The translations under genes and the position numbers were made by a program. A stretch of 13,232 nucleotides of DNA from a virus: the UHGV virus genome UHGV-0297100; one strand, 5' to 3'. Below are positions 1 to 13,232 of the stretch, piece after piece. The notes below the pieces were generated by a model, which saw nothing but the letters and a program-made list of their open reading frames with translations, searched no databases and had not been told where the DNA came from. Positions within the stretch are counted from its first letter, which is position 1, and each line of letters starts with the position of its first letter.

Positions 1-145
1 GAACTGCGCCGCAGTAACGATATCCTTCGCCAGGCTTCCGCTTATTTTGCGAAGGCGGAGTTCGACCGCCTCTGGAAAAAATGATGCCACTGCTGGATAA
101 GCTGCGTGAGCAGTACGGGGTCGGACCGCTATGCAGCGAACAATC
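1..145 (+). mobile_element. Truncated IS3-family insertion sequence fragment (IS629/IS3411-like) covering the orfA 3' end and orfB 5' start
   Basis: Frame 1 from the window edge reads ELRRSNDILRQASAYFAKAEFDRLWKK*, a leucine-zipper C-terminus typical of IS3-family OrfA. A second frame starts MMPLLDKLREQYGVGPLCSE at 82, typical of OrfB, with an A-run (GGAAAAAATGATG) at the overlap. The OrfB frame stops after about 30 codons, so the element is truncated near 145. Family assignment is from memory. Confidence 0.65.
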
Positions 146-244
146 AATTATGACGCAGGTATCGTATTAATTGATCTGCATCAAATTAACGTAAAAGCAA
201 CTTCAGATAATACAAATCAGCAACACTGAATATGGGGAAACATT

Positions 245-430
245 ATGTCATCAAAGAACAGAACCCGCAGAACAACAACCCGCAACATCCGATTTCCAAA
301 CCAGATGATTGAACAAATTAACATCGCTCTTGATCTGAAAGGTTCAGGAAACTTTTCAGCGTGGGTTATTGAAGCCTGCAGAAGAAGGCTGTCAACAGAG
401 AGTTCGGGTATGAATTACATAATTAAGTAA
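245..430 (+). CDS. Small basic protein with a ribbon-helix-helix-like fold (putative DNA-binding protein)
   Basis: 61 aa ORF with GGGGAAA upstream of the ATG. Arg/Thr-rich N-terminus followed by RNIRFPNQMIEQINIALDLKGSGNFSAWVIEACRRRL, which fits a beta-strand/helix/turn/helix RHH pattern. Fold assignment is by eye. Confidence 0.4.
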   Translation: MSSKNRTRRTTTRNIRFPNQMIEQINIALDLKGSGNFSAWVIEACRRRLSTESSGMNYIIK

Positions 431-562
431 CATGGTGTTCACAGAACACGCAGTTACCGGACACATCAGTTTTCCATTCGCTCCCCGGCAGTACAGGCTT
501 CCCCTCTGACGGGATAGCCTGAAAAAATAACACAGAAAATTATTTGTTATAATTAATATAAC

Positions 563-703
563 TTACTCAAAAAAAAGCGACGAGAAAATCAGCATCAACG
601 AACAATAAGCGCCAATACGTGATAACAAATGGCAGCCATATTTATCTGCAGTATAAGCAATGGACAGGATAACCACACCAGAAACCGTCAGCATAAAATC
701 CAT
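563..703 (-). CDS. Possible small hydrophobic peptide (46 aa), speculative
   Basis: Hand translation of the minus strand gives MDFMLTVSGVVILSIAYTADKYGCHLLSRIGAYCSLMLIFSSLFFE*, with GGGGAAG five nt upstream of the ATG. It is below the ORF-track size cutoff and has no recognisable homology. Confidence 0.2.
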   Translation of the reverse strand: MDFMLTVSGVVILSIAYTADKYGCHLLSRIGAYCSLMLIFSSLFFE

Positions 704-1053
704 TTGAACTTCCCCGGACAAAATCGACTCATCTAAAGATTTACAGCTCTTTTTATTATCAATATGTTAAAAGTAAAATAAACAGATGTTCAATAACACG
801 AATACAAAAACGTGCTGAAATTCAATGAATCCATTTCTGTGTCATCAATTAATAGTGATAAACATCCGGTTTCTTCCACCATCGCACCGGACAGGCGACT
901 ATGAGGGGACAACGCCGCGCTCCGTTAACGCGGTAAACCCCGGTGTGTATCGTTTTTGATTATCCCCGCACACTCGCGCAGAGGAGTCTCCCTGTCGGGC
1001 TGCGGTCTCTGTTAATGAGGGAATACAGCGACGATACGGCGCATCAACAAAAC

Positions 1054-1521
1054 TTATTTCAGGCACTGAGTACGGATATATTCCTGCGCCCCTTCCAGTT
1101 GCTTCTGCATCGTCATCAGCCGCTCTCTGAGGGTGAAATAATCCCGTGTAACGGTGTCTGCCAGTTGGGGGCCGGTTGCATTATCCACGCGGGCGGTGCC
1201 GGTGGCTTCACGCACGGGACCTGGACAGGTGGCGTTGATACGCAGGCGCTTACGACCAGCGGCAACGTCAGCGCGAAGAGTTTCATTTTCAGCTTTCGCA
1301 TCAGCTAACTCCTTCGTGTATTTTGCATCGAGCGCAGCAACATCACGCTGACGCATCTGCATGTCAGTAATTGCCGCGTTCGCCAGCGTCAGTTCTCTGG
1401 CATTTTTGTCGCGCTGGGCTTTGTAGGTAATGGCGTTATCACGGTAATGATTAACAGCCCATGACAGGCAGACGATGATGCAGATAACCAGAGCGGAGAT
1501 AATCGCGGTTACTCTGTTCAT
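1054..1521 (-). CDS. Rz: Rz i-spanin (inner-membrane spanin subunit)
   Basis: From the internal Met the protein reads [44 protein letters not shown]..., closely matching lambda Rz as I recall it. That ATG overlaps the endolysin stop (ATGA). The ORF track's longer 1533 start is probably an over-extension. Confidence 0.9.
1116..1301 (-). CDS. Rz1: Rz1 o-spanin lipoprotein, embedded in Rz in the +1 frame
   Basis: 61 aa ORF entirely inside Rz in another frame. It has a lipobox-like LVVSAC and the proline-rich [30 protein letters not shown] typical of lambda Rz1. Confidence 0.85.
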
Positions 1522-2021
1522 TGCTGACCCCACAAACAGATTTCACGCTCAATCTCACGACGAGTCATGAGACCTTTCCATTGCTTACCGCCAGCATATG
1601 TCCAGCGACGTAGCTGATCACATGCGCCTTTGATATCGCCCTGGTTTATTTTGCGAAGAAGCGTCGATGTTCTGAAATTGCCAGCACCCACGTTGTAAAC
1701 GAATGAGTAAAGAGCGCCGCGCATTGTTTCCGGTATATCGACTTTGATGTACGGGTTAATTTGTCTGGCGACCGTGGCAAGGTCTTTATTCAGGAGAGCT
1801 TTGCATTCTGCTTCGGTATACGTTTTACCGAGCATGATGTCTTTTCCGGTGTGTCCGTGACATACAGTCCATACACCAACAATATCTTTGTATGGTATGT
1901 AGCTGACACCTTCCAGACCATCGTTACCACTTGGTCCAGTGATTAACACAGATGCTATAGCAATAGCCCCGCCACTTATCGCCGCTATTACGCTATTTCG
2001 TAGTGCCGGTGACATTGCCAT
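1518..2021 (-). CDS. R: Phage endolysin (lysozyme), phage-21-type with an N-terminal signal-anchor-release (SAR) segment
   Basis: N-terminal weakly hydrophobic Gly/Ala-rich segment [17 protein letters not shown] followed by a lysozyme-like domain ([25 protein letters not shown]...). It sits between the holin and Rz and overlaps the holin 3' end. The exact start (M1 or M3) is unresolved. Confidence 0.9.
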
Positions 2022-2196
2022 TCAATCTGTCCTCGCGCTCTTTGCGCTTGTAGTACCAGTTGATGCCAAATGTGCCGACAGTACAAAGAATACCAATGAT
2101 GACAGCCCAGTCATTCAGGGAGAGAATGCCACCCATCGCAGTCAGTCCTCCGAAGCTGTAACTGAACCATTCTCTGATTTTGTCCATACGGTACAT
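1993..2196 (-). CDS. S: Class II holin (two transmembrane segments) with a dual-start motif
   Basis: 67 aa with two hydrophobic segments and a charged C-terminus ([10 protein letters not shown]), immediately upstream of and overlapping the endolysin. The N-terminus MYRMDK has two in-frame Met codons separated by a basic residue, like lambda S107/S105. Confidence 0.8.
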
Positions 2197-2687
2197 GCTC
2201 TACCCCTTCATTGAGGGGATTTGCTCTATTTAATTAGGAATAAGGTCGATTACTGATAGAACAAATCCAGGCTACTGTGTTTAGTAATCAGATTTGTTCG
2301 TGACCGATATGCACGGGCAAAACGGCAGGAGGTTGTTAGCGCAACCTCTTGCTACCCGCTTTCACGAAGGTCATGTGTAGAAGGCCGCAGCGTAACTATC
2401 ACCGATGAATTCATGATAGCCAGTGGCTACGGCTCAGTTTGGATTGTGGCGACCGGTGCTGATCTCCGGTTTGCTGCAACTGCCTACAGCGGGCTACGTG
2501 GCCACACCGAATCCAGCGAAAGATTCTTGCCCTTACACATCAGCCTGTGCATTCACCACAACGATAAGAGCACTGCGCGGCACCTTTCACCAATTCCGCG
2601 AGGTCTGCGGGTTCAATGCTCTTACCTGTTGTGCAAATAAAAAAGCCACCGTTGCAACTTAAGAGTCACTAACGGCAGCTTACATCT

Positions 2688-3200
2688 TTAAACGGTATGA
2701 TATTTCATTCTGGCGGCCTCAAAAGCCGCAGCGGCAAGTTCGGCAGTATCATGGTATCCAAGGTTAATACACTTTCCAGACGCATTAATTCTTGCTCTCC
2801 ATTTCCCGTACTTAGCATCCCAAGACACGCCACGGTATCCAGATTTATTATTCTTCTGAATTTTCCTGTTCTGCATATTTTCGGAATGAGTGACAAGACG
2901 AAGATTTGATATCCGGTTATCTGTTCTTACCCTGTTGATGTGATCAATAAAACCATCGGGCATGGTGCCATAAACAATCAACCATGCCAGTCTGTGAGCA
3001 GGGTATGCTTTACCATTAATCATAATCATTAAATACCCATCAGAATTTATTGATGAGCATTTCTTGAAAGCAAAACGAGAGTTCCATGTCAAAGTGGTCC
3101 TCTCTCTTCCCCGCCTCCATCTCCAGTGAAAGTCGCCTGATGATGGATTGTAATCAACAACAGAAAGCACCATTTCTGGCGTTAATTTTATTTCTTTCAT
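2688..3200 (-). CDS. HNH endonuclease with a C-terminal AP2-type DNA-binding domain (homing-endonuclease-like moron)
   Basis: HNH motif region HRLAWLIVYGTMPDGFIDHINRVRTDNRISNLRLVTHSENMQN, followed by an AP2-like segment SGYRGVSWDAKYGKWRARINASGKCINLGYHDTAELAAAAFEAA. RBS AAGG upstream of ATGAAAGAAATA. Appears AT-richer than its neighbours by eye. Confidence 0.8.
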   Translation of the reverse strand: MKEIKLTPEMVLSVVDYNPSSGDFHWRWRRGRERTTLTWNSRFAFKKCSSINSDGYLMIMINGKAYPAHRLAWLIVYGTMPDGFIDHINRVRTDNRISNLRLVTHSENMQNRKIQKNNKSGYRGVSWDAKYGKWRARINASGKCINLGYHDTAELAAAAFEAARMKYHTV

Positions 3201-3320
3201 CGCTTTACCTTAGGGATAGAGCCTGTTCGCGTAGATATGACAGCCAAGAGCGGAGCGATGTTTCCACCACCATATCTCAGGCCCATATCACTAAGACTCT
3301 TGTTTTGATTGCACGCGAAT

Positions 3321-3347
3321 GCAAAAAAGCCCACAGGAGGTGGGCTT
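3321..3347 (-). terminator. Rho-independent terminator, candidate tR' downstream of the late promoter
   Basis: Minus strand reads GCCCAC-CTCCT-GTGGGC (6 bp GC-rich stem) followed by TTTTTTGC. It lies about 50-70 nt downstream of the candidate pR' and upstream of the HNH gene. Confidence 0.6.
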
Positions 3348-3387
3348 GTGATGGTTGCTGAATGCAAAAGCAGCAGCATATGTGAAT

Positions 3388-3417
3388 ATTATGGCTAAAT
3401 GGCTAATTGCATGTCAA
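3388..3417 (-). promoter_or_regulatory. Candidate late promoter pR' overlapping the 3' end of Q
   Basis: Minus strand TTGACA (3417..3412), an 18-nt spacer, then CATAAT (3393..3388). The Q stop codon TAG (3397..3395) lies inside the spacer. The position just downstream of Q matches lambdoid pR'/qut architecture. Confidence 0.5.
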
Positions 3418-3913
3418 GGCTTTTAACAGCAACATGCTTAACTTTCTCAACACGTTTACGCATTTTGAAAGCATTTTGCATTGGTTGGTACAAAACAAAT
3501 AACGACGCTTTCAGGATGTCGTCAATTTCGTTTCTACAGGTTGCCAGTGAAGGTTTTCTCCATCCCTCGCCACCACGTCCACACATCTTGCGTGGCTTTG
3601 CAGTCGCGTGATAGTAGGATGCAATTGCTCGCTTAGATGAACCATGAGCGTAGTAGCTGAGGAGGATGCCAAAGGCTTTCTTGTCAATGTACATGACGGA
3701 ATCGACGACCTGAGAAATCAACATTCCATCATCATCATTACACATTGGCCTTGTCATAACTCTTCCCGGCTCTACGCTCTCCATGAACTTCGCTATTACG
3801 CTGCTCATGCGCTTTTCCAGACGACCTGAATAAACCCATGCGCCCCACAGCTCAAGCCAGCCATTCAGCCAATCGTGCTGTTCTTTGGTGAGGTTTAGCT
3901 CTCTTATGCTCAT
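3395..3913 (-). CDS. Q: Late-gene antiterminator Q (Phage_antitermQ family)
   Basis: Motifs WLELWGAWVYSG...TRPMCNDDDGMLISQVV match the conserved ERWGAW...SRP.C.DDD pattern of QuuD-type Q proteins. It directly follows ninH, and its start overlaps the ninH stop (ATGA). Confidence 0.8.
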   Translation of the reverse strand: MSIRELNLTKEQHDWLNGWLELWGAWVYSGRLEKRMSSVIAKFMESVEPGRVMTRPMCNDDDGMLISQVVDSVMYIDKKAFGILLSYYAHGSSKRAIASYYHATAKPRKMCGRGGEGWRKPSLATCRNEIDDILKASLFVLYQPMQNAFKMRKRVEKVKHVAVKSLDMQLAI

Positions 3914-4098
3914 CGTCTTCCCTTTTTTCCTGGCGTGACCATCAGGACGCCGTTAACTATTACATGACGCTCGCCTTTGCTGTCTCGGTTGTACTTGAGC
4001 ACTGTTCCTCTTGCGCAGGAAAGCATCCTTGCCACTTCGGTCTGATTGCCTCGTGTCTGGATAAGAAGCTCTGGTATCGTTTGAATTGTGGCGTTCAT
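3910..4098 (-). CDS. ninH: NinH-like small DNA-binding protein
   Basis: 62 aa with IPELLIQTRGNQTEVARMLSCARGTVLKYNRDSKGERHVIVNGVLMV, resembling lambda NinH (IPDMLVEAYGNQTEVARRLKCSRGTVRKY...). Overlaps the rusA stop. Confidence 0.8.
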   Translation of the reverse strand: MNATIQTIPELLIQTRGNQTEVARMLSCARGTVLKYNRDSKGERHVIVNGVLMVTPGKKGRR

Positions 4099-4457
4099 AC
4101 GTTCTCCAGTTCGGTGATTTTTATTCCAAGCCGTCCGCCTGGTACTTTCACACCACGAATTACGCGAATGTCATCGAATTGCTCGTCGTCTTCCGCAAAT
4201 CCGGCGTGGATAAGAGAGTCGAGTAAACCTTTCAGGATGTTATCGAGGTCGCGGCGGCGGGAGTCTGGAACGTCTGCGATGACTTTGATGCGGAGCCGTG
4301 ATTTGGTGAAAATATCTAACTTGAGTTGGTGGATGATTTGCTGAACGTCTTTTCGGTATTTCTGGCCTTTATCGCTGATGTAGTATTGGCTTCCCCGTCT
4401 TCGCCAGTAGGTATTCACCGACGGCGGGTATGGAAGCACAAACTGATATTCGTTCAT
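4095..4457 (-). CDS. rusA: RusA-family Holliday junction resolvase
   Basis: 120 aa with MNEYQFVLPYPPSVNTYWRRRG...DVPDSRRRDLDNILKGLLDSL...RLGIKITE, matching RusA signature regions (PDRRRRDLDN). It sits where lambda has ninG. Confidence 0.9.
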   Translation of the reverse strand: MNEYQFVLPYPPSVNTYWRRRGSQYYISDKGQKYRKDVQQIIHQLKLDIFTKSRLRIKVIADVPDSRRRDLDNILKGLLDSLIHAGFAEDDEQFDDIRVIRGVKVPGGRLGIKITELENV

Positions 4458-4744
4458 GACTTAATCTTCCCCTCCTTCAGCAGTATCGCCTGCGTCCTGA
4501 TCACGCCTTCGAGGTGGTAAAGTCTGGCGTCTTTGTTGTCGAGGTTATGGGTGCGTCGGTCGATTTCATCGTGACACGCGCTACAAGCCCATGCGCCGAT
4601 CAGGTCGTCAGGCTTCATTCCCGTTCCGCAAATTCCAGCCATCCGGTAATGTGCCAGAACTGTAGTTTCAGGATTACCATTGCATACGCCGTAAATACGT
4701 ACCTGGCATTCTCTGCCGCGTGCTTCTTTGCGTAGGTTAGCCAT
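4454..4744 (-). CDS. ybcO: YbcO-family protein (DUF1364, putative Cys-rich metal-binding nuclease)
   Basis: 96 aa with ARGRECQVRIYGVCNGNPETTVLAHYRMAGICGTGMKPDDLIGAWACSACHDEIDRRTH, resembling DLP12 YbcO. Confidence 0.75.
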   Translation of the reverse strand: MANLRKEARGRECQVRIYGVCNGNPETTVLAHYRMAGICGTGMKPDDLIGAWACSACHDEIDRRTHNLDNKDARLYHLEGVIRTQAILLKEGKIKS

Positions 4745-4949
4745 TTACCTTCCCTCGCAATTGAAGAATTGACTGAAGGTCTTTTTTAATAAATATGCGA
4801 GTGCGAATTGAGCAGTAGTTTTCCTTCATTCTGGCGTAGTAATAGTCCTTTCGTTGCTTAAGCTTGTTGGCATCCGCTGTCATCCAGTCTTTTACAGCAA
4901 ACTTAATTAACCAGCGGTGGCAGAGATACCATTTCATGTAATCACTCAT
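4737..4949 (-). CDS. Hypothetical nin-region protein
   Basis: 70 aa ORF in the translationally coupled gene string. Its ATG overlaps the last codons of ninF, with GAGGAAG upstream. No recognisable motif. Confidence 0.45.
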   Translation of the reverse strand: MSDYMKWYLCHRWLIKFAVKDWMTADANKLKQRKDYYYARMKENYCSIRTRIFIKKDLQSILQLRGKVNG

Positions 4950-5118
4950 CGTCTTCTTCCTCGTACATTGAGCTATTCGGATCGCTCATCAGTTCTGCGC
5001 AGCAGTGCTCACACACGTGAACTTCCAGCACATGCAGCTTCTGGCCGCAGTTAGCGCACGTTAAAGCCCGCTCGACGCTTTCTTTCTGGTATTGAAGGGA
5101 TTGGGATGGGCTAAGCAT
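4942..5118 (-). CDS. ninF: NinF-like small Cys-rich protein
   Basis: [58 protein letters not shown], closely resembling lambda NinF. Start chosen at the internal ATG (5118), which has GGTGA upstream and overlaps the preceding stop. The ORF track's 5175 start is probably an over-extension. Confidence 0.8.
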   Translation of the reverse strand: MLSPSQSLQYQKESVERALTCANCGQKLHVLEVHVCEHCCAELMSDPNSSMYEEEDDE

Positions 5119-5518
5119 GGCTTTCACCATTAAAAAGTCGCTTGTAAGCATCAATGTCTCGTTTTGCTTCACCAAGCTTTCGTCTTAATTCCATGTTTTC
5201 TGATTCAAGCTTTTCCATGTCTTGTTGGTATCGATCGCGGTGTTCTTTCCATGCTTTTTGATACGCCTTCATGTATGTCATGTTGGCCTTTCTCTTTGCC
5301 TGACGAACTGCGTGGTGGTTTTTCACAAACCAGTCAGGGTCGTTAAATGCTGCTCTGGCGCATGTATACCAATAATTTGTTGCCTCCCTGTTTAGCCAAT
5401 AAATACTGATAAATGGCAACCGGATAGACACCATTTTTCGTTGTGACTCTTTCTCGCCAAACATGTGGCCTTTTTTGATGCTAAGTCCAAATCCAGGTTG
5501 AATTAAAAGCATTGTCAT
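5111..5518 (-). CDS. Hypothetical protein at the ninX position (between ninE and ninF), C-terminal coiled coil
   Basis: Start taken at MTMLLIQ..., whose ATG overlaps the ninE stop (GAGGAAATGA). C-terminus [31 protein letters not shown] looks coiled-coil. No homology recognised. Confidence 0.5.
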
Positions 5519-5691
5519 TTCCTCGCACGATGTCTTAGCCACCGGATATCCCACAGGTGAGCCGTGTAGTTGAAGGTTTTTACGTCAGATTCTTTTGGGA
5601 TTGGCTTGCGTTTATTTCTGGAGCGCTTCGTTGGAAGGTATTTGCAGTTTTCGCAGATGATGTCGGTGATACTTCGTCGCTGTCGTCTCAT
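5515..5691 (-). CDS. ninE: NinE-like protein
   Basis: Hand translation gives [58 protein letters not shown], near-identical in pattern to lambda NinE. Absent from the ORF track (58 aa). Its ATG overlaps the ninB stop. Confidence 0.8.
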
Positions 5692-6098
5692 TCGTACCTC
5701 CTGTCGGTAAATCTGACACCCTTACCAATAGCCCATGCTGTCGTGTACTCAATCAGACTTGCCATACGCTTCACGCTCATCTGTGCGCTGCTCTCACGAA
5801 TGTTGACGTATTCGCCTTCAAGCCCGGGCAAAACATCAGCTTCCTGCTTTGTCGCCACTGCATGACCGCTTATCAACAAAACCTTCCATTGTTCTGGTTT
5901 TAACCATTTATCGCACCATTGAACCTGACGTGCGATATCCGCCAGCATCGCGTGAAATTTTGCGTTCTGGTCAAGGTTGCGCTTGTAGTCAGTAATGCGG
6001 ATTGTGACTGGCTTGTCTTTATCGAGTGGTGTTGCGAGGATGGCATTTATTGCAGCTTGCTGTTGTTGCTTAGTTCGGAGGAAGATTGTTTGCTTCAT
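5688..6098 (-). CDS. ninB: NinB (Orf-family recombination mediator)
   Basis: 136 aa with ...[22 protein letters not shown]...[12 protein letters not shown]..., matching lambda NinB (RSLDQNRKLWACLGDVSRQVEWHGRWLDAESWKCVF). Confidence 0.85.
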
Positions 6099-6426
6099 CG
6101 AAATTCTTCTCTTTAATTCCAGCGGCTCTGATAGCTTTCATTACTGCAATTACCGTTTTGTCACGCCCATCCTCATAACCCATCGCATAAGCACCTTCTT
6201 CACCATCTTTCCAAAAGTCGTCATTCGATTCTGGCCAGTCGATATCCAGTTCAATAGCTGCTCGCGATGCCTGCCATAAAGTCCACCACTCATTTAAGGA
6301 GTGACGAATATCCATGCTTGAAAATGCGAAGTACCTATCACCATTTCTCGCCTCGGTTATCATCTCGAATGGTAATCTCAATTTTTTGGCAACGTATTCC
6401 TCAAACTGCTTTCTTGATTCGTCCAT
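6070..6426 (-). CDS. Hypothetical nin-region protein (acidic)
   Basis: ORF in the operon string. Start taken at the ATG (MDESRK...) with GGGGA upstream, immediately after the upstream stop. The ORF track's 6450 start is a GTG. Confidence 0.5.
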   Translation of the reverse strand: MDESRKQFEEYVAKKLRLPFEMITEARNGDRYFAFSSMDIRHSLNEWWTLWQASRAAIELDIDWPESNDDFWKDGEEGAYAMGYEDGRDKTVIAVMKAIRAAGIKEKNFDEANNLPPN

Positions 6427-6427
6427 A

Positions 6428-6643
6428 TCAATCCCCGTTAGTCGTTTCACTCACGAATCTGACAAAACCAGCCATGTTAATTTGCATGAGTTTTTTCAAC
6501 ACCTTGTCTCGTCGGCTACGTTTTGGTTTTGGCCTGTGGTTGAATCTTTCACAAACTGGAAGGCTTGATGATTTCCAGTACCTATTACGCCTTGCTCCAT
6601 CTTCCGCCATATCAGCATGAATAAGGTCTGCGAGTGTGCTCAT
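6428..6643 (-). CDS. Hypothetical small basic protein
   Basis: Start taken at the second Met (MSTLADL...), six nt after GGAG. Basic segment RPKPKRSRRDK. No homology recognised. Confidence 0.45.
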   Translation of the reverse strand: MSTLADLIHADMAEDGARRNRYWKSSSLPVCERFNHRPKPKRSRRDKVLKKLMQINMAGFVRFVSETTNGD

Positions 6644-6657
6644 ATTCATCTCTCCAG

Positions 6658-6840
6658 TTACATTGGTTTTGTAATGTTGCTAGTCATCGTTCGAATAACA
6701 AAATGCGTAAGTAACCTTGCTTTCCACATGTAAATCTCTTCAAGGCGAGATAAATCTACGAATACCGGACCTTTGTAATCTGGTCTTGATGCCCTTATGT
6801 ATGAGCTAATAGTTTGTGCATCTTGCTCGTCCAGATTCAT
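6658..6840 (-). CDS. Hypothetical small protein, first gene after the tR2-like terminator
   Basis: Start taken at MNLDEQ..., with GGAGAGGG upstream. The longer 6858 start would overlap the terminator T-tract. Confidence 0.4.
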   Translation of the reverse strand: MNLDEQDAQTISSYIRASRPDYKGPVFVDLSRLEEIYMWKARLLTHFVIRTMTSNITKPM

Positions 6841-6854
6841 GACTTCCCTCTCCC

Positions 6855-6888
6855 CCAAATAAAAAGGCCTGCGATTACCAGCAGGCCT
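6855..6888 (-). terminator. Rho-independent terminator (tR2-like) between ren and the nin region
   Basis: Plus strand AGGCCTGC-GATTACCA-GCAGGCCT forms an 8-bp stem. On the minus strand it is followed by TTTTTATTTG. It lies about 25 bp downstream of the ren stop. Confidence 0.65.
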
Positions 6889-6913
6889 GTTATTAGCTCA
6901 GTGATGTAGATGG

Positions 6914-7204
6914 TCATTGCCTTACCTCCATAAGCGCCCTATTAATAAACGCCGTCATTGGATTTGCACATCCCCACCCCGTACCATCTGGATTTCTTTT
7001 AATTGGCTCCTTCTTCACTTTGCGTTTTGCATAAATAACCGTCTTCCACTTACGCTCAACAACACTCAAATGTCCTTGTTTCACCATATGCCTTGCTGCT
7101 TGAGCGATTCTGTTATTTGGTATTCCGGTGATCAGTGCTAATTCATGTGGGGAGAATTGTTCATGAGTTTTCAGATATTCCAGGATGATTTCTTTTCCAG
7201 TCAC
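6914..7204 (-). CDS. ren: Ren-like protein (winged-helix)
   Basis: 96 aa starting MTGKEIILEYLKTHEQFSPHELALITGIPNNRIAQAA..., resembling lambda Ren (MTGKEAIIHYLGTHNSF...) in sequence, length and position after the replication genes. Confidence 0.7.
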   Translation of the reverse strand: MTGKEIILEYLKTHEQFSPHELALITGIPNNRIAQAARHMVKQGHLSVVERKWKTVIYAKRKVKKEPIKRNPDGTGWGCANPMTAFINRALMEVRQ

Positions 7205-8046
7205 GATCTGCTCCTGTAACTATCCCATGTAAACGCAAGAGTGCACCCGCCGCCATCATTCATCCTGTCAATAACACGCTCACCAATGAATGCAGATAGT
7301 TCATCTTTGCTCTGGTTGCTAATCAGGATTGTTGGCTTCATGCACTCGTAGCGGGTGTTGATGATTTCGAACATGATCATCTTTTCCGCCTCGCTTCCAA
7401 ACTGTACACCAACCTCATCGATAATTAGCAGGTCAGGTTTAGTGAACTGTCGGATCACTTCATCCTCTGTGCGGGTGGAGTTTTTCGACCATGTTGATTT
7501 ATATTCTCTGGCAATTTTCAGCGCCGTTGTGAAAATAGCTGAGCTTTGATGTTCCGTAATTGCGTGCCGGGCGATAGCCAGTGCAAGATGATTCTTTCCA
7601 GTACCAGGCTTTCCACACATAACCAGCCCACCGCCTTTCTGTAACCTCTCAGGCCATTTGCTGGCGTATGCCTGACACACCCTGAGCACTCTCTTTGCAT
7701 CGTCGTTGACTGGCTCGTAGTTCTGTAGTGTGCAACCCTTGAATCGTTCAGGAATATCAAGATTATTCAACAGAAACTCGACATTGCGCTTACGTGATTC
7801 CTCGTCGATTTTAATCTTCTCTGCCTGTAGCCGAATAAGCTTATCTCTCATGCATTCCGGGCATTCGCTAGGTCTTGAGGCAAACTTAATTGGCCCAGTC
7901 GAGTAACGGTTACGCTGCTCAAACTCACCATGTTTTTCACAGATGCCAGTGCCAATTTCTACAGATGTATGCTCGATAGCAATTGGCGGAGAACTCAATT
8001 CTGCAAGTTTTTTCTCCAGTTGGGAGATCTTTTCATCAAGCGTCAT
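7201..8046 (-). CDS. DnaC-like helicase loader (AAA+ ATPase, IstB/DnaC family), replication protein in the P position
   Basis: Walker A GKPGTGKNHLA and Walker B LLIIDEVG. Start taken at MTLDEK..., with GGAG upstream, just after the O stop. Confidence 0.9.
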   Translation of the reverse strand: MTLDEKISQLEKKLAELSSPPIAIEHTSVEIGTGICEKHGEFEQRNRYSTGPIKFASRPSECPECMRDKLIRLQAEKIKIDEESRKRNVEFLLNNLDIPERFKGCTLQNYEPVNDDAKRVLRVCQAYASKWPERLQKGGGLVMCGKPGTGKNHLALAIARHAITEHQSSAIFTTALKIAREYKSTWSKNSTRTEDEVIRQFTKPDLLIIDEVGVQFGSEAEKMIMFEIINTRYECMKPTILISNQSKDELSAFIGERVIDRMNDGGGCTLAFTWDSYRSRS

Positions 8047-8048
8047 GT

Positions 8049-8891
8049 TCACTCCTGCGCCCATGAAGGCATTTCAGTTTGTCCGTAATCTTTGGTGGCA
8101 AAGTTTTCCTGCATAGCTCGATGCTGCGGCCTCGGTTGAGATTTCCCCTTTGGAGTCTTGGGCTCAAAAATCCCCTGCCAACCACTGGCGATGCTCTGGT
8201 TTATAATTTCTTCAGGTGTATATCCCTTCTCCAGACTTCTGCTTAGAACGTTGATAGCCTGAGTGACACTTTGCTTAGACTTGATCGACTTACCTATCTC
8301 CTTGCGATAGGTAACCCACGACAACCATGTTTCTGCTGATAACCAATCAGGCAACTCTGTTTCTAGCGGGTCGAACTTCTGAGAAACTTTTTTGGGGGAT
8401 ATAGGGGGTTTATTAATATTTTCTTTTGTCTTTAAAGAATGTCTTTTGTGTGTCTCTAACTTCGAGACATTGAGTGTCTCTAATTTGGAGACATTTTTTG
8501 TCTCTAACTTCGAGACAAAGTTGCTAACTTGGAGACACTTGCTGAATTGCCACGCAGATACCTCACTGTTTACACCGATTTGATTTCCATCCATAAACAG
8601 GCAATTCATTGAAATCAGTTCTTTTTTAGCCTTGTTAACATTCTGCCTTGACAGTCCTGTTAACTGAGCAATTTGCTCATCGGCTATTCGATCTGTTTTC
8701 TTATTGAATCCATATGTTTTCCGGACGTAGGCCAGCATAACTTTCAACTGGCGAGCGGTTAAATCGGCACTTGCGATAGCTTCCAGCAGCTCGTTAGCGA
8801 ATCTGGTGTAACCATCATCGATATCAGCCACTCTTCGCTCCTGTTCAACAGGTTCACTCTTCGGCAGGTAAAATACTTCAGCAAGGCTCAT
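8049..8891 (-). CDS. O: Replication initiator protein O (lambda O-like)
   Basis: Gene upstream of the DnaC-like loader. The coding sequence contains the origin iterons, reflected in the protein repeats VSKLETKNVSKLETLNVSKLET. Start taken at MSLAEVFYLPK..., with GGAGG upstream. Confidence 0.85.
   Translation of the reverse strand: MSLAEVFYLPKSEPVEQERRVADIDDGYTRFANELLEAIASADLTARQLKVMLAYVRKTYGFNKKTDRIADEQIAQLTGLSRQNVNKAKKELISMNCLFMDGNQIGVNSEVSAWQFSKCLQVSNFVSKLETKNVSKLETLNVSKLETHKRHSLKTKENINKPPISPKKVSQKFDPLETELPDWLSAETWLSWVTYRKEIGKSIKSKQSVTQAINVLSRSLEKGYTPEEIINQSIASGWQGIFEPKTPKGKSQPRPQHRAMQENFATKDYGQTEMPSWAQE
8451..8537. repeat. Replication origin iterons inside O
   Basis: Three near-identical 19-bp palindromic units TGTCTCTAA(C/T)TT(C/G)GAGACA at 8451-8469, 8475-8493 and 8499-8517, with 24-bp periodicity, plus a degenerate fourth at about 8522-8537. 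An AT-rich stretch at about 8395-8450 flanks them. Confidence 0.85.
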
Positions 8892-9522
8892 TTCCAACCT
8901 CCGCATCAAAGCATTGGGCTTCAAGAGACTTAACCATCACCACACTGCCATCTGTATTAATAACTATCGATGAGTTATATTTGCTTATCAGTTGCTTCGC
9001 GTAATCAATTCCGGCGCGAATAAGGAAATTTTTCACCGCAGGAAGATGACCAACTACACTACCCAGACCTTGCTCTATAAGCTCCTCATTAAGATCAAGC
9101 TCATTTTCATGGCGAAAAGAAATGAATGAGTCGTAAATTGCGTATTCTGCCGTCTCGCCATTTCTTTCAGGGCCAACCAGCGCCCTTATTTCATTTAGAG
9201 ATTCAGAAAGATCATTATCTTCAAGCTTGAAAAACTCTCGATTATCACTAAGCCTCTCTTTTGCAAAGGCTTTATGAATGAGTTTTTCATCTGATGCGGG
9301 ATTATTTGAATGAAAGGCTGCTATCACCTTAAATGGCTTAGGAACGCCAGTAGAGGCTGAAATTTCTTTAGCCCTAACTTCTGGTGAATGCTTAGTCATC
9401 CCAATCTTATAAATTCCTGGCATGCACTCATTCGAAAGCACATAAACAAAGCCATTTGATTTAAAATCATCTGGCACCTTCATGCTCTTCAGAACCTGGA
9501 ATTTGTCATTTTCGTATGTCAT
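8878..9522 (-). CDS. T5orf172 / GIY-YIG-like domain protein (moron between cII and O)
   Basis: N-terminal motif GFVYVLSNECMPGIYKIGMTKHSPEVRAKEI fits the T5orf172 / GIY-YIG-like pattern. GGGAG lies six nt upstream of the ATG. AT-rich by eye. Domain call is from motif memory. Confidence 0.55.
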   Translation of the reverse strand: MTYENDKFQVLKSMKVPDDFKSNGFVYVLSNECMPGIYKIGMTKHSPEVRAKEISASTGVPKPFKVIAAFHSNNPASDEKLIHKAFAKERLSDNREFFKLEDNDLSESLNEIRALVGPERNGETAEYAIYDSFISFRHENELDLNEELIEQGLGSVVGHLPAVKNFLIRAGIDYAKQLISKYNSSIVINTDGSVVMVKSLEAQCFDAEVGNEPC

Positions 9523-9554
9523 AATTACTCCCGTGGATTGATCCAGTAATTCCC

Positions 9555-9851
9555 TCAGAATTGCATATCAATTTGCTTAAAATCCTCGGTGGCGGCCGGG
9601 GATTTTTTCTTTGTGATTTCATCAAGCGCATACTTAAAAGCCCTGCTAATCGGACTGATGTCTGATGCCATTCCGAAAGCACACAAGACCGAAGCAATAA
9701 ATCTCCAGTCCGTTCTGCTTATCTTCGATTCATGACAGCCAATCATCTTTGCCAGACCGCGCTGGGTAAGCGTTGACAGGTTGATGAGTAAATCTGTTTC
9801 TGCGCGATCAACGTCGCGCTGTGATAGTTTGCTGTAACTTGTTTGTTCCAT
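9555..9851 (-). CDS. cII: CII transcriptional activator
   Basis: 98 aa ending KKKSPAATEDFKQIDMQF, matching the lambda CII C-terminus (KKRPAATERSEQIQMEF). Located between cro/nutR and the replication genes. Confidence 0.85.
   Translation of the reverse strand: MEQTSYSKLSQRDVDRAETDLLINLSTLTQRGLAKMIGCHESKISRTDWRFIASVLCAFGMASDISPISRAFKYALDEITKKKSPAATEDFKQIDMQF
9584..9611 (+). terminator. Rho-independent terminator antisense to the cII 3' region (oop-RNA-like)
   Basis: Plus strand CCTCGG-TGGCGG-CCGGGG (stem with one G-U pair) followed by ATTTTTTCTTT. It is on the strand opposite cII, within the cII 3' coding region, as for lambda oop. Confidence 0.55.
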
Positions 9852-9936
9852 TTCTTAATATTTCCAATAGTGAATAGTTAGTTGAAAGGTATGCGTGGAA
9901 ACGCATATGACCTTAGTTGGTCAGATATATTGGGAC

Positions 9937-9951
9937 TCGCTTTGTCAGCGA
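9937..9951 (-). promoter_or_regulatory. nutR boxB-like hairpin
   Basis: Minus strand TCGC-TGACAAA-GCGA has the same 7-nt loop as the nutL boxB (GCGC-TGACAAA-GCGC) upstream of N. It lies just downstream of cro, with a possible boxA-like CGCTATTTT about 20 nt upstream. Confidence 0.6.
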
Positions 9952-9989
9952 CGTAGGACGAATGTCCATTGTGAAAATAGCGGTGTTAC

Positions 9990-10217
9990 TTATGCAGCCA
10001 GAAGGTTCTTTTTGCTTATTTCAAGCATTTCGCTTGCTTGATATTTGCCACCAGAAATCTCTTCGATTTTTGATGCGTATTTCGTTTTCCCAAAAAACTC
10101 AGTCTTAGGGAGGAAGCCGTTTTTGAGCCACTTATAGACAGCCCTTTCGCTAACTCCACAAGCCTTCGCAACTTCAGGGATGCCGACACCTTTAATCGGC
10201 TCATCAAGATTTTGCAT
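9990..10217 (-). CDS. cro: Cro-like repressor (HTH)
   Basis: Start taken at MQNLDEPIK..., with AAGGA upstream. HTH segment IPEVAKACGVSERAVYKWLKNG. Divergent from cI across the operator region. Confidence 0.7.
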   Translation of the reverse strand: MQNLDEPIKGVGIPEVAKACGVSERAVYKWLKNGFLPKTEFFGKTKYASKIEEISGGKYQASEMLEISKKNLLAA

Positions 10218-10232
10218 AGGGATATCCTTTTT

Positions 10233-10303
10233 CGTACTTTCAGTACGCATTATGATTGAACTGAAAGTTTTTGCAAGTGCTTTAGTATCGTACTCATGGT
10301 TCA
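10233..10303. promoter_or_regulatory. OR operator region with divergent PR/PRM promoters
   Basis: Perfect palindrome CGTACTTTCAGTACG (10233-10247), plus related sites TGAACT-GAA-AGTTTT (10257-10271) and CGTACT-CAT-GGTTCA (10289-10303, overlapping the cI ATG). Minus-strand PR candidate TTGCAA (10271-10276), about 16-17 nt spacer, CATAAT/ATAATG. Confidence 0.7.
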
Positions 10304-11003
10304 GAATGAAAAAGTGCGCAAAGAATTCGCCCAGCGGCTAGCGCAAGCCTGTAAAGAAGCTGGTCTTGATGAACATGGTAGGGGAATGGCTATAGCCCGT
10401 GCCCTTTCTCTTTCGTCCAAAGGCGTTAGCAAATGGTTTAATGCTGAGTCTTTACCGCGTCAGGAAAAAATGAATGCGCTTGCGAAATTTCTAAACGTTG
10501 ATGTTGTTTGGCTTCAGCACGGCACTTCGTTAAATGGAGCGAATGATGAAGATACTCTTTCATTTGTTGGCAAATTAAAAAAAGGGTTAGTGCGCGTGGT
10601 TGGTGAGGCAATTCTTGGTGTTGATGGTGCCATCGAGATGACCGAAGAGCGCGATGGGTGGCTCAAGATTTATAGCGATGATCCAGATGCCTTTGGTCTT
10701 CGTGTAAAAGGAGACAGCATGTGGCCTAGAATAAAATCAGGAGAATATGTACTCATTGAGCCTAACACCAAAGTATTCCCGGGTGATGAGGTGTTTGTCA
10801 GAACCGTTGAAGGACACAACATGATCAAAGTTCTTGGCTATGACAGAGACGGAGAATACCAGTTTACAAGCATCAACCAGGACCATAGGCCAATAACGTT
10901 GCCTTATCATCAAGTAGCAAAGGTGGAGTATGTGGCTGGTATTCTGAAGCAATCTCGCCATCTGGATGACATCGAGGCAAGGGAGTGGCTGAAAAGTTCG
11001 TGA
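10296..11003 (+). CDS. cI: CI repressor (N-terminal HTH, C-terminal LexA/S24-like autocleavage domain)
   Basis: 235 aa with an N-terminal HTH region and a C-terminal S24 peptidase-like domain (GDSMWP serine, MIKVL lysine). Divergent from cro. Confidence 0.9.
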   Translation: MVQNEKVRKEFAQRLAQACKEAGLDEHGRGMAIARALSLSSKGVSKWFNAESLPRQEKMNALAKFLNVDVVWLQHGTSLNGANDEDTLSFVGKLKKGLVRVVGEAILGVDGAIEMTEERDGWLKIYSDDPDAFGLRVKGDSMWPRIKSGEYVLIEPNTKVFPGDEVFVRTVEGHNMIKVLGYDRDGEYQFTSINQDHRPITLPYHQVAKVEYVAGILKQSRHLDDIEAREWLKSS

Positions 11004-11080
11004 CCTCATCGTCACATAGCTGGTAGCCAGTGGCCTGAAGAGACGTTTGGGTGATAGGTAAAACACATCAAGGATAATCA

Positions 11081-11518
11081 GTGGAACAGGAAAAGATTTC
11101 TTTTGTCTATCCGACGCTAATGCGTGAAGGCATGTTCGCAGGTGGTATTTATGTACCTGACCTGTCAATGGTCATTGATAGAAAAGAGCAAAAAACACCA
11201 ATCGCCGTTACGGCTGGATTCTTGATGAAATCAGTCGAAATGTACGTTATTGAAGTCGAAATAAATGCGATGGATGCCCCATCTCCAACTGAGCATAGCC
11301 TTTCTGGTCACATTCAAACAAAGTACATTGAGAGAATAAAATACGGCGGAAAGTTAGCTGTCTATACCATGCTTTCCGAGAATGCTGACCTAAACAATGA
11401 TGGTTTTTACAGGGTTGTTGTAAGGTTCTATAAGACGTCTAATGGAGAGAAAGTCGGCAATTGCTTAGATGAAAAAGATTGTTTTTTCTATGTTTCGCAT
11501 AAGGACTCAGGGGAATGA
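11081..11518 (+). CDS. Hypothetical soluble protein, first gene of a two-gene module downstream of cI
   Basis: 145 aa ORF starting at GTG with AAGGA six nt upstream. No recognisable domain and no predicted TM segment. Its stop overlaps the next ATG (GAATGAGC). AT-rich by eye. Confidence 0.6.
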   Translation: MEQEKISFVYPTLMREGMFAGGIYVPDLSMVIDRKEQKTPIAVTAGFLMKSVEMYVIEVEINAMDAPSPTEHSLSGHIQTKYIERIKYGGKLAVYTMLSENADLNNDGFYRVVVRFYKTSNGEKVGNCLDEKDCFFYVSHKDSGE

Positions 11519-11817
11519 GCAAATCGCATTTGTATGTTGTTCCTACAAACAATGAACCCTTGGTTGAAAATCACCCACAAGAAGATGATAATCATAAATA
11601 TGGAAATGGCGGTGGGGGTGATGACATGCTTGAAAGGGTCAAAAAGCTAGAAGAACAAATGGCATCACTTGTTACAGATGTTGCTGTAATTAAGTCTAAC
11701 TATGCCACCAAAGAAGATTTGCACAAAGAGATTGGATCGCAGACAAAGTGGATTGCAGCAACCATAATCGGCACGACCGGTTTAGCTTTGGCTGTCGCTA
11801 AGTATCTTTTTGCCTGA
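11515..11817 (+). CDS. Hypothetical small membrane protein (coiled coil plus C-terminal transmembrane helix), second gene of the module
   Basis: 100 aa with an acidic Gly-rich N-terminus (GNGGGGDD), a coiled-coil-like LERVKKLEEQMASLVTDVAVIK, and a C-terminal hydrophobic helix WIAATIIGTTGLALAVAKYLFA. Translationally coupled to the upstream gene. Confidence 0.6.
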   Translation: MSKSHLYVVPTNNEPLVENHPQEDDNHKYGNGGGGDDMLERVKKLEEQMASLVTDVAVIKSNYATKEDLHKEIGSQTKWIAATIIGTTGLALAVAKYLFA

Positions 11818-11838
11818 CATCTGAAACTCAAGCAACCA

Positions 11839-11866
11839 ACCCGGCCTCAGCGCCGGGTTTTCTTTG
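11839..11866 (+). terminator. Rho-independent terminator ending the cI operon (tImm-like)
   Basis: ACCCGGC-CTCAGC-GCCGGGT forms a 7-bp GC-rich stem followed by TTTTCTTTG, immediately after the module's stop codon. Confidence 0.7.
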
Positions 11867-11997
11867 CCTACCCCCCAAAAAAACACATAACCAATTGTAT
11901 TTGTTGATGTAACTCACTAAACCATGCAGTTCTGATCCCTGCCGCATAACCTTCATCAGCCACATTTTCAAAAATAAATTTCCTTATATATCAGAAT

Positions 11998-12074
11998 CAT
12001 ACTTCGTAGAGTTAATAAATCACCAAAATTCGTACCAATAGTTCTTGATAATGTCGAACTATTGGTTCATTATT
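11998..12074. promoter_or_regulatory. OL operator region with candidate pL promoter
   Basis: Sites with the same half-site family as OR: CGTACC-AAT-AGTTCT (12031-12045), CGAACT-ATT-GGTTCA (12055-12069) and a weaker CATACT-TCG-TAGAGT (11998-12012). Together they form an 11-bp inverted repeat (ACCAATAGTTC / GAACTATTGGT). Candidate -35 TTGATA (12046-12051), with CATTAT/TATTAT about 16-19 nt downstream. Confidence 0.55.
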
Positions 12075-12142
12075 ATCGTCATCAGCAGGACGCATTACTC
12101 ACCATGGCGGTGAATATACAACGATTCAAATATGAATCTACG

Positions 12143-12157
12143 GCGCTGACAAAGCGC
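12143..12157 (+). promoter_or_regulatory. nutL boxB hairpin
   Basis: GCGC-TGACAAA-GCGC hairpin about 165 nt upstream of the N start codon, matching the P22-type boxB as I recall it and the nutR copy on the other arm. Confidence 0.7.
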
Positions 12158-12322
12158 AATAACCAAAGTGAACTTTGGGGTGTGGTGAAGGGTTCATGGA
12201 CGGGAATATGTCGCACGTAAAGCGGCGAGGCCTGCGGGACTATTGCCGAATTGAAGTAGGCCGAAACAGGTCGAAATGGGTCTCCCACCTACCACACCAC
12301 CAAAGTTCATCAGGAGGTCTAT

Positions 12323-12706
12323 ATGACACGCAGAACTCAGTTCAAAGGCAATTCACGTTCTCGTCGTCGTGAGCGTTTAAAGGCAAAGGCATTAGCTAAC
12401 GGCGTGCTGGCCCGCGAAGAAGCAATAAGTTCAGAAGTATTACACCGCCCTACTCTAAGCAGAGCGCAGATTCAGGCTAAAGGTACTCACGAAACGCCTG
12501 AGCGCATAGAAGACGCTAAGCCAATTAAGTTCATGGCACAGGACGTGATCTGGCAACAGAAAGAATACAGACGCAATCTGGAGAGAGCGGCCATTGTGTA
12601 CGCGAATGAGTTTGGACATAAGCAACCAGAAACTGGTGTATGTCTTCCAAACGTAGCCATTTACGCGGCAGGCTACAGGAAATCAAAACAACTGACGGCG
12701 AGATGA
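12323..12706 (+). CDS. N: N-like antitermination protein (P22 gp24 / phage-21 N type)
   Basis: Arginine-rich N-terminal motif GNSRSRRRERLKAKA and C-terminus AIYAAGYRKSKQLTAR, resembling P22 gp24 (ALYAAGHRKSKQITAR). Strong RBS (GGAGG) and an upstream nutL boxB. Confidence 0.75.
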   Translation: MTRRTQFKGNSRSRRRERLKAKALANGVLAREEAISSEVLHRPTLSRAQIQAKGTHETPERIEDAKPIKFMAQDVIWQQKEYRRNLERAAIVYANEFGHKQPETGVCLPNVAIYAAGYRKSKQLTAR

Positions 12707-12721
12707 TAAATCATTTGCTAA

Positions 12722-13231
12722 TTACTTGTTTTTGCCATGCTTATCCTGAGCGATAAGTTCATCCATAAGACTGTCTTTCTTCCCAGCAAACCTAATGTAG
12801 CACTCATTTCTATAGCGTTCCGGGATAACAAAACGGTCGATTTCAGGATATCCAGTAGCAGAAGGTATCCGAATAAGAAGCCCTTTTTCGAGCAATGAGA
12901 TTGCTTCAGGGCTTCCCTTTTCTGTCTTTAGCTGGTTATTCGCGGCTACAGCGAATGCCAAATACGCTCTTTCTCCAAGAGTTAACGAATCAAACAAATC
13001 TTGCACATATTTTTCTTCTTTAGATTTGCGCTTCTGAGCAGCGGATACCTCAATTCTTTCAGTCACAGCGTGATAAGCGGAATTAACAACACCGTTAAGC
13101 ACATAGCTAACGCAGAACAACAGGATGTAATACATCCAATAATGAGGAAGGATTTCTGGATTATGCAGGTTTATCCATTCTTTTACGCTTACCGGCATAA
13201 CAATAATCAATATGATCAGGATGATTAGCAT
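12722..13231 (-). CDS. Membrane protein convergent with N, possibly SieB-like superinfection exclusion protein (may extend beyond the window)
   Basis: 169 aa ORF reaching the window edge. Two N-terminal hydrophobic segments (LIILIILIIVMPV, YWMYYILLFCVSYVLNGVV) followed by a soluble domain. Opposite strand to N, as for lambda/P22 sieB. The family assignment is tentative. Confidence 0.35.
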   Translation of the reverse strand: MLIILIILIIVMPVSVKEWINLHNPEILPHYWMYYILLFCVSYVLNGVVNSAYHAVTERIEVSAAQKRKSKEEKYVQDLFDSLTLGERAYLAFAVAANNQLKTEKGSPEAISLLEKGLLIRIPSATGYPEIDRFVIPERYRNECYIRFAGKKDSLMDELIAQDKHGKNK

Positions 13232-13232
13232 A

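Follow-up and report, generated by a model that had tools for sequence, protein, structure and literature searches.

A probable late leader and its promoter

The window analysed here, a 13,232-nt stretch of the virus genome UHGV-0297100, contains at positions 2197-2687 a gap between an HNH endonuclease gene (2688-3200, minus strand; PHROG 99, E = 1e-73) and a holin gene (1993-2196, minus strand; PHROG 20, E = 3.5e-25), the same two flanking genes that an initial annotation of the DNA had named. The longest open reading frame on the minus strand of the gap has 22 aa, in agreement with the earlier count of none of 60 aa or more, and the two plus-strand ORFs (75 aa at 2413-2640 and 79 aa at 2423-2662), already suspected of being chance frames, match nothing in Pfam or PHROG and overlap conserved RNA helices of the opposite strand. 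A view of the gap as coding for small proteins, through these ORFs or through minus-strand micro-ORFs, could draw on the "hypothetical protein" entries annotated over homologous DNA in some phage records, and on plp and upl, which the P1 record places over its copy of the tRNA-like element described below, on the opposite strand. The ORFs are not conserved, however; the ATG that opens a 20-aa minus-strand ORF is missing from most relatives, and the variation follows base-pairing and not codons. Together with the empty Pfam and PHROG searches, this leaves a coding role next to negligible in our estimate.

By sequence alignment, the minus strand of the gap corresponds to the leader of the lambda late operon (44,781-45,185 in lambda), from just past the tR' U-tract through to the start codon of S, and the leader-proximal 245 nt are 93.9% identical between the window and lambda. 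Conservation of the gap extends over 247 phage records and 1,417 of 5,426 complete E. coli genomes; phage HK629 and the E. coli strains 317 and 04-00955 carry it with 100% identity. Among lambda-type phages the proximal leader reaches ~97% identity; since the synonymous sites of the adjacent S gene are equally similar (98-99%), this identity alone is no proof of constraint, and we dropped "ultra-conservation" as an argument for function. A scan of genome contigs with a 14-mer gave only chance matches, in unrelated phyla, after which longer search patterns were used. Along the minus strand the modules of the leader follow one another in the order 2635-2682, 2557-2634, 2443-2562, 2383-2435, 2313-2359 and 2203-2218, and every one of them folds far better than shuffled sequence. 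Neither a clear tRNA or protein homology nor a lack of conservation, the two outcomes on which the initial annotation would have given the region up as an ordinary feature or a spacer, was found. The region holds a phage-21-type terminator, conserved RNA hairpins and a tRNA-shaped RNA, and is not a spacer. It is probably (we put this at roughly 0.7) the untranslated leader of the lysis/late operon of a lambda-like prophage, built as a chain of RNA modules.

The first module, at 2635-2682 on the minus strand, is by sequence identity a late terminator of the phage 21 type (tR'/t21), a G+C-rich hairpin of 17 bp followed by a U-tract (UUUUUUAUUU). Its sequence is the same as that of the tR' annotated in phage 21 (over AAGCUGCC..GGUGGCUUUUUU) and of the terminator annotated in HK75, it is invariant in all five aligned phages, and its fold reaches -20.2 kcal/mol (z = -4.93). 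The TAAGCT at its 5' end is the sigma-dependent pause element according to the annotation of the phage 21 record. In phage 21 the terminator lies ~2 nt past the pR' start and overlaps the pause element, whereas in the window it stands ~700 nt from pR', because an HNH cassette lies between the two. The promoter itself is found at about 3381-3417 (minus strand), with a -35 TTGACA ending at 3417 and a -10 CATAAT at 3388-3393 (11 of 12 positions matched in the promoter scan), and downstream of the -10 there is a pause-element-like TATGCT within 3370-3380. A terminator scan located the hairpin of a first intrinsic terminator at 3321-3347 on the same strand.

Comparison with related phages clarifies this arrangement. 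The HNH gene is missing from HK75, CUS-3, Oslo and phage 21, the flanks of which are otherwise co-linear; in HK75, CUS-3 and Oslo pR' is followed directly by the terminator, while in the window and in HK629 the HNH cassette intervenes. The alignment of the window with HK75, CUS-3, Oslo and HK629 diverges right after CATAAT. Judging from these alignments, the HNH gene is the cargo of a ~700-bp insertion cassette that separates pR' from the ancestral terminator and has a terminator of its own. The Q protein of the window is 99% identical to that of HK75 and 85% to Q21, and the resemblance to the pR'-QBE-SDPE-terminator module of phage 21 extends from the Q protein and the identical terminator to the layout, in which a -35 and a two-repeat element are followed by a -10-like pause element placed 7 nt beyond the -10. 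The two differ in the repeats between -35 and -10 (AATTAGCC/ATTTAGCC vs ATTGAGCA/AATGAGCA), in the pause-like element by pR' (TATGCT in the window, not TAAGCT) and in the ~700-bp HNH cassette with the second terminator that the window carries between pR' and the terminator. A homing-type HNH cassette has split pR' from its terminator, with the upstream Q-binding repeats and the pause-like element apparently retained. On this layout, minus-strand transcription from pR' would feed the Q-dependent late operon (lysis plus morphogenesis), and 2635-2682 would act as the gate at which, in phage 21, pR' transcripts end if the RNA polymerase does not carry the Q modification; in the window it would be a second gate, preceded by the cassette terminator at 3321-3347.

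A tRNA-like structured RNA in the leader

Positions 2443-2562 of the minus strand form a tRNA-like structured RNA of 120 nt, which is an intact member of a widespread family (alignment A5, model R1). We defined this family from 63 unique members, out of more than 120 viral contigs among the matches listed. The closing stem P1, which has 7-9 bp across the family, pairs 2554-2562 with 2443-2451 in the window (GUUGUGGUG : CGCCACAAU; 9 pairs, two of them G.U) and, as a stem of at least 7 bp, abuts the P4 hairpin without a spacer. P4 (2452-2470; 5 bp) reads ACCGG-AGAUCAGCA-CCGGU, and its 9-nt loop at 2457-2465 agrees with the family loop AGWUCAGCA. The P2 hairpin (2535-2550; 5 bp, loop GGCUGA at 2540-2545) and the junction before it read AAU-GCACA-GGCUGA-UGUGU, again in the family form, the AAU junction being present in 57 of the 63 members. 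P2 and P4 are separated by the variable middle, P3 (2471-2534), and their loops, both intact in the window, can form the Watson-Crick contact GCUGA:UCAGC of the family. A minimum-free-energy fold of the window sequence alone recovers P1, P2 and P4; the score of the window against model R1, 70.2 bits, is not independent, because the window was in the seed of that model.

Every stem, and the loop-loop contact as well, shows strong covariation. Across the 63 unique members, 95.8% of alignment cells are paired, and the covariation of the family amounts to 0.350, compared with 0.115 in shuffled alignments (none of 500 reached 0.350) and at most 0.112 when the partners were slid. All nine pairs of P1 have changes on both sides, the P4 pair 100-116 occurs as CG in 45 and UA in 11 sequences, and the loops change together, with UCGGC as the partner loop in 9 of the 10 members that have GGCCGA.

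The element is not a tRNA in the usual sense of a cloverleaf with a 7-nt anticodon loop and canonical D and T loops: ARAGORN reports no gene in it, and there is no match to RF00005 at E up to 10. Across the whole window ARAGORN found neither a tRNA nor a tmRNA, as the earlier inspection by eye had indicated, and relaxed settings gave only implausible calls. An Rfam 15 covariance search (including C4, YrlA, tmRNA and STnc100) returned no match at the copies of the element in the window, P1 and five other members, and a permissive scan of 1900-3500 (E up to 10) gave four matches, all at chance level. A tRNA-like 3' tail is not universal in the family either. Of the 63 members, 38 have A at the discriminator position and about 13 have ACC after it; the window reads AUCC.

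By blastn, related sequence occurs in about 400 phage records, none of which annotates it as RNA, with hosts in Escherichia, Salmonella, Klebsiella, Pseudomonas, Burkholderia, Aeromonas and Xanthomonas; some partial hits, in the ordinary tRNA regions of large Salmonella phages, were not counted as members. Within 1 kb of family members, every tRNA (129/129) lies on the strand of the element, and some tRNA arrays contain it, spaced 15-18 nt from its neighbours. In the three records that we inspected (D3, phi644-2 and one Aeromonas phage) the element sits in a long non-coding gap, which in two of them is just upstream of holin or terminase genes. The window agrees with this pattern, its copy lying between the Q and holin genes on the late (minus) strand. 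The element is dispensable, since the lambda copy has decayed and a copy is present in only some 16 out of 100 lambda/P22-type leaders.

Upstream of the element, and overlapping its closing stem with its own 3' strand, is the long hairpin HpII (2557-2634, minus strand; base GCACAAC-AGG-UAAGAGCA / UGCUCUUA-UCG-UUGUG; -34.8 kcal/mol, z = -4.41). Its base is common to lambda, HK75, CUS-3 and P1, in which the apices differ, and over more than 120 viral contigs we counted 62 distinct apices. The two base pairs that were free to vary covary (AU 71 / GC 10 / GU 11, and CG 84 / UA 7). HpII is a second scaffold with a variable tip that usually precedes the tRNA-like element, and it may belong to the same unit.

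HpII and the tRNA-like element sit exactly where phage 21, P22-like phages and BTP1 have tRNA-Asn and tRNA-Thr, which agrees with the initial expectation of tRNAs at this position in related phages. BTP1 lysogens express both tRNAs of the slot at a high level, and the start of the lytic operon is directly behind them (PMC7067206). Across phages the slot is occupied by tRNA-Asn plus tRNA-Thr, by the window type, by a HK75 type with a pseudo-tRNA, by a CUS-3 type or by a lambda type, the HK75 and lambda versions being pseudo or decayed; the HK75 pseudo-tRNA is called tRNA-Arg by relaxed ARAGORN and has a weak Rfam hit in the tmRNA/tRNA clan (E = 0.027). The element resembles the late-leader tRNA cassettes of phage 21, P22-like phages, BTP1 and P1 in slot and strand, in a 7-bp closing stem that abuts a 5-bp hairpin and in its occurrence within tRNA arrays of other phages. 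It differs from them in that it has no anticodon arm of fixed size, a T-like loop of 9 nt with another sequence and five Watson-Crick pairs in place of the D/T contact, and in that ARAGORN and the Rfam tRNA models miss it.

These slot alleles bear on another view, in which the middle of the gap is what remains of decayed tRNA genes, kept because it lies between conserved recombination linkers. The annotators of CUS-3 gave the flanks the boundary-sequence labels bsq3 and bsq4, mosaic junctions coincide exactly with module borders, and the HK75 pseudo-tRNA and the degenerate lambda copy would fit such decay. The copy in the window nevertheless retains all conserved stems, both loops and the junction, and the family spans distant hosts with compensatory changes in every helix. 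We rejected decayed copies of tRNA-Asn or tRNA-Thr for the window, as the local alignment scores of the middle of the gap against the Oslo tRNAs were reached by 103 and 214 of 500 shuffles, respectively, and we consider a relic very improbable. Of the three readings offered initially, then, a decayed gene is mostly wrong for the window, a small RNA is supported in the unexpected form of an intact tRNA-like family member, as identified from its sequence, and a structure regulating the holin finds support of the kind described below.

Hairpins of the proximal leader and the holin start

The leader continues on the minus strand with HpIV (2383-2435), an interrupted hairpin of 18 bp (-25.1 kcal/mol, z = -4.40) that contains the EcoRI site of lambda (44,972) and abuts the 3' end of tRNA-Thr in tRNA-bearing phages. 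It is conserved in the window, lambda, HK75, CUS-3, Oslo and phage 21, and the sequence 3' of it is UUCUUUUUUU in phage 21, UUUUAC in lambda and only UUCUAC in the window. The next hairpin, H2 (2313-2359; -23.0 kcal/mol, z = -4.15), includes the GAGGTTG/CAACCTC stem that had been noticed at about 2321-2345; that hairpin is real, and larger than described, with a 12-bp stem, H2a, at 2324-2353 inside a 47-nt structure closed by the outer helix H2b (GCGGGU/GCCCGU). The arms of H2a are AGGAGG-like (5') and CCUCC (3'), its loop is CGCUAA, and GUUUUG comes next. In H2b, lambda-type and P22-type leaders show covarying pairs (CG/UA, GU/AU and UG/CG). H2a changes too (CG/UA and GC/AU/UA), and its sense RNA is mismatched in 105 of 110 sequences.

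The substitutions in H2a raise the question of whether the opposite strand is the transcribed one, with a small RNA just upstream of the holin gene for which the hairpin at 2324-2353 would be the structural element. They comprise 125 A.C-type mismatches against a single G.U in the sense RNA, and the antisense is fully paired in 69 of 110 sequences. There is also a precedent in PasA, an Hfq-bound sRNA encoded between sialate esterase and holin genes on the opposite strand (PMC8550237, table S6; 2026 bioRxiv preprint). The asymmetry is nonetheless largely expected, because only the G-rich arm of H2a varies, and H2b fits the sense strand only (G.U in 84, 84 and 23 sequences, A.C never). The promoter scan found no promoter-like plus-strand site in the gap, no U-tract follows the antisense hairpin, and the fold of 2190-2445 is far better in the sense RNA (z = -5.49) than in the antisense (z = -2.43). 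The PasA and PasC probe sequences have no match in the window even with 3 mismatches, so identity with the Pas sRNAs, which likewise lie immediately upstream of a holin-lysozyme operon in Stx-type prophages and differ in being Hfq-dependent, on the opposite strand and equipped with a terminator of their own, was rejected. For want of a promoter and U-tract, with H2b confined to the sense strand and the asymmetry traceable to the variable arm, we find an antisense sRNA extremely unlikely.

Between H2 and the holin gene, the minus strand from 2368 to 2217 offers a chain of alternative pairings among segment 1 (UUCGUGA, 2362-2368), segment 2 (UCACGAACAAAUC, 2291-2303), segment 3 (GGAUUUGUUC, 2259-2268) and segment 4 (GAGCAAAUCC, 2217-2226), the last two separated by a G-poor spacer (2227-2258). 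Pairing 1:2 excludes 2:3, pairing 2:3 excludes 3:4, and 3:4 overlaps the hairpin at the holin ribosome-binding site (RBS). RNAalifold on 110 leaders chooses 1:2 and 3:4. Each of the four leader types retains the 10-bp 3:4 helix, although the 28-32 nt between its strands have diverged, and the energy gap separating the two states is 1.6 kcal/mol for the window and 0.3 kcal/mol for lambda. The switch model partly rests on segments 1 and 3, the invariance of which is uninformative because the search pattern fixed both. An H-type pseudoknot (GAUUACU/AGUAAUC) was rejected, as it is not kept in P22-type leaders. The lambda late leader, from tR' to S, shares with the window the base of HpII, HpIV, H2, segments 2 to 4 and the sdi hairpin. 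It differs in having its own Q, qut and tR', another HpII apex, a tRNA-like element reduced to a decayed remnant (GAAU..ACCGGAAGCAGAACCGG, unmatched by model R1) and a holin of the S type, where the window has a 67-aa class II type.

At 2203-2218 the sdi-like hairpin CCCCU-CAAUGA-AGGGG occupies the ribosome-binding region of the holin gene, just as the initial annotation had described it. It is kept with compensatory changes (CCCC/GGGG, CCUCAC/GUGAGG and CCUCC/GGAGG; pair 167-180 is CG in 84, UA in 21 and UG in 5 sequences), it precedes lambda-S-type holins, the class II holin and two further holin types, and two closely spaced start codons always lie downstream of it. In the window these are AUG-UAC-CGU-AUG (M-Y-R-M, 2185-2196), a dual-start-like motif as read from the sequence. 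The arrangement of lambda sdi, an RBS-overlapping hairpin followed by two in-frame Met codons that are spaced 2-3 codons apart and flank a basic residue, is thus found in the window, where M-Y-R-M would be analogous to the M-K-M of lambda and the M-K-S-M of phage 21, both annotated as holin/antiholin starts. The window differs in its holin family (BLASTP against S21 gives only E = 0.27) and in the link of the hairpin to segments 3 and 4, which we newly propose for this leader. Retention of the hairpin in front of three unrelated holin types supports, at the sequence level, the earlier suggestion that structure here could control holin translation. By analogy with lambda sdi, the hairpin would set the choice of ribosomes between the two starts, and through it the ratio of holin to antiholin and the timing of lysis, while the alternative pairings may couple upstream segments to this hairpin. 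The proposed coupling would provide a testable handle on lysis timing.

Possible roles of the tRNA-like RNA

In its shape the element imitates a tRNA, with the closing stem stacked directly on a T-arm-like 5-bp hairpin, a D-arm-like hairpin and a loop-loop Watson-Crick contact in place of that between the D and T loops. From this shape and from the neighbourhood of tRNA genes we infer that tRNA-processing enzymes (RNase P on the 5' side and trimming on the 3' side) may excise the element from the leader, which would yield a stable, tRNA-mimicking RNA and sever the late mRNA from its 5' leader. Expression in a lysogen would need read-through, because two strong terminators lie upstream. We tentatively consider, as a possibility that falls short of probable, that the family represents a gene for a trans-acting tRNA mimic in temperate phages of many Proteobacteria, made from late leaders or tRNA arrays, in which a constant scaffold (the closing stem with the two kissing hairpins) would be recognised by tRNA-handling enzymes and the hypervariable arm would serve as a specificity module (for example, as a decoy for tRNA-targeting defence nucleases or as a guide). 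A search of the window for antisense targets of P3 gave three 9-mers, against 5.4 expected.

The hairpins of the leader, the tRNA-like one included, might instead act only in cis, as ballast, back-up terminators or processing sites that shield or gate the late mRNA. In the inspected records the element is always positioned in the leader, upstream of lysis or terminase genes, and its middle (P3) is free in sequence and length. In lambda, short U-tracts come after HpIV and H2a, and in phage 21 HpIV has a long one; Luk and Szybalski reportedly described tandem terminators beyond lambda tR' in 1983, which would count in the same direction. HpIV and H2, as strong hairpins with weak U-tracts, are indeed probably weak back-up terminators or stabilisers for polymerase without Q. 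For the element, however, a role confined to cis is unlikely: it also occurs 15-18 nt from tRNAs inside pure tRNA arrays, where processing sites already exist and there is no leader to gate, the strictly conserved loop-loop contact and junction exceed the needs of a spacer or terminator, and Q-modified polymerase ignores terminators anyway.

If the element is made as an RNA, it would join other small structured phage RNAs that have tRNA-like ends and lie by tRNA genes or are RNase P substrates, such as the T4 species 1 and 2 RNAs, the phi80 M3 RNA, the P1/P7 C4 RNA and the P4 CI RNA (a list of RNase P substrates is given in PMC11143913). None of the candidates that we considered is the same RNA: T4 rnaC and rnaD are unlike it in sequence and architecture, the Rfam C4 family gives no match to it, and YrlA and tmRNA were rejected as well.

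Lambda, P1, P22-like phages and D3 belong to the most thoroughly studied phages, and even in them the several hundred bases from the late antiterminator to the lysis genes have been treated as blank. Were the element a real RNA product, an unannotated RNA gene family would be added to hundreds of phage and prophage genomes, and the tRNA slot of lambdoid phages might be a general expression site for stable RNAs. It would also explain the "hypothetical proteins" called over the element, plp and upl of P1, which lie on the opposite strand, among them; the P1 copy lies ~320 nt downstream of trnA-trnT.

Late-gene setting and ends of the gap

The minus strand of the window carries a lambdoid late region, in the order Q antiterminator (3395-3913), a near-consensus pR' promoter overlapping the end of Q (TTGACA, 18 nt, CATAAT; 11 of 12 positions match), an intrinsic terminator (3321-3347), an HNH endonuclease gene (2688-3200), the gap under study (2197-2687), a 67-aa holin (1993-2196) and, beyond the holin, lysozyme followed by Rz/Rz1. 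The initial annotation described the gap as non-coding, and this observation is correct: the longest minus-strand ORF is 22 aa, well short of the 60 aa that it had used as a limit, and the two plus-strand ORFs that it regarded as chance frames have no relatives in Pfam or PHROG. ARAGORN likewise gave no tRNA in the gap, Rfam returned nothing there at a permissive threshold, and both hairpins that had been proposed are present in the sequence. The finding holds up, and the gap is not junk.

Most of the gap belongs to a known, poorly annotated kind of sequence, consisting of late leader, terminator and sdi-like hairpin. Blast recovered gap-homologous sequence in 247 phage records; among 5,426 complete E. 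coli genomes, 1,417 have it. The lambda alignment spans the point directly after the tR' U-tract (TGCACAACAGGTAAGAGCA...) to the S start codon, with the final 245 nt 93.9% identical to the window, and the proximal core is present in a diverged version (67-80%) in P22, ES18 and g341c; the gap is a lambda-family late leader. Among lambda-type phages the leader is ~97% identical, compared with 98-99% at synonymous sites of the S gene, so the argument for function is built on covariation, stable folding and recurrence in distant phages, and identity is no part of it.

The upstream end of the gap is the phage 21 terminator, since positions 2635-2682 match exactly the terminator that is annotated in phage 21, where the record's annotation carries literature references, and in HK75. 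The window Q shares 85% identity with Q21 and 99% with HK75 Q. The terminator begins a few bases past the pR' -10 in HK75, CUS-3, Oslo and phage 21, whereas in the window and HK629 similarity stops directly after CATAAT and returns at GTAAGCTGCC ~700 bp on. Exactly between the pR' -10 and the phage-21-type terminator lies a ~700-bp cassette (2683-3393, minus strand) that contains the HNH gene and its own terminator (3321-3347). Both cassette junctions have a -10-like hexamer and then GCTGC (TA[T/A]GCTGC), reading TATGCTGC beside pR' and TAAGCTGC at the old terminator. In the phage 21 record TAAGCT(G) is labelled as the sigma-dependent pause element, and the -10-like TATGCT of the window lies 7 nt past CATAAT, which is the spacing of that element. 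Given the hexamer and GCTGC at both junctions, the Q-loading signals look intact in the window, and the old terminator may have been turned into a second gate. The cassette seems to have arrived by homing or by recombination at the pause element, in a way that left Q loading possible.

A tRNA-like RNA family

The gap holds an intact member of a tRNA-like RNA family that is widespread and for which the support is strong. A 26-nt exact match between the window and phage P1, ~320 nt downstream of P1 trnA-trnT, led us to a pattern scan for further members, and the 63 unique sequences that it recovered from at least 120 viral contigs define the family. Its features are a closing stem, an AAU junction, a hairpin GCGCA-GGCUGA-UGCGC, a variable arm of about 20-190 nt, and a hairpin GCCGG-AGWUCAGCA-CCGGC that abuts the 3' strand of the closing stem. 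Paired cells make up 95.8% in the 63-sequence alignment, and every pair of the closing stem shows both-sided changes (column 10-123, for example, has GC 35, AU 12, UA 9 and CG 6). The covariation score was 0.350, compared with 0.115 when shuffled (0 of 500 reach the observed value) and at most 0.112 for slid partners.

Both loops are fixed by the search pattern, and pattern-fixed segments carry no information; we therefore scanned separately for members with the first loop GGCCGA. The second loop was UCGGC in 9 of the 10 genuine members, three of these nine having a changed second stem too. The two loops therefore pair with each other, a contact like that between the D and T loops in a tRNA. 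None of the defining features is missing from the window copy (2443-2562), which also adopts the family structure in its minimum-energy fold. Comparison with tRNAs led us to reject a decayed tRNA for the window-type element, and the decayed-gene option of the initial annotation is largely wrong here. A tRNA-like 3' tail (A, then CC) occurs in a minority of members only.

The genomic setting agrees with the structural evidence, given the same-strand tRNAs, the spread among phages and the non-coding gaps. Members have 129 tRNAs within 1 kb, every one of them on the element's strand, and in several arrays the next tRNA is 15-18 nt away. Blastn found related sequence in about 400 phage records (Escherichia, Salmonella, Klebsiella, Pseudomonas, Burkholderia, Aeromonas, Xanthomonas and others), a count that includes some partial matches to the usual tRNA regions found in large Salmonella phages, which are non-members; the matched sequence either has no annotation or is called "hypothetical protein". 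The element occupies a non-coding gap directly upstream of the holin genes in Pseudomonas D3 and directly upstream of the terminase genes in an Aeromonas phage, and sits within an 840-nt non-coding gap in Burkholderia phi644-2. It is carried by ~16 of 100 lambda/P22-type leaders, and the family model gave no match in lambda, HK75, P22 or T4. Rfam 15 had no match to the element in the window, P1 or five other members, and we could not find the family in Rfam or in the annotation of any record.

P1 (NC_005856, 69,500-70,200) has a second, weaker copy, the two scoring 83.8 and 24.5 bits downstream of trnA-trnT. Its plp ("putative lipoprotein") and upl ("unknown") are annotated antisense to both copies and to the neighboring hairpin HpII; as ORFs they may be annotation errors over RNA genes. 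In a P1-like contig (L297, 4285-4405), an STnc100-like match of 38.4 bits, below the gathering score, shares one tRNA array with the tRNA-like element.

Variable slot and HpII

The middle of the gap, between terminator and proximal leader, is a variable slot. We grouped 46 leaders carrying this terminator by slot length. The commonest class (~239 nt) holds tRNA-Asn and tRNA-Thr, also the arrangement of phage 21, which bears out the earlier statement that relatives carry tRNAs at this position. The other classes are the window type (276 nt), the CUS-3 type (374 nt), the lambda type (241 nt) and the HK75 type (287 nt), the last with a T-arm and acceptor remnant detected only by relaxed ARAGORN and a weak tmRNA/tRNA-clan match. 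In BTP1 lysogens both slot tRNAs are highly expressed, and the lytic operon starts directly after them (PMC7067206). The CUS-3-type allele (L002, 1736-1964; also at L144, L151, L160, L171, L174 and L227) gives two adjoining partial family-model matches of 34 and 32 bits, which suggests two tandem or rearranged tRNA-like copies. In phage 21 (L282, 900-1018) the hairpin HpIV lies directly 3' of tRNA-Thr and is followed by UUCUUUUUUU, with the H2/H3 core wholly absent; HpIV may there be the terminator of the tRNA cassette.

Upstream of the tRNA-like element, HpII (2557-2634) combines a conserved base, whose free base pairs covary, with a variable tip, some tips having T-arm-like GGTTCGAATCC motifs. 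It is a widespread scaffold in its own right, found in at least 120 contigs with at least 62 different tips (loci L425-L466 and L284:385-480). The sequence after HpII is nearly always [G/C/A]TGAA[T/G], with which the tRNA-like element or its relic begins, and in P1 the hairpin itself comes directly after tRNA-Thr. A second, undescribed RNA module is one possible reading of HpII; another is that it forms one unit with the tRNA-like element.

Proximal leader and holin start

Folding of the sense RNA of 2190-2445 gave z = -5.49, and HpIV (2383-2435) and H2 (2313-2359) each gave z of about -4.2 to -4.4. In an alignment of 110 unique leaders of four types, the outer helix H2b shows clean covariation that fits the sense strand only. 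The enclosed H2a (2324-2353; alignment columns 29-58) has 12 bp, with an AGGAGG-like arm and a CCUCC arm, and some of its changes are truly compensatory, yet 105 of the 110 leaders have a mismatch in it. The mismatch position shifts among leaders, A.C-type mismatches number 125 against a single G.U, the 3' arm is nearly invariant, and some lineages have the 6-nt loop in inverted form (CGTCAA versus TTGACG). No single explanation fits this mismatch pattern together with the loop inversion.

RNAalifold brought out alternative pairings: UUCGUG joins CACGAA, and GGAUUUGUUC partners either upstream GAACAAAUC or downstream GAGCAAAUCC. The RBS hairpin (2203-2218) includes the last two C's of GAGCAAAUCC; it is kept with compensatory changes before each holin type aligned, and each of these types has two nearby start codons. 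The downstream helix is present in all four leader types, with the 28-32 nt between its strands diverged and G-poor, and the two pairing states of the window are predicted at -55.3 and -53.7 kcal/mol. The retained helix and near-equal energies suggest that the leader may set the openness of the holin start region. The spacer between the pairing segments at 2259-2268 and 2217-2226 (2227-2258, minus strand) and its P22-type and other homologues contain 0-2 G, and this G-poor stretch could be a Rho-loading or ribosome stand-by site.

Follow-up and report, generated by a model that had tools for sequence, protein, structure and literature searches.

The window, that is, the whole stretch of 13,232 nucleotides of the virus genome UHGV-0297100 that was analysed, belongs to a lambdoid prophage, and the early-right and late genes of this prophage are found on the minus strand. 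Along this strand, the order is a Cro-like gene, CII, a T5orf172 ORF, O, a DnaC-like loader, the nin region, RusA, NinH, Q, a gene combining HNH and AP2 domains, and holin. The HNH-AP2 gene is the subject of this analysis. The features that surround it are the following, with the basis of the assignment in brackets.

10296..11003, plus strand: cI-like repressor (window gene list)
4095..4457, minus strand: RusA
3910..4098, minus strand: NinH
3395..3913, minus strand: late antiterminator Q of the Q21 family, 172 aa (Pfam PF06530, E 1.3e-25)
3388..3417, minus strand: late promoter pR', TTGACA-18-CATAAT, overlapping the end of Q (promoter scan, 11/12 matches)
3323..3387, minus strand: leader "a", the initial transcribed region with the -10-like hexamer TATGCT (3380..3375), then tR' (terminator scan)
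3347..3327, minus strand: stem of the intrinsic terminator tR', then a T-run (terminator scan)
3201..3322, minus strand: conserved non-coding cassette leader, 122 nt (identity across lineages; absent from HNH-less alleles)
2688..3200, minus strand: HNH_3 and AP2 endonuclease gene, 170 aa, ATG start (ORF list, Pfam)
2639..2683, minus strand: 3' end of the cassette, leader "b" with a terminator hairpin, stem 2679..2645 and T-run 2644..2639 (alignment)
2197..2638, minus strand: structured non-coding spacer of about 440 nt from the cassette to the holin, outside the cassette (folding)
1993..2196, minus strand: holin, the first gene of the lysis cassette (Pfam Phage_holin_2_3, E 4e-21)
1518..2021, minus strand: lysozyme, followed by Rz/Rz1 (Pfam)

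PF06530 corresponds to the Q21/933W antiterminator family (Yin, Kaelber and Ebright, 10.1101/651190), and in the Q21-type system the Q-binding element is located within -40 to -1 (10.1101/651190). The late promoter has its homologue in phage HK75 at a site annotated pR', and a rho-independent terminator is annotated in phage HK629 at the site homologous to tR'. As the initial annotation had stated, the HNH-AP2 gene lies between tR' (stem 3347..3327, upstream) and the lysis cassette (holin at 2196..1993, downstream). The late, Q-dependent placement that it had proposed agrees with the terminator upstream and with a scan for consensus promoters, in which no sigma-70 site was found on the minus strand from tR' to the ATG (3322-3201), a non-consensus promoter in the leader being possible, and in which pR' is the sole strong promoter. 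The designation as a "moron" in the sense of Hendrix is inaccurate when taken strictly, because no own promoter was found; an own terminator is present (2679..2639). A "putative pR'" annotated just upstream of the gene in HK629 was rejected as it contains no consensus site, the true pR' being TTGACA-18-CATAAT, common to HK75. Both leaders display a -10-like hexamer 7 nt past the promoter -10, TATGCT in leader a and TAAGCT in leader b, and these, lying at the position predicted for such an element in a Q21-type system, may be regarded as candidate sigma-dependent pause elements.

The spacer between the cassette and the holin (2197..2638) folds well (z = -5.4), and it contains no ORF with a family match, no tRNA and no Rfam match. 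Over the entire Q-to-holin interval, ARAGORN detected no tRNA and Rfam gave nothing at its gathering thresholds, the only match, to P9, being at chance level (E 0.5). In relatives, the position of the spacer is occupied by tRNA-Asn and tRNA-Thr (Oslo, E2348/69) or by a second HNH gene (L066/L077), and the tRNA genes bear out the earlier description of the Q-to-S interval as a cargo site. Three elements of this region had been passed over in the initial annotation: the second terminator after the stop codon, the 122-nt leader and the structured non-coding spacer of about 440 nt.

The gene product had been described as a 170-aa protein with an HNH motif and an AP2 domain, and both are recovered above the Pfam cut-offs. 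HNH_3 (PF13392) scores 66.1 bits against a cut-off of 24.8 (E 2e-18), covering residues 66-110 and all 46 profile positions; AP2 (PF00847) scores a marginal 35.1 bits against a cut-off of 33.3 (E 2e-8, residues 120-167). The product also matches phrog_99, "HNH endonuclease", with an E of 1e-73, and is assigned to no NCBIfam family. It can be divided into an I-HmuI-like nuclease part (approximately residues 1-113) and an AP2 DNA-binding domain (approximately residues 120-167). In the alignment with I-HmuI, at an identity of about 20%, D86-H87, N99 and N108 correspond to D74-H75, N87 and N96. The HNH catalytic residues, on which the reading as a nuclease had been made to depend, are in place and invariant or nearly so: the alignment of 32 homologues, the most distant of which are 40% identical, shows no change at D86, H87 or N99 and a conservation of at least 90% at H69 and N108. 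Since the catalytic residues are conserved, the product is not considered to be a mere DNA binder.

An AlphaFold2 model built on the alignment of the 32 homologues has a mean pLDDT of 90. The best Foldseek match in the PDB for the nuclease part is I-HmuI (1U3E; probability 1.00, 107 columns, E 2e-3), with a TM score of 0.36, which is low because only one of the two domains aligns, and on this comparison the model displays the beta-beta-alpha-metal fold. The modelled AP2 domain consists of three strands (125-128, 133-140, 143-150) and a helix (153-167), and it matches AtERF1 (1GCC, rmsd 1.7 A over 52 columns) and TEM1 (7ET4) in Foldseek; at the sequence level, it is related to Arabidopsis WRI1 (7WQ5, E 2e-6, phmmer against PDB sequences). 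Furthermore, the boxes HRLAW, DH, DNR, NLR and EN are all present, and the same boxes have been given for the "HNN-AP2" endonucleases of Xanthomonas phages (Lee et al., PMC2248197). The claim that this architecture is typical of free-standing homing endonucleases is in line with the literature: it is counted as a homing-endonuclease class (PMC2248197; PMC10448857), and was recognised as such by Magnani et al., as far as their work is cited in these two papers. By tblastn, homologues that are 41-45% identical are found in phages of the Felix O1, T1, T5, RB-type, Xp10-group and ICP1-type, and the family counts thousands of members.

The gene is intergenic, with non-coding flanks between tR' and the second terminator, and no intron or intein surrounds it. 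It was correctly placed as an inserted gene, but the unit of insertion is larger than the ORF: the inserted unit is a cassette made up of the 122-nt leader, the ORF and its own terminator hairpin. When the Q-to-holin intervals are aligned, the HNH-less phages HK75 and Oslo differ from the window, HK629 and E2348/69 by a clean indel. In the HNH-less junction, 6 nt, either TAGAAG or TGGAGG, stand between the pR' -10 hexamer CATAAT and GTAAGCTGCCGTTAGTGACTCTTAAGTTGCAACGGTGGCTTTTTT, and the latter forms the leader and tR' of these phages, so that the HK75-type allele can be written as -10, TAGAAG, leader b. In alleles having leader b only, the junction comprises just 6-7 nt. In carriers, on the other hand, 704 nt separate CATAAT from GTAAGCTGCCGTTAGTGACTCTTAAGTTGCAACGGTGGCTTTTTT, and this distance is constant in all of them. 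Leader b, annotated "terminator Tr'" in HK75, is identified by alignment as the pR' leader and tR' of the HNH-less relatives; it folds into a long hairpin, and the same 3' hairpin is found directly after the stop codon in four other HNH lineages.

Leader a, the first 65 nt past the -10 hexamer (3387..3323), runs from ATTCACATATGCTGCTGCTTTTGCATTCAGC to AAGCCCACCTCCTGTGGGCTTTTTT. It also occurs without the HNH-AP2 gene, in L066, L077 and Hafnia phage yong1, which shows it to be an alternative pR' leader and terminator in its own right. The L066 allele has terminator a joined directly to ATTTGCACAACAGG, which in the window comes after the second terminator; in other words, this type of HNH-less allele has tR' a fused to ATTTGCACAAC. 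Compared with the L066 allele, the window has gained 3322..2639, that is, the 122-nt leader, the ORF and leader b with its hairpin and T-run, and the repeat GGCTTTTTT is common to both junctions. A second set of junctions is provided by the E. coli lineage P0017, a 62% homologue. Its cassette ends in its own terminator, AAGCCTCGCCACTGTGCGGGGCTTTTT, and the sequence that follows, starting with GCATTTAGCGTCATCC, is near-identical over about 60 nt to the sequence after tR' in the Hafnia phage that lacks the gene, and GGGCTTTTT(T)GCATT is present at both junctions. The junctions of the window and of the P0017 lineage together place the insertion point at the end of the tR' T-tract, as a consequence of which the gene lies between two terminators. 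The common HNH-less leader-b form of pR'-tR', which HK75 and P22-like phages have, may be ancestral, or it may be what was left of the cassette, its 3' end, when the gene was lost.

The leader is more highly conserved than the gene it precedes. Between the window and other lineages, 3322..3201 is 91-97.5% identical at the nucleotide level, as against 69-81% for Q and 68-72% for the HNH ORF in the same comparisons, and an identity of 90-100% gives way, just past the ATG, to one of 37-53%, or of 83% in L134, the closest lineage. As it is missing from HNH-less alleles, the leader belongs to the cassette. It is non-coding, because indels between lineages break every reading frame. A 60-aa ORF (3379..3197) spanning the leader, whose end overlaps the HNH start in ATGA, was thus discarded as a coding sequence, a net +4, a +1 and other indels causing loss of its frame, and the 199-aa gene calls for P0004 and P0010 merely read through this leader ORF. 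The leader folds better than shuffled sequence (z = -3.1). Its consensus structure forms a long hairpin, with UCUUAG paired to CUAAGG, a likely Shine-Dalgarno sequence 7 nt before the ATG. Consensus pairing is maintained in 98.4% of cells, in comparison to 33-41% with the partners slid; covariation is weak, with 40 of 500 shuffles being as good, for only seven variants. On the basis of this folding analysis, the leader hairpin is predicted to act, probably, as a translational damper over the ribosome-binding site. Translational dampers of such a hairpin type are known for other phage homing endonucleases. Prophage sRNAs of the Pas/StxS type were considered for the leader and rejected: they have other neighbourhoods, a lambda-type PF03589 Q for PasD and RusA/TerB/DUF1627 for PasA and PasC, and the paper names no match to the leader (10.64898/2026.05.13.724894). 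A short match to Klebsiella phage Kp4856-1 precedes an unrelated ORF and is uninformative.

The presence of the gene is optional. It was found in 40 of 5426 complete E. coli genomes, 39 of these copies being full length, with an identity of 98.4% or more throughout. About 418 records have the same Q allele, at 95% identity or above, hence about one in ten prophages with this Q carries the gene. Among the best 80 Q loci in IMG/VR, 19 have the cassette, 58 are HNH-less (51 by the exact motif and 7 with a single-base variant) and 3 have leader a without this gene. Taking all compared loci with the pR' -10 motif, there are 54 with the cassette and 59 with an HNH-less junction; L066/L077 and Hafnia phage yong1 represent further empty forms. 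The alignment of the Q-S interval with relatives lacking the gene, which had been suggested as a check, thus reveals empty-site alleles to be common, with 59 precise HNH-less junctions. Phage HK629 and the E2348/69 prophage have a 99% identical gene annotated "HNH endonuclease", and the strains 317, 04-00955 and ECE170 contain DNA identical to the window.

Carriers resemble each other more in the cassette than in the adjoining DNA. The mean pairwise distance among carriers is 0.005 for the cassette (704 nt) and 0.01-0.06 for Q in most pairs, with a correlation of 0.11; the diversity of Q exceeds that of the neighbouring cassette by a factor of about 2 to 10 in many backgrounds, the carrier flanks forming at least six upstream and at least six downstream classes. 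None of the 29 distinct carrier haplotypes has a broken ORF; they encode five protein variants and have 7 synonymous and 5 non-synonymous variable sites. No site in Q or leader b is fixed between carriers and HNH-less loci, and no co-conversion tract was detected in the flanks, in that no Q-internal or leader-b site is strongly associated with the cassette; this test is a weak one, as lambdoid recombination could erase such tracts. The population pattern agrees with a young and uniform element that spreads through diverged backgrounds. A low diversity of the cassette could, however, also be obtained from a selective sweep combined with ordinary lambdoid recombination.

Linkage to Q is strict. 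In all 39 close relatives in IMG/VR this Q is directly upstream and leader b directly downstream of the gene, with none elsewhere, and all 54 cassette loci examined and six diverged lineages are found directly behind a Q21-type Q. In these six distant lineages, the gene lies 110-226 nt behind a PF06530 Q and ahead of lysis genes:

P0004: 76% identical
P0010: 71% identical
P0013: 69% identical, Pantoea
P0011: 67% identical, Serratia
P0014: 65% identical
P0017: 62% identical, E. coli

In L066/L077, the structured spacer contains another HNH_3 gene (42% identical), inserted about 100 nt further downstream, and several relatives have additional HNH_3 genes among the nin genes or just before Q, indicating that the region has been invaded repeatedly. 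Remnants occur as well: PhiR12 phages retain just the leader plus 93 nt from the start of the ORF, and strain NCTC9112 only the first 68 nt. The co-occurrence of intact, paralogous and decayed copies is a pattern known for the HNN-AP2 genes of other phages (PMC2248197). Long-term synteny and an intact ORF could also mean that the function is useful to the phage.

Taken together, we consider it fairly probable that the gene encodes a free-standing HNH(HNN)-AP2 homing-type endonuclease that is expressed late and is part of a compact cassette located, in Q21-family lambdoid phages, where the tR' T-tract ends. In a lysogen, transcripts from pR' would stop at tR' and the nuclease would be silent. 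Upon induction, Q-modified RNA polymerase would pass tR', the cassette and the cassette terminator to reach the lysis genes, so that the nuclease would be made late, its translation probably being damped by the hairpin over the ribosome-binding site. The AP2 domain would provide recognition of a DNA sequence, and the I-HmuI-like His-Me finger would nick or cut. A cut in a cassette-less related phage or a co-resident prophage would then be repaired from the cassette-bearing copy, and the cassette could spread by means of the shared Q and leader flanks.

A homing-type endonuclease has to be weighed against a gene that has been domesticated in the late operon, in which the nuclease activity, or binding by the AP2 domain alone, would be of use to the phage, as in cutting DNA of the host or of competitors late in infection, or in tuning late transcription through binding to the late leader, and which would be kept behind Q as useful and not for homing. 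The occupation of the same place behind a PF06530 Q in six lineages as distant as 62% identity (phages of E. coli, Pantoea, Serratia and metagenomes) would be well accounted for, as would the intact ORF in 29/29 haplotypes with its 7 synonymous and 5 non-synonymous variable sites, and the conserved leader and 3' hairpin suggest regulated expression; moreover, AP2-domain phage proteins can be pure DNA-binding regulators (10.64898/2026.02.23.707548). Yet a useful late gene is hard to reconcile with its presence in only about 10% of the prophages with this Q allele, with HK75 and P22-like phages that are functional without it, with its occurrence alongside unrelated lysis and packaging modules and with the truncated remnants in PhiR12 phages and NCTC9112, and the conserved catalytic residues speak against a mere DNA binder. 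Domestication is judged unlikely. It is also conceivable that a single old insertion has been moved by ordinary homologous recombination, with a nuclease that is inactive or plays no part in the spread. Recombination among lambdoid phages is heavy at module borders, all carriers have an identical junction (704 nt from the -10 hexamer to leader b), the cassette is found at no other site and its flanks are without a co-conversion signal. A neutral passenger, however, would not have kept its ORF and active site across lineages down to 62% identity; a diversity that is about 2 to 10 times below that of the adjoining Q in many backgrounds and the independent, repeated invasions of the same region by HNH_3 genes likewise disagree with passive carriage, which we hold to be quite improbable.

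The occurrence of an HNH-superfamily protein in a lambdoid late operon also brings to mind a packaging-associated nuclease like gp74 of HK97, which would aid terminase in cos cleavage. HK97 gp74 is reported to have such a role, assisting terminase in the cleavage of cos. Here, the gene is upstream of the lysis cassette, away from the terminase and portal genes, and it is optional among otherwise similar phages. Its domains are HNH_3 and AP2, not the short zinc-binding HNH (PF01844) of gp74-type proteins, with two Cys only and no CxxC pairs, and its carriers are varied, HK629 being a Lambdavirus, L129 and L132 having Sf6_terminase and L131 Terminase_2. By context, family and varied terminases this role falls out of consideration, its likelihood being minimal.

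The homing-type endonuclease proposed here can be compared to several known systems. The phage HNN/HNH-AP2 free-standing endonucleases (Xp10/Xop411/OP1 group I proteins; those of Felix O1, T1, T5 and RB-type phages; "IPA-HNH" of ICP1) have the same two domains and the same boxes, and their genes are likewise free-standing and intergenic, with variable presence and degenerate remnants (PMC2248197; PMC10448857). They differ in that theirs occupy many sites in virulent phages, while here a single fixed site is used in temperate lambdoids, and in the conserved 5' leader and 3' terminator hairpin of the present cassette. With the intron-encoded HNH homing endonuclease I-HmuI of Bacillus phage SPO1 (1U3E), the likeness is structural: it is the best match for the N-terminal 110 residues or so, and the active site aligns. 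I-HmuI, which reportedly resides inside a group I intron, is said to have a C-terminal DNA-binding region of the helix-turn-helix/IENR type and not an AP2 domain. The late, restrained expression of T4-type free-standing homing endonucleases (I-TevI, mobE, seg) is reminiscent of what is proposed for the cassette, although here the hairpin over the ribosome-binding site is predicted only, and some of the T4-type genes belong to a different nuclease family (GIY-YIG). For I-TevI and mobE, a hairpin over the ribosome-binding site has been reported. Finally, the lambdoid Q-to-S cargo, such as stx and the tRNAs of Stx phages or tRNA-Asn/tRNA-Thr of P22-like phages, shares the late Q-dependent interval past tR'; in the window, in contrast, the cargo is a nuclease without obvious host benefit, right at the terminator.

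As an annotated HNH endonuclease, the gene is already known in GenBank and RefSeq (HK629, E2348/69). In the literature, we found no description of the lineage, of its fixed place behind Q21-type Q genes or of the cassette structure, and no biochemical characterisation of any close relative. The current view of lambdoid phages is unchanged by these findings and their practical value is modest; HK629, with the cassette, and HK75, without it, form a natural pair for a test of HNH-AP2 homing. The cassette sits in the best-understood antitermination switch and could show how a selfish insertion at a terminator spares late-gene control.

A purely selfish model does not explain why the leader is conserved so far above the ORF. 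Tentatively, and with considerable doubt, the cassette might be seen as a specialised mobile unit for the tR' T-tract niche of Q21-type late operons, in which the 3' hairpin serves as a second terminator and the leader has a function of its own as RNA or DNA, for instance as a riboregulator limiting translation of the nuclease, or as a cis site for mobility or for autoregulation by the AP2 domain. With the 3' hairpin as a second terminator, late-gene control would stay gated after insertion, and a functional leader, if true, would account for its being far more conserved than the protein. The cassette could also reveal what job is done by a non-coding leader whose conservation exceeds that of the genes on either side. 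The conservation of this leader extends to its unpaired stretches.

Between the HNH-AP2 cassette and the holin gene lies a stretch that appears to be a structured and, in part, exchangeable element.

2197-2638, minus strand: non-coding spacer of about 440 nt, from the cassette to the holin gene

Its folding, computed over 2197-2690, is far stronger than that of shuffled sequences (z = -5.4), and no Rfam family matched 2197-2638. The 3' half is nearly unchanged across the cassette carriers HK629 and E2348/69 and the HNH-less relatives Oslo and HK75. In place of the 5' half, some relatives have tRNA-Asn and tRNA-Thr, and in others the corresponding sequence looks like tRNA remnants, for example the T-arm GGTTCGATTCC in HK75.

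The spacer is also the site of another HNH_3 gene in two related loci.

About 2555-2560 (window equivalent): insertion point of a 169-aa HNH_3 gene in L066 and L077, located about 300-810 nt past the pR' -10 hexamer

The product has 42% identity with the window protein and is encoded by a distinct gene. The insertion point is the 3' arm of a long spacer hairpin (AAGAGCATTG...CAGTGCTCTT), and the conserved flank GTGGTGAATGCGCAGGCTGA contains the stop codon of the gene.

Further HNH_3 genes, some with an AP2 domain, are found in relatives, where they separate NinH from Q or lie within the nin region.

L128 and L130, 1776-2297: extra HNH_3 gene
L132, 959-1549: extra HNH_3 gene
L137, 544-1098: extra HNH_3 gene
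L138, 42-518: extra HNH_3 gene
L139, 651-1178: extra HNH_3 gene

L128 and L130 carry an HNH-AP2 gene on each side of Q. In L011, a related locus from IMG/VR, an insertion of about 1.95 kb (about 577-2532) splits the Q gene, and the HNH cassette downstream is still intact. Of the chimeric proteins P0023 and P0020, one joins the AP2 half (99% identical) to a Phage_CII domain, the other the HNH half to PF11650; these chimeras are probably marks of large deletions in decaying prophages.

The prophage may contain a second selfish nuclease gene.

8878-9522, minus strand: ORF of 214 aa, with cII on one side and the replication gene O on the other

This ORF has T5orf172 and MUG113 matches (GIY-YIG-like; E about 1e-15), and the possibility is raised because in Vibrio phage ICP1 this family is counted among the free-standing homing endonucleases (PMC10448857).

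In both alternative pR' leaders, a and b, GC follows a -10-like hexamer that, judging from sequence, could act as a sigma-dependent pause element for the window's Q21-type Q.

3375-3380, minus strand: -10-like hexamer of leader a
2676-2681, minus strand: -10-like hexamer of leader b

In leader a (TATGCTGC) it is situated 7 nt past the promoter -10, as is that of leader b (TAAGCTGC) where the latter serves as the pR' leader; in the window, the leader-b copy is about 700 nt from the promoter.

Beside the repressor gene, a gene for superinfection exclusion, matched to SieB in Pfam (E 4e-25), adjoins a pair of ORFs that code for 145 and 100 aa; a Pfam scan of the 145-aa ORF gave no match.

12722-13231, minus strand, and 11081-11817, plus strand: neighbourhood of SieB, the 145-aa ORF and the 100-aa ORF

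At the opposite window edge, an Rfam match suggests an IS3-type element just past Rz, which may represent an interruption of the prophage.

39-138, plus strand: ALIL pseudoknot, the IS3-family frameshift signal (75.9 bits)

Follow-up and report, generated by a model that had tools for sequence, protein, structure and literature searches.

In phage 21, the Q-binding element of the late promoter pR' consists of two direct repeats (TGAGCA) located between the -35 and -10 hexamers, and the C:G base pairs at positions -21 and -13 are both required for antitermination (PMC6606751). The two subsites span 8 bp each, and the region from -40 to -1 together with the pause element is enough to obtain Q-loaded complexes (bioRxiv 10.1101/651190). 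A -10-like element in the initial transcribed region gives rise to a sigma-dependent pause, where Q is loaded (PMC6606751); this pause lies 18 bp downstream of the start (bioRxiv 10.1101/2022.01.24.477500). Base contacts are made by residues H95, A124, R127 and R128 of the phage 21 protein, 21Q (PMC6606751). The Q protein of phage lambda, which has no homology to Q21, binds as a monomer at a non-repeat site, needs NusA and is loaded in a different way (PMC9388147).

Here, a stretch of 13,232 nucleotides from a virus genome (UHGV-0297100), referred to as the window, was compared with these systems. All features described below are on the minus strand, unless stated otherwise. The comparison makes it very probable that the region under study controls the late genes of a lambdoid prophage whose Q protein is of the phage 21 family. 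Judged from its sequence the element is of a known kind, a Q21-type cassette of pR', Q-binding element, pause element and terminator (tR'), to which an HNH endonuclease gene positioned between two tR' alleles is a modest addition. A prophage of E. coli strain 317 contains a 961-nt segment of the window with 100% identity; its gene order is nin genes, Q, HNH, holin, RrrD lysozyme and lysis protein, with the terminase further on. The late lysis genes of the window were assigned from Pfam and from the PGAP annotation of the identical E. coli 317 prophage as holin (2196-1993), lysozyme (2021-1518) and Rz (1533-1054).

The Q gene (3913-3395) encodes an antiterminator of 172 residues that belongs to the Q21 family (Pfam Phage_antitermQ, 1.3e-25) and represents the Sf6-type allele. 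A phmmer search of the PDB yields the 21Q structures 6JNX and 6P18 as its sole relatives (E 2e-91, residues 1-162). The window Q is thus a homolog of 21Q, with a sequence identity of 85%. Residues 1-102 are nearly identical in the two proteins, and all but two of the 25 differences are located within residues 95-158, in the DNA-binding half. They include two of the base-contacting residues, H95R and R128N, such that the window Q combines R95 with N128. In addition, the open reading frame has a C-terminal extension of 10 residues compared to 21Q, which reads through the -35 hexamer and the upstream Q-binding subsite. The locus does not represent a pR'/6S unit of the lambda (Q-lambda) type, as its Q protein matches only Q21 structures in the PDB. 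The label 'lambda 6S-like' given to the predicted transcript in the first-pass annotation is therefore appropriate as a functional analogy, but not as a statement of homology, Q21 and Q-lambda being unrelated (PMC9388147). On the plus strand, inside Q, a CII-type site TTGCGTGGCTTTGC (3588-3601) and a -10 hexamer TAGGAT (3615-3620) are observed, which align with the annotated paQ of phage 21.

At the 3' end of Q, and on the same strand, a sigma-70 promoter is found (3417-3388), with the -35 hexamer TTGACA at 3417-3412 and the -10 hexamer CATAAT at 3393-3388. Both hexamers were located by a consensus scan and align to the annotated -35 hexamer and to the -10 hexamer AACACT of phage 21 pR', respectively. 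They are separated by a spacer of 18 nt that contains the Q stop codon TAG (3397-3395), and the strand reads ...aaaagccTTGACAtgcaattagccatTTAGcCATAATattcacaTATGCTgctgcttttgcattcagcaaccatcacAAGCCCACctcctGTGGGCTTTTTTgcattc... across this region. The near-consensus promoter straddling the Q stop codon that was proposed in the first-pass annotation is thus present in all its parts. With 11 of 12 positions matching, the TTGACA/CATAAT pair is the top sigma-70 match of the whole window. However, a match of 11/12 or better is also reached in 28% of dinucleotide shuffles of the window, for which reason the motif was rejected as stand-alone evidence, and promoter-like sites are not enriched (15 found versus 22 expected). 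The late-control feature is taken as real because it is conserved and homologous to a known system, not because of its motif score. Across 88 related loci with recombining flanks the promoter itself is invariant, and it aligns with the experimentally defined pR' of phage 21. The comparison with phage 21 that had been suggested at the outset extends over the -35 hexamer, the upstream and downstream Q-binding subsites (QBEu and QBEd), the -10 hexamer, the start and the pause element, and it backs the proposal that a late promoter is embedded in the 3' end of Q by homology to a characterised system. Downstream of the promoter, between 3388 and 2690 on the minus strand, the scan gave no promoter-like site at 9/12 or better. 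A late transcript start inside 2200-2690, which had been considered as a scenario that would disprove the proposal, likewise finds no support, as this interval begins with the old tR' and contains no promoter-like site on the minus strand.

Alignment to the annotated start of phage 21 places the predicted transcription start at an A residue 7 nt past the -10 hexamer, at position 3381; the discriminator and start read ATTCGC-A in phage 21 and ATTCAC-A in the window. In the register of the phage 21 sequence TAAGCTG, a -10-like, putative sigma-dependent pause element TATGCTG occupies positions +2 to +8 (3380-3374). Its core TATGCT (+2 to +7, 3380-3375) conforms to the pattern TAnnnT, which is present at all 61 family loci defined below. 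The 18-nt promoter spacer is one base longer than that of phage 21 (tgc versus tc ahead of the repeats). This extra base is located upstream of the Q-binding element, and therefore the geometry of the Q-binding element relative to the pause element is unchanged.

The 64-nt leader is predicted to fold with a free energy of -21.5 kcal/mol, which is better than that of shuffled sequences (z = -2.96, 1/200). The leader contains a small hairpin at 3378-3356 (dG -8.2 kcal/mol). It was rejected as a functional element, since in natural variants its inner stem is broken or wobbled, with no covariation, and it possibly has no role. An open reading frame of 60 residues at 3379-3197 and two on the plus strand (3086-3361 and 3399-3611) have no Pfam matches and were treated as spurious. 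A scan of 1900-4000 against Rfam with a permissive E-value gave no family, only two sub-threshold chance matches, and ARAGORN detected no tRNA in the window. The window lacks the genes for tRNA-Asn and tRNA-Thr, which are located downstream of tR' in phage 21, in Sf6 and in some prophages with an HNH gene (L008).

The predicted Q-binding element consists of two direct repeats of 8 bp between the -35 and -10 hexamers. The upstream subsite QBEu, AATTAGCC (3408-3401), aligns to ATTGAGCA of phage 21, and the downstream subsite QBEd, ATTTAGCC (3400-3393), aligns to AATGAGCA, with the geometry described for that phage (PMC6606751). QBEd includes the Q stop codon, and the -10 hexamer starts with its final base. 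Given a start at 3381, the C:G pairs of the repeats are located at -21 in QBEu (3402) and at -13 in QBEd (3394). Among 88 relatives, 22 have TTATCC in the upstream subsite. The qut and pause elements had been expected between 3350 and 3390; this expectation is half right, because the pause element does lie in that interval, whereas the Q-binding element is found inside the promoter, at 3408-3393.

The assignment of these repeats as the Q site was examined on a family set of 61 loci. Seven of them are phage or prophage relatives of Q21, including that of a Vibrio phage, and the other 54 were taken from species-representative genomes, with a spread from Escherichia to Xenorhabdus, Proteus and Arsenophonus. 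All 61 loci show a -35 hexamer, two repeats spaced by 8 bp, a -10 hexamer and a TAnnnT motif 11-12 nt past the downstream repeat. Residues 95, 124 and 128 of the Q protein, which correspond to base-contacting residues of 21Q, covary with the repeats, while R127 is near-invariant (R at 60 of 61 loci). An asparagine at position 128 is accompanied by T at repeat position 2 in 17/17 loci, and an arginine by G in 41/43, the remaining two having A. Arginine at position 95 occurs with C at repeat position 6 in 17/18 loci, and any other residue with A in 43/43; these counts include one locus (L146) that was re-registered by eye, the script totals without it being 17/17 for N/T, 40/43 for R/G, 17/18 for R95/C and 42/43 for non-R95/A. 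Proteins with R124 are associated with TGGACA-type repeats in seven of ten cases, the others having TGGCCA, TAGCCA and TGGCAC. All four combinations of residues 95 and 128 occur, each with the matching repeat (TTAGCC, TTAGCA, TGAGCC or TGAGCA), and in the window R95 and N128 are paired with TTAGCC repeats. Several N128 proteins are more closely related to R128 proteins than to each other; one of them (L115) shows 86% identity to its closest R128 relative and 70% to its closest N128 relative. The switches between N and R therefore recur, within several clades. As a comparative result, the covariation independently supports the spacer repeats as the site of Q binding, and it suggests that the window Q and 21Q differ in DNA specificity.

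The first terminator, tR'(A), was identified by consensus scan and folding at 3347-3323, and consists of a stem of 8 bp with a 5-nt loop, followed by a T6 run. The hairpin AAGCCCAC-CUCCU-GUGGGCUU (3347-3327) has a predicted free energy of -11.9 kcal/mol, and the T6 run occupies 3328-3323. The stem is short, with six G-C and two A-U pairs, and the U run is interrupted after six residues (UUUUUUGCAUU). No T run follows the hairpin on the plus strand. The distance from the predicted start at 3381 to the end of the T run amounts to 59 nt, corresponding to a predicted terminated RNA of about 55-60 nt. The GC-rich hairpin with T-tract and its position some 60 nt downstream, both noted in the first-pass annotation, are thereby confirmed. 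Terminator-like matches in general are mildly enriched in the window (20 versus 13.3 expected). In the phage HK629 record (JQ182735) the equivalent of tR'(A) is annotated as a rho-independent terminator. The tR' of phage 21, in which the hairpin GCUGCCGUU...AACGGUGGC with its U run starts from inside the pause element, cannot be aligned with tR'(A).

At three loci lacking the HNH gene (L005, L027 and L038) and in a Trabulsiella guamensis prophage (L146), tR'(A) is the only terminator between pR' and the holin gene. In the former three the T run is joined straight to (A/G)TTTGCACAACAGG, the sequence that follows the second terminator in the window. The Trabulsiella prophage, which also lacks the HNH gene, has a Q protein with 44% identity to 21Q and TGAGCA repeats; its leader and terminator are homologous to the tR'(A) type, with a different loop. 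Alignment of four leader sequences of this A type shows that the homology ends at the T run. The stem is invariant, and the loop occurs in three versions (CTCCT, CGCCT and CTGAT). Because only the loop varies and there are no compensatory base changes, support for the structure of tR'(A) comes from its invariance and context rather than from covariation. On these comparative grounds tR'(A) appears to be a real tR', an alternative leader allele distinct from the tR' of phage 21. In the alignments the A-type leader extends from the -10 region as far as the T run, and it is best described as an old stand-alone tR' module that recombines separately from Q and the Q-binding element.

The second terminator, tR'(B), is together with its pause element an intact copy of the phage 21/Sf6 type and is identical to the tR' of phage 21, Sf6 and HK75 in an alignment; in their records (OL657228, AF547987 and HM173637) the 21-type terminator is annotated as tR'. 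Its sequence TAAGCTGCCGTTAGTGACTCTTAAGTTGCAACGGTGGCTTTTTT (2682-2639) begins 5 nt past the stop codon of the HNH gene and comprises a remnant of a pause element (TAAGCTG, 2682-2676), a hairpin (2679-2645, dG -17.4 kcal/mol) and a T6 run (2644-2639). The cassette thus contains two intrinsic terminators by sequence, at 3347-3323 and 2682-2639, and Q would therefore have to read through both in tandem. That a short terminated RNA is made and that Q is needed to reach the HNH and lysis genes, as had been proposed, is supported by homology to the phage 21 system, with two tandem terminators rather than one. In Sf6, HK75 and VE-T10 the -10 hexamer is separated from the old pause element by 7 nt, which in the window are replaced by a block of 704 nt (3387-2684). 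Leader classes were counted on 80 IMG/VR loci and six others that share the promoter of the window, where the flanking sequence sufficed. A B-type leader without HNH gene is found at 59 loci. The A-type leader with tR'(A) and HNH gene is found at 20, of which 18 continue with tR'(B) at exactly +711, and at three loci the A-type leader with tR'(A) is present without HNH gene. Among 50,697 phage records the window leader occurs only in HK629, over the whole stretch, and in PhiR12 phages, at least to 3150. It is present, in whole or in part, in 41 of 5,426 complete E. coli genomes, 39 of which carry the full cassette.

The gene between the two terminators (3200-2688) encodes a protein of 170 residues with an HNH_3 and an AP2 domain (Pfam, 2e-18 and 1.6e-8, respectively). 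It thus combines a nuclease and a DNA-binding domain in an intergenic open reading frame of its own, as is characteristic of free-standing homing endonucleases, and it is present or absent at one exact site among near-identical prophages. While 39 E. coli genomes contain the gene, many more join the same Q and pR' directly to tR'(B). Relatives with up to 45% identity are encoded by thousands of phages, often in several copies per genome, and are annotated as homing endonucleases; above 60% identity, no relatives were found outside this one site, HK629 carrying the gene at the same site. From these sequence features, the best interpretation of the gene is a free-standing endonuclease gene of the homing type. 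With tR'(A) before it and tR'(B) right after it, it is sandwiched between two tR' alleles. The minus-strand consensus scan revealed no promoter-like site upstream of the gene. Without such a site of its own, and with a terminator on each side, the gene should be silent in the lysogen and be transcribed only by Q-modified polymerase. Both of its junctions are clean and each of the two leader alleles also occurs alone, and the gene may have come together with the A-type leader into a leader of the B type, or together with tR'(B) into one of the A type. A literature search did not retrieve a description of an HNH gene inside a lambdoid Q-antiterminated leader, and searches on HK629 and PhiR12 gave nothing relevant.

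The association of the HNH gene with the A-type leader raises the question whether the hairpin at 3347-3323 is an insulator travelling with the HNH cassette, or the end of early transcription through Q, with 2682-2639 as the true tR'. The HNH gene nearly always accompanies the A-type leader and terminator in E. coli (39 of 41 genomes; 20 of 24 A-type loci), the block 3387-2684 replaces the 7 nt of the common HNH-less arrangement (Sf6, HK75 and VE-T10), and free-standing endonuclease genes are commonly kept silent. This explanation is nevertheless unlikely. The three HNH-less loci described above rely on tR'(A) alone ahead of the holin gene, the Trabulsiella prophage likewise has a homologous leader and terminator but no HNH gene, although its Q protein is only distantly related to 21Q, and the A-type leader bears a correctly placed pause element. 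Moreover, the two explanations are not mutually exclusive, as a terminator 35-59 nt past the start of pR' acts as a tR' whatever its origin.

A second alternative places the late promoter downstream of tR'(A), at about 3235-3230, just upstream of the HNH gene, with TTGACA/CATAAT not being pR'. Record JQ182735 of HK629 indeed annotates a 'putative late promoter pR'' at the equivalent of this position, after the terminator. The annotated hexamer, however, is TCTACG and has no -35 partner, in a minus-strand interval (3388-2690) devoid of promoter-like sites at 9/12 or better, and neither Q-binding repeats nor a pause element are found beside it. In Sf6 and HK75, which carry the same Q allele, pR' is annotated at the TTGACA/CATAAT site, which is homologous to phage 21 pR'. 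A promoter at 3235-3230 was consequently rejected for want of a promoter-like match and is considered highly improbable; the pR' annotation in the HK629 GenBank record is, from this comparison, probably misplaced. The probability that the promoter-like and terminator-like motifs of the window are chance matches with no regulatory role is smaller still. The proportion of shuffled windows reaching 11/12 and the only mild enrichment of terminator-like matches would agree with chance, but the homology, base for base, to a promoter whose Q-binding and pause elements have been characterised, the invariance of the promoter at 88 loci amid recombining flanks, the covariation of Q protein and DNA repeats, and the placement of the terminator exactly at a module boundary are such that the comparative data effectively refute it.

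For the Q21-type cassette with pR' at 3417-3388 and two tR' alleles, the position of the start, the pause, the efficiency of termination and the dependence on Q are inferred by homology with phage 21, and the following course of events may be envisaged. RNA polymerase with sigma-70 would initiate constitutively at pR', with a start at about 3381. Region 2 of sigma would then re-bind to TATGCT at +2 to +7 and the complex would pause a few bases further on (+18 in phage 21). Two Q protomers bound to the tandem 8-bp repeats (3408-3393) could dock onto the paused complex, one of them becoming a nozzle at the RNA exit channel that blocks hairpin formation. Without Q, the transcript would stop at 3347-3323 with a length of about 55-60 nt, and leak-through transcription would be halted at 2682-2639. 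With Q, both terminators would be read through, resulting in expression of the HNH gene and then of holin, lysozyme and Rz.

A more far-reaching joint reading, to which we assign an even balance of belief and doubt, is that the Q21 family uses a two-position code, in which N or R at residue 128 reads T or G at repeat position 2, and R or another amino acid at residue 95 reads C or A at position 6, coupled in this cassette with a homing-type HNH gene that lies between two tR' alleles, is silent in the lysogen and is expressed only under Q antitermination. If the code is true, the window Q (R95, N128; TTAGCC) belongs to a class orthogonal to that of 21Q (H95, R128; TGAGCA), and at least four interchangeable pairs of Q and Q-binding element would be predictable and engineerable from sequence. 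The covariation between the repeats and the contact residues of 21Q, which extends over Enterobacterales and Vibrio, provides this antiterminator family with a specificity rule that can be tested, and is the most reusable by-product of the analysis. The late leader is further seen to be modular, in that the part from the -10 hexamer or start to the T run recombines apart from the pair of Q and Q-binding element, and an endonuclease gene can sit between two terminators within a Q-controlled leader. For annotation purposes, the analysis fixes where the predicted pR', its Q-binding and pause elements and both terminators are located in a prophage type of about 40 complete E. coli genomes, including that of the EPEC strain E2348/69.

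Among the known systems closest to the cassette is the late control region of phage 21 (OL657228; PDB entries 6P18, 6P19 and 6JNX). The two share a homologous Q protein, the TTGACA -35 hexamer, two 8-bp repeats with C:G pairs at -21 and -13, the ATTC(G/A)CA discriminator and start, the pause element at +2 to +8 and an intrinsic terminator ahead of the lysis genes, and the window also harbours the phage 21 tR' in intact form, at 2682-2639. Differences are observed in the repeats (TGAGCA in phage 21, TTAGCC in the window), the spacer (17 versus 18 nt) and the -10 hexamer (AACACT versus CATAAT, the latter with 5/6 matches to the consensus). The Q reading frame of phage 21 is 10 codons shorter, whereas that of the window runs on over the promoter. 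The phage 21 terminator extends from +3 to +50, while the first terminator of the window extends from +35 to +59 and is non-homologous, and the position of the phage 21 tRNA genes after tR' is taken by the HNH gene.

The pR'-qut-tR'/6S unit of lambda follows the same logic, with a constitutive promoter, a sigma-dependent promoter-proximal pause (+16/+17 in lambda), a Q site between the -35 and -10 hexamers and a short terminated RNA, but has no sequence similarity to the unit of the window. The lambda leader RNA has a length of about 194 nt. The HNH gene resembles the free-standing phage HNH homing genes, such as the heg genes of T5-like phages and gene 3.8 of T7, in being of the HNH_3 plus AP2 type, intergenic, polymorphic at a precise site and, as known here from the sequence, flanked by terminators; it differs from them in that its close relatives (above 60%) occur only at this one site. 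Sf6, HK75 and CUS-3 have the same Q allele and a B-type leader; in these phages, and in many others, the Q gene, promoter and Q-binding element are 97-98% identical to those of the window up to the last base of CATAAT. Past this hexamer they continue with TAGAAGG-TAAGCTGCCGTTAG..., i.e. with TAAGCTG and a 21-type tR', where the window has 704 nt instead of 7, and the Sf6 and HK75 records (AF547987 and HM173637) place pR' at the TTGACA/CATAAT site, in agreement with the assignment made here. In HK629 (JQ182735), unlike in the window, the upstream Q-binding subsite is TTATCC and pR' is annotated after the terminator; HK629 and 39 E. coli prophages, among them those of strains 317 and E2348/69, nevertheless share the whole arrangement of the window, with an identity of 97.8-100%.

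In the window the late leader contains a tandem pair of terminators. An intact copy of the pause element and tR′ of the phage 21/Sf6 type (TAAGCTGCCGTTAGTGACTCTTAAGTTGCAACGGTGGCTTTTTT) is located at 2639-2682 on the minus strand, 5 nt beyond the stop codon of the HNH gene. It was overlooked by a simple terminator scan because the stem is long and imperfect. Compared with the common Sf6/HK75 arrangement, 7 nt (TAGAAGG) are swapped for a 704-nt block (2684-3387, minus strand), consisting of the A-type leader with its terminator and the HNH_3+AP2 gene. Of 5,426 complete E. coli genomes, 41 carry the block, EPEC E2348/69 among them; in 39 it is full-length. Alleles lacking the HNH gene are found both with only the A-type leader and with only the B-type leader, the latter being the 21/Sf6-type leader with tR′.

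In a degraded prophage of E. coli NCTC9112 (L006, 1501-1755), pR′, the A-type leader and the terminator are arranged as in the window, but the HNH gene is broken off after approximately 20 codons, beyond which the DNA is unrelated. The PhiR12 phages have the region in common with the window to at least 3150, and none of the PhiR12 records contains a match to the HNH protein at 60% identity or more.

The leader also includes a 60-codon ORF (3197-3379, minus strand), which starts with an ATG inside the pause element, at +3 of the predicted transcript, and spans the terminator; its 3′ end overlaps the start codon of the HNH gene in an ATGA. No Pfam family matches this ORF, which is probably spurious. 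In phage HK629 (JQ182735), GenBank places a ‘putative late promoter pR′’ downstream of the terminator, at 3216-3221 (about 3235-3230 in the window). The annotated hexamer, TCTACG, shows no promoter-like match and is therefore probably a misannotation.

Among 88 close relatives the downstream Q-binding subsite is invariant, whereas the upstream subsite (3401-3408, minus strand) reads TTATCC rather than TTAGCC in 22, HK629 and HK75 among them (loci L001, L004, L096, L097 and others). This pattern fits the reported low affinity of the upstream subsite. The repeats (3393-3408 in the window, minus strand) were compared with Q residues 95 and 128, whose codons lie at about 3631-3629 and 3532-3530 in the window; the comparison took in loci L095-L148. 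Over 61 loci of the Q21 family, N at residue 128 goes with T at repeat position 2 and R with G, and R at residue 95 goes with C at position 6 and any other residue with A. The two pairings together have three exceptions. Where residue 124 is an arginine, TGGACA-type repeats are found in 7 of 10 cases; the Q protein of L106 (K128/E124) is accompanied by TTACCC repeats and that of L133 (Q127) by TGGCAC repeats. Together, these pairings of residues and bases resemble a recognition code of the Q21 family.

Inside Q, on the opposite strand, a CII-type site (TTGCGTGGCTTTGC, 3588-3601, plus strand) and a −10 hexamer TAGGAT (3615-3620, plus strand) align with the annotated paQ promoter of phage 21. 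In phage 21, in Sf6 and in certain prophages with the HNH gene (L008), tR′ is followed by tRNA-Asn and tRNA-Thr; in the window, 2450-2636 (minus strand) holds no tRNA but approximately 190 nt of unrelated sequence, and homology to the other phages is regained near 2447 (aactgagccgtagccactggcta). The Q allele of the window lacks the stop codon of 21Q and continues for 10 extra codons (VKSLDMQLAI; region 3395-3427, minus strand), which cross the −35 element and the upstream Q-binding subsite, terminating at a TAG within the downstream TTAGCC repeat. The promoter that is wholly intergenic in phage 21 is overlapped by Q in the window.

Follow-up and report, generated by a model that had tools for sequence, protein, structure and literature searches.

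A T5orf172-family GIY-YIG nuclease gene abutting the replication initiator at the cII-O junction of lambda-like phages

Sequence comparison indicates that many lambda-like phages have, as an optional first cistron of their replication module, a gene predicted to encode a T5orf172-type GIY-YIG nuclease, which in every case directly adjoins the initiator gene. We describe it in the virus genome UHGV-0297100, a stretch of 13,232 nt that we call the window. Our best explanation, which we hold tentatively and with somewhat less than even confidence, is that this early, initiator-coupled nuclease would cut rival lambdoid DNA and favour the O-ori module to which it is linked. The features discussed below are as follows.

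7201-8064, minus strand: DnaC-like helicase loader, next gene after O (Pfam and PHROG)
8049-8891, minus strand: replication initiator O (Pfam Phage_rep_O, E=4e-36; true ATG at 8891; RefSeq CDS boundaries)
8446-8540, no strand assigned: ori iterons within O, three of 24 nt and a fourth partial copy (repeat search)
8847-9516, minus strand: cassette of 670 nt replacing 42 nt of the mEpX1-type empty allele (alignment to the insert-free phage mEpX1)
8878-9522, minus strand: T5orf172-family gene, 214 aa (ORF call; Pfam; RefSeq WP_021823884.1, 'GIY-YIG nuclease family protein'; AlphaFold)
8881-9186, minus strand: orphan C-terminal domain (aa 113-214) of alpha/beta type, acidic with a net charge of -8
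9187-9453, minus strand: nuclease domain, aa 24-112, T5orf172/GIY-YIG fold (Pfam and predicted fold)
9520-9606, plus strand: oop antisense RNA unit (-10, two hairpins, terminator)
9523-9547, minus strand: conserved landing element ACTGGATCAATCCACGGGAGTAATT, RBS for whichever gene stands first in the slot (conservation)
9555-9851, minus strand: cII, upstream neighbour (Pfam Phage_CII, E=5e-32)

The 214-aa ORF that a first-pass annotation had placed between cII and O was confirmed, with an ATG start and a TGA stop. Its start codon is separated from the cII stop by 32 nt, and at its other end it overlaps the start of O by 14 nt, the RBS of O (GGAGG, 8898-8902) lying within its 3′ end. The AT-richness relative to its neighbours that had been reported also holds: its GC content is 0.403 (GC3 0.353), against 0.451 (0.485) in cII, 0.435 (0.459) in O and 0.468 (0.493) in the loader, a value within the lowest 5% of 645-nt windows. 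Promoter-like sites in the window did not exceed those in shuffled sequences (3 vs 2.7) and none was located upstream of the gene; since no above-chance promoter is present there, the early-operon expression proposed earlier can reasonably be attributed to pR. Neither a promoter nor a terminator belonging to the gene was found, and it is not a classical moron, contrary to the earlier suggestion. Likewise, the GGGAG that had been read as its own RBS is part of the conserved 25-nt landing element, which stands before the initiator ATG in insert-free phages.

The N-terminal motif on which the family assignment had been based, GFVYVLSN...GIYKIGMTKHSPEVRAKEI, occurs at aa 24-54, and the assignment itself was borne out by Pfam matches over aa 24-112 to both T5orf172 (PF10544, E=2.3e-15, 57.4 bits for a cutoff of 20) and MUG113 (PF13455, E=4.3e-16, 59.7 bits for a cutoff of 22.3). 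The AlphaFold model (pLDDT 86.9) adopts a GIY-YIG fold by structure comparison, with SLX1 as the top fold matches. The putative catalytic residues, assigned on motif and spacing only, are intact: Y27, Y38, R50, H83 and E96 show no variation across 37 homologs that share 33-83% identity with the window protein. Their spacing (11, 12 and 46 residues) resembles the canonical GIY-YIG spacing of I-TevI. A profile of the full family matched no PDB sequence through which these residues could be aligned with a solved structure. At a dS of about 1, dN/dS was 0.09-0.11 in the nuclease half and the C-terminal half alike, indicating that both are under strong purifying selection.

The C-terminal half had no Pfam match and no fold match, and neither a zinc-finger motif nor a known DNA-binding domain was detected in the protein. 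All 37 family members are acidic (pI 4.5-5.4), with a net charge of -2 to -11 in the C-terminal half, which to our knowledge is atypical for sequence-specific endonucleases. The free-standing GIY-YIG homing endonucleases of T4 (I-TevI and the Seg proteins) carry basic helix-turn-helix or zinc-finger DNA-binding domains, and no such domain was detected in the window protein. Target recognition may come from the nuclease domain itself or from a partner.

T5orf172 genes of phages have been proposed to be homing endonucleases that stand beside essential genes, mark the borders of genetic exchange and carry linked genes along as cargo, and about 87% of those described have zinc-finger DNA-binding domains (PMC10448857). 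The ICP1 and T5-like genes of that study (Barth, Dunham & Seed 2023) share with the window gene the Pfam domain, the free-standing organization, the position beside an essential gene and the exchange boundary. Unlike them, the window protein has no CapR, DUF723 or DUF4397 zinc finger, is acidic and ends in an orphan C-terminal domain, and its gene keeps a constant position at the start codon of the initiator and co-diverges with its neighbour. The hosts here, temperate lambdoids, fall outside the scope of that paper (the words 'lambda', 'lambdoid' and 'temperate' occur 0 times). Our search of the literature on GIY-YIG or homing endonucleases in lambdoid phages found no title or abstract on this gene.

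A T5orf172-type nuclease domain is required for function in two other systems, Odn (PMC8263062) and SNIPE (PMC13190303). In Odn (ICP1 Gp88), as would be the case for the window gene, a T5orf172 nuclease is tied to replication-origin conflicts. Odn carries a RepA_N domain for origin binding that was acquired from its target, whereas the non-nuclease half of the window protein resembles neither initiator family. An Odn-like chimera, with a C-terminal domain derived from the DNA-binding domain of an initiator, was rejected on an hhalign probability of 0.1% against O-type and MARSRNIKPGFF-type initiators. A 1368-aa match to the C-domain profile was a eukaryotic laminin and was discarded as spurious.

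With Odn and SNIPE as precedents, the protein might be an exclusion or defence nuclease acting without homing, which would degrade the DNA of superinfecting phages, satellites (PICI) or plasmids and protect the producing phage or lysogen. We consider this distinctly unlikely. The nuclease domain matched the PADLOC profiles PDC-S57 (6.4e-29, the best match) and PD-Lambda-1 (8.5e-12), and PDC-S57 proteins are similarly small (about 212-245 aa in total length) with an N-terminal T5orf172 domain; PHROG 8130 also seems to join an initiator N-domain to T5orf172, suggesting that origin-directed nucleases occur in this phage group. However, the matches are limited to the nuclease domain. That to PDC-S57 covers only profile positions 3-93 of 212, so the C-terminal half probably differs, and PDC-S57 is a candidate system only, on which we found nothing in the literature searched. 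That to SNIPE/PD-lambda-1, a related GIY-YIG/T5orf172 domain whose catalytic Glu is essential in SNIPE, covers only profile positions 354-450 of 491-496. SNIPE is a host defence protein of about 490 aa with a transmembrane anchor and DUF4041, whereas the window protein is a soluble-looking phage early protein in which only 23 aa precede the nuclease domain and in which neither a transmembrane segment, a Pfam DUF4041 nor an initiator-like DNA-binding domain was found. The gene moreover sits in the repressed pR operon, with no above-chance promoter that would allow its expression in a lysogen.

The landing element ACTGGATCAATCCACGGGAGTAATT corresponds to the 5′ region of oop on the opposite strand, and is conserved before the T5orf172 gene in nearly all subfamilies and before O at empty sites. 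Used as a probe, it retrieved 120 lambdoid contigs, about 70% of which hold some ORF in the slot; the earlier statement that lambda has no gene between cII and O may be true of lambda-type junctions, but an occupied junction is common in this sample. The other occupants include DUF2740, a 53-aa ORF and a ParB-like gene. These comparisons make the cII-O junction a general slot for cargo, marked by a conserved landing element of 25 nt.

Occupation of the slot also touches oop itself. The -10 of the po promoter (CATAAT, 9520-9525) is the complement of the T5orf172 ATG, and the RNA body, two hairpins with a fold z of -3.8, is followed by a terminator at 9579-9606. T5orf172 coding sequence (TGGAAT, 9497-9502) takes the place of the -35, and a po promoter (TTGAGT-17-CATAAT) was called at the empty site and not in the window. 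Loss of the -35, together with the moved translation of O, could conceivably alter the cII/oop balance and the choice between lysis and lysogeny, or the protein could be a DNA-binding factor only. The plaques of Bas106, the one carrier in culture, are clear despite intact-looking lysogeny genes (bioRxiv 10.1101/2024.09.12.612763), which would fit such an effect, but it is a single case with many confounders. We hold a mainly regulatory rather than nucleolytic role to be very improbable indeed: any slot cargo displaces the oop -35, other cargo genes doing so equally, and the catalytic residues are invariant, with a dN/dS of about 0.1 over the whole protein. Lysogeny is also possible for carriers, since cassette-bearing prophages are present in 19 genomes.

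The boundaries of the insert were defined by comparison with insert-free relatives, and relative to mEpX1-type phages the gene does represent an insertion between cII and O. The cassette takes over the RBS and ATG of O for the T5orf172 gene, and supplies O with a new RBS and a new 15-codon N-terminus (8847-8891). These variant codons 1-15 never occur without the T5orf172 gene in the E. coli genomes or the mEpX1 alignment. Among the 47 complete E. coli genomes with the O allele of the window, the cassette is present in 19 and absent from 28; homology breaks at 8846/8847 in all 28 insert-free genomes, the O body is 99-100% identical between cassette-plus and cassette-minus genomes, and the cassette-bearing ones lack the 42 nt found in the empty allele. 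The gene was found with at least three cII alleles, adjoining T5orf172 proteins that are 98-100% identical, and with two loader alleles, as at a mosaic boundary.

In the explanation that we tentatively favour, the T5orf172 gene would be transcribed early from pR together with cII, O and the loader, and translated from the conserved RBS and ATG that otherwise serve the initiator; O would be translationally coupled to it, its RBS and start lying inside the 3′ end of the gene. During lytic growth or induction, the nuclease would attack related lambdoid replicons that have no cassette, such as a phage infecting the same cell or a prophage already resident there, and cut them at or close to the empty cII-O junction. 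Cleavage of the empty allele with resistance of the phage's own allele is consistent with the absence of the 42 nt from the cassette allele. With the cassette-bearing genome as template, recombinational repair would then bias inheritance towards the nuclease gene and the tightly linked O-ori module, the outcome being homing or marker exclusion in which the replication module travels as cargo. Nuclease activity, the target, discrimination between self and non-self, and gene conversion are what we infer in this scheme. The family, the fold, the invariant catalytic set, the dN/dS, the presence or absence of the cassette at one exact site, the possible 42-nt target, the mosaic boundary, the AT-richness and the T5orf172 literature all speak for it.

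Other observations weigh against it. Of the usual features of a homing endonuclease, we found the presence/absence polymorphism, but neither a DNA-binding domain, the family members being acidic, nor signs of horizontal spread. No co-conversion gradient was seen. Nor was the cassette more conserved than its flanks: cassette and O body diverge in step, with identities of 99.4 vs 99.4, 98.4 vs 98.1, 82 vs 87 and 71 vs 87%. No convincing decayed copy of the gene was seen; P0032, which looked like an O/T5orf172 fusion or a decayed copy, is a probable artefact and was set aside because its metagenome contig, L016, carries many broken genes. The empty allele in the O lineage of the window looks like a derived recombinant, and it may be a recombinant loss and not a target, since the native O N-terminus of the lineage accompanies the T5orf172 gene. 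Finally, because other phages have unrelated cargo in this slot, the polymorphism could be the product of ordinary recombination at the conserved element.

The position of the gene beside the initiator is conserved. In all 78 unique loci (35-100% identity) the stop codon of the homolog lies between -29 and +12 nt from the initiator start, and this holds across O-type, MARSRNIKPGFF-type and gp18-like modules with several initiator and loader types. The gene still abuts the initiator when another cargo ORF precedes it (loci L141 and S107). The C-terminal half co-varies with the initiator (rho 0.58) and not with the equally adjacent cII (-0.02), its correlation with the loader being weak (0.16). 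The gene is not a one-off insertion; it recurs at a fixed place, as the first cistron of replication modules, and diverges together with the initiator.

This fixity, the co-variation and the co-divergence of the cassette with the O body would also suit a nuclease partnered with the initiator, in which the acidic C-terminal domain attaches to a replisome protein, the co-translated initiator or another, which in turn targets the DNA. Such a nuclease would act at origins or replication intermediates, processing the phage's own forks or flaps or cutting origins bound by a rival initiator, as a domesticated component of the module comparable to the HNH nuclease of HK97 with its neighbouring terminase. 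Strong purifying selection on both halves and an acidic C-terminal half with no DNA-binding domain agree with this, and so does the SLX1 fold match, SLX1 being known to need its partner SLX4. The HK97 analogy was itself raised in PMC10448857, where the HNH nuclease ahead of the terminase is HEG-like, fixed in position and cooperates with an essential gene product; it differs from the window gene in nuclease family and module, and is a model for partner guidance from a fixed position before an essential gene. We nevertheless regard a partnered nuclease as a possible but rather unlikely explanation. The gene is dispensable, being missing from the 28 insert-free genomes of the same O allele and from most lambdoids, and it is not universally conserved with a housekeeping role. 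When C-terminal domains were clustered at 30% identity, one broad type went with two unrelated initiator families, a result too coarse to inform on pairing between domain and initiator, and the co-variation may just arise because overlapping genes leave no site for recombination between them. We think it quite unlikely that the C-terminal domain docks on the initiator or O-some, so that origin recognition by the initiator directs the GIY-YIG cut. A docked nuclease would destroy rival lambdoid or satellite origins under cross-reacting initiators, or nick the replicating DNA of its own phage, for example promoting the switch from theta to rolling-circle replication.

In lytic phages, T5orf172 nucleases are coming to be seen as driving both gene exchange and origin-directed conflict. 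The genes described here form a distinct subfamily in temperate lambdoids of Enterobacterales, predicted to combine a nuclease core with an orphan acidic domain and no DNA-binding module, and locked to the initiator start codon in several replication-module types. The question of its role is testable, since a cultured carrier, Bas106, exists in the BASEL collection. If rival genomes are cut, the nuclease would account in concrete mechanistic terms for a biased inheritance of O-ori modules and for the mosaicism of the classic cII/O boundary. Should it instead act through the initiator, one of the best-studied replication systems would gain a new accessory activity, and in the case of docking, initiator gene and nuclease would make up a two-part unit across several unrelated initiator families.

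The ORF under study runs along the minus strand from 9522 to 8878 of the window (214 aa, ATG to TGA), and its surroundings look like the immunity/replication region of a lambdoid phage read on that strand, with the following genes:

12722-13231, minus strand: SieB
12323-12706, plus strand: N
10296-11003, plus strand: cI-like repressor
9990-10250, in the minus-strand reading of the region: Cro-like gene
9555-9851: cII (Phage_CII, E=5e-32)
ATG at 8891: O (Phage_rep_O, E=4e-36)
7201-8064: DnaC-like loader, followed by nin-region genes, Q and lysis genes

The first-pass annotation had described the gene as AT-rich relative to its neighbours, and indeed its GC of 0.403 and GC3 of 0.353 compare with 0.435-0.468 and 0.459-0.493 for the latter, placing its GC among the lowest 5% of same-size windows.

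Other features were observed elsewhere in the window. A 170-aa ORF (2688-3200, minus strand), flanked by the Q antiterminator gene (3395-3913) and the lysis genes, has matches to HNH_3 (E=2e-18) and AP2 (E=1.6e-8), a predicted architecture typical of free-standing HNH homing endonucleases; the corresponding slot in E. coli 1916D6 holds a TnpB/InsQ gene. At the left end, an Rfam ALIL pseudoknot (39-138, plus strand; RF01497, 75.9 bits, gathering score 50) precedes a DUF3950 ORF (245-430, plus strand), and together they could be a candidate IS3-type frameshift element. Two overlapping plus-strand ORFs, one of 145 aa (11081-11518) and one of 100 aa (11515-11817), come straight after the cI-like repressor, in the slot that rexAB takes in lambda; neither had a Pfam or PADLOC match, and they could be lysogen-expressed genes of unassigned function.

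The motif previously quoted for the protein is present in the ORF, and its assignment to T5orf172/GIY-YIG was borne out by Pfam profiles, with T5orf172 (E=2.3e-15) and MUG113 (E=4.3e-16) both matching aa 24-112 well over their gathering scores. An AlphaFold model built on a 37-sequence alignment was confident (pLDDT 86.9), and a Foldseek search of BFVD with it retrieved T5orf172/Bro proteins, the alignment being confined to a core of ~95 residues. Residues Y27, Y38, R50, H83 and E96 are invariant in 37/37 homologs having 33-83% identity to the window protein, and they are spaced much as in the canonical GIY-YIG motif of I-TevI. A profile of the whole family matched no sequence in the PDB. A dN/dS of 0.09-0.11 in each half, at dS~1, indicated strong purifying selection. 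We conclude that the gene encodes an intact, selected GIY-YIG/T5orf172 nuclease whose catalytic function is predicted. The nuclease annotation and the domain family were already known, the identical protein being named 'GIY-YIG nuclease family protein' in RefSeq.

The carboxy-terminal half (aa 113-214) had no match in Pfam and no sequence match in the PDB. A profile search with it against 1.84 billion representatives returned 14 matches in all, namely full-length family members (T5orf172 being found in 4/4 of those scanned with Pfam), short fragments and one laminin, which we rejected as spurious. Comparison of this half with the two initiator families by hhalign revealed no profile similarity (probability 0.1%). 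The family is acidic in all 37 members (pI 4.5-5.4, net charge of this half -2 to -11), and Cys-rich motifs are absent from every one.

When we compared the window with phage mEpX1, whose cII is ~99% the same and whose O body is the same, we found that mEpX1 lacks the T5orf172 gene. Identity extends to an ATGACA that is the start of O in mEpX1 and of T5orf172 in the window (9522-9517), and picks up again at GAACAGGAGCG (window 8846), so that a 670-nt cassette (8847-9516) replaces 42 nt of mEpX1. Contrary to what had been proposed, the ribosome-binding site is thus not the gene's own, since the cassette borrows the conserved RBS and start codon of O. With the cassette, the O N-terminus reads MSLAEVFYLPKSEPV and in mEpX1 MTNTAKILNFGRGNFA; a new GGAGG for O (8898-8902) sits within the cassette 3′ end, and T5orf172 and O overlap by 14 nt. 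The O 5′ region of the window was found in 47 of 5,426 complete E. coli genomes, with the cassette present in 19 and absent from 28. Homology ends at 8846/8847 in all 28 cassette-free genomes, and the variant O codons therefore never occur without the T5orf172 gene. Past the junction, the O bodies of carriers and non-carriers share 99-100% identity, with no gradient. Near-identical cassettes adjoin at least three cII alleles and two loader alleles.

Among cultured phages, the cassette was found in one, the P22-like podovirus CurroJimenez_Bas106 (L002, PQ850599). It was reported to form clear plaques and to show no temperate behaviour, though its lysogeny genes look intact, and turbid plaques were seen with three further Lederbergvirus isolates in that study; this is one anecdotal case, and it has many confounders.

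Full-length homologs (35-100% identity) were found in Escherichia, Klebsiella, Pectobacterium, Pantoea, Enterobacter, Mixta and Dryocola, and in about 70 IMG/VR contigs. Every one has cII (or YdaT) upstream and a replication initiator downstream, with a lambda-P-like or DnaC-like loader after the initiator. Two initiator families occur there, the O-type and one starting MARSRNIKPGFF; the latter had no Pfam match and is called 'replication initiation protein' in PHROGs. At 78 unique loci, the T5orf172 stop falls -29 to +12 nt from the initiator start. In Salmonella phage S107 (L244, MH370364; 2856-4319), cII is followed by orf63 (48 aa), orf64, a 'primosomal protein I' and a primase/helicase; since orf64 is a T5orf172 homolog (44% identity over aa 5-127), the same arrangement exists in a third replication-module type, in a cultured Salmonella phage.

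The MARSRNIKPGFF-type initiator downstream of the T5orf172 homolog in contig L072 (start 6661, 340 aa) contains an internal HNH endonuclease domain (PF01844, E=6.5e-11, aa 137-176). In the PHROG 8130 profile, positions 11-102 match the N-terminus of a MARSRNIKPGFF-type initiator (L011, 4694-5554) and 181-257 the T5orf172 domain, which suggests that other phages may encode Odn-like proteins in which the DNA-binding domain of an initiator is joined to T5orf172. Positions 275-439 of PHROG 8430 match the window protein, the 274 N-terminal positions being unexplained.

The pairwise identities of the carboxy-terminal half followed those of the initiator (Spearman 0.58; amino-terminal half 0.32), with only weak correlation to the loader (0.16) and none to the equally adjacent upstream gene (-0.02), values that are descriptive because pairs are not independent. 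Identities of cassette and O body also keep step (99.4/99.4, 98.4/98.1, 82/87 and 71/87%), and an O N-terminus of the MSLAEV type is common to L004 and L050, both diverged relatives, indicating that the linkage is old in this O lineage. The mEpX1-type allele joins 16 lambda-type codons to this O body, and this 'empty' allele is probably a recombinant. The proposed insertion between cII and O thus holds insofar as the gene is present or absent at one site relative to mEpX1, while the age of the linkage speaks against a one-off insertion. Such co-variation and co-divergence, the fixed adjacency and the acidic orphan C-domain would all suit the main rival to our preferred explanation, a nuclease guided by the initiator, for which HK97 HNH-terminase may offer a precedent by analogy; however, the gene is dispensable, and we consider this rival rather unlikely.

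The 25 nt directly 5′ of the gene's ATG, ACTGGATCAATYCACAGGAGTAATT, are conserved across almost all subfamilies, irrespective of the initiator, and the same element precedes the O ATG in empty sites. We probed IMG/VR with this element.

ORF at the conserved ATG in 120 contigs among the matches listed (L124-L243)
Initiator itself: ~36
53-aa basic ORF (PHROG 1331): 34
DUF2740-like ORF, 47-49 aa (Pfam match from a 48-aa member): 30
ParB-like protein (PHROG 1033; HTH_ParB): 10
T5orf172: 6
Other ORFs: a few

This census shows that the cII-O junction serves generally as a cargo slot, in which T5orf172 is one alternative of several. Where two cargoes are present (contig L141 and S107), T5orf172 is the one adjoining the replication gene. 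Further occupants among the contigs listed were a 191-aa PHROG 874 protein and a 135-aa protein of no assigned family. Contig L218 joins O codons 1-19 to a Dam methyltransferase fragment at an ..AEQER junction; that junction coincides with the right boundary of the window cassette.

On its opposite strand the element comprises the oop 5′ region and the po -10. In the empty mEpX1 site (L001, 3170-3198), po was called as a promoter (TTGAGT-17-CATAAT with a TG extension), whereas none was called in the window (9497-9525, plus strand), where coding sequence replaces the -35 and the oop body and terminator are intact. Judging from these sequences, any cargo in the slot parts the oop -10, which is kept and overlaps the start codon, from the -35, which is lost. 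A purely regulatory effect via oop would leave the conserved catalytic residues unexplained, and we regard it as very improbable.

In lytic phages, T5orf172 genes found by essential genes at exchange boundaries have been proposed to be homing endonucleases with the linked genes as cargo, about 87% having Zn-finger DNA-binding domains (PMC10448857); in contrast, no DNA-binding domain was found in the protein studied here. The T5orf172 nuclease Odn targets a satellite origin via a borrowed RepA_N domain (PMC8263062), and SNIPE/PD-lambda-1 function depends on the GIY-YIG catalytic Glu (PMC13190303). The gene has an early-operon position, predicted translational coupling to the initiator, an optional presence and co-inheritance with the initiator, and no promoter of its own was found above chance. 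A role in defence or exclusion in lysogens would lack both a route of expression and the defining domains, and seems improbable to us. We tentatively favour a HEG-like nuclease that would cut rivals and so bias inheritance towards its own linked O-ori module; this reading is weakened by the absence of a recognised DNA-binding domain, by how acidic the protein is and by the lack of a signature of independent spread.

In the literature searched, we found no description of a subfamily in lambdoid phages that has an acidic orphan C-domain, of a T5orf172 gene strictly placed at the start codon of the initiator in several replication-module types, or of a multi-cargo cII-O slot with a conserved landing element. 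The T5orf172 gene, though not startling, can be approached experimentally through Bas106.

Follow-up and report, generated by a model that had tools for sequence, protein, structure and literature searches.

The palindromic repeat array within the O-family initiator gene of this virus sequence is, with a probability of about 0.9, the theta-replication origin of a lambdoid prophage, built in the manner of ori-lambda and lying in the linker-coding part of its own O gene, as judged from sequence comparison. We use "the window" for the whole stretch of DNA that was analysed, 13,232 nucleotides in length. The argument draws on the cis-anatomy of the array, its homology to ori-lambda, the linkage between iteron type and the N-terminal domain of O, the conservation of the iteron arms as DNA, and the DnaC-like gene that lies downstream. 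By its sequence the element is of a textbook kind, and its iteron type matches neither that of lambda nor that of phi80. Lambdoid origins consist of O-binding iterons and an AT-rich tract in the middle of gene O, with one O dimer bound to each inverted repeat of 18-19 bp (PMC7466680, PMC6022878, PMC3349717), and different lambdoid initiators have been found to carry different iterons inside their own genes (PMC8022706).

Anatomy of the O gene and its iteron array

The features that make up the putative origin are as follows, with the iterons numbered in the direction of O transcription:

8049-8891, minus strand: O-family replication initiator gene (280 aa; Pfam and TIGR matches)
8550-8834, minus strand: N-terminal DNA-binding domain of O, aa 20-114 (PF04492, Phage_rep_O, 124 bits; TIGR01610, 109 bits)
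About aa 115-165 of O, minus strand: O linker with the iterons plus the AT-rich tract (repeats at aa ~119-147)
8519-8537, minus strand: iteron 1, first in the direction of O transcription, half-degenerate; aligns with lambda ITN1
8499-8517, minus strand: iteron 2, perfect palindrome TGTCTC-N7-GAGACA; aligns with lambda ITN2
8475-8493, minus strand: iteron 3, perfect arms; aligns with lambda ITN3
8451-8469, minus strand: iteron 4, perfect palindrome abutting the AT-rich tract; aligns with lambda ITN4
8409-8450, minus strand: AT-rich tract, presumed DNA-unwinding element (42 bp, ~19% G+C), adjoining iteron 4 on the promoter-distal side
8394-8408, minus strand: C-rich motif CCCCCTATATCCCCC (O sense), bounding the AT-rich tract and encoding a Pro-rich part of the linker

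The first-pass annotation had named an O gene as the host of the array, and the N-terminal homology bears this out, as aa 4-114 of the protein share 48% identity with residues 5-115 of lambda O in addition to the PF04492 match at 124 bits. Protein comparison revealed no similarity to lambda O in the C-terminal half. A sequence search of the PDB with O returned only marginal matches, to the winged helix-turn-helix domains of CRP/FNR regulators (E about 0.06), and there is therefore no solved relative. The single-sequence AlphaFold2 model of O was too poor for a fold search (pLDDT 48, pTM 0.27); within this low-confidence model, the only feature of note is a helix-helix-helix-hairpin secondary structure in aa 46-106, which counts as weak support.

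Inspection of the sequence, TRF, a repeat finder and pattern scans all agreed on three perfect 6-N7-6 palindromes of the form TGTCTC-N7-GAGACA on the plus strand, together with a degenerate fourth unit, and the earlier count of three 19-bp units plus one degenerate copy is thus confirmed. The plus-strand sequence at 8451-8469 is TGTCTCTAACTTCGAGACA and that at 8499-8517 is identical to it, while 8475-8493 reads TGTCTCTAATTTGGAGACA, with two central differences from the other perfect units. The degenerate unit at 8519-8537 (AGTTGCTAACTTGGAGACA on the plus strand) has an intact GAGACA arm and three mismatches in the other arm; in the O sense it reads TGTCTCCAAGTTAGCAACT, where the promoter-proximal arm has been kept and the distal one has diverged, and this half-degenerate form is kept across relatives. 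The consensus of the four dyad-symmetric 19-bp units is (T/A)GTCTC-N7-GAGAC(A/T). A period of 24 bp had been proposed for the array as a whole, which holds for the three perfect units but not for the fourth, as iterons 1 and 2 are only 20 bp apart from start to start, giving a spacing of 20/24/24. The perfect palindromes are separated by gaps of 5 bp, with 1 bp before the degenerate unit, and a tract of five to six A residues lies between iterons 2 and 3. When the window was randomised 2000 times with a first-order Markov model, three palindromes of the 6-N7-6 form with the same arms never fell within 100 bp, so that chance can be excluded for the array; even a single TGTCTC-N7-GAGACA was found in only 1 of 2000 such random windows.

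The array lies in frame within the coding sequence, between the N-terminal and C-terminal domains of O, and its translation in the minus-strand open reading frame is FVSKLETKNVSKLETLNVSKLET, in which VSKLET occurs three times, just as the earlier reading of the repeats as VSKLET units in the O linker had it. The warning that a repeat finder might take the array for a tandem repeat also proved apt, given that TRF reported a 24-bp repeat in 3.0 copies at 8446-8517. A CRISPR array is ruled out by the 5-bp gaps, the in-frame site within a coding sequence, and the lack of any cas-like open reading frame in the window.

The AT-rich tract follows iteron 4, where the O-sense sequence reads CACAAAAGACATTCTTTAAAGACAAAAGAAAATATTAATAAA. 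The tract is A-rich on the O-sense strand, and its start is the conserved ACACAAAAGACA. The lowest G+C content of any 40 bp is 0.175, at 8410, and 8409-8450 is the fourth least stable 50-step segment of the 13-kb window. Of the AT-rich flank that had been described beside the repeats, 8409-8450 (~19% G+C) therefore stands, but 8394-8408 is a G-rich motif on the plus strand (GGGGGATATAGGGGG) and falls outside the AT block. In many O genes with iterons of other types, the AT-rich tract is succeeded by a motif resembling CCCCCTATATCCCCC. The start of the tract is also widely shared, with ACACAAAAGA(C/A)A common to lambda, HK97, the P22-like phage Emek, Sf101 and ES18, and with ACACAAAAGA present after the array in 41 of 43 GTDB loci among the loci listed; in phi80, the junction at the start of the AT-rich tract differs from the ACACAAAAGA type.

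The replication module and its neighbourhood

Three further features of the early region are as follows:

7201-8064, minus strand: DnaC-like AAA+ helicase-loader gene (287 aa), overlapping the end of O by 16 nt
8878-9522: T5orf172 gene (GIY-YIG superfamily), joined to the 5' end of O
10249-10276, minus strand: pR-like promoter upstream of cro (consensus match only)

The product of the loader gene matches PF01695 (IstB_IS21) at 66 bits, PHROG 50 ("DnaC-like helicase loader"), and the NCBIfam DnaC family NF005931 at 154 bits, which is under the equivalog cut-off, and it matches Escherichia coli DnaC in PDB entry 6qel with E=5e-32. The surrounding genes are those of a lambdoid phage. A cI-like repressor on the plus strand is followed on the minus strand by cro, cII, the T5orf172 gene, O and the loader, and transcription through cro-cII-T5orf172-O presumably comes from the promoter-like sequence at 10249-10276. 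After the loader, the minus strand carries a Ren-like gene, NinB, YbcO, RusA, Q, an HNH gene, endolysin and Rz, and at the other end are N and a gene for superinfection exclusion (PHROG: "inhibits SieB"). Megablast placed the segment in E. coli prophages, in 119 of 5426 complete genomes, and also in phages N7 (99%), CurroJimenez_Bas106 and mEpX1. An Rfam scan of the window found only an IS3-type ALIL element at 39-138, and none of its families matched at the origin.

The T5orf172 gene has co-opted the conserved pO/oop-O start motif. Phages N7 and mEpX1 are without a T5orf172 gene upstream of O, and in an Enterobacter prophage an unrelated T5orf172 domain is located in frame within the O linker, just upstream of the iterons.

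Descent from a true origin could also leave an inactive relic, if O, the loader or pR were impaired or the prophage truncated, and this we regard as very unlikely. Beside the lysis genes, from window position 1 to about 190, lies an IS3-family fragment that carries an ALIL frameshift element, so the prophage may be defective, and the extra T5orf172 gene has displaced both the ordinary cII-O junction and the first 15 or so codons of O. Nevertheless, O and the loader are both intact open reading frames, 98-100% identical to those of many viral contigs, and the isolated phages mEpX1 and CurroJimenez_Bas106, the latter of which has the same T5orf172-O arrangement, share the origin segment at 100% identity.

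Conservation of the iteron arms and their linkage to the O N-terminal domain

We examined the distribution of this iteron type in two collections. In IMG/VR, we looked for exact matches to two adjacent TGTCTC-N7-GAGACA units and recovered 66 contigs, in all of which the array has the same orientation, lies in a long open frame and has the same AT-rich start. The array lies about 95-151 codons into the frame in all but five of these contigs, where the open reading frame is cut by the contig end. Four of the 66 have one extra iteron (4+1 units), and conversion between units was seen in one. As the retrieval pattern forces two perfect iterons, this set was left out of the conservation statistics, for which we used the protein-retrieved GTDB set together with the window and phages Pm34 and Pocitis76. 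The GTDB set comprises 80 loci from one-genome-per-species contigs, retrieved by N-domain alignment alone. With this protein-only retrieval, loci whose N-domains are 58-91% identical keep the arms at a strict 24-bp phase, and they are found in Dryocola, Erwinia, Pantoea, Tatumella, Xenorhabdus, Proteus, Morganella, Providencia, Arsenophonus and Phlomobacter. TGTCTC-type arms also accompany one Halomonas N-domain that is 51% identical. The arms of other GTDB clades are TTAGC/GCTAA (as in HK97), TGTCAC/GTGACA (as in Sf101), TGTCCC/GGGACA, and TTACC(C/T)/(A/G)GGTAA.

The iteron profile was built from 50 iterons at 17 loci found without any DNA pattern (GTDB loci plus Pm34 and Pocitis76). At arm positions 2-6 and 15-18 there is little or no variation, with the same base in at least 49 of 50 copies, while the central iteron positions and the positions between iterons vary freely and the spacer wobble positions are free. 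We then compared codons across 16 genes, a set that leaves out locus L086, which has a 1-nt indel in the array. Six of eight arm codons are invariant, versus only one of 41 degenerate N-domain codons with an invariant residue (Fisher p=1.3e-5), and none of 12 four-fold sites in the N-domain is invariant. Among the arm codons, GTC (three) and GAG (two) are always invariant, and ACA is invariant in one of three. This synonymous-site test, which rests on eight arm codons, is the one that separates constraint on the DNA from constraint on the protein; the two are otherwise partly confounded because the arms also encode Val-Ser and Glu-Thr.

These data make it extremely unlikely that the array is a protein-coding tandem repeat and nothing more, in which VSKLET repeats form the linker, the DNA has no function in cis and the palindromy is incidental. 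Such a reading would be in keeping with the plain 24-bp repeat in three copies reported by TRF, with units that are in frame and encode VSKLET three times, and with the finding that copy number in relatives changes by whole in-frame units. However, a protein repeat has no need of dyad symmetry, and a cluster of this kind was seen in 0 of 2000 random windows. The central residues change (K/N/S and L/P/S/A) while the arms stay fixed, the wobble bases of the arms are frozen (6/8 codons) while synonymous sites in the N-domain are saturated, and the array occupies a position homologous to that of the lambda iterons, which were defined by experiment. The iteron arms are under selection as DNA, over and above what coding would require.

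The iteron type is linked to the N-terminal part of O. Among the IMG/VR contigs and GenBank phages, at least four types of C-domain are found attached to the TGTCTC array with its N-domain (67-100% identical), and the genes downstream of O of the TGTCTC type are DnaC-like (of two divergent sorts), DnaB-like or lambda-P-like. Likewise, an HK97-like C-domain and helicase can be found with either TGTCTC or TTAGC iterons. As the same array occurs with such varied C-domains and loaders, the iterons evidently travel with the N-domain, and the mosaic joint is the AT-rich/linker region. Within the N-domain, arm type tracks a motif at about residues 80-89 of O better than it tracks overall identity, and at least eight arm types each have a helix motif of their own, including the following:

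SRQNVN: arms TGTCTC (window and relatives, including the 51%-identical Halomonas copy)
PRQKVN: arms TGTCAC (Sf101 type)
SRKAVN: arms TGTCCC (locus L109)
HHTHVC: arms TTAGC (HK97 type)
PVKRCN: arms TCCCTC (lambda and ES18)
SDTHVS: arms TTCCCG (phi80)

The motif falls at the start of the third helix in the helix-helix-helix-hairpin unit of the low-confidence AlphaFold model, and because that model is unreliable (pLDDT 48) its assignment as the recognition helix is tentative. It may be that the iteron specificity of at least eight origin classes can be read, as from a "code", in helix motifs of the SRQNVN type.

It is barely credible that the palindromes are instead operators of another regulator, an intrinsic terminator of the antisense strand or an mRNA structure that modulates translation of O: a scan did report a terminator-like hairpin with a T-run on the plus strand at 8472-8496, and the O-sense RNA of 8440-8545 folds better than shuffled sequences (z = -4.5), but any set of palindromes linked by A-tracts would give both signals automatically, the stem of the hairpin is short and the centroid RNA structure is unfolded, the arms co-vary with the O N-domain motif and with no other DNA-binding gene, and the lambda iterons have the same properties, yet are O sites.

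If the array is indeed the origin, its mode of action can be sketched from the lambda paradigm and the comparative data. In lambdoid initiators, the N-terminal part of O binds DNA and the C-terminal part binds P, with a flexible linker between them, and assembly of the O-some destabilises the AT-rich tract (PMC7466680, PMC6022878, PMC3349717). By analogy, dimers of the winged-helix-like N-terminal domain would bind each iteron here, with the helix that carries SRQNVN probably reading the GTCTC arms. The bound iterons would be wrapped into an O-some, which would put strain on the neighbouring AT-rich tract at 8409-8450 and open it, and the A-tract between iterons 2 and 3 may aid bending. Opening would be helped by supercoiling, and probably also by transcription from the pR-like promoter. 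The O C-domain would then recruit the phage DnaC-like ATPase carrying host DnaB, the part played by P in lambda, so that the helicase is loaded where the DNA has opened. The contact between the C-domain and the loader is one that we infer from the adjacency of the genes and the co-occurrence of C-domain and loader types.

For annotation, the array would be better recorded as a rep_origin with predicted O-binding iterons than as a tandem repeat or CRISPR-like array. The relation between arm type and N-domain motif is independent of the loader, and tabulated as above it could serve as a simple predictor of replication-specificity groups among lambdoid prophages, which in turn points to possible ori-based interference between them. 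The comparative table also locates the mosaic joint at which the "origin recognition" module meets the "helicase delivery" module. As for the T5orf172 gene, there is a slim chance that it is not a random moron and instead represents a selfish or accessory element, nuclease-like in character, with O/ori modules as its target or site of action; if so, it might home to such modules or attack the origins of competing lambdoid phages.

Comparison with ori-lambda and other origins

A close counterpart is ori-lambda, which occupies nt 39034-39160 inside gene O and has annotated iterons at 39034, 39054, 39078 and 39101; its anatomy has been described previously and was used for our comparison (PMC3349717, PMC7466680). 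The first-pass annotation had likened the array to the architecture of this origin, and the MAFFT alignment upholds the likeness, placing the four units in register with ITN1-4 and aligning the AT-rich tracts as well, with ACACAAAAGACA shared. In both, the origin lies in the linker between the N- and C-domains of O, downstream of pR-cro-cII, and consists of four hyphenated-dyad iterons of ~19 bp with A-tracts between them, followed on the promoter-distal side by an AT-rich tract of ~40 bp that starts with ACACAAAAGACA; in lambda, the iterons are followed by CACAAAAGACACTATTACAAAAGAAAAAAGAAAAGATTATT. The spacing is 20/24/23 in lambda and 20/24/24 here, and the shorter step of 20 bp from ITN1 to ITN2 is therefore found in lambda also.

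The two origins differ in specificity and in partners. The arms are TGTCTC/GAGACA here and TCCCTC/GAGGGA in lambda, and a pattern scan of the lambda ori region found neither TGTCTC nor GAGACA. The rep-lambda specificity type, in which lambda O recognises ATCCCTC...GAGGGAT, is ruled out by these arms. Where lambda has PVKRCN as the putative recognition motif, the window has SRQNVN, and the N-domains are only 48% identical. In place of P, the downstream gene encodes a DnaC-like AAA+ ATPase, and the C-domain of O is unrelated to its lambda counterpart. The window has its C-rich motif in the place of the palindrome that lies to the right of the AT tract in lambda.

The 166-bp origin segment is 99.4-100% identical between the window and phages mEpX1, CurroJimenez and N7. 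It is 89% identical in the Hafnia phage Pocitis76, which has the same iteron arms, and in the Proteus phage Pm34, also with the same arms, the match covers no more than 64% of the segment, with 79% identity. The position of the array within O is the same in all five phages (N7, mEpX1, CurroJimenez_Bas106, Pocitis76 and Pm34). The pairing of O with a DnaC-like loader is common to N7, mEpX1, CurroJimenez and Pocitis76, whereas in Pm34 the same iteron type is joined to a lambda-like C-domain and a P-like loader. O itself is annotated in the GenBank records of mEpX1, N7 and CurroJimenez. The records of mEpX1, CurroJimenez, N7, Pocitis76 and Pm34 carry no rep_origin or iteron annotation, and we found no description of a phage iteron of the TGTCTC type, or of the mEpX1 replication module, in the literature searched.

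The nearest other specificity class is the origin of the Sf101/SEN22/mEp043 type (TGTCAC/GTGACA), which differs by one base change per arm. It shares its architecture and AT-rich start with the window, but its N-domain is about 55% identical and has the motif PRQKVN, and the gene downstream encodes a toprim primase-helicase. The origin of phi80 was considered because Pm34 annotates a "replication protein 15". It has four annotated gp15 binding sites inside the O-like gene 15, just as the array here lies inside O, and the phi80 type is ruled out by its arms (TTCCCG/CGGGAA) and an N-domain that is only 37% identical; the start of its AT-rich tract differs as well. The origins of the Stx phages 933W and P27 have six iterons of the lambda type with lambda-like O and P (PMC7466680), and they provide a precedent for variation in iteron number within one type, the arrangement here being 3+1. 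The array would leave the textbook picture of the lambdoid origin unchanged.

A T5orf172 gene between cII and O

We found that the interval between cII and the initiator gene O is occupied by a nuclease-like gene, with two further elements close to its start:

8878-9522, minus strand: T5orf172/MUG113 gene (GIY-YIG superfamily), 214 aa, between cII and O
9520-9547, minus strand: conserved lambdoid pO/oop-5' motif ACTGGATCAATCCACGGGAGTAATTATG, with one mismatch (chance expectation 0)
9579-9606, plus strand: terminator-like hairpin within cII, on the strand opposite to the pO/oop-5' motif

The end of the T5orf172 gene overlaps the start of O by 14 nt, and the pO/oop-5' motif lies before the ATG of the T5orf172 gene, not before that of O. 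The hairpin inside cII is compatible with a putative oop-like antisense RNA. The coliphages N7 and mEpX1 do not have the T5orf172 gene, and the homology of the window to both stops at about 8846, roughly at O codon 15. Copies were found in the coliphage CurroJimenez_Bas106 and in a third of the IMG/VR contigs that carry two adjacent TGTCTC-N7-GAGACA units (22 of 66), and because these are 98-100% identical, they point to a single cassette lineage.

An O homologue with an internal T5orf172 domain

A T5orf172 domain also occurs within an O homologue itself:

L110 2483-3604: O homologue, 373 aa, in a prophage of Enterobacter sichuanensis WCHECL1597

Here the domain lies in frame at aa 134-216 (Pfam, 33 bits), with the N-domain on one side of the insertion point and the iterons on the other. 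It is followed by iterons of a type unlike that of the window and then by the usual ACACAAAAGACA tract, while the C-domain is 58% identical to that of the window O, and a DnaC-like gene is again found downstream. The protein appears to be an initiator that carries a nuclease-like domain internally.

Other nuclease-like genes and an IS3-family fragment

2688-3200, minus strand: inserted gene for an HNH endonuclease carrying an AP2 DNA-binding domain, which separates Q (3395-3913) from the lysis genes
4454-4744, minus strand: YbcO-family putative nuclease, in the nin region
1-190, plus strand: IS3-family transposase fragment (Rfam match at 39-138)

The IS3 fragment comprises the C-terminus of OrfA and a truncated start of OrfB, together with a frameshift pseudoknot of the ALIL type (75.9 bits). 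As it adjoins the Rz/endolysin genes, lying just past them, this side of the prophage may have suffered an interruption or a truncation.

Iterons and associated motifs in O

8625-8654: short sequence motif opening the putative recognition helix, O aa 80-89
8394-8408: C-rich motif CCCCCTATATCCCCC (O sense), directly after the AT-rich tract

Across loci, iteron arm sequence is better predicted by the aa 80-89 motif (SRQNVN, PRQKVN, SRKAVN, HHTHVC, PVKRCN, LPHKCS or SDTHVS) than by overall N-domain identity. Iteron copy number is plastic: four IMG/VR contigs (L007, L016, L028 and L050) have one additional TGTCTC unit, and at least nine TTACC(C/T)-type units are present at about 2800-3030 of the Kluyvera sichuanensis locus L115. 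The O frame of L086 (Morganella psychrotolerans) is shifted by one extra nucleotide between iterons; either a pseudogene or a sequencing error could account for this.

Variants of the C-rich motif, such as CCCCCTTACCCCC and CCCCTAAATCCCC, occupy the equivalent position in O genes with other iteron types at many loci, and the versions in HK97-like and P22-like O genes make up an inverted repeat, CCCCC...GGGGG.

Follow-up and report, generated by a model that had tools for sequence, protein, structure and literature searches.

Positions 9517-9612 on the plus strand of the window (the whole 13,232-nucleotide stretch of viral DNA analysed here) very probably represent the pO-oop-tO unit of this lambdoid prophage and, judging from the sequence, a true homologue of the oop element of lambda. 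As such, it appears to be an ordinary lambda-family OOP unit of a kind already known, and passages of PMC5488031 and PMC12197685 have noted OOP-like sequences in Stx phages. The only unusual and mildly new point is that the promoter is split at a mosaic junction, with the upstream half coming from a T5orf172 gene and not from gene O.

The predicted oop RNA and its position over cII

The early-right operon of the window lies on the minus strand, and cI, cro, cII, O, and the DnaC-like gene follow each other in the lambda order, which is reversed in the window (Table 1). Beyond the DnaC-like loader lie the nin region, Q, and the lysis genes, and on the opposite side lie N and sieB. The region between cII and the T5orf172 gene comprises 9523-9554 only, and 9500-9522 is T5orf172 coding sequence. 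There is no plus-strand gene upstream of the hairpin described below, which therefore can terminate antisense transcription only. We also noted a plus-strand open reading frame of 48 amino acids (9589-9735), which lies entirely within cII on the opposite strand and, from this position, was treated as a chance antisense frame.

Table 1. Positions in the window of the predicted oop unit and of the genes around it
Feature	Position	Strand	Basis or remark
DnaC-like loader	7201-8064	-	
O	8049-8924	-	
T5orf172/GIY-YIG gene in the cII-O slot; upstream half of pO within its first codons	8878-9522	-	Pfam T5orf172, MUG113
Positional -35 of pO, TGGAAT, 3/6 matches, 17-nt spacer	9497-9502	+	T5orf172 codons 7-9; overlaps CCTGG
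pO extended -10, TG-T-CATAAT	9517-9525	+	Identical to lambda TGTCATAAT
CTG-N10-CAG (LexA-box-like) frame spanning +1, place of, CCGTGGATTGATCCAG	9531-9546	+	
Predicted oop RNA, 77 nt	9533-9609	+	Homology to lambda, fold
Predicted oop 5' stem-loop, 1-10 with 35-44 and 14-20 with 26-32	9533-9576	+	Fold -13.6 kcal/mol, z -3.3
cII	9555-9851	-	Pfam Phage_CII, E 5e-32
Part of cII under oop, last 17 codons and stop, 55 nt; predicted antisense target	9555-9609	-	Open reading frame, Pfam
tO terminator hairpin, 12 bp, GGCG loop	9579-9606	+	Scan, fold, covariation
Terminator U-tract, TTTTTTCTTT	9603-9612	+	Sequence; antisense to cII Lys codons AAG AAA AAA
cro-like HTH gene	9990-10250	-	
cI	10296-11003	+	

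We aligned 9480-9625 of the window with the reverse complement of lambda 38585-38729 and found near-continuous identity from TTTGTCATAAT via the oop start point to the end of tO. Lambda oop RNA is 77 nt long, with its 3' end at 38599 (lambda 38675-38599). When the 5' end was set at G9533 by the lambda +1 (38675) and the 3' end, in the U-tract, by the lambda 3' end, the predicted RNA consisted of 22 nt of intergenic spacer and 55 nt of cII, as in lambda. A blastn search with the 109-nt unit returned 99% identity in VT2-Sakai, mEp234, and other Stx phages, 92-93% in further Stx phages, 81-82% in HK629 and HK633, and 76-78% in lambda and phage 21; over 100-109 nt, the identity to lambda, HK629, and HK633 is 78-81% (E 3e-14 to 3e-20). 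HK022 and HK106 were found at 99% identity by a megablast of 8850-9640, and over 9517-9625 the window is 99% identical to VT2-Sakai, HK022, HK106, and mEp234. The records of HK629 and HK633 label the homologous stretch as "similar to coliphage lambda oop RNA." Further, the identical RNA (the HK022/VT2-Sakai type) is present in 10 IMG/VR loci, and the RNA of the window is among the commonest types in the 120 IMG/VR loci that have the same -10/+1 motif. Rfam gave no match for the oop element at the gathering score and, at E<=10, chance matches only, to terminator-containing models (Ref55, His_leader, and others) with no oop model among them; membership of the family thus rests on direct homology.

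These results bear out the larger part of the preliminary description, which, from the letters of the DNA, had proposed an oop-like terminator antisense to the 3' end of cII and a small RNA of 70-90 nt ending near 9611. The gene opposite the hairpin is indeed a Phage_CII gene, the unit is homologous to lambda pO/oop/tO by both alignment and blastn, and the RNA predicted by alignment to lambda falls within the proposed range of lengths. The hairpin and U-tract that it had quoted correspond to CCTCGGTGGCGGCCGGGG (9584-9601) and ATTTTTTCTTT (9602-9612), so its strand and coordinates were right, with an end no more than 1 nt off, and the full stem is about four pairs longer on each side than had been quoted.

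The terminator hairpin and the fold of the RNA

A consensus terminator scan defined the full stem as AAAATCCTCGGT / GCCGGGGATTTT, i.e. 12 pairs between 9579-9590 and 9595-9606 that enclose a 4-nt loop and are followed by TTCTTT. The plus strand at 9576-9615 reads ...CTTAAAATCCTCGGTGGCGGCCGGGGATTTTTTCTTTGTG..., in which the first four T of the U-tract (9603-9606) double as the base of the stem. The hairpin alone folds at -16.8 kcal/mol compared with -7.65 +/- 2.23 kcal/mol for shuffled sequences (z -4.1), and 0 of 200 shuffles were as stable. The scan recorded 20 terminator-like sites on both strands of the 13.2-kb window, and the hairpin at 9579-9606 has the longest stem among them. We aligned 18 distinct sequences of the lambda and HK022 types and found 99.1% of the cells of the terminator helix to be paired, with two pairs changed on both sides (C-G to U-A and G-C to C-G) and four changed on one side; as the control, the partner strand was slid by 1 to 3 columns, and the pairing fell to 39-49%.

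The conservation of this region could also have a cause on the sense strand rather than reflect an antisense terminator; the cause would be either the C-terminal peptide of CII or a structured cII mRNA that acts in processing, in stability, or as a weak attenuator of the pR operon. The C-terminal peptide KK(S/R)PAATE...QI.M.F is conserved between lambda and this phage, whereas the remaining protein has diverged, and this explains part of the conservation of the region. Further, the hairpin in the minus-strand RNA still folds at -11.1 kcal/mol (z -3.4) and is followed by UUUU. However, this minus-strand version fails the terminator scan, as the long T-run is restricted to the plus strand and the minus-strand RNA has no proper U-run. 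On the cII strand, three G·U pairs of the terminator stem would turn into C·A mismatches, an asymmetry that favours the plus strand and points to a function on the oop strand only, in agreement with the weaker minus-strand fold. Both compensatory double changes alter the amino acid encoded by cII (R>S and R>D; KKK-S-PAATE-D in the window and NKK-R-PAATE-R in lambda), so conservation of the peptide alone cannot explain the pairing, which, by the sequences compared, is kept at the cost of a change in the CII protein. A conserved -10 lies at the correct distance upstream on the plus strand, and the P22-type phages, in which the cII analogue (C1) is unrelated in sequence, again have a strong plus-strand terminator at the same place, 40-50 nt past the same start region. 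Overall, we regard a sense-strand cause as very improbable, and an antisense terminator as the preferred reading of the hairpin.

The whole 80-nt RNA folds at -30.4 kcal/mol (z -4.1), and the fold is predicted to consist of a 5' stem-loop and the terminator stem-loop. No covariation support for the 5' stem-loop was found in the 18-sequence alignment, and its helix is predicted only. We note that the 5' hairpin of lambda pairs in a register that is shifted relative to that of the HK022 type.

A probable promoter split at a mosaic junction

The preliminary description had placed the promoter in the intergenic region around 9500-9530, had pointed to ATAATT and TTGTCA elements, and had suggested that the T5orf172 insertion may have displaced or altered it. 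The approximate place was right, and the CATAAT of pO (9520-9525), which is preceded by TG at 9517-9518 in a TGnCATAAT layout and lies 7 nt from +1 as in lambda, overlaps the ATAATT (9521-9526). The TTGTCA (9503-9508) proved not to be its -35; the spacer between this hexamer and CATAAT is 11 nt, and there is no usable -10 at 16-18 nt downstream of it. Nor is the promoter intergenic: the complement of the T5orf172 ATG (9520-9522) is inside the -10, as is the O ATG in lambda, and the -35 is within T5orf172 codons 7-9. Of the suggested effects of T5orf172, alteration is what we observe, in that the sequence upstream of 9517 has been replaced and the -35 thereby altered, and displacement is not, as the -10, the TG, the spacing, and the +1 are untouched.

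The junction itself is sharp. Homology to all other phages and prophages that have this cII module reaches no further than the TG of the extended -10, which we take as a mosaic breakpoint at 9517, so the -35 and all upstream sequence belong to the T5orf172 gene; no homology to lambda was found upstream of 9517. A promoter scan called no promoter at pO here because the -35 matches at three of six positions only, and, as a positive control, the same scan recovered lambda pO (TTGAGT-17-CATAAT, with the TG present) and tO.

It is conceivable, then, that the unit is an inherited relic in which the promoter, with its upstream half replaced by T5orf172, has become silent or much weaker and makes little or no oop. 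According to passages of PMC5869508, the -10 position of lambda pO was confirmed by mutation, and a lambda construct with 45 bp upstream of +1 had little or no oop activity, whereas 94 bp were enough. Upstream context can therefore matter, and the sequence between -45 and -94 that lambda pO needs is not present here, where all of the upstream sequence is foreign; the weak -35, which falls under the threshold of the scan that lambda pO passes, points the same way. Against this, the -10, the TG motif, the spacing, and the +1 are intact, and the body of the RNA has not decayed, being identical to that of the HK022/VT2-Sakai type. P22, which has an equally non-lambda upstream sequence (orf48 upstream of oop and a -35 of TGGTCA, as seen in the P22 locus retrieved as a BLAST hit), makes abundant 63-nt oop RNA by RNA-seq according to part of PMC13397905, and a mapped, expressed OOP is described for the P22-like phage BTP1, by RNA-seq and mapping of transcription start sites, in a passage of PMC7067206. 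Finally, CCTGG recurs at the -35 position in three unrelated genes of the slot next to cII. We therefore consider a silent relic improbable and expect, by analogy with P22 and BTP1, that pO very likely fires in its T5orf172 context. The arrangement is not confined to the window, as a T5orf172 gene joined to pO recurs in the isolated phage Bas106 (with a P22-type oop there) and in at least 19 complete E. coli genomes. The unit is a natural example of a promoter split at a mosaic junction, in which the -10, the +1, and the RNA move with the cII module and the -35 moves with the next gene, and it could serve to ask what lambda pO needs upstream, a question that the lambda literature has not settled.

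Among the loci collected, four classes of gene occupy the slot (O, orf48, orf53, and T5orf172), and the ATG lies in the -10 in all four. The three unrelated non-O genes (orf48, orf53, and T5orf172) have in common a CCTGG exactly 20 nt upstream of CATAAT (9495-9499, plus strand, in the window), which encodes [Y/F]-Q at codons 8-9 (P ~0.003 in a post-hoc shuffle test). This sharing gives a hint, though not proof, of a conserved DNA element, -35-like or of another kind; candidates for CCTGG are a -35-like element, a Dcm site, and recombination microhomology. A tblastn search with the T5orf172 protein for the N-terminal FQ outside this context returned homologues that align only from about residue 22.

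The +1 carries a further candidate site. A LexA site has been reported in oop-pO (Lewis et al. 1994, as cited in a passage of PMC5869508), and we infer that it corresponds to the CTG-N10-CAG frame over +1, which is intact in lambda, VT2-Sakai, P22, and Bas106 (TACTGGATC.ATC.ACAGGA on the cII strand). This frame is broken in the window by a T>C substitution at 9532 (oop position -1), which, if the frame is a LexA box, could uncouple oop from SOS control. Taken together, the upstream half of pO might act as a movable constraint on the slot genes, with CCTGG selected as a -35-like element or as a Dcm or regulator site, and the change at -1 might have freed oop from SOS control; we offer this combined reading tentatively and consider it rather unlikely.

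Some observations concern how the module may be exchanged. Conservation over the 31 nt of 9517-9547 reaches 93-100% even in phages with unrelated flanks (P22, HK620, and ES18), and this stretch behaves like a linker at which modules are exchanged. There are also hybrid oop sequences, in which the breakpoints lie within the RNA. A scan of GTDB genomes for added diversity revealed no new upstream gene class among 24 hits, 19 of which carry the exact lambda sequence in unrelated taxa, some on contigs of ~48.5 kb. The assemblies with exact lambda pO-oop (loci L127-L149) include Bradyrhizobium, Shewanella, Pseudomonas, Kitasatospora, Ruminococcus, and others, some of the contigs have low coverage, and these hits are most simply explained as contamination of the assemblies with lambda DNA.

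Related units, expected function, and neighbouring features

Compared with lambda OOP, the unit has the same length of RNA, the same 55-nt overlap with the 3' end of cII (lambda cII ends at 38653) and 22-nt intergenic 5' part, the same -10 containing the start codon of the next gene, and, at tO, the same geometry of 12 bp and 4 nt with practically equal stability (-16.8 kcal/mol compared with -17.2 kcal/mol in lambda). It differs in having T5orf172 coding sequence upstream instead of gene O, a -35 of TGGAAT instead of TTGAGT, a different register of the 5' hairpin, two terminator pairs swapped by compensatory change, a broken CTG-N10-CAG frame at +1, and an ori ~980 bp from pO instead of ~350 bp. 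HK022, VT2-Sakai (Sp5), HK106, and mEp234 share with the window 80 nt of identical RNA sequence, the -10, and a cII of 98% identity, but in them orf48 (48 amino acids) lies downstream of cII and the -35 is TGGTAA; the single substitution at -1 sets the window apart from these phages. For P22 oop (antisense to c1) and BTP1 OOP, expression is known from RNA-seq. The RNAs of these phages are shorter (~63-67 nt) and, as they come with a different cII/c1 module, are unrelated to that of the window in the sequences of body and terminator. The records of the HK022-type phages do not label the element as oop, and that of VT2-Sakai annotates no oop, pO, or tO there. The value of the present analysis is mostly one of annotation, as it labels cII-antisense regulation here and in many HK022- and Stx-type prophages in which it is now unlabelled.

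By homology with lambda, RNA polymerase would start at G9533 from the extended -10 TGTCATAAT (9517-9525) that holds the start codon of the next gene, would transcribe leftward relative to the pR operon through the 22-nt intergenic spacer and then the last 55 nt of cII, and would stop at the 12-bp hairpin and U-tract (9579-9612), releasing an RNA of ~77 nt with 5' and terminator stem-loops. This RNA would pair with the mRNA of cII and the next gene, RNase III would cut the duplex, and decay of the cII mRNA would lower CII and bias the phage to lytic growth. RNase III-dependent cleavage of cII-O mRNA and reduction of CII are described for lambda only (Krinke & Wulff 1987, 1990, as cited in passages of PMC12197685, PMC3985674, and PMC5869508), and the RNase III and CII outcome proposed here follows from that homology. 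The physiological weight of OOP is modest even in lambda, in which, according to part of PMC2327240, it contributes little or nothing to the removal of CII once SOS has been induced. A possible second effect would act in cis by interference of pO with pR transcription heading for ori, as a passage of PMC3985674 describes for pR transcription entering the lambda ori. Because the distance between ori and pO in the window is nearly 1 kb, as given above, this cis function may differ here. The presumed ori consists of iterons at 8446-8540, inside O, in three to four copies of 24 nt, each with the palindrome GTCTCTAAnTTnGAGACA.

The product of the slot gene (8878-9522, minus strand) is a T5orf172/MUG113 (GIY-YIG-like) protein of 214 amino acids with the RefSeq name "GIY-YIG nuclease family protein," and it matches the PADLOC candidate defence family PDC-S57 (E 6e-29) as well as the PD-Lambda-1 C-terminal domain. 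The gene occupies the same slot in Bas106 and in the E. coli genomes mentioned above (at least 19), and in Salmonella phage S137 the slot holds orf48 together with a T5orf172 homologue of 44% identity. Judging from these matches, it may be a prophage-borne defence or nuclease moron.

Elsewhere in the window, an IS element at the left end adjoins the lysis genes, and an Rfam match to the ALIL pseudoknot (75.9 bits, E 3e-18), which signals frameshifting in IS3-family transposases, lies at 39-138 (plus strand). Between Q and the lysis cassette, an open reading frame of the homing-endonuclease type (2688-3200, minus strand) has HNH_3 and AP2 domains. The 3' end of Q (3395-3913) is overlapped by a near-consensus promoter, TTGACA-18-CATAAT (3417-3388, minus strand), and a terminator (3347-3327, minus strand) lies ~40 nt past this promoter; by analogy, the pair (3327-3417) appears to be arranged like lambda pR'/6S RNA/tR', on which Q antitermination acts. 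On the cI side, the open reading frames 11081-11518 and 11515-11817 are in the position of rexA/rexB and match no Pfam family. Directly after the latter, a strong plus-strand terminator (11838-11859; 8 bp with six GC pairs) probably marks the end of the cI-side operon.

Follow-up and report, generated by a model that had tools for sequence, protein, structure and literature searches.

Between its repressor gene and PL/N, lambda carries RexAB, the oldest known phage-exclusion system; most of the other occupants of this stretch are unstudied. Two genes, designated A and B, occupy this stretch in UHGV-0297100, a 13,232-nt sequence whose source is described as an E. coli lambda-like prophage and the whole of which is referred to here as the window. 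The question raised by the locus is whether the pair is a phage-defence module, as a sequence-only reading had proposed. The analysis left defence as the best hypothesis for the pair, evenly poised between right and wrong, and not as a finding.

Both open reading frames were found as first read: they follow cI directly on the same strand, lie 5' of nutL and N, and overlap as ATGA, in which the start codon of B (ATG 11515) overlaps the TGA stop codon of A (Table 1). The GTG start of A at 11081 and its AAGGA ribosome binding site at 11069-11073 were likewise in place, as was the terminator after the pair, an 8-bp stem with six G-C pairs (11838-11859) and a T tract, at -17.3 kcal/mol (z = -2.9). 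The cI gene, whose DNA was 97-99% identical to cI of PhiR12 and Stx2a phages, is probably the first gene of an operon with A and B; gene order, together with translational coupling to the repressor in relatives, suggests cotranscription of the three. Promoter-like hexamers in the leader (GTGATA-16-GATAAT, 11051-11078) matched at 9 of 12 positions, and such sites showed no enrichment over shuffled sequence. Since nutL, which forms an inverted pair with nutR (9938-9956), and N lie downstream, the slot is fixed as that of rexAB in lambda. The module is AT-richer than the backbone, as had been stated, but the difference is modest: A plus B had a GC content of 40.7%, where the window has 44.9%, cI 45.6% and N 48.7%.

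Table 1. Coordinates of features at the repressor-downstream locus of the window.
Feature	Coordinates	Strand	Basis or description
cI-type repressor	10296..11003	+	HTH_3 and Peptidase_S24, phrog_4
Cassette leader (left mosaic junction, RBS, weak promoter-like site)	11025..11080	+	Homology breaks, sequence signals
Gene A, 145 aa	11081..11518	+	ORF; modelled as a cytoplasmic Ig-like beta-sandwich, putative sensor or regulator
Gene B long form, 100 aa	11515..11817	+	ORF; predicted tail-anchored coiled-coil membrane protein, putative effector
SD-like GGTGGGGGTGAT (11611-11622) and Met38 codon (11626-11628)	11611..11628	+	Conservation, anti-SD duplex energy
Predicted short B isoform, 63 aa, coiled coil and anchor	11626..11817	+	Conserved recombination unit
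Beta-layer motif Y63-A-T-K-E-D68	11701..11718	+	Conservation, profile match to 5apz
C-terminal hydrophobic segment W79-F99, putative single span	11749..11811	+	Hydropathy, helical in model
Intrinsic terminator and right mosaic junction	11838..11866	+	Hairpin, homology breaks
nutL (12138-12156) and N antiterminator gene (12323-12706)	within 12138..12706	+	N_peptide 2e-15, phrog_271 3e-39

Judged from homology breaks, the pair forms a discrete 0.84-kb cassette at 11025-11868. On the left, homology to PhiR12 stopped at 11025, and cassette homology in four other loci (L011, L012, L094 and L099) started at 11025-11028; on the right, PhiR12 homology returned at 11840 and the cassette homology of L012 and L094 stopped at 11868. 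PhiR12 and the Stx2a phages carried a different 341-aa gene at these junctions, so that the slot downstream of cI is a swap site, in agreement with its earlier description as a hotspot. The cassette was present at 93-99% DNA identity behind four different cI alleles and, in a myovirus-type prophage, between a dinI-like gene and tail-fibre genes; it was approximately 100% identical between prophages whose flanks were approximately 92% identical. In L011 it adjoined tail-fibre genes, and in Pectobacterium it lay between tail genes. When 5,426 complete E. coli genomes were searched by megablast with the module, the terminator alone was matched, and the exact A and B proteins were present in draft E. 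coli and Enterobacter assemblies. The cassette has the appearance of a self-contained accessory unit of temperate phages that would be expressed in lysogens along with the repressor.

Homologues of the pair kept the gene order and the start/stop overlap. The pair directly followed a repressor-type gene, in the same orientation, in the window, epsilon34, Serratia, Pantoea, Brenneria, Xenorhabdus, Photorhabdus (where the gene is Arc-type), Yersinia and Morganella, with one extra gene intervening in Dryocola and at two Morganella loci, and in several relatives the pair overlapped the repressor stop codon. Co-occurrence downstream of the repressor in other prophages, which had been suggested as a check, was borne out by an S24-type repressor directly upstream in 16 of the 23 A-type IMG/VR loci. 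The cassette is a common one, and the epsilon34-type A was found in at least 1000 Salmonella contigs.

Viral contigs were scanned for cassette loci with B as the query. The gene upstream of B in 74 IMG/VR loci encoded the Ig-like A in 23 cases and a 2xCxxC zinc-ribbon protein in 27; A and the zinc-ribbon protein, which are unrelated, are alternative partners for the conserved half of B. One zinc-ribbon pair was flanked by PD-T7-4 (4e-77) and a type IV retron reverse transcriptase (7e-177) within a tRNA-linked island of Oceanimonas, a defence-island placement seen at this one locus only and with the zinc-ribbon partner, not A. Another zinc-ribbon pair, in Mixta, was a two-gene islet among core genes. 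Distant B-like proteins that lie, without a partner, beside DsbD, AraC-type regulators or peptidases were set apart as a chromosomal branch.

The description of the first protein as soluble and lacking a recognised domain held: A had no match in Pfam, NCBIfam or PADLOC profile searches, nothing in its hydropathy that resembled a membrane-spanning segment, and no signal peptide. It did match phrog_5893, at 2.8e-6, with residues 1-141 of its 145 covered. Members of this family shared approximately 20% identity, yet length and fold were kept, and pN/pS values of 0.13-0.18 indicated that A is under purifying selection. A is a fast-evolving cytoplasmic protein, and its AF2 model was all-beta with a pLDDT of 80.8, an Ig-like beta-sandwich. 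So generic a fold offers no clue to a ligand. No match to the A profile came from the sequences of solved structures, a tblastn search of 50,697 phage records with A also gave none, and A had no DNA-binding features.

Protein B matched phrog_6324 at 2.3e-17 and had 154 homologues across Enterobacterales, with relatives in other Proteobacteria; many carry the NCBI label 'hemolysin XhlA'. From its N-terminus, B passes from a disordered acidic tail through a Gly run and a coiled coil to a hydrophobic anchor at the C-terminus. The acidic, Gly-bearing N-terminus and the coiled-coil stretch noted previously stood up, residues 1-37 having a net charge of -5 and five Gly, and the AF2 model, of low confidence (pLDDT 57), showing residues 1-35 as disordered and a single helix spanning 36-99. 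The single C-terminal transmembrane helix was less secure: on the Kyte-Doolittle scale the most hydrophobic 19-residue window, 80-98, averaged 1.58, a borderline value for a membrane span. The hydrophobic C-terminus was kept across the family, and the putative span ends at the C-terminus, leaving essentially no residues for the periplasm. The N-terminal frame of B contained no stops in approximately 546 codons from 15 divergent homologues, compared with 24 and 78 in the other frames.

Within the coiled coil, T65 and D68 of the motif were invariant and K60, S61, N62 and Y63 nearly invariant. The family profile matched PDB 5apz, a Tcar0761 construct, with E = 7e-4, and the published consensus for the beta-layer is [aliphatic]-A-T-K-[polar]-[DE] (PMC4786415). 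YATKED is a beta-layer motif of the kind that marks trimeric alpha/beta coiled coils, making B a putative trimer. Remote similarities of B were to PF10779 (E = 0.02), to a hemolysin family, phrog_1193 (8e-4), and to a holin family, phrog_689 (0.013).

A further feature of B was a putative internal start. Met38 was invariant across 45-47 homologues, and in most of them the preceding codons were GGA GGT GAT GAC, so that a GGAGGT-like SD site falls within the Gly codons of B. The anti-SD duplex at Met38 had an energy of -9.7 kcal/mol, in the top 1.2% of ATGs in the window; at the internal start it ranged from -9.5 to -13.4 kcal/mol in 13 of 14 homologues and was always stronger than at the long start. 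Gene callers have annotated B forms of 62-63 aa. The invariant Met38 and the SD-like site before it suggest a second, 63-aa isoform of B, which would be an unusual regulatory feature.

An internal mosaic boundary lies close to this position. Edwardsiella L004 was 97% identical to the window in the short-B unit and only 21% in A, with DNA homology beginning at 11604, while L011 was 97% identical in A and the B tail and only 39% in the short-B unit. The short-B part thus behaves in these comparisons as a conserved recombination unit, and A and the B tail travelled together in recent recombinants. Over all 91 pairs, co-variation between A and the B tail was not significant (rho 0.14, p 0.17), and co-movement is therefore claimed for recent recombinants only; such co-variation may be a mere effect of adjacency.

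It is an even call whether the cassette is a module that excludes phages by means of a swappable sensor and a membrane effector. If so, the C-terminal segment of B would anchor it in the inner membrane, and B would trimerise through the coiled coil with its beta-layer. It would be held inactive by its own disordered acidic N-terminal tail, by A, or by both. A would be the variable specificity element, replaced by the zinc-ribbon protein in other cassettes, and on sensing a product of the infecting phage would free or reorganise B, which would then act on the membrane much as a holin accessory protein does, damaging or depolarising it. The 63-aa Met38 form would probably tune the ratio of tail-bearing to tail-less subunits.

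Several observations were counted for exclusion, 1) the repressor-linked position, 2) the independent movement of the cassette, 3) the swap site, 4) the swappable partner, 5) the divergence of A, 6) the defence-island and islet contexts of the zinc-ribbon pair and 7) the remote XhlA and holin similarity of B. Counted against it were the failure to match any PADLOC, NCBIfam or Pfam family, the single defence-island locus, which is of the zinc-ribbon type, the generic fold of A, the borderline span, the pLDDT of 57 for B, the sub-cutoff XhlA similarity and the null result for co-variation.

The best placed of the alternatives, although an unlikely one, is superinfection exclusion at the membrane, in which B, with A, would sit on the cytoplasmic side of the inner membrane and, with the cell left alive, block DNA entry or an inner-membrane host factor exploited by incoming phages. 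Exclusion proteins are classically small membrane proteins that prophages express from moron sites, as in P22 SieA, HK97 gp15 and lactococcal Sie2009. The A/B pair fits this layout, and the cassettes of Pectobacterium and L011, among or beside tail genes, are in keeping with it. However, B has essentially nothing to expose in the periplasm, A has neither a signal peptide nor a membrane segment, and a hypervariable cytoplasmic A with a swappable zinc-ribbon counterpart is better suited to intracellular sensing.

It is quite unlikely that the pair is a toxin-antitoxin-like addiction or stress module, in which a holin-like toxin, B, is neutralised by A at its tail, stabilising the prophage or island with defence as a by-product. 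The compact two-gene operon, in which the putative neutraliser comes ahead of B with a stop/start overlap, the joint movement of partner and B tail in recent recombinants, and the autonomous chromosomal islet in Mixta are all as such a module would have it. Measured against type II toxin-antitoxin modules, the agreement is one of operon layout only. Nevertheless, neither protein resembles a known toxin-antitoxin family, two unrelated partner folds for one toxin unit would be unusual among such pairs, and the internal start would yield a tail-less B that escapes neutralisation.

A role in the resident prophage's own cycle, as a regulator of induction, lysis timing or the holin comparable to XhlA in PBSX or RexA in the lambda switch, is improbable. 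Its location beside the genetic switch and the remote XhlA and holin-type similarity of B accord with this role, and a preprint reports that lambda RexAB helps the lysogenic-to-lytic transition (bioRxiv 10.1101/2021.04.19.439022). Yet the window has a complete separate lysis cassette (holin, lysozyme and Rz; 1054-2196, opposite strand) 9 kb away, the A/B cassette is optional among near-identical phages, pairs with B are also known from non-prophage settings, one a defence island and one a chromosomal islet, and A lacks DNA-binding features. That the ORFs are non-functional or mis-called, for which nothing speaks beyond the missing annotation, has a negligible chance of being correct and is refuted by the conservation data, namely order, length and overlap kept across bacterial orders, purifying selection on A, the open frame of B and the confidently modelled fold of A.

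If the exclusion reading is correct, the cassette would provide a new type of effector and a function for two sizeable unknown families of phage proteins, and because the partners are swappable it would offer a clear handle on specificity. At less than 0.85 kb, it is small enough for direct cloning. A broader proposal, held more tentatively and somewhat more doubtful than otherwise, is that the cassettes represent an unrecognised modular anti-phage family in which a two-start, tail-anchored, trimeric beta-layer effector is combined with interchangeable Ig-like or zinc-ribbon sensors and spreads among repressor operons, tail-gene moron sites and defence islands.

Profile searches, which had been proposed as a check, returned no Pfam or NCBIfam family above threshold for A or B, and PADLOC-DB 2.0.0 (2023) held no match for A, B, gp45, gp44 or the zinc-ribbon partners. 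A known protein of comparable build is XhlA of the Bacillus prophage PBSX, which is needed for holin-dependent lysis (PMC6834076, PMC5589764). As predicted for B, it is a small protein that has its coiled coil in the cytoplasm and a C-terminal span, the span score being borderline in B. The similarity was below the cutoff, B scoring 15.4 bits against PF10779 where Pfam demands 34.7, and only 3 of 45 B-family members matched XhlA at E <= 0.01 (best 7.6e-4). Moreover, the neighbours of B are cI and N, not a holin and endolysin, and B has an additional disordered tail and Gly run.

Beta-layer trimeric coiled coils are known from Tcar0761 and from DUF1640 membrane proteins, the latter likewise joining the motif to membrane anchoring, and Y-A-T-K-E-D of B fits the beta-layer consensus and lies inside a coiled coil. 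The first position, however, is aromatic in B rather than aliphatic, most members have a single copy of the motif, and DUF1640 was absent from the Pfam matches of B at E <= 1. In lambda S105/S107, two in-frame starts give two holin isoforms that differ at the N-terminus. B resembles such dual-start holins in having two in-frame starts, the internal one predicted, but its extension, which is acidic and disordered, is 37 residues long where that of lambda S has two, and no holin family was matched by B above threshold.

Mycobacteriophage Sbash gp30/gp31 is reportedly a two-gene, repressor-adjacent pair with a membrane protein. It is reported to be a prophage-expressed defence system of a temperate phage (PMC6426596). 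Sbash belongs with a different phylum from that of the A/B hosts, and homology would not be expected.

RexA and RexB of lambda are the textbook prophage exclusion system, consisting of a soluble partner and a membrane protein. Like A/B they are a gene pair of the repressor operon, placed after cI and before PL/N, and the logic of soluble partner plus membrane protein is that predicted for A and B. RexB is a polytopic membrane protein and RexA binds DNA, whereas B has only one C-terminal hydrophobic segment and A is modelled as an Ig-like sandwich. As the sequence-only reading had it, neither protein resembles its Rex counterpart; Rex families were missing from the Pfam and PHROG matches of both.

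The closest parallel was the gp45/gp44 pair of Salmonella phage epsilon34, also present in phages g341c and NM-3, which is homologous to A/B and has the same gene order and overlap, and the same arrangement of repressor, pair, OL/PL and N as the window. The 2008 genome paper described gp45/gp44 as 'like rexA and rexB', without database matches (PMC2629481), and full-text literature searches connecting XhlA, epsilon34 genes 44/45 or the repressor-downstream slot with defence found no characterisation. BLASTP of A against gp45 (approximately 19% identity) was not significant, and the relationship consequently rests on profiles; gp44 was 51% identical to B over the C-terminal 63 aa, with a hydrophobic C-terminus unlike that of B in sequence. 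Given that gp45 matched phrog_5893 at 2e-62 and gp44 matched phrog_6324 at 7e-45, A/B and gp45/gp44 are, by profile assignment, members of the same two families of unknown function, PHROG 5893 and 6324. Beyond what the sequence-only reading had seen, the pair belongs to a large cassette family that takes in gp45/gp44 and has the zinc-ribbon protein as an alternative partner, alternative insertion sites and one defence-island neighbourhood.

Two genes, A and B, lie directly 3' of the repressor gene cI on the same strand, as the sequence-only reading had proposed. A starts with GTG, seven bases downstream of an AAGGA motif, and the ATG of B shares the tetranucleotide ATGA with the stop codon of A. 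The terminator expected after the pair was also recovered, an intrinsic type with a stem and T tract (-17.3 kcal/mol, z = -2.9), and the pair was indeed richer in AT than the backbone (GC 40.7% for A and B, 44.9% for the window). Neither protein had a Pfam match above threshold, or any NCBIfam or PADLOC match, which for A agrees with the earlier failure to recognise a domain. The sequence comparisons show that A and B are real genes that together make up a discrete and mobile cassette.

The window comes from a lambda-like prophage. In lambda, rexA and rexB occupy the slot downstream of cI, and A and B sit in exactly this slot, as shown by cI before them, the terminator and N after them, and the nutL/nutR pair. 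The plus-strand order is cI, A, B, terminator and N, and on the minus strand the right-hand end carries the cro-like gene, cII, the T5orf172 gene, the genes for replication, Q and a full set of lysis genes. Two 19-nt inverted arms, 95% complementary, include a boxB-like hairpin, GCGCTGACAAAGCGC, and are most likely the nutR and nutL boxB hairpins. The region 9800-12800 was 100% identical to a contig from an E. coli draft assembly (L097). Several other elements were seen. A SieB superinfection-exclusion homologue lies just past N, and the prophage therefore has a second exclusion gene adjoining the cassette. The T5orf172/MUG113 ORF is inserted between cII and a replication gene, and the pseudoknot at the left edge suggests an IS fragment there.

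Features of the prophage segment and its A-B gene pair
Feature	Position	Strand	Remarks
ALIL pseudoknot	39-138	+	signals frameshifting in insertion sequences of the IS3 family; Rfam score 75.9 bits, gathering score 50
Rz	1054-1533	-	lysis cassette
Lysozyme	1518-2021	-	lysis cassette
Holin	1993-2196	-	lysis cassette
HNH_3 + AP2 ORF	2688-3200	-	homing-endonuclease-like; between Q and lysis genes
Q	3395-3913	-	
T5orf172/MUG113 ORF	8878-9522	-	GIY-YIG-like; 214 aa
cII	9555-9851	-	
Inverted pair, first arm	9938-9956		
cro-like gene	9990-10250	-	
cI	10296-11003	+	HTH_3 + Peptidase_S24
A	11081-11518	+	145 aa
B	11515-11817	+	100 aa
Terminator stem	11838-11859		
Inverted pair, second arm	12138-12156		
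N antiterminator gene	12323-12706	+	
SieB homologue	12722-13231	-	PF14163, 4e-25; truncated by window end

The limits of the cassette (leader, A, B and terminator) were defined by mosaic junctions. In PhiR12 and Stx2a phages, whose cI is 97-99% identical, homology stops at 11025 and resumes at 11840, the interval being filled by an unrelated 341-aa phrog_6191 gene. In three prophages with other cI alleles (L012, L094, L099) homology to the cassette starts at 11025-11028 and stops at 11868, and in a myovirus-type prophage (L011, L013), where the pair has a dinI-like gene on one side and tail-fibre genes on the other, it likewise starts at 11025. L095, L096 and L099 differed from the window by one nonsynonymous change in the cassette (11025-11868) while their flanks were about 92% identical, which indicates recent horizontal transfer between prophages. 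The pN/pS ratio of A was 0.13-0.18 in comparisons with L012 and L011. A megablast search of 5,426 complete E. coli genomes found no copy of the cassette; the exact A and B proteins were present, always annotated as hypothetical, in draft assemblies of E. coli and the Enterobacter cloacae complex. The 341-aa phrog_6191 protein, annotated 'T2SS GspM containing' in Escherichia phage PhiR12_1 (L001, 3289-4314) and located between identical junctions in the same slot of Stx2a phages, had no match in PADLOC and is another uncharacterised occupant of the cI-downstream slot.

The pair falls into a large family of two-gene cassettes. A matched phrog_5893 and B phrog_6324, both families of unknown function, and the BFVD matches to A were uncharacterised phage proteins of similar size. 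B had 154 relatives across Enterobacterales. Close relatives of A were few, the family comprising 32 clusters by profile search and 87 representatives at 50% identity by exhaustive search, nearly all of a single domain, 131-153 aa long and matched over their whole length, with only about 20% identity among members. Pairs in the order A-type then B-type, whose codons overlap or abut, occurred in Edwardsiella, Serratia, Pantoea, Dryocola, Brenneria, Xenorhabdus, Photorhabdus and Morganella. A same-strand repressor-type gene (S24, HTH-only or Arc-type) lies upstream of the pair except in Edwardsiella and one metagenome-assembled Enterobacterales genome; it is directly adjacent apart from one intervening gene in Dryocola and two Morganella loci. 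By eye, the extra gene between cI and the pair in the Morganella prophages (L103, 3832-4434; L105, 3595-4176) begins like a signal peptide, and Sel1/TPR-like motifs recur in it. Distant B-like proteins of 78-110 aa, sometimes in tandem, were encoded on non-phage chromosome near AraC-type regulators, DsbD or peptidases (L018, L025, L026, L041, L043 and others), and no A or zinc-ribbon partner was found at these loci.

The AlphaFold2 model of A, built with the family alignment, was a confident all-beta fold of eight strands (pLDDT 80.8, pTM 0.78). The protein had no signal peptide or membrane segment, so that it should be cytoplasmic, consistent with the soluble protein first described. The family alignment divided B into four parts: an N-terminal tail that is variable, acidic and disordered in the model (residues 1-29 in the window), a conserved glycine run (G-N-G-G-G-G-D-D), a conserved helix (MLERVKKLE...) opened by the invariant Met38 and including Y63-A-T-K-E-D68, and a hydrophobic C-terminus, W79-F99, with one residue after it. 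The single transmembrane helix of the sequence-only reading corresponds to this C-terminus, whose hydropathy is borderline (Kyte-Doolittle mean 1.58). The YATKED motif agrees with the consensus [aliphatic]-A-T-K-[polar]-[DE], which forms the beta-layers of trimeric alpha/beta coiled coils and is a marker of DUF1640 membrane proteins as well (PMC4786415), and the B profile matched the crystallised construct of Tcar0761 (5apz, E = 7e-4). B is probably trimeric and tail-anchored, with its mass on the cytoplasmic side.

A second start in B probably lies at Met38. In most homologues the preceding codons read GGA GGT GAT GAC ATG, which places GGAGGT six bases 5' of the ATG by use of GGA, a glycine codon that enterobacteria seldom use. 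Pairing with the 16S rRNA tail was predicted at -9.7 kcal/mol in the window (top 1.2% of 562 ATGs) and -9.5 to -13.4 kcal/mol in 13 of 14 homologues, always exceeding that of the long start. Gene callers annotated 62-63-aa versions in several genomes, and the long frame was kept open, with no stops in about 546 codons compared to 24 and 78 in the two alternative frames. Because of the strong internal site, the short annotations and the maintained long frame, both 100-aa and 63-aa forms are likely to be made.

The unit from Met38 to the end of B recombines independently of the remainder. Relative to the window, the identities of A, the B tail and the C-terminal unit were 21%, 42% (mostly the glycine run) and 97% in Edwardsiella L004, and 97%, 97% and 39% in L011. 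Divergence of A did not track that of the B tail over all pairs (rho 0.14, p 0.17), and the linkage of the two among recent recombinants may be a matter of adjacency alone. A second partner family, unrelated to A (90-146 aa, two CxxC pairs of zinc-ribbon type), takes the place of A upstream of B: in the order cI, pair, N in Yersinia, with tail genes on one side and the tape-measure gene on the other in Pectobacterium, after cI in Halomonas, and also in Mixta and Oceanimonas. Of the 74 IMG/VR loci that the B profile recovered, 27 had an upstream partner of zinc-ribbon type, 23 one of A-type and 7 another ORF; no partner was detected at 13, three were truncated by the contig end and one had a tandem B. 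Two-CxxC-pair proteins of about 110-130 aa, which stand in for the Ig-like A upstream of B-type genes in L102 (4634-5014), L100 (4649-5011), L031 (4583-4918) and L015 (4559-4924), had no PADLOC match.

In Oceanimonas baumannii (L034, 2303-6829) the zinc-ribbon pair is within a tRNA-linked island in the order RelA/SpoT-like gene (PADLOC candidate family PDC-S33), S24, PD-T7-4 (4e-77), zinc-ribbon partner, a B-like gene carrying a pair of YATKED repeats, and the reverse transcriptase (7e-177) of a type IV retron. In Mixta the pair forms a two-gene islet amid core genes. The repressor-operon, tail-moron, island and islet sites together resemble the distribution of autonomous accessory modules, notably defence systems, with a single defence island among them.

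The likeliest reading of the A-B cassette is that of a phage-exclusion module. B would be the conserved membrane effector and A, or the zinc-ribbon protein, a swappable cytoplasmic subunit for specificity or control, the module being expressed together with the repressor. A might act on B, with the tail as a possible docking site, and the outcome would be membrane damage or a block to entry. Two rival explanations are a function in entry exclusion and a toxin-antitoxin-like addiction module. A third rival, that the pair serves induction or lysis of its own prophage, is weakened, because a complete set of lysis genes lies elsewhere in the window, near-identical phages may lack the A-B cassette and it is found outside prophages too.

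No characterisation of the pair was found in the searchable literature, subscription papers and more recent catalogues of defence systems excepted. The pair differs from RexAB, in agreement with the earlier reading, and from every PADLOC (2023) system. B is alike in architecture to XhlA, a small membrane protein needed for PBSX lysis (PMC6834076, PMC5589764), at a remote similarity under the Pfam cutoff that does not demonstrate membership. The pair is real and widespread, and is a putative prophage exclusion cassette of two repressor-linked genes. Its counterpart is in Salmonella phage epsilon34, where genes 44 and 45, without database matches in 2008, were described in the genome paper as "like rexA and rexB" (PMC2629481); gp45 and gp44 are strong members of phrog_5893 and phrog_6324, the families that A and B match, and lie in the same gene order as in the window, between the repressor and OL/PL-N.
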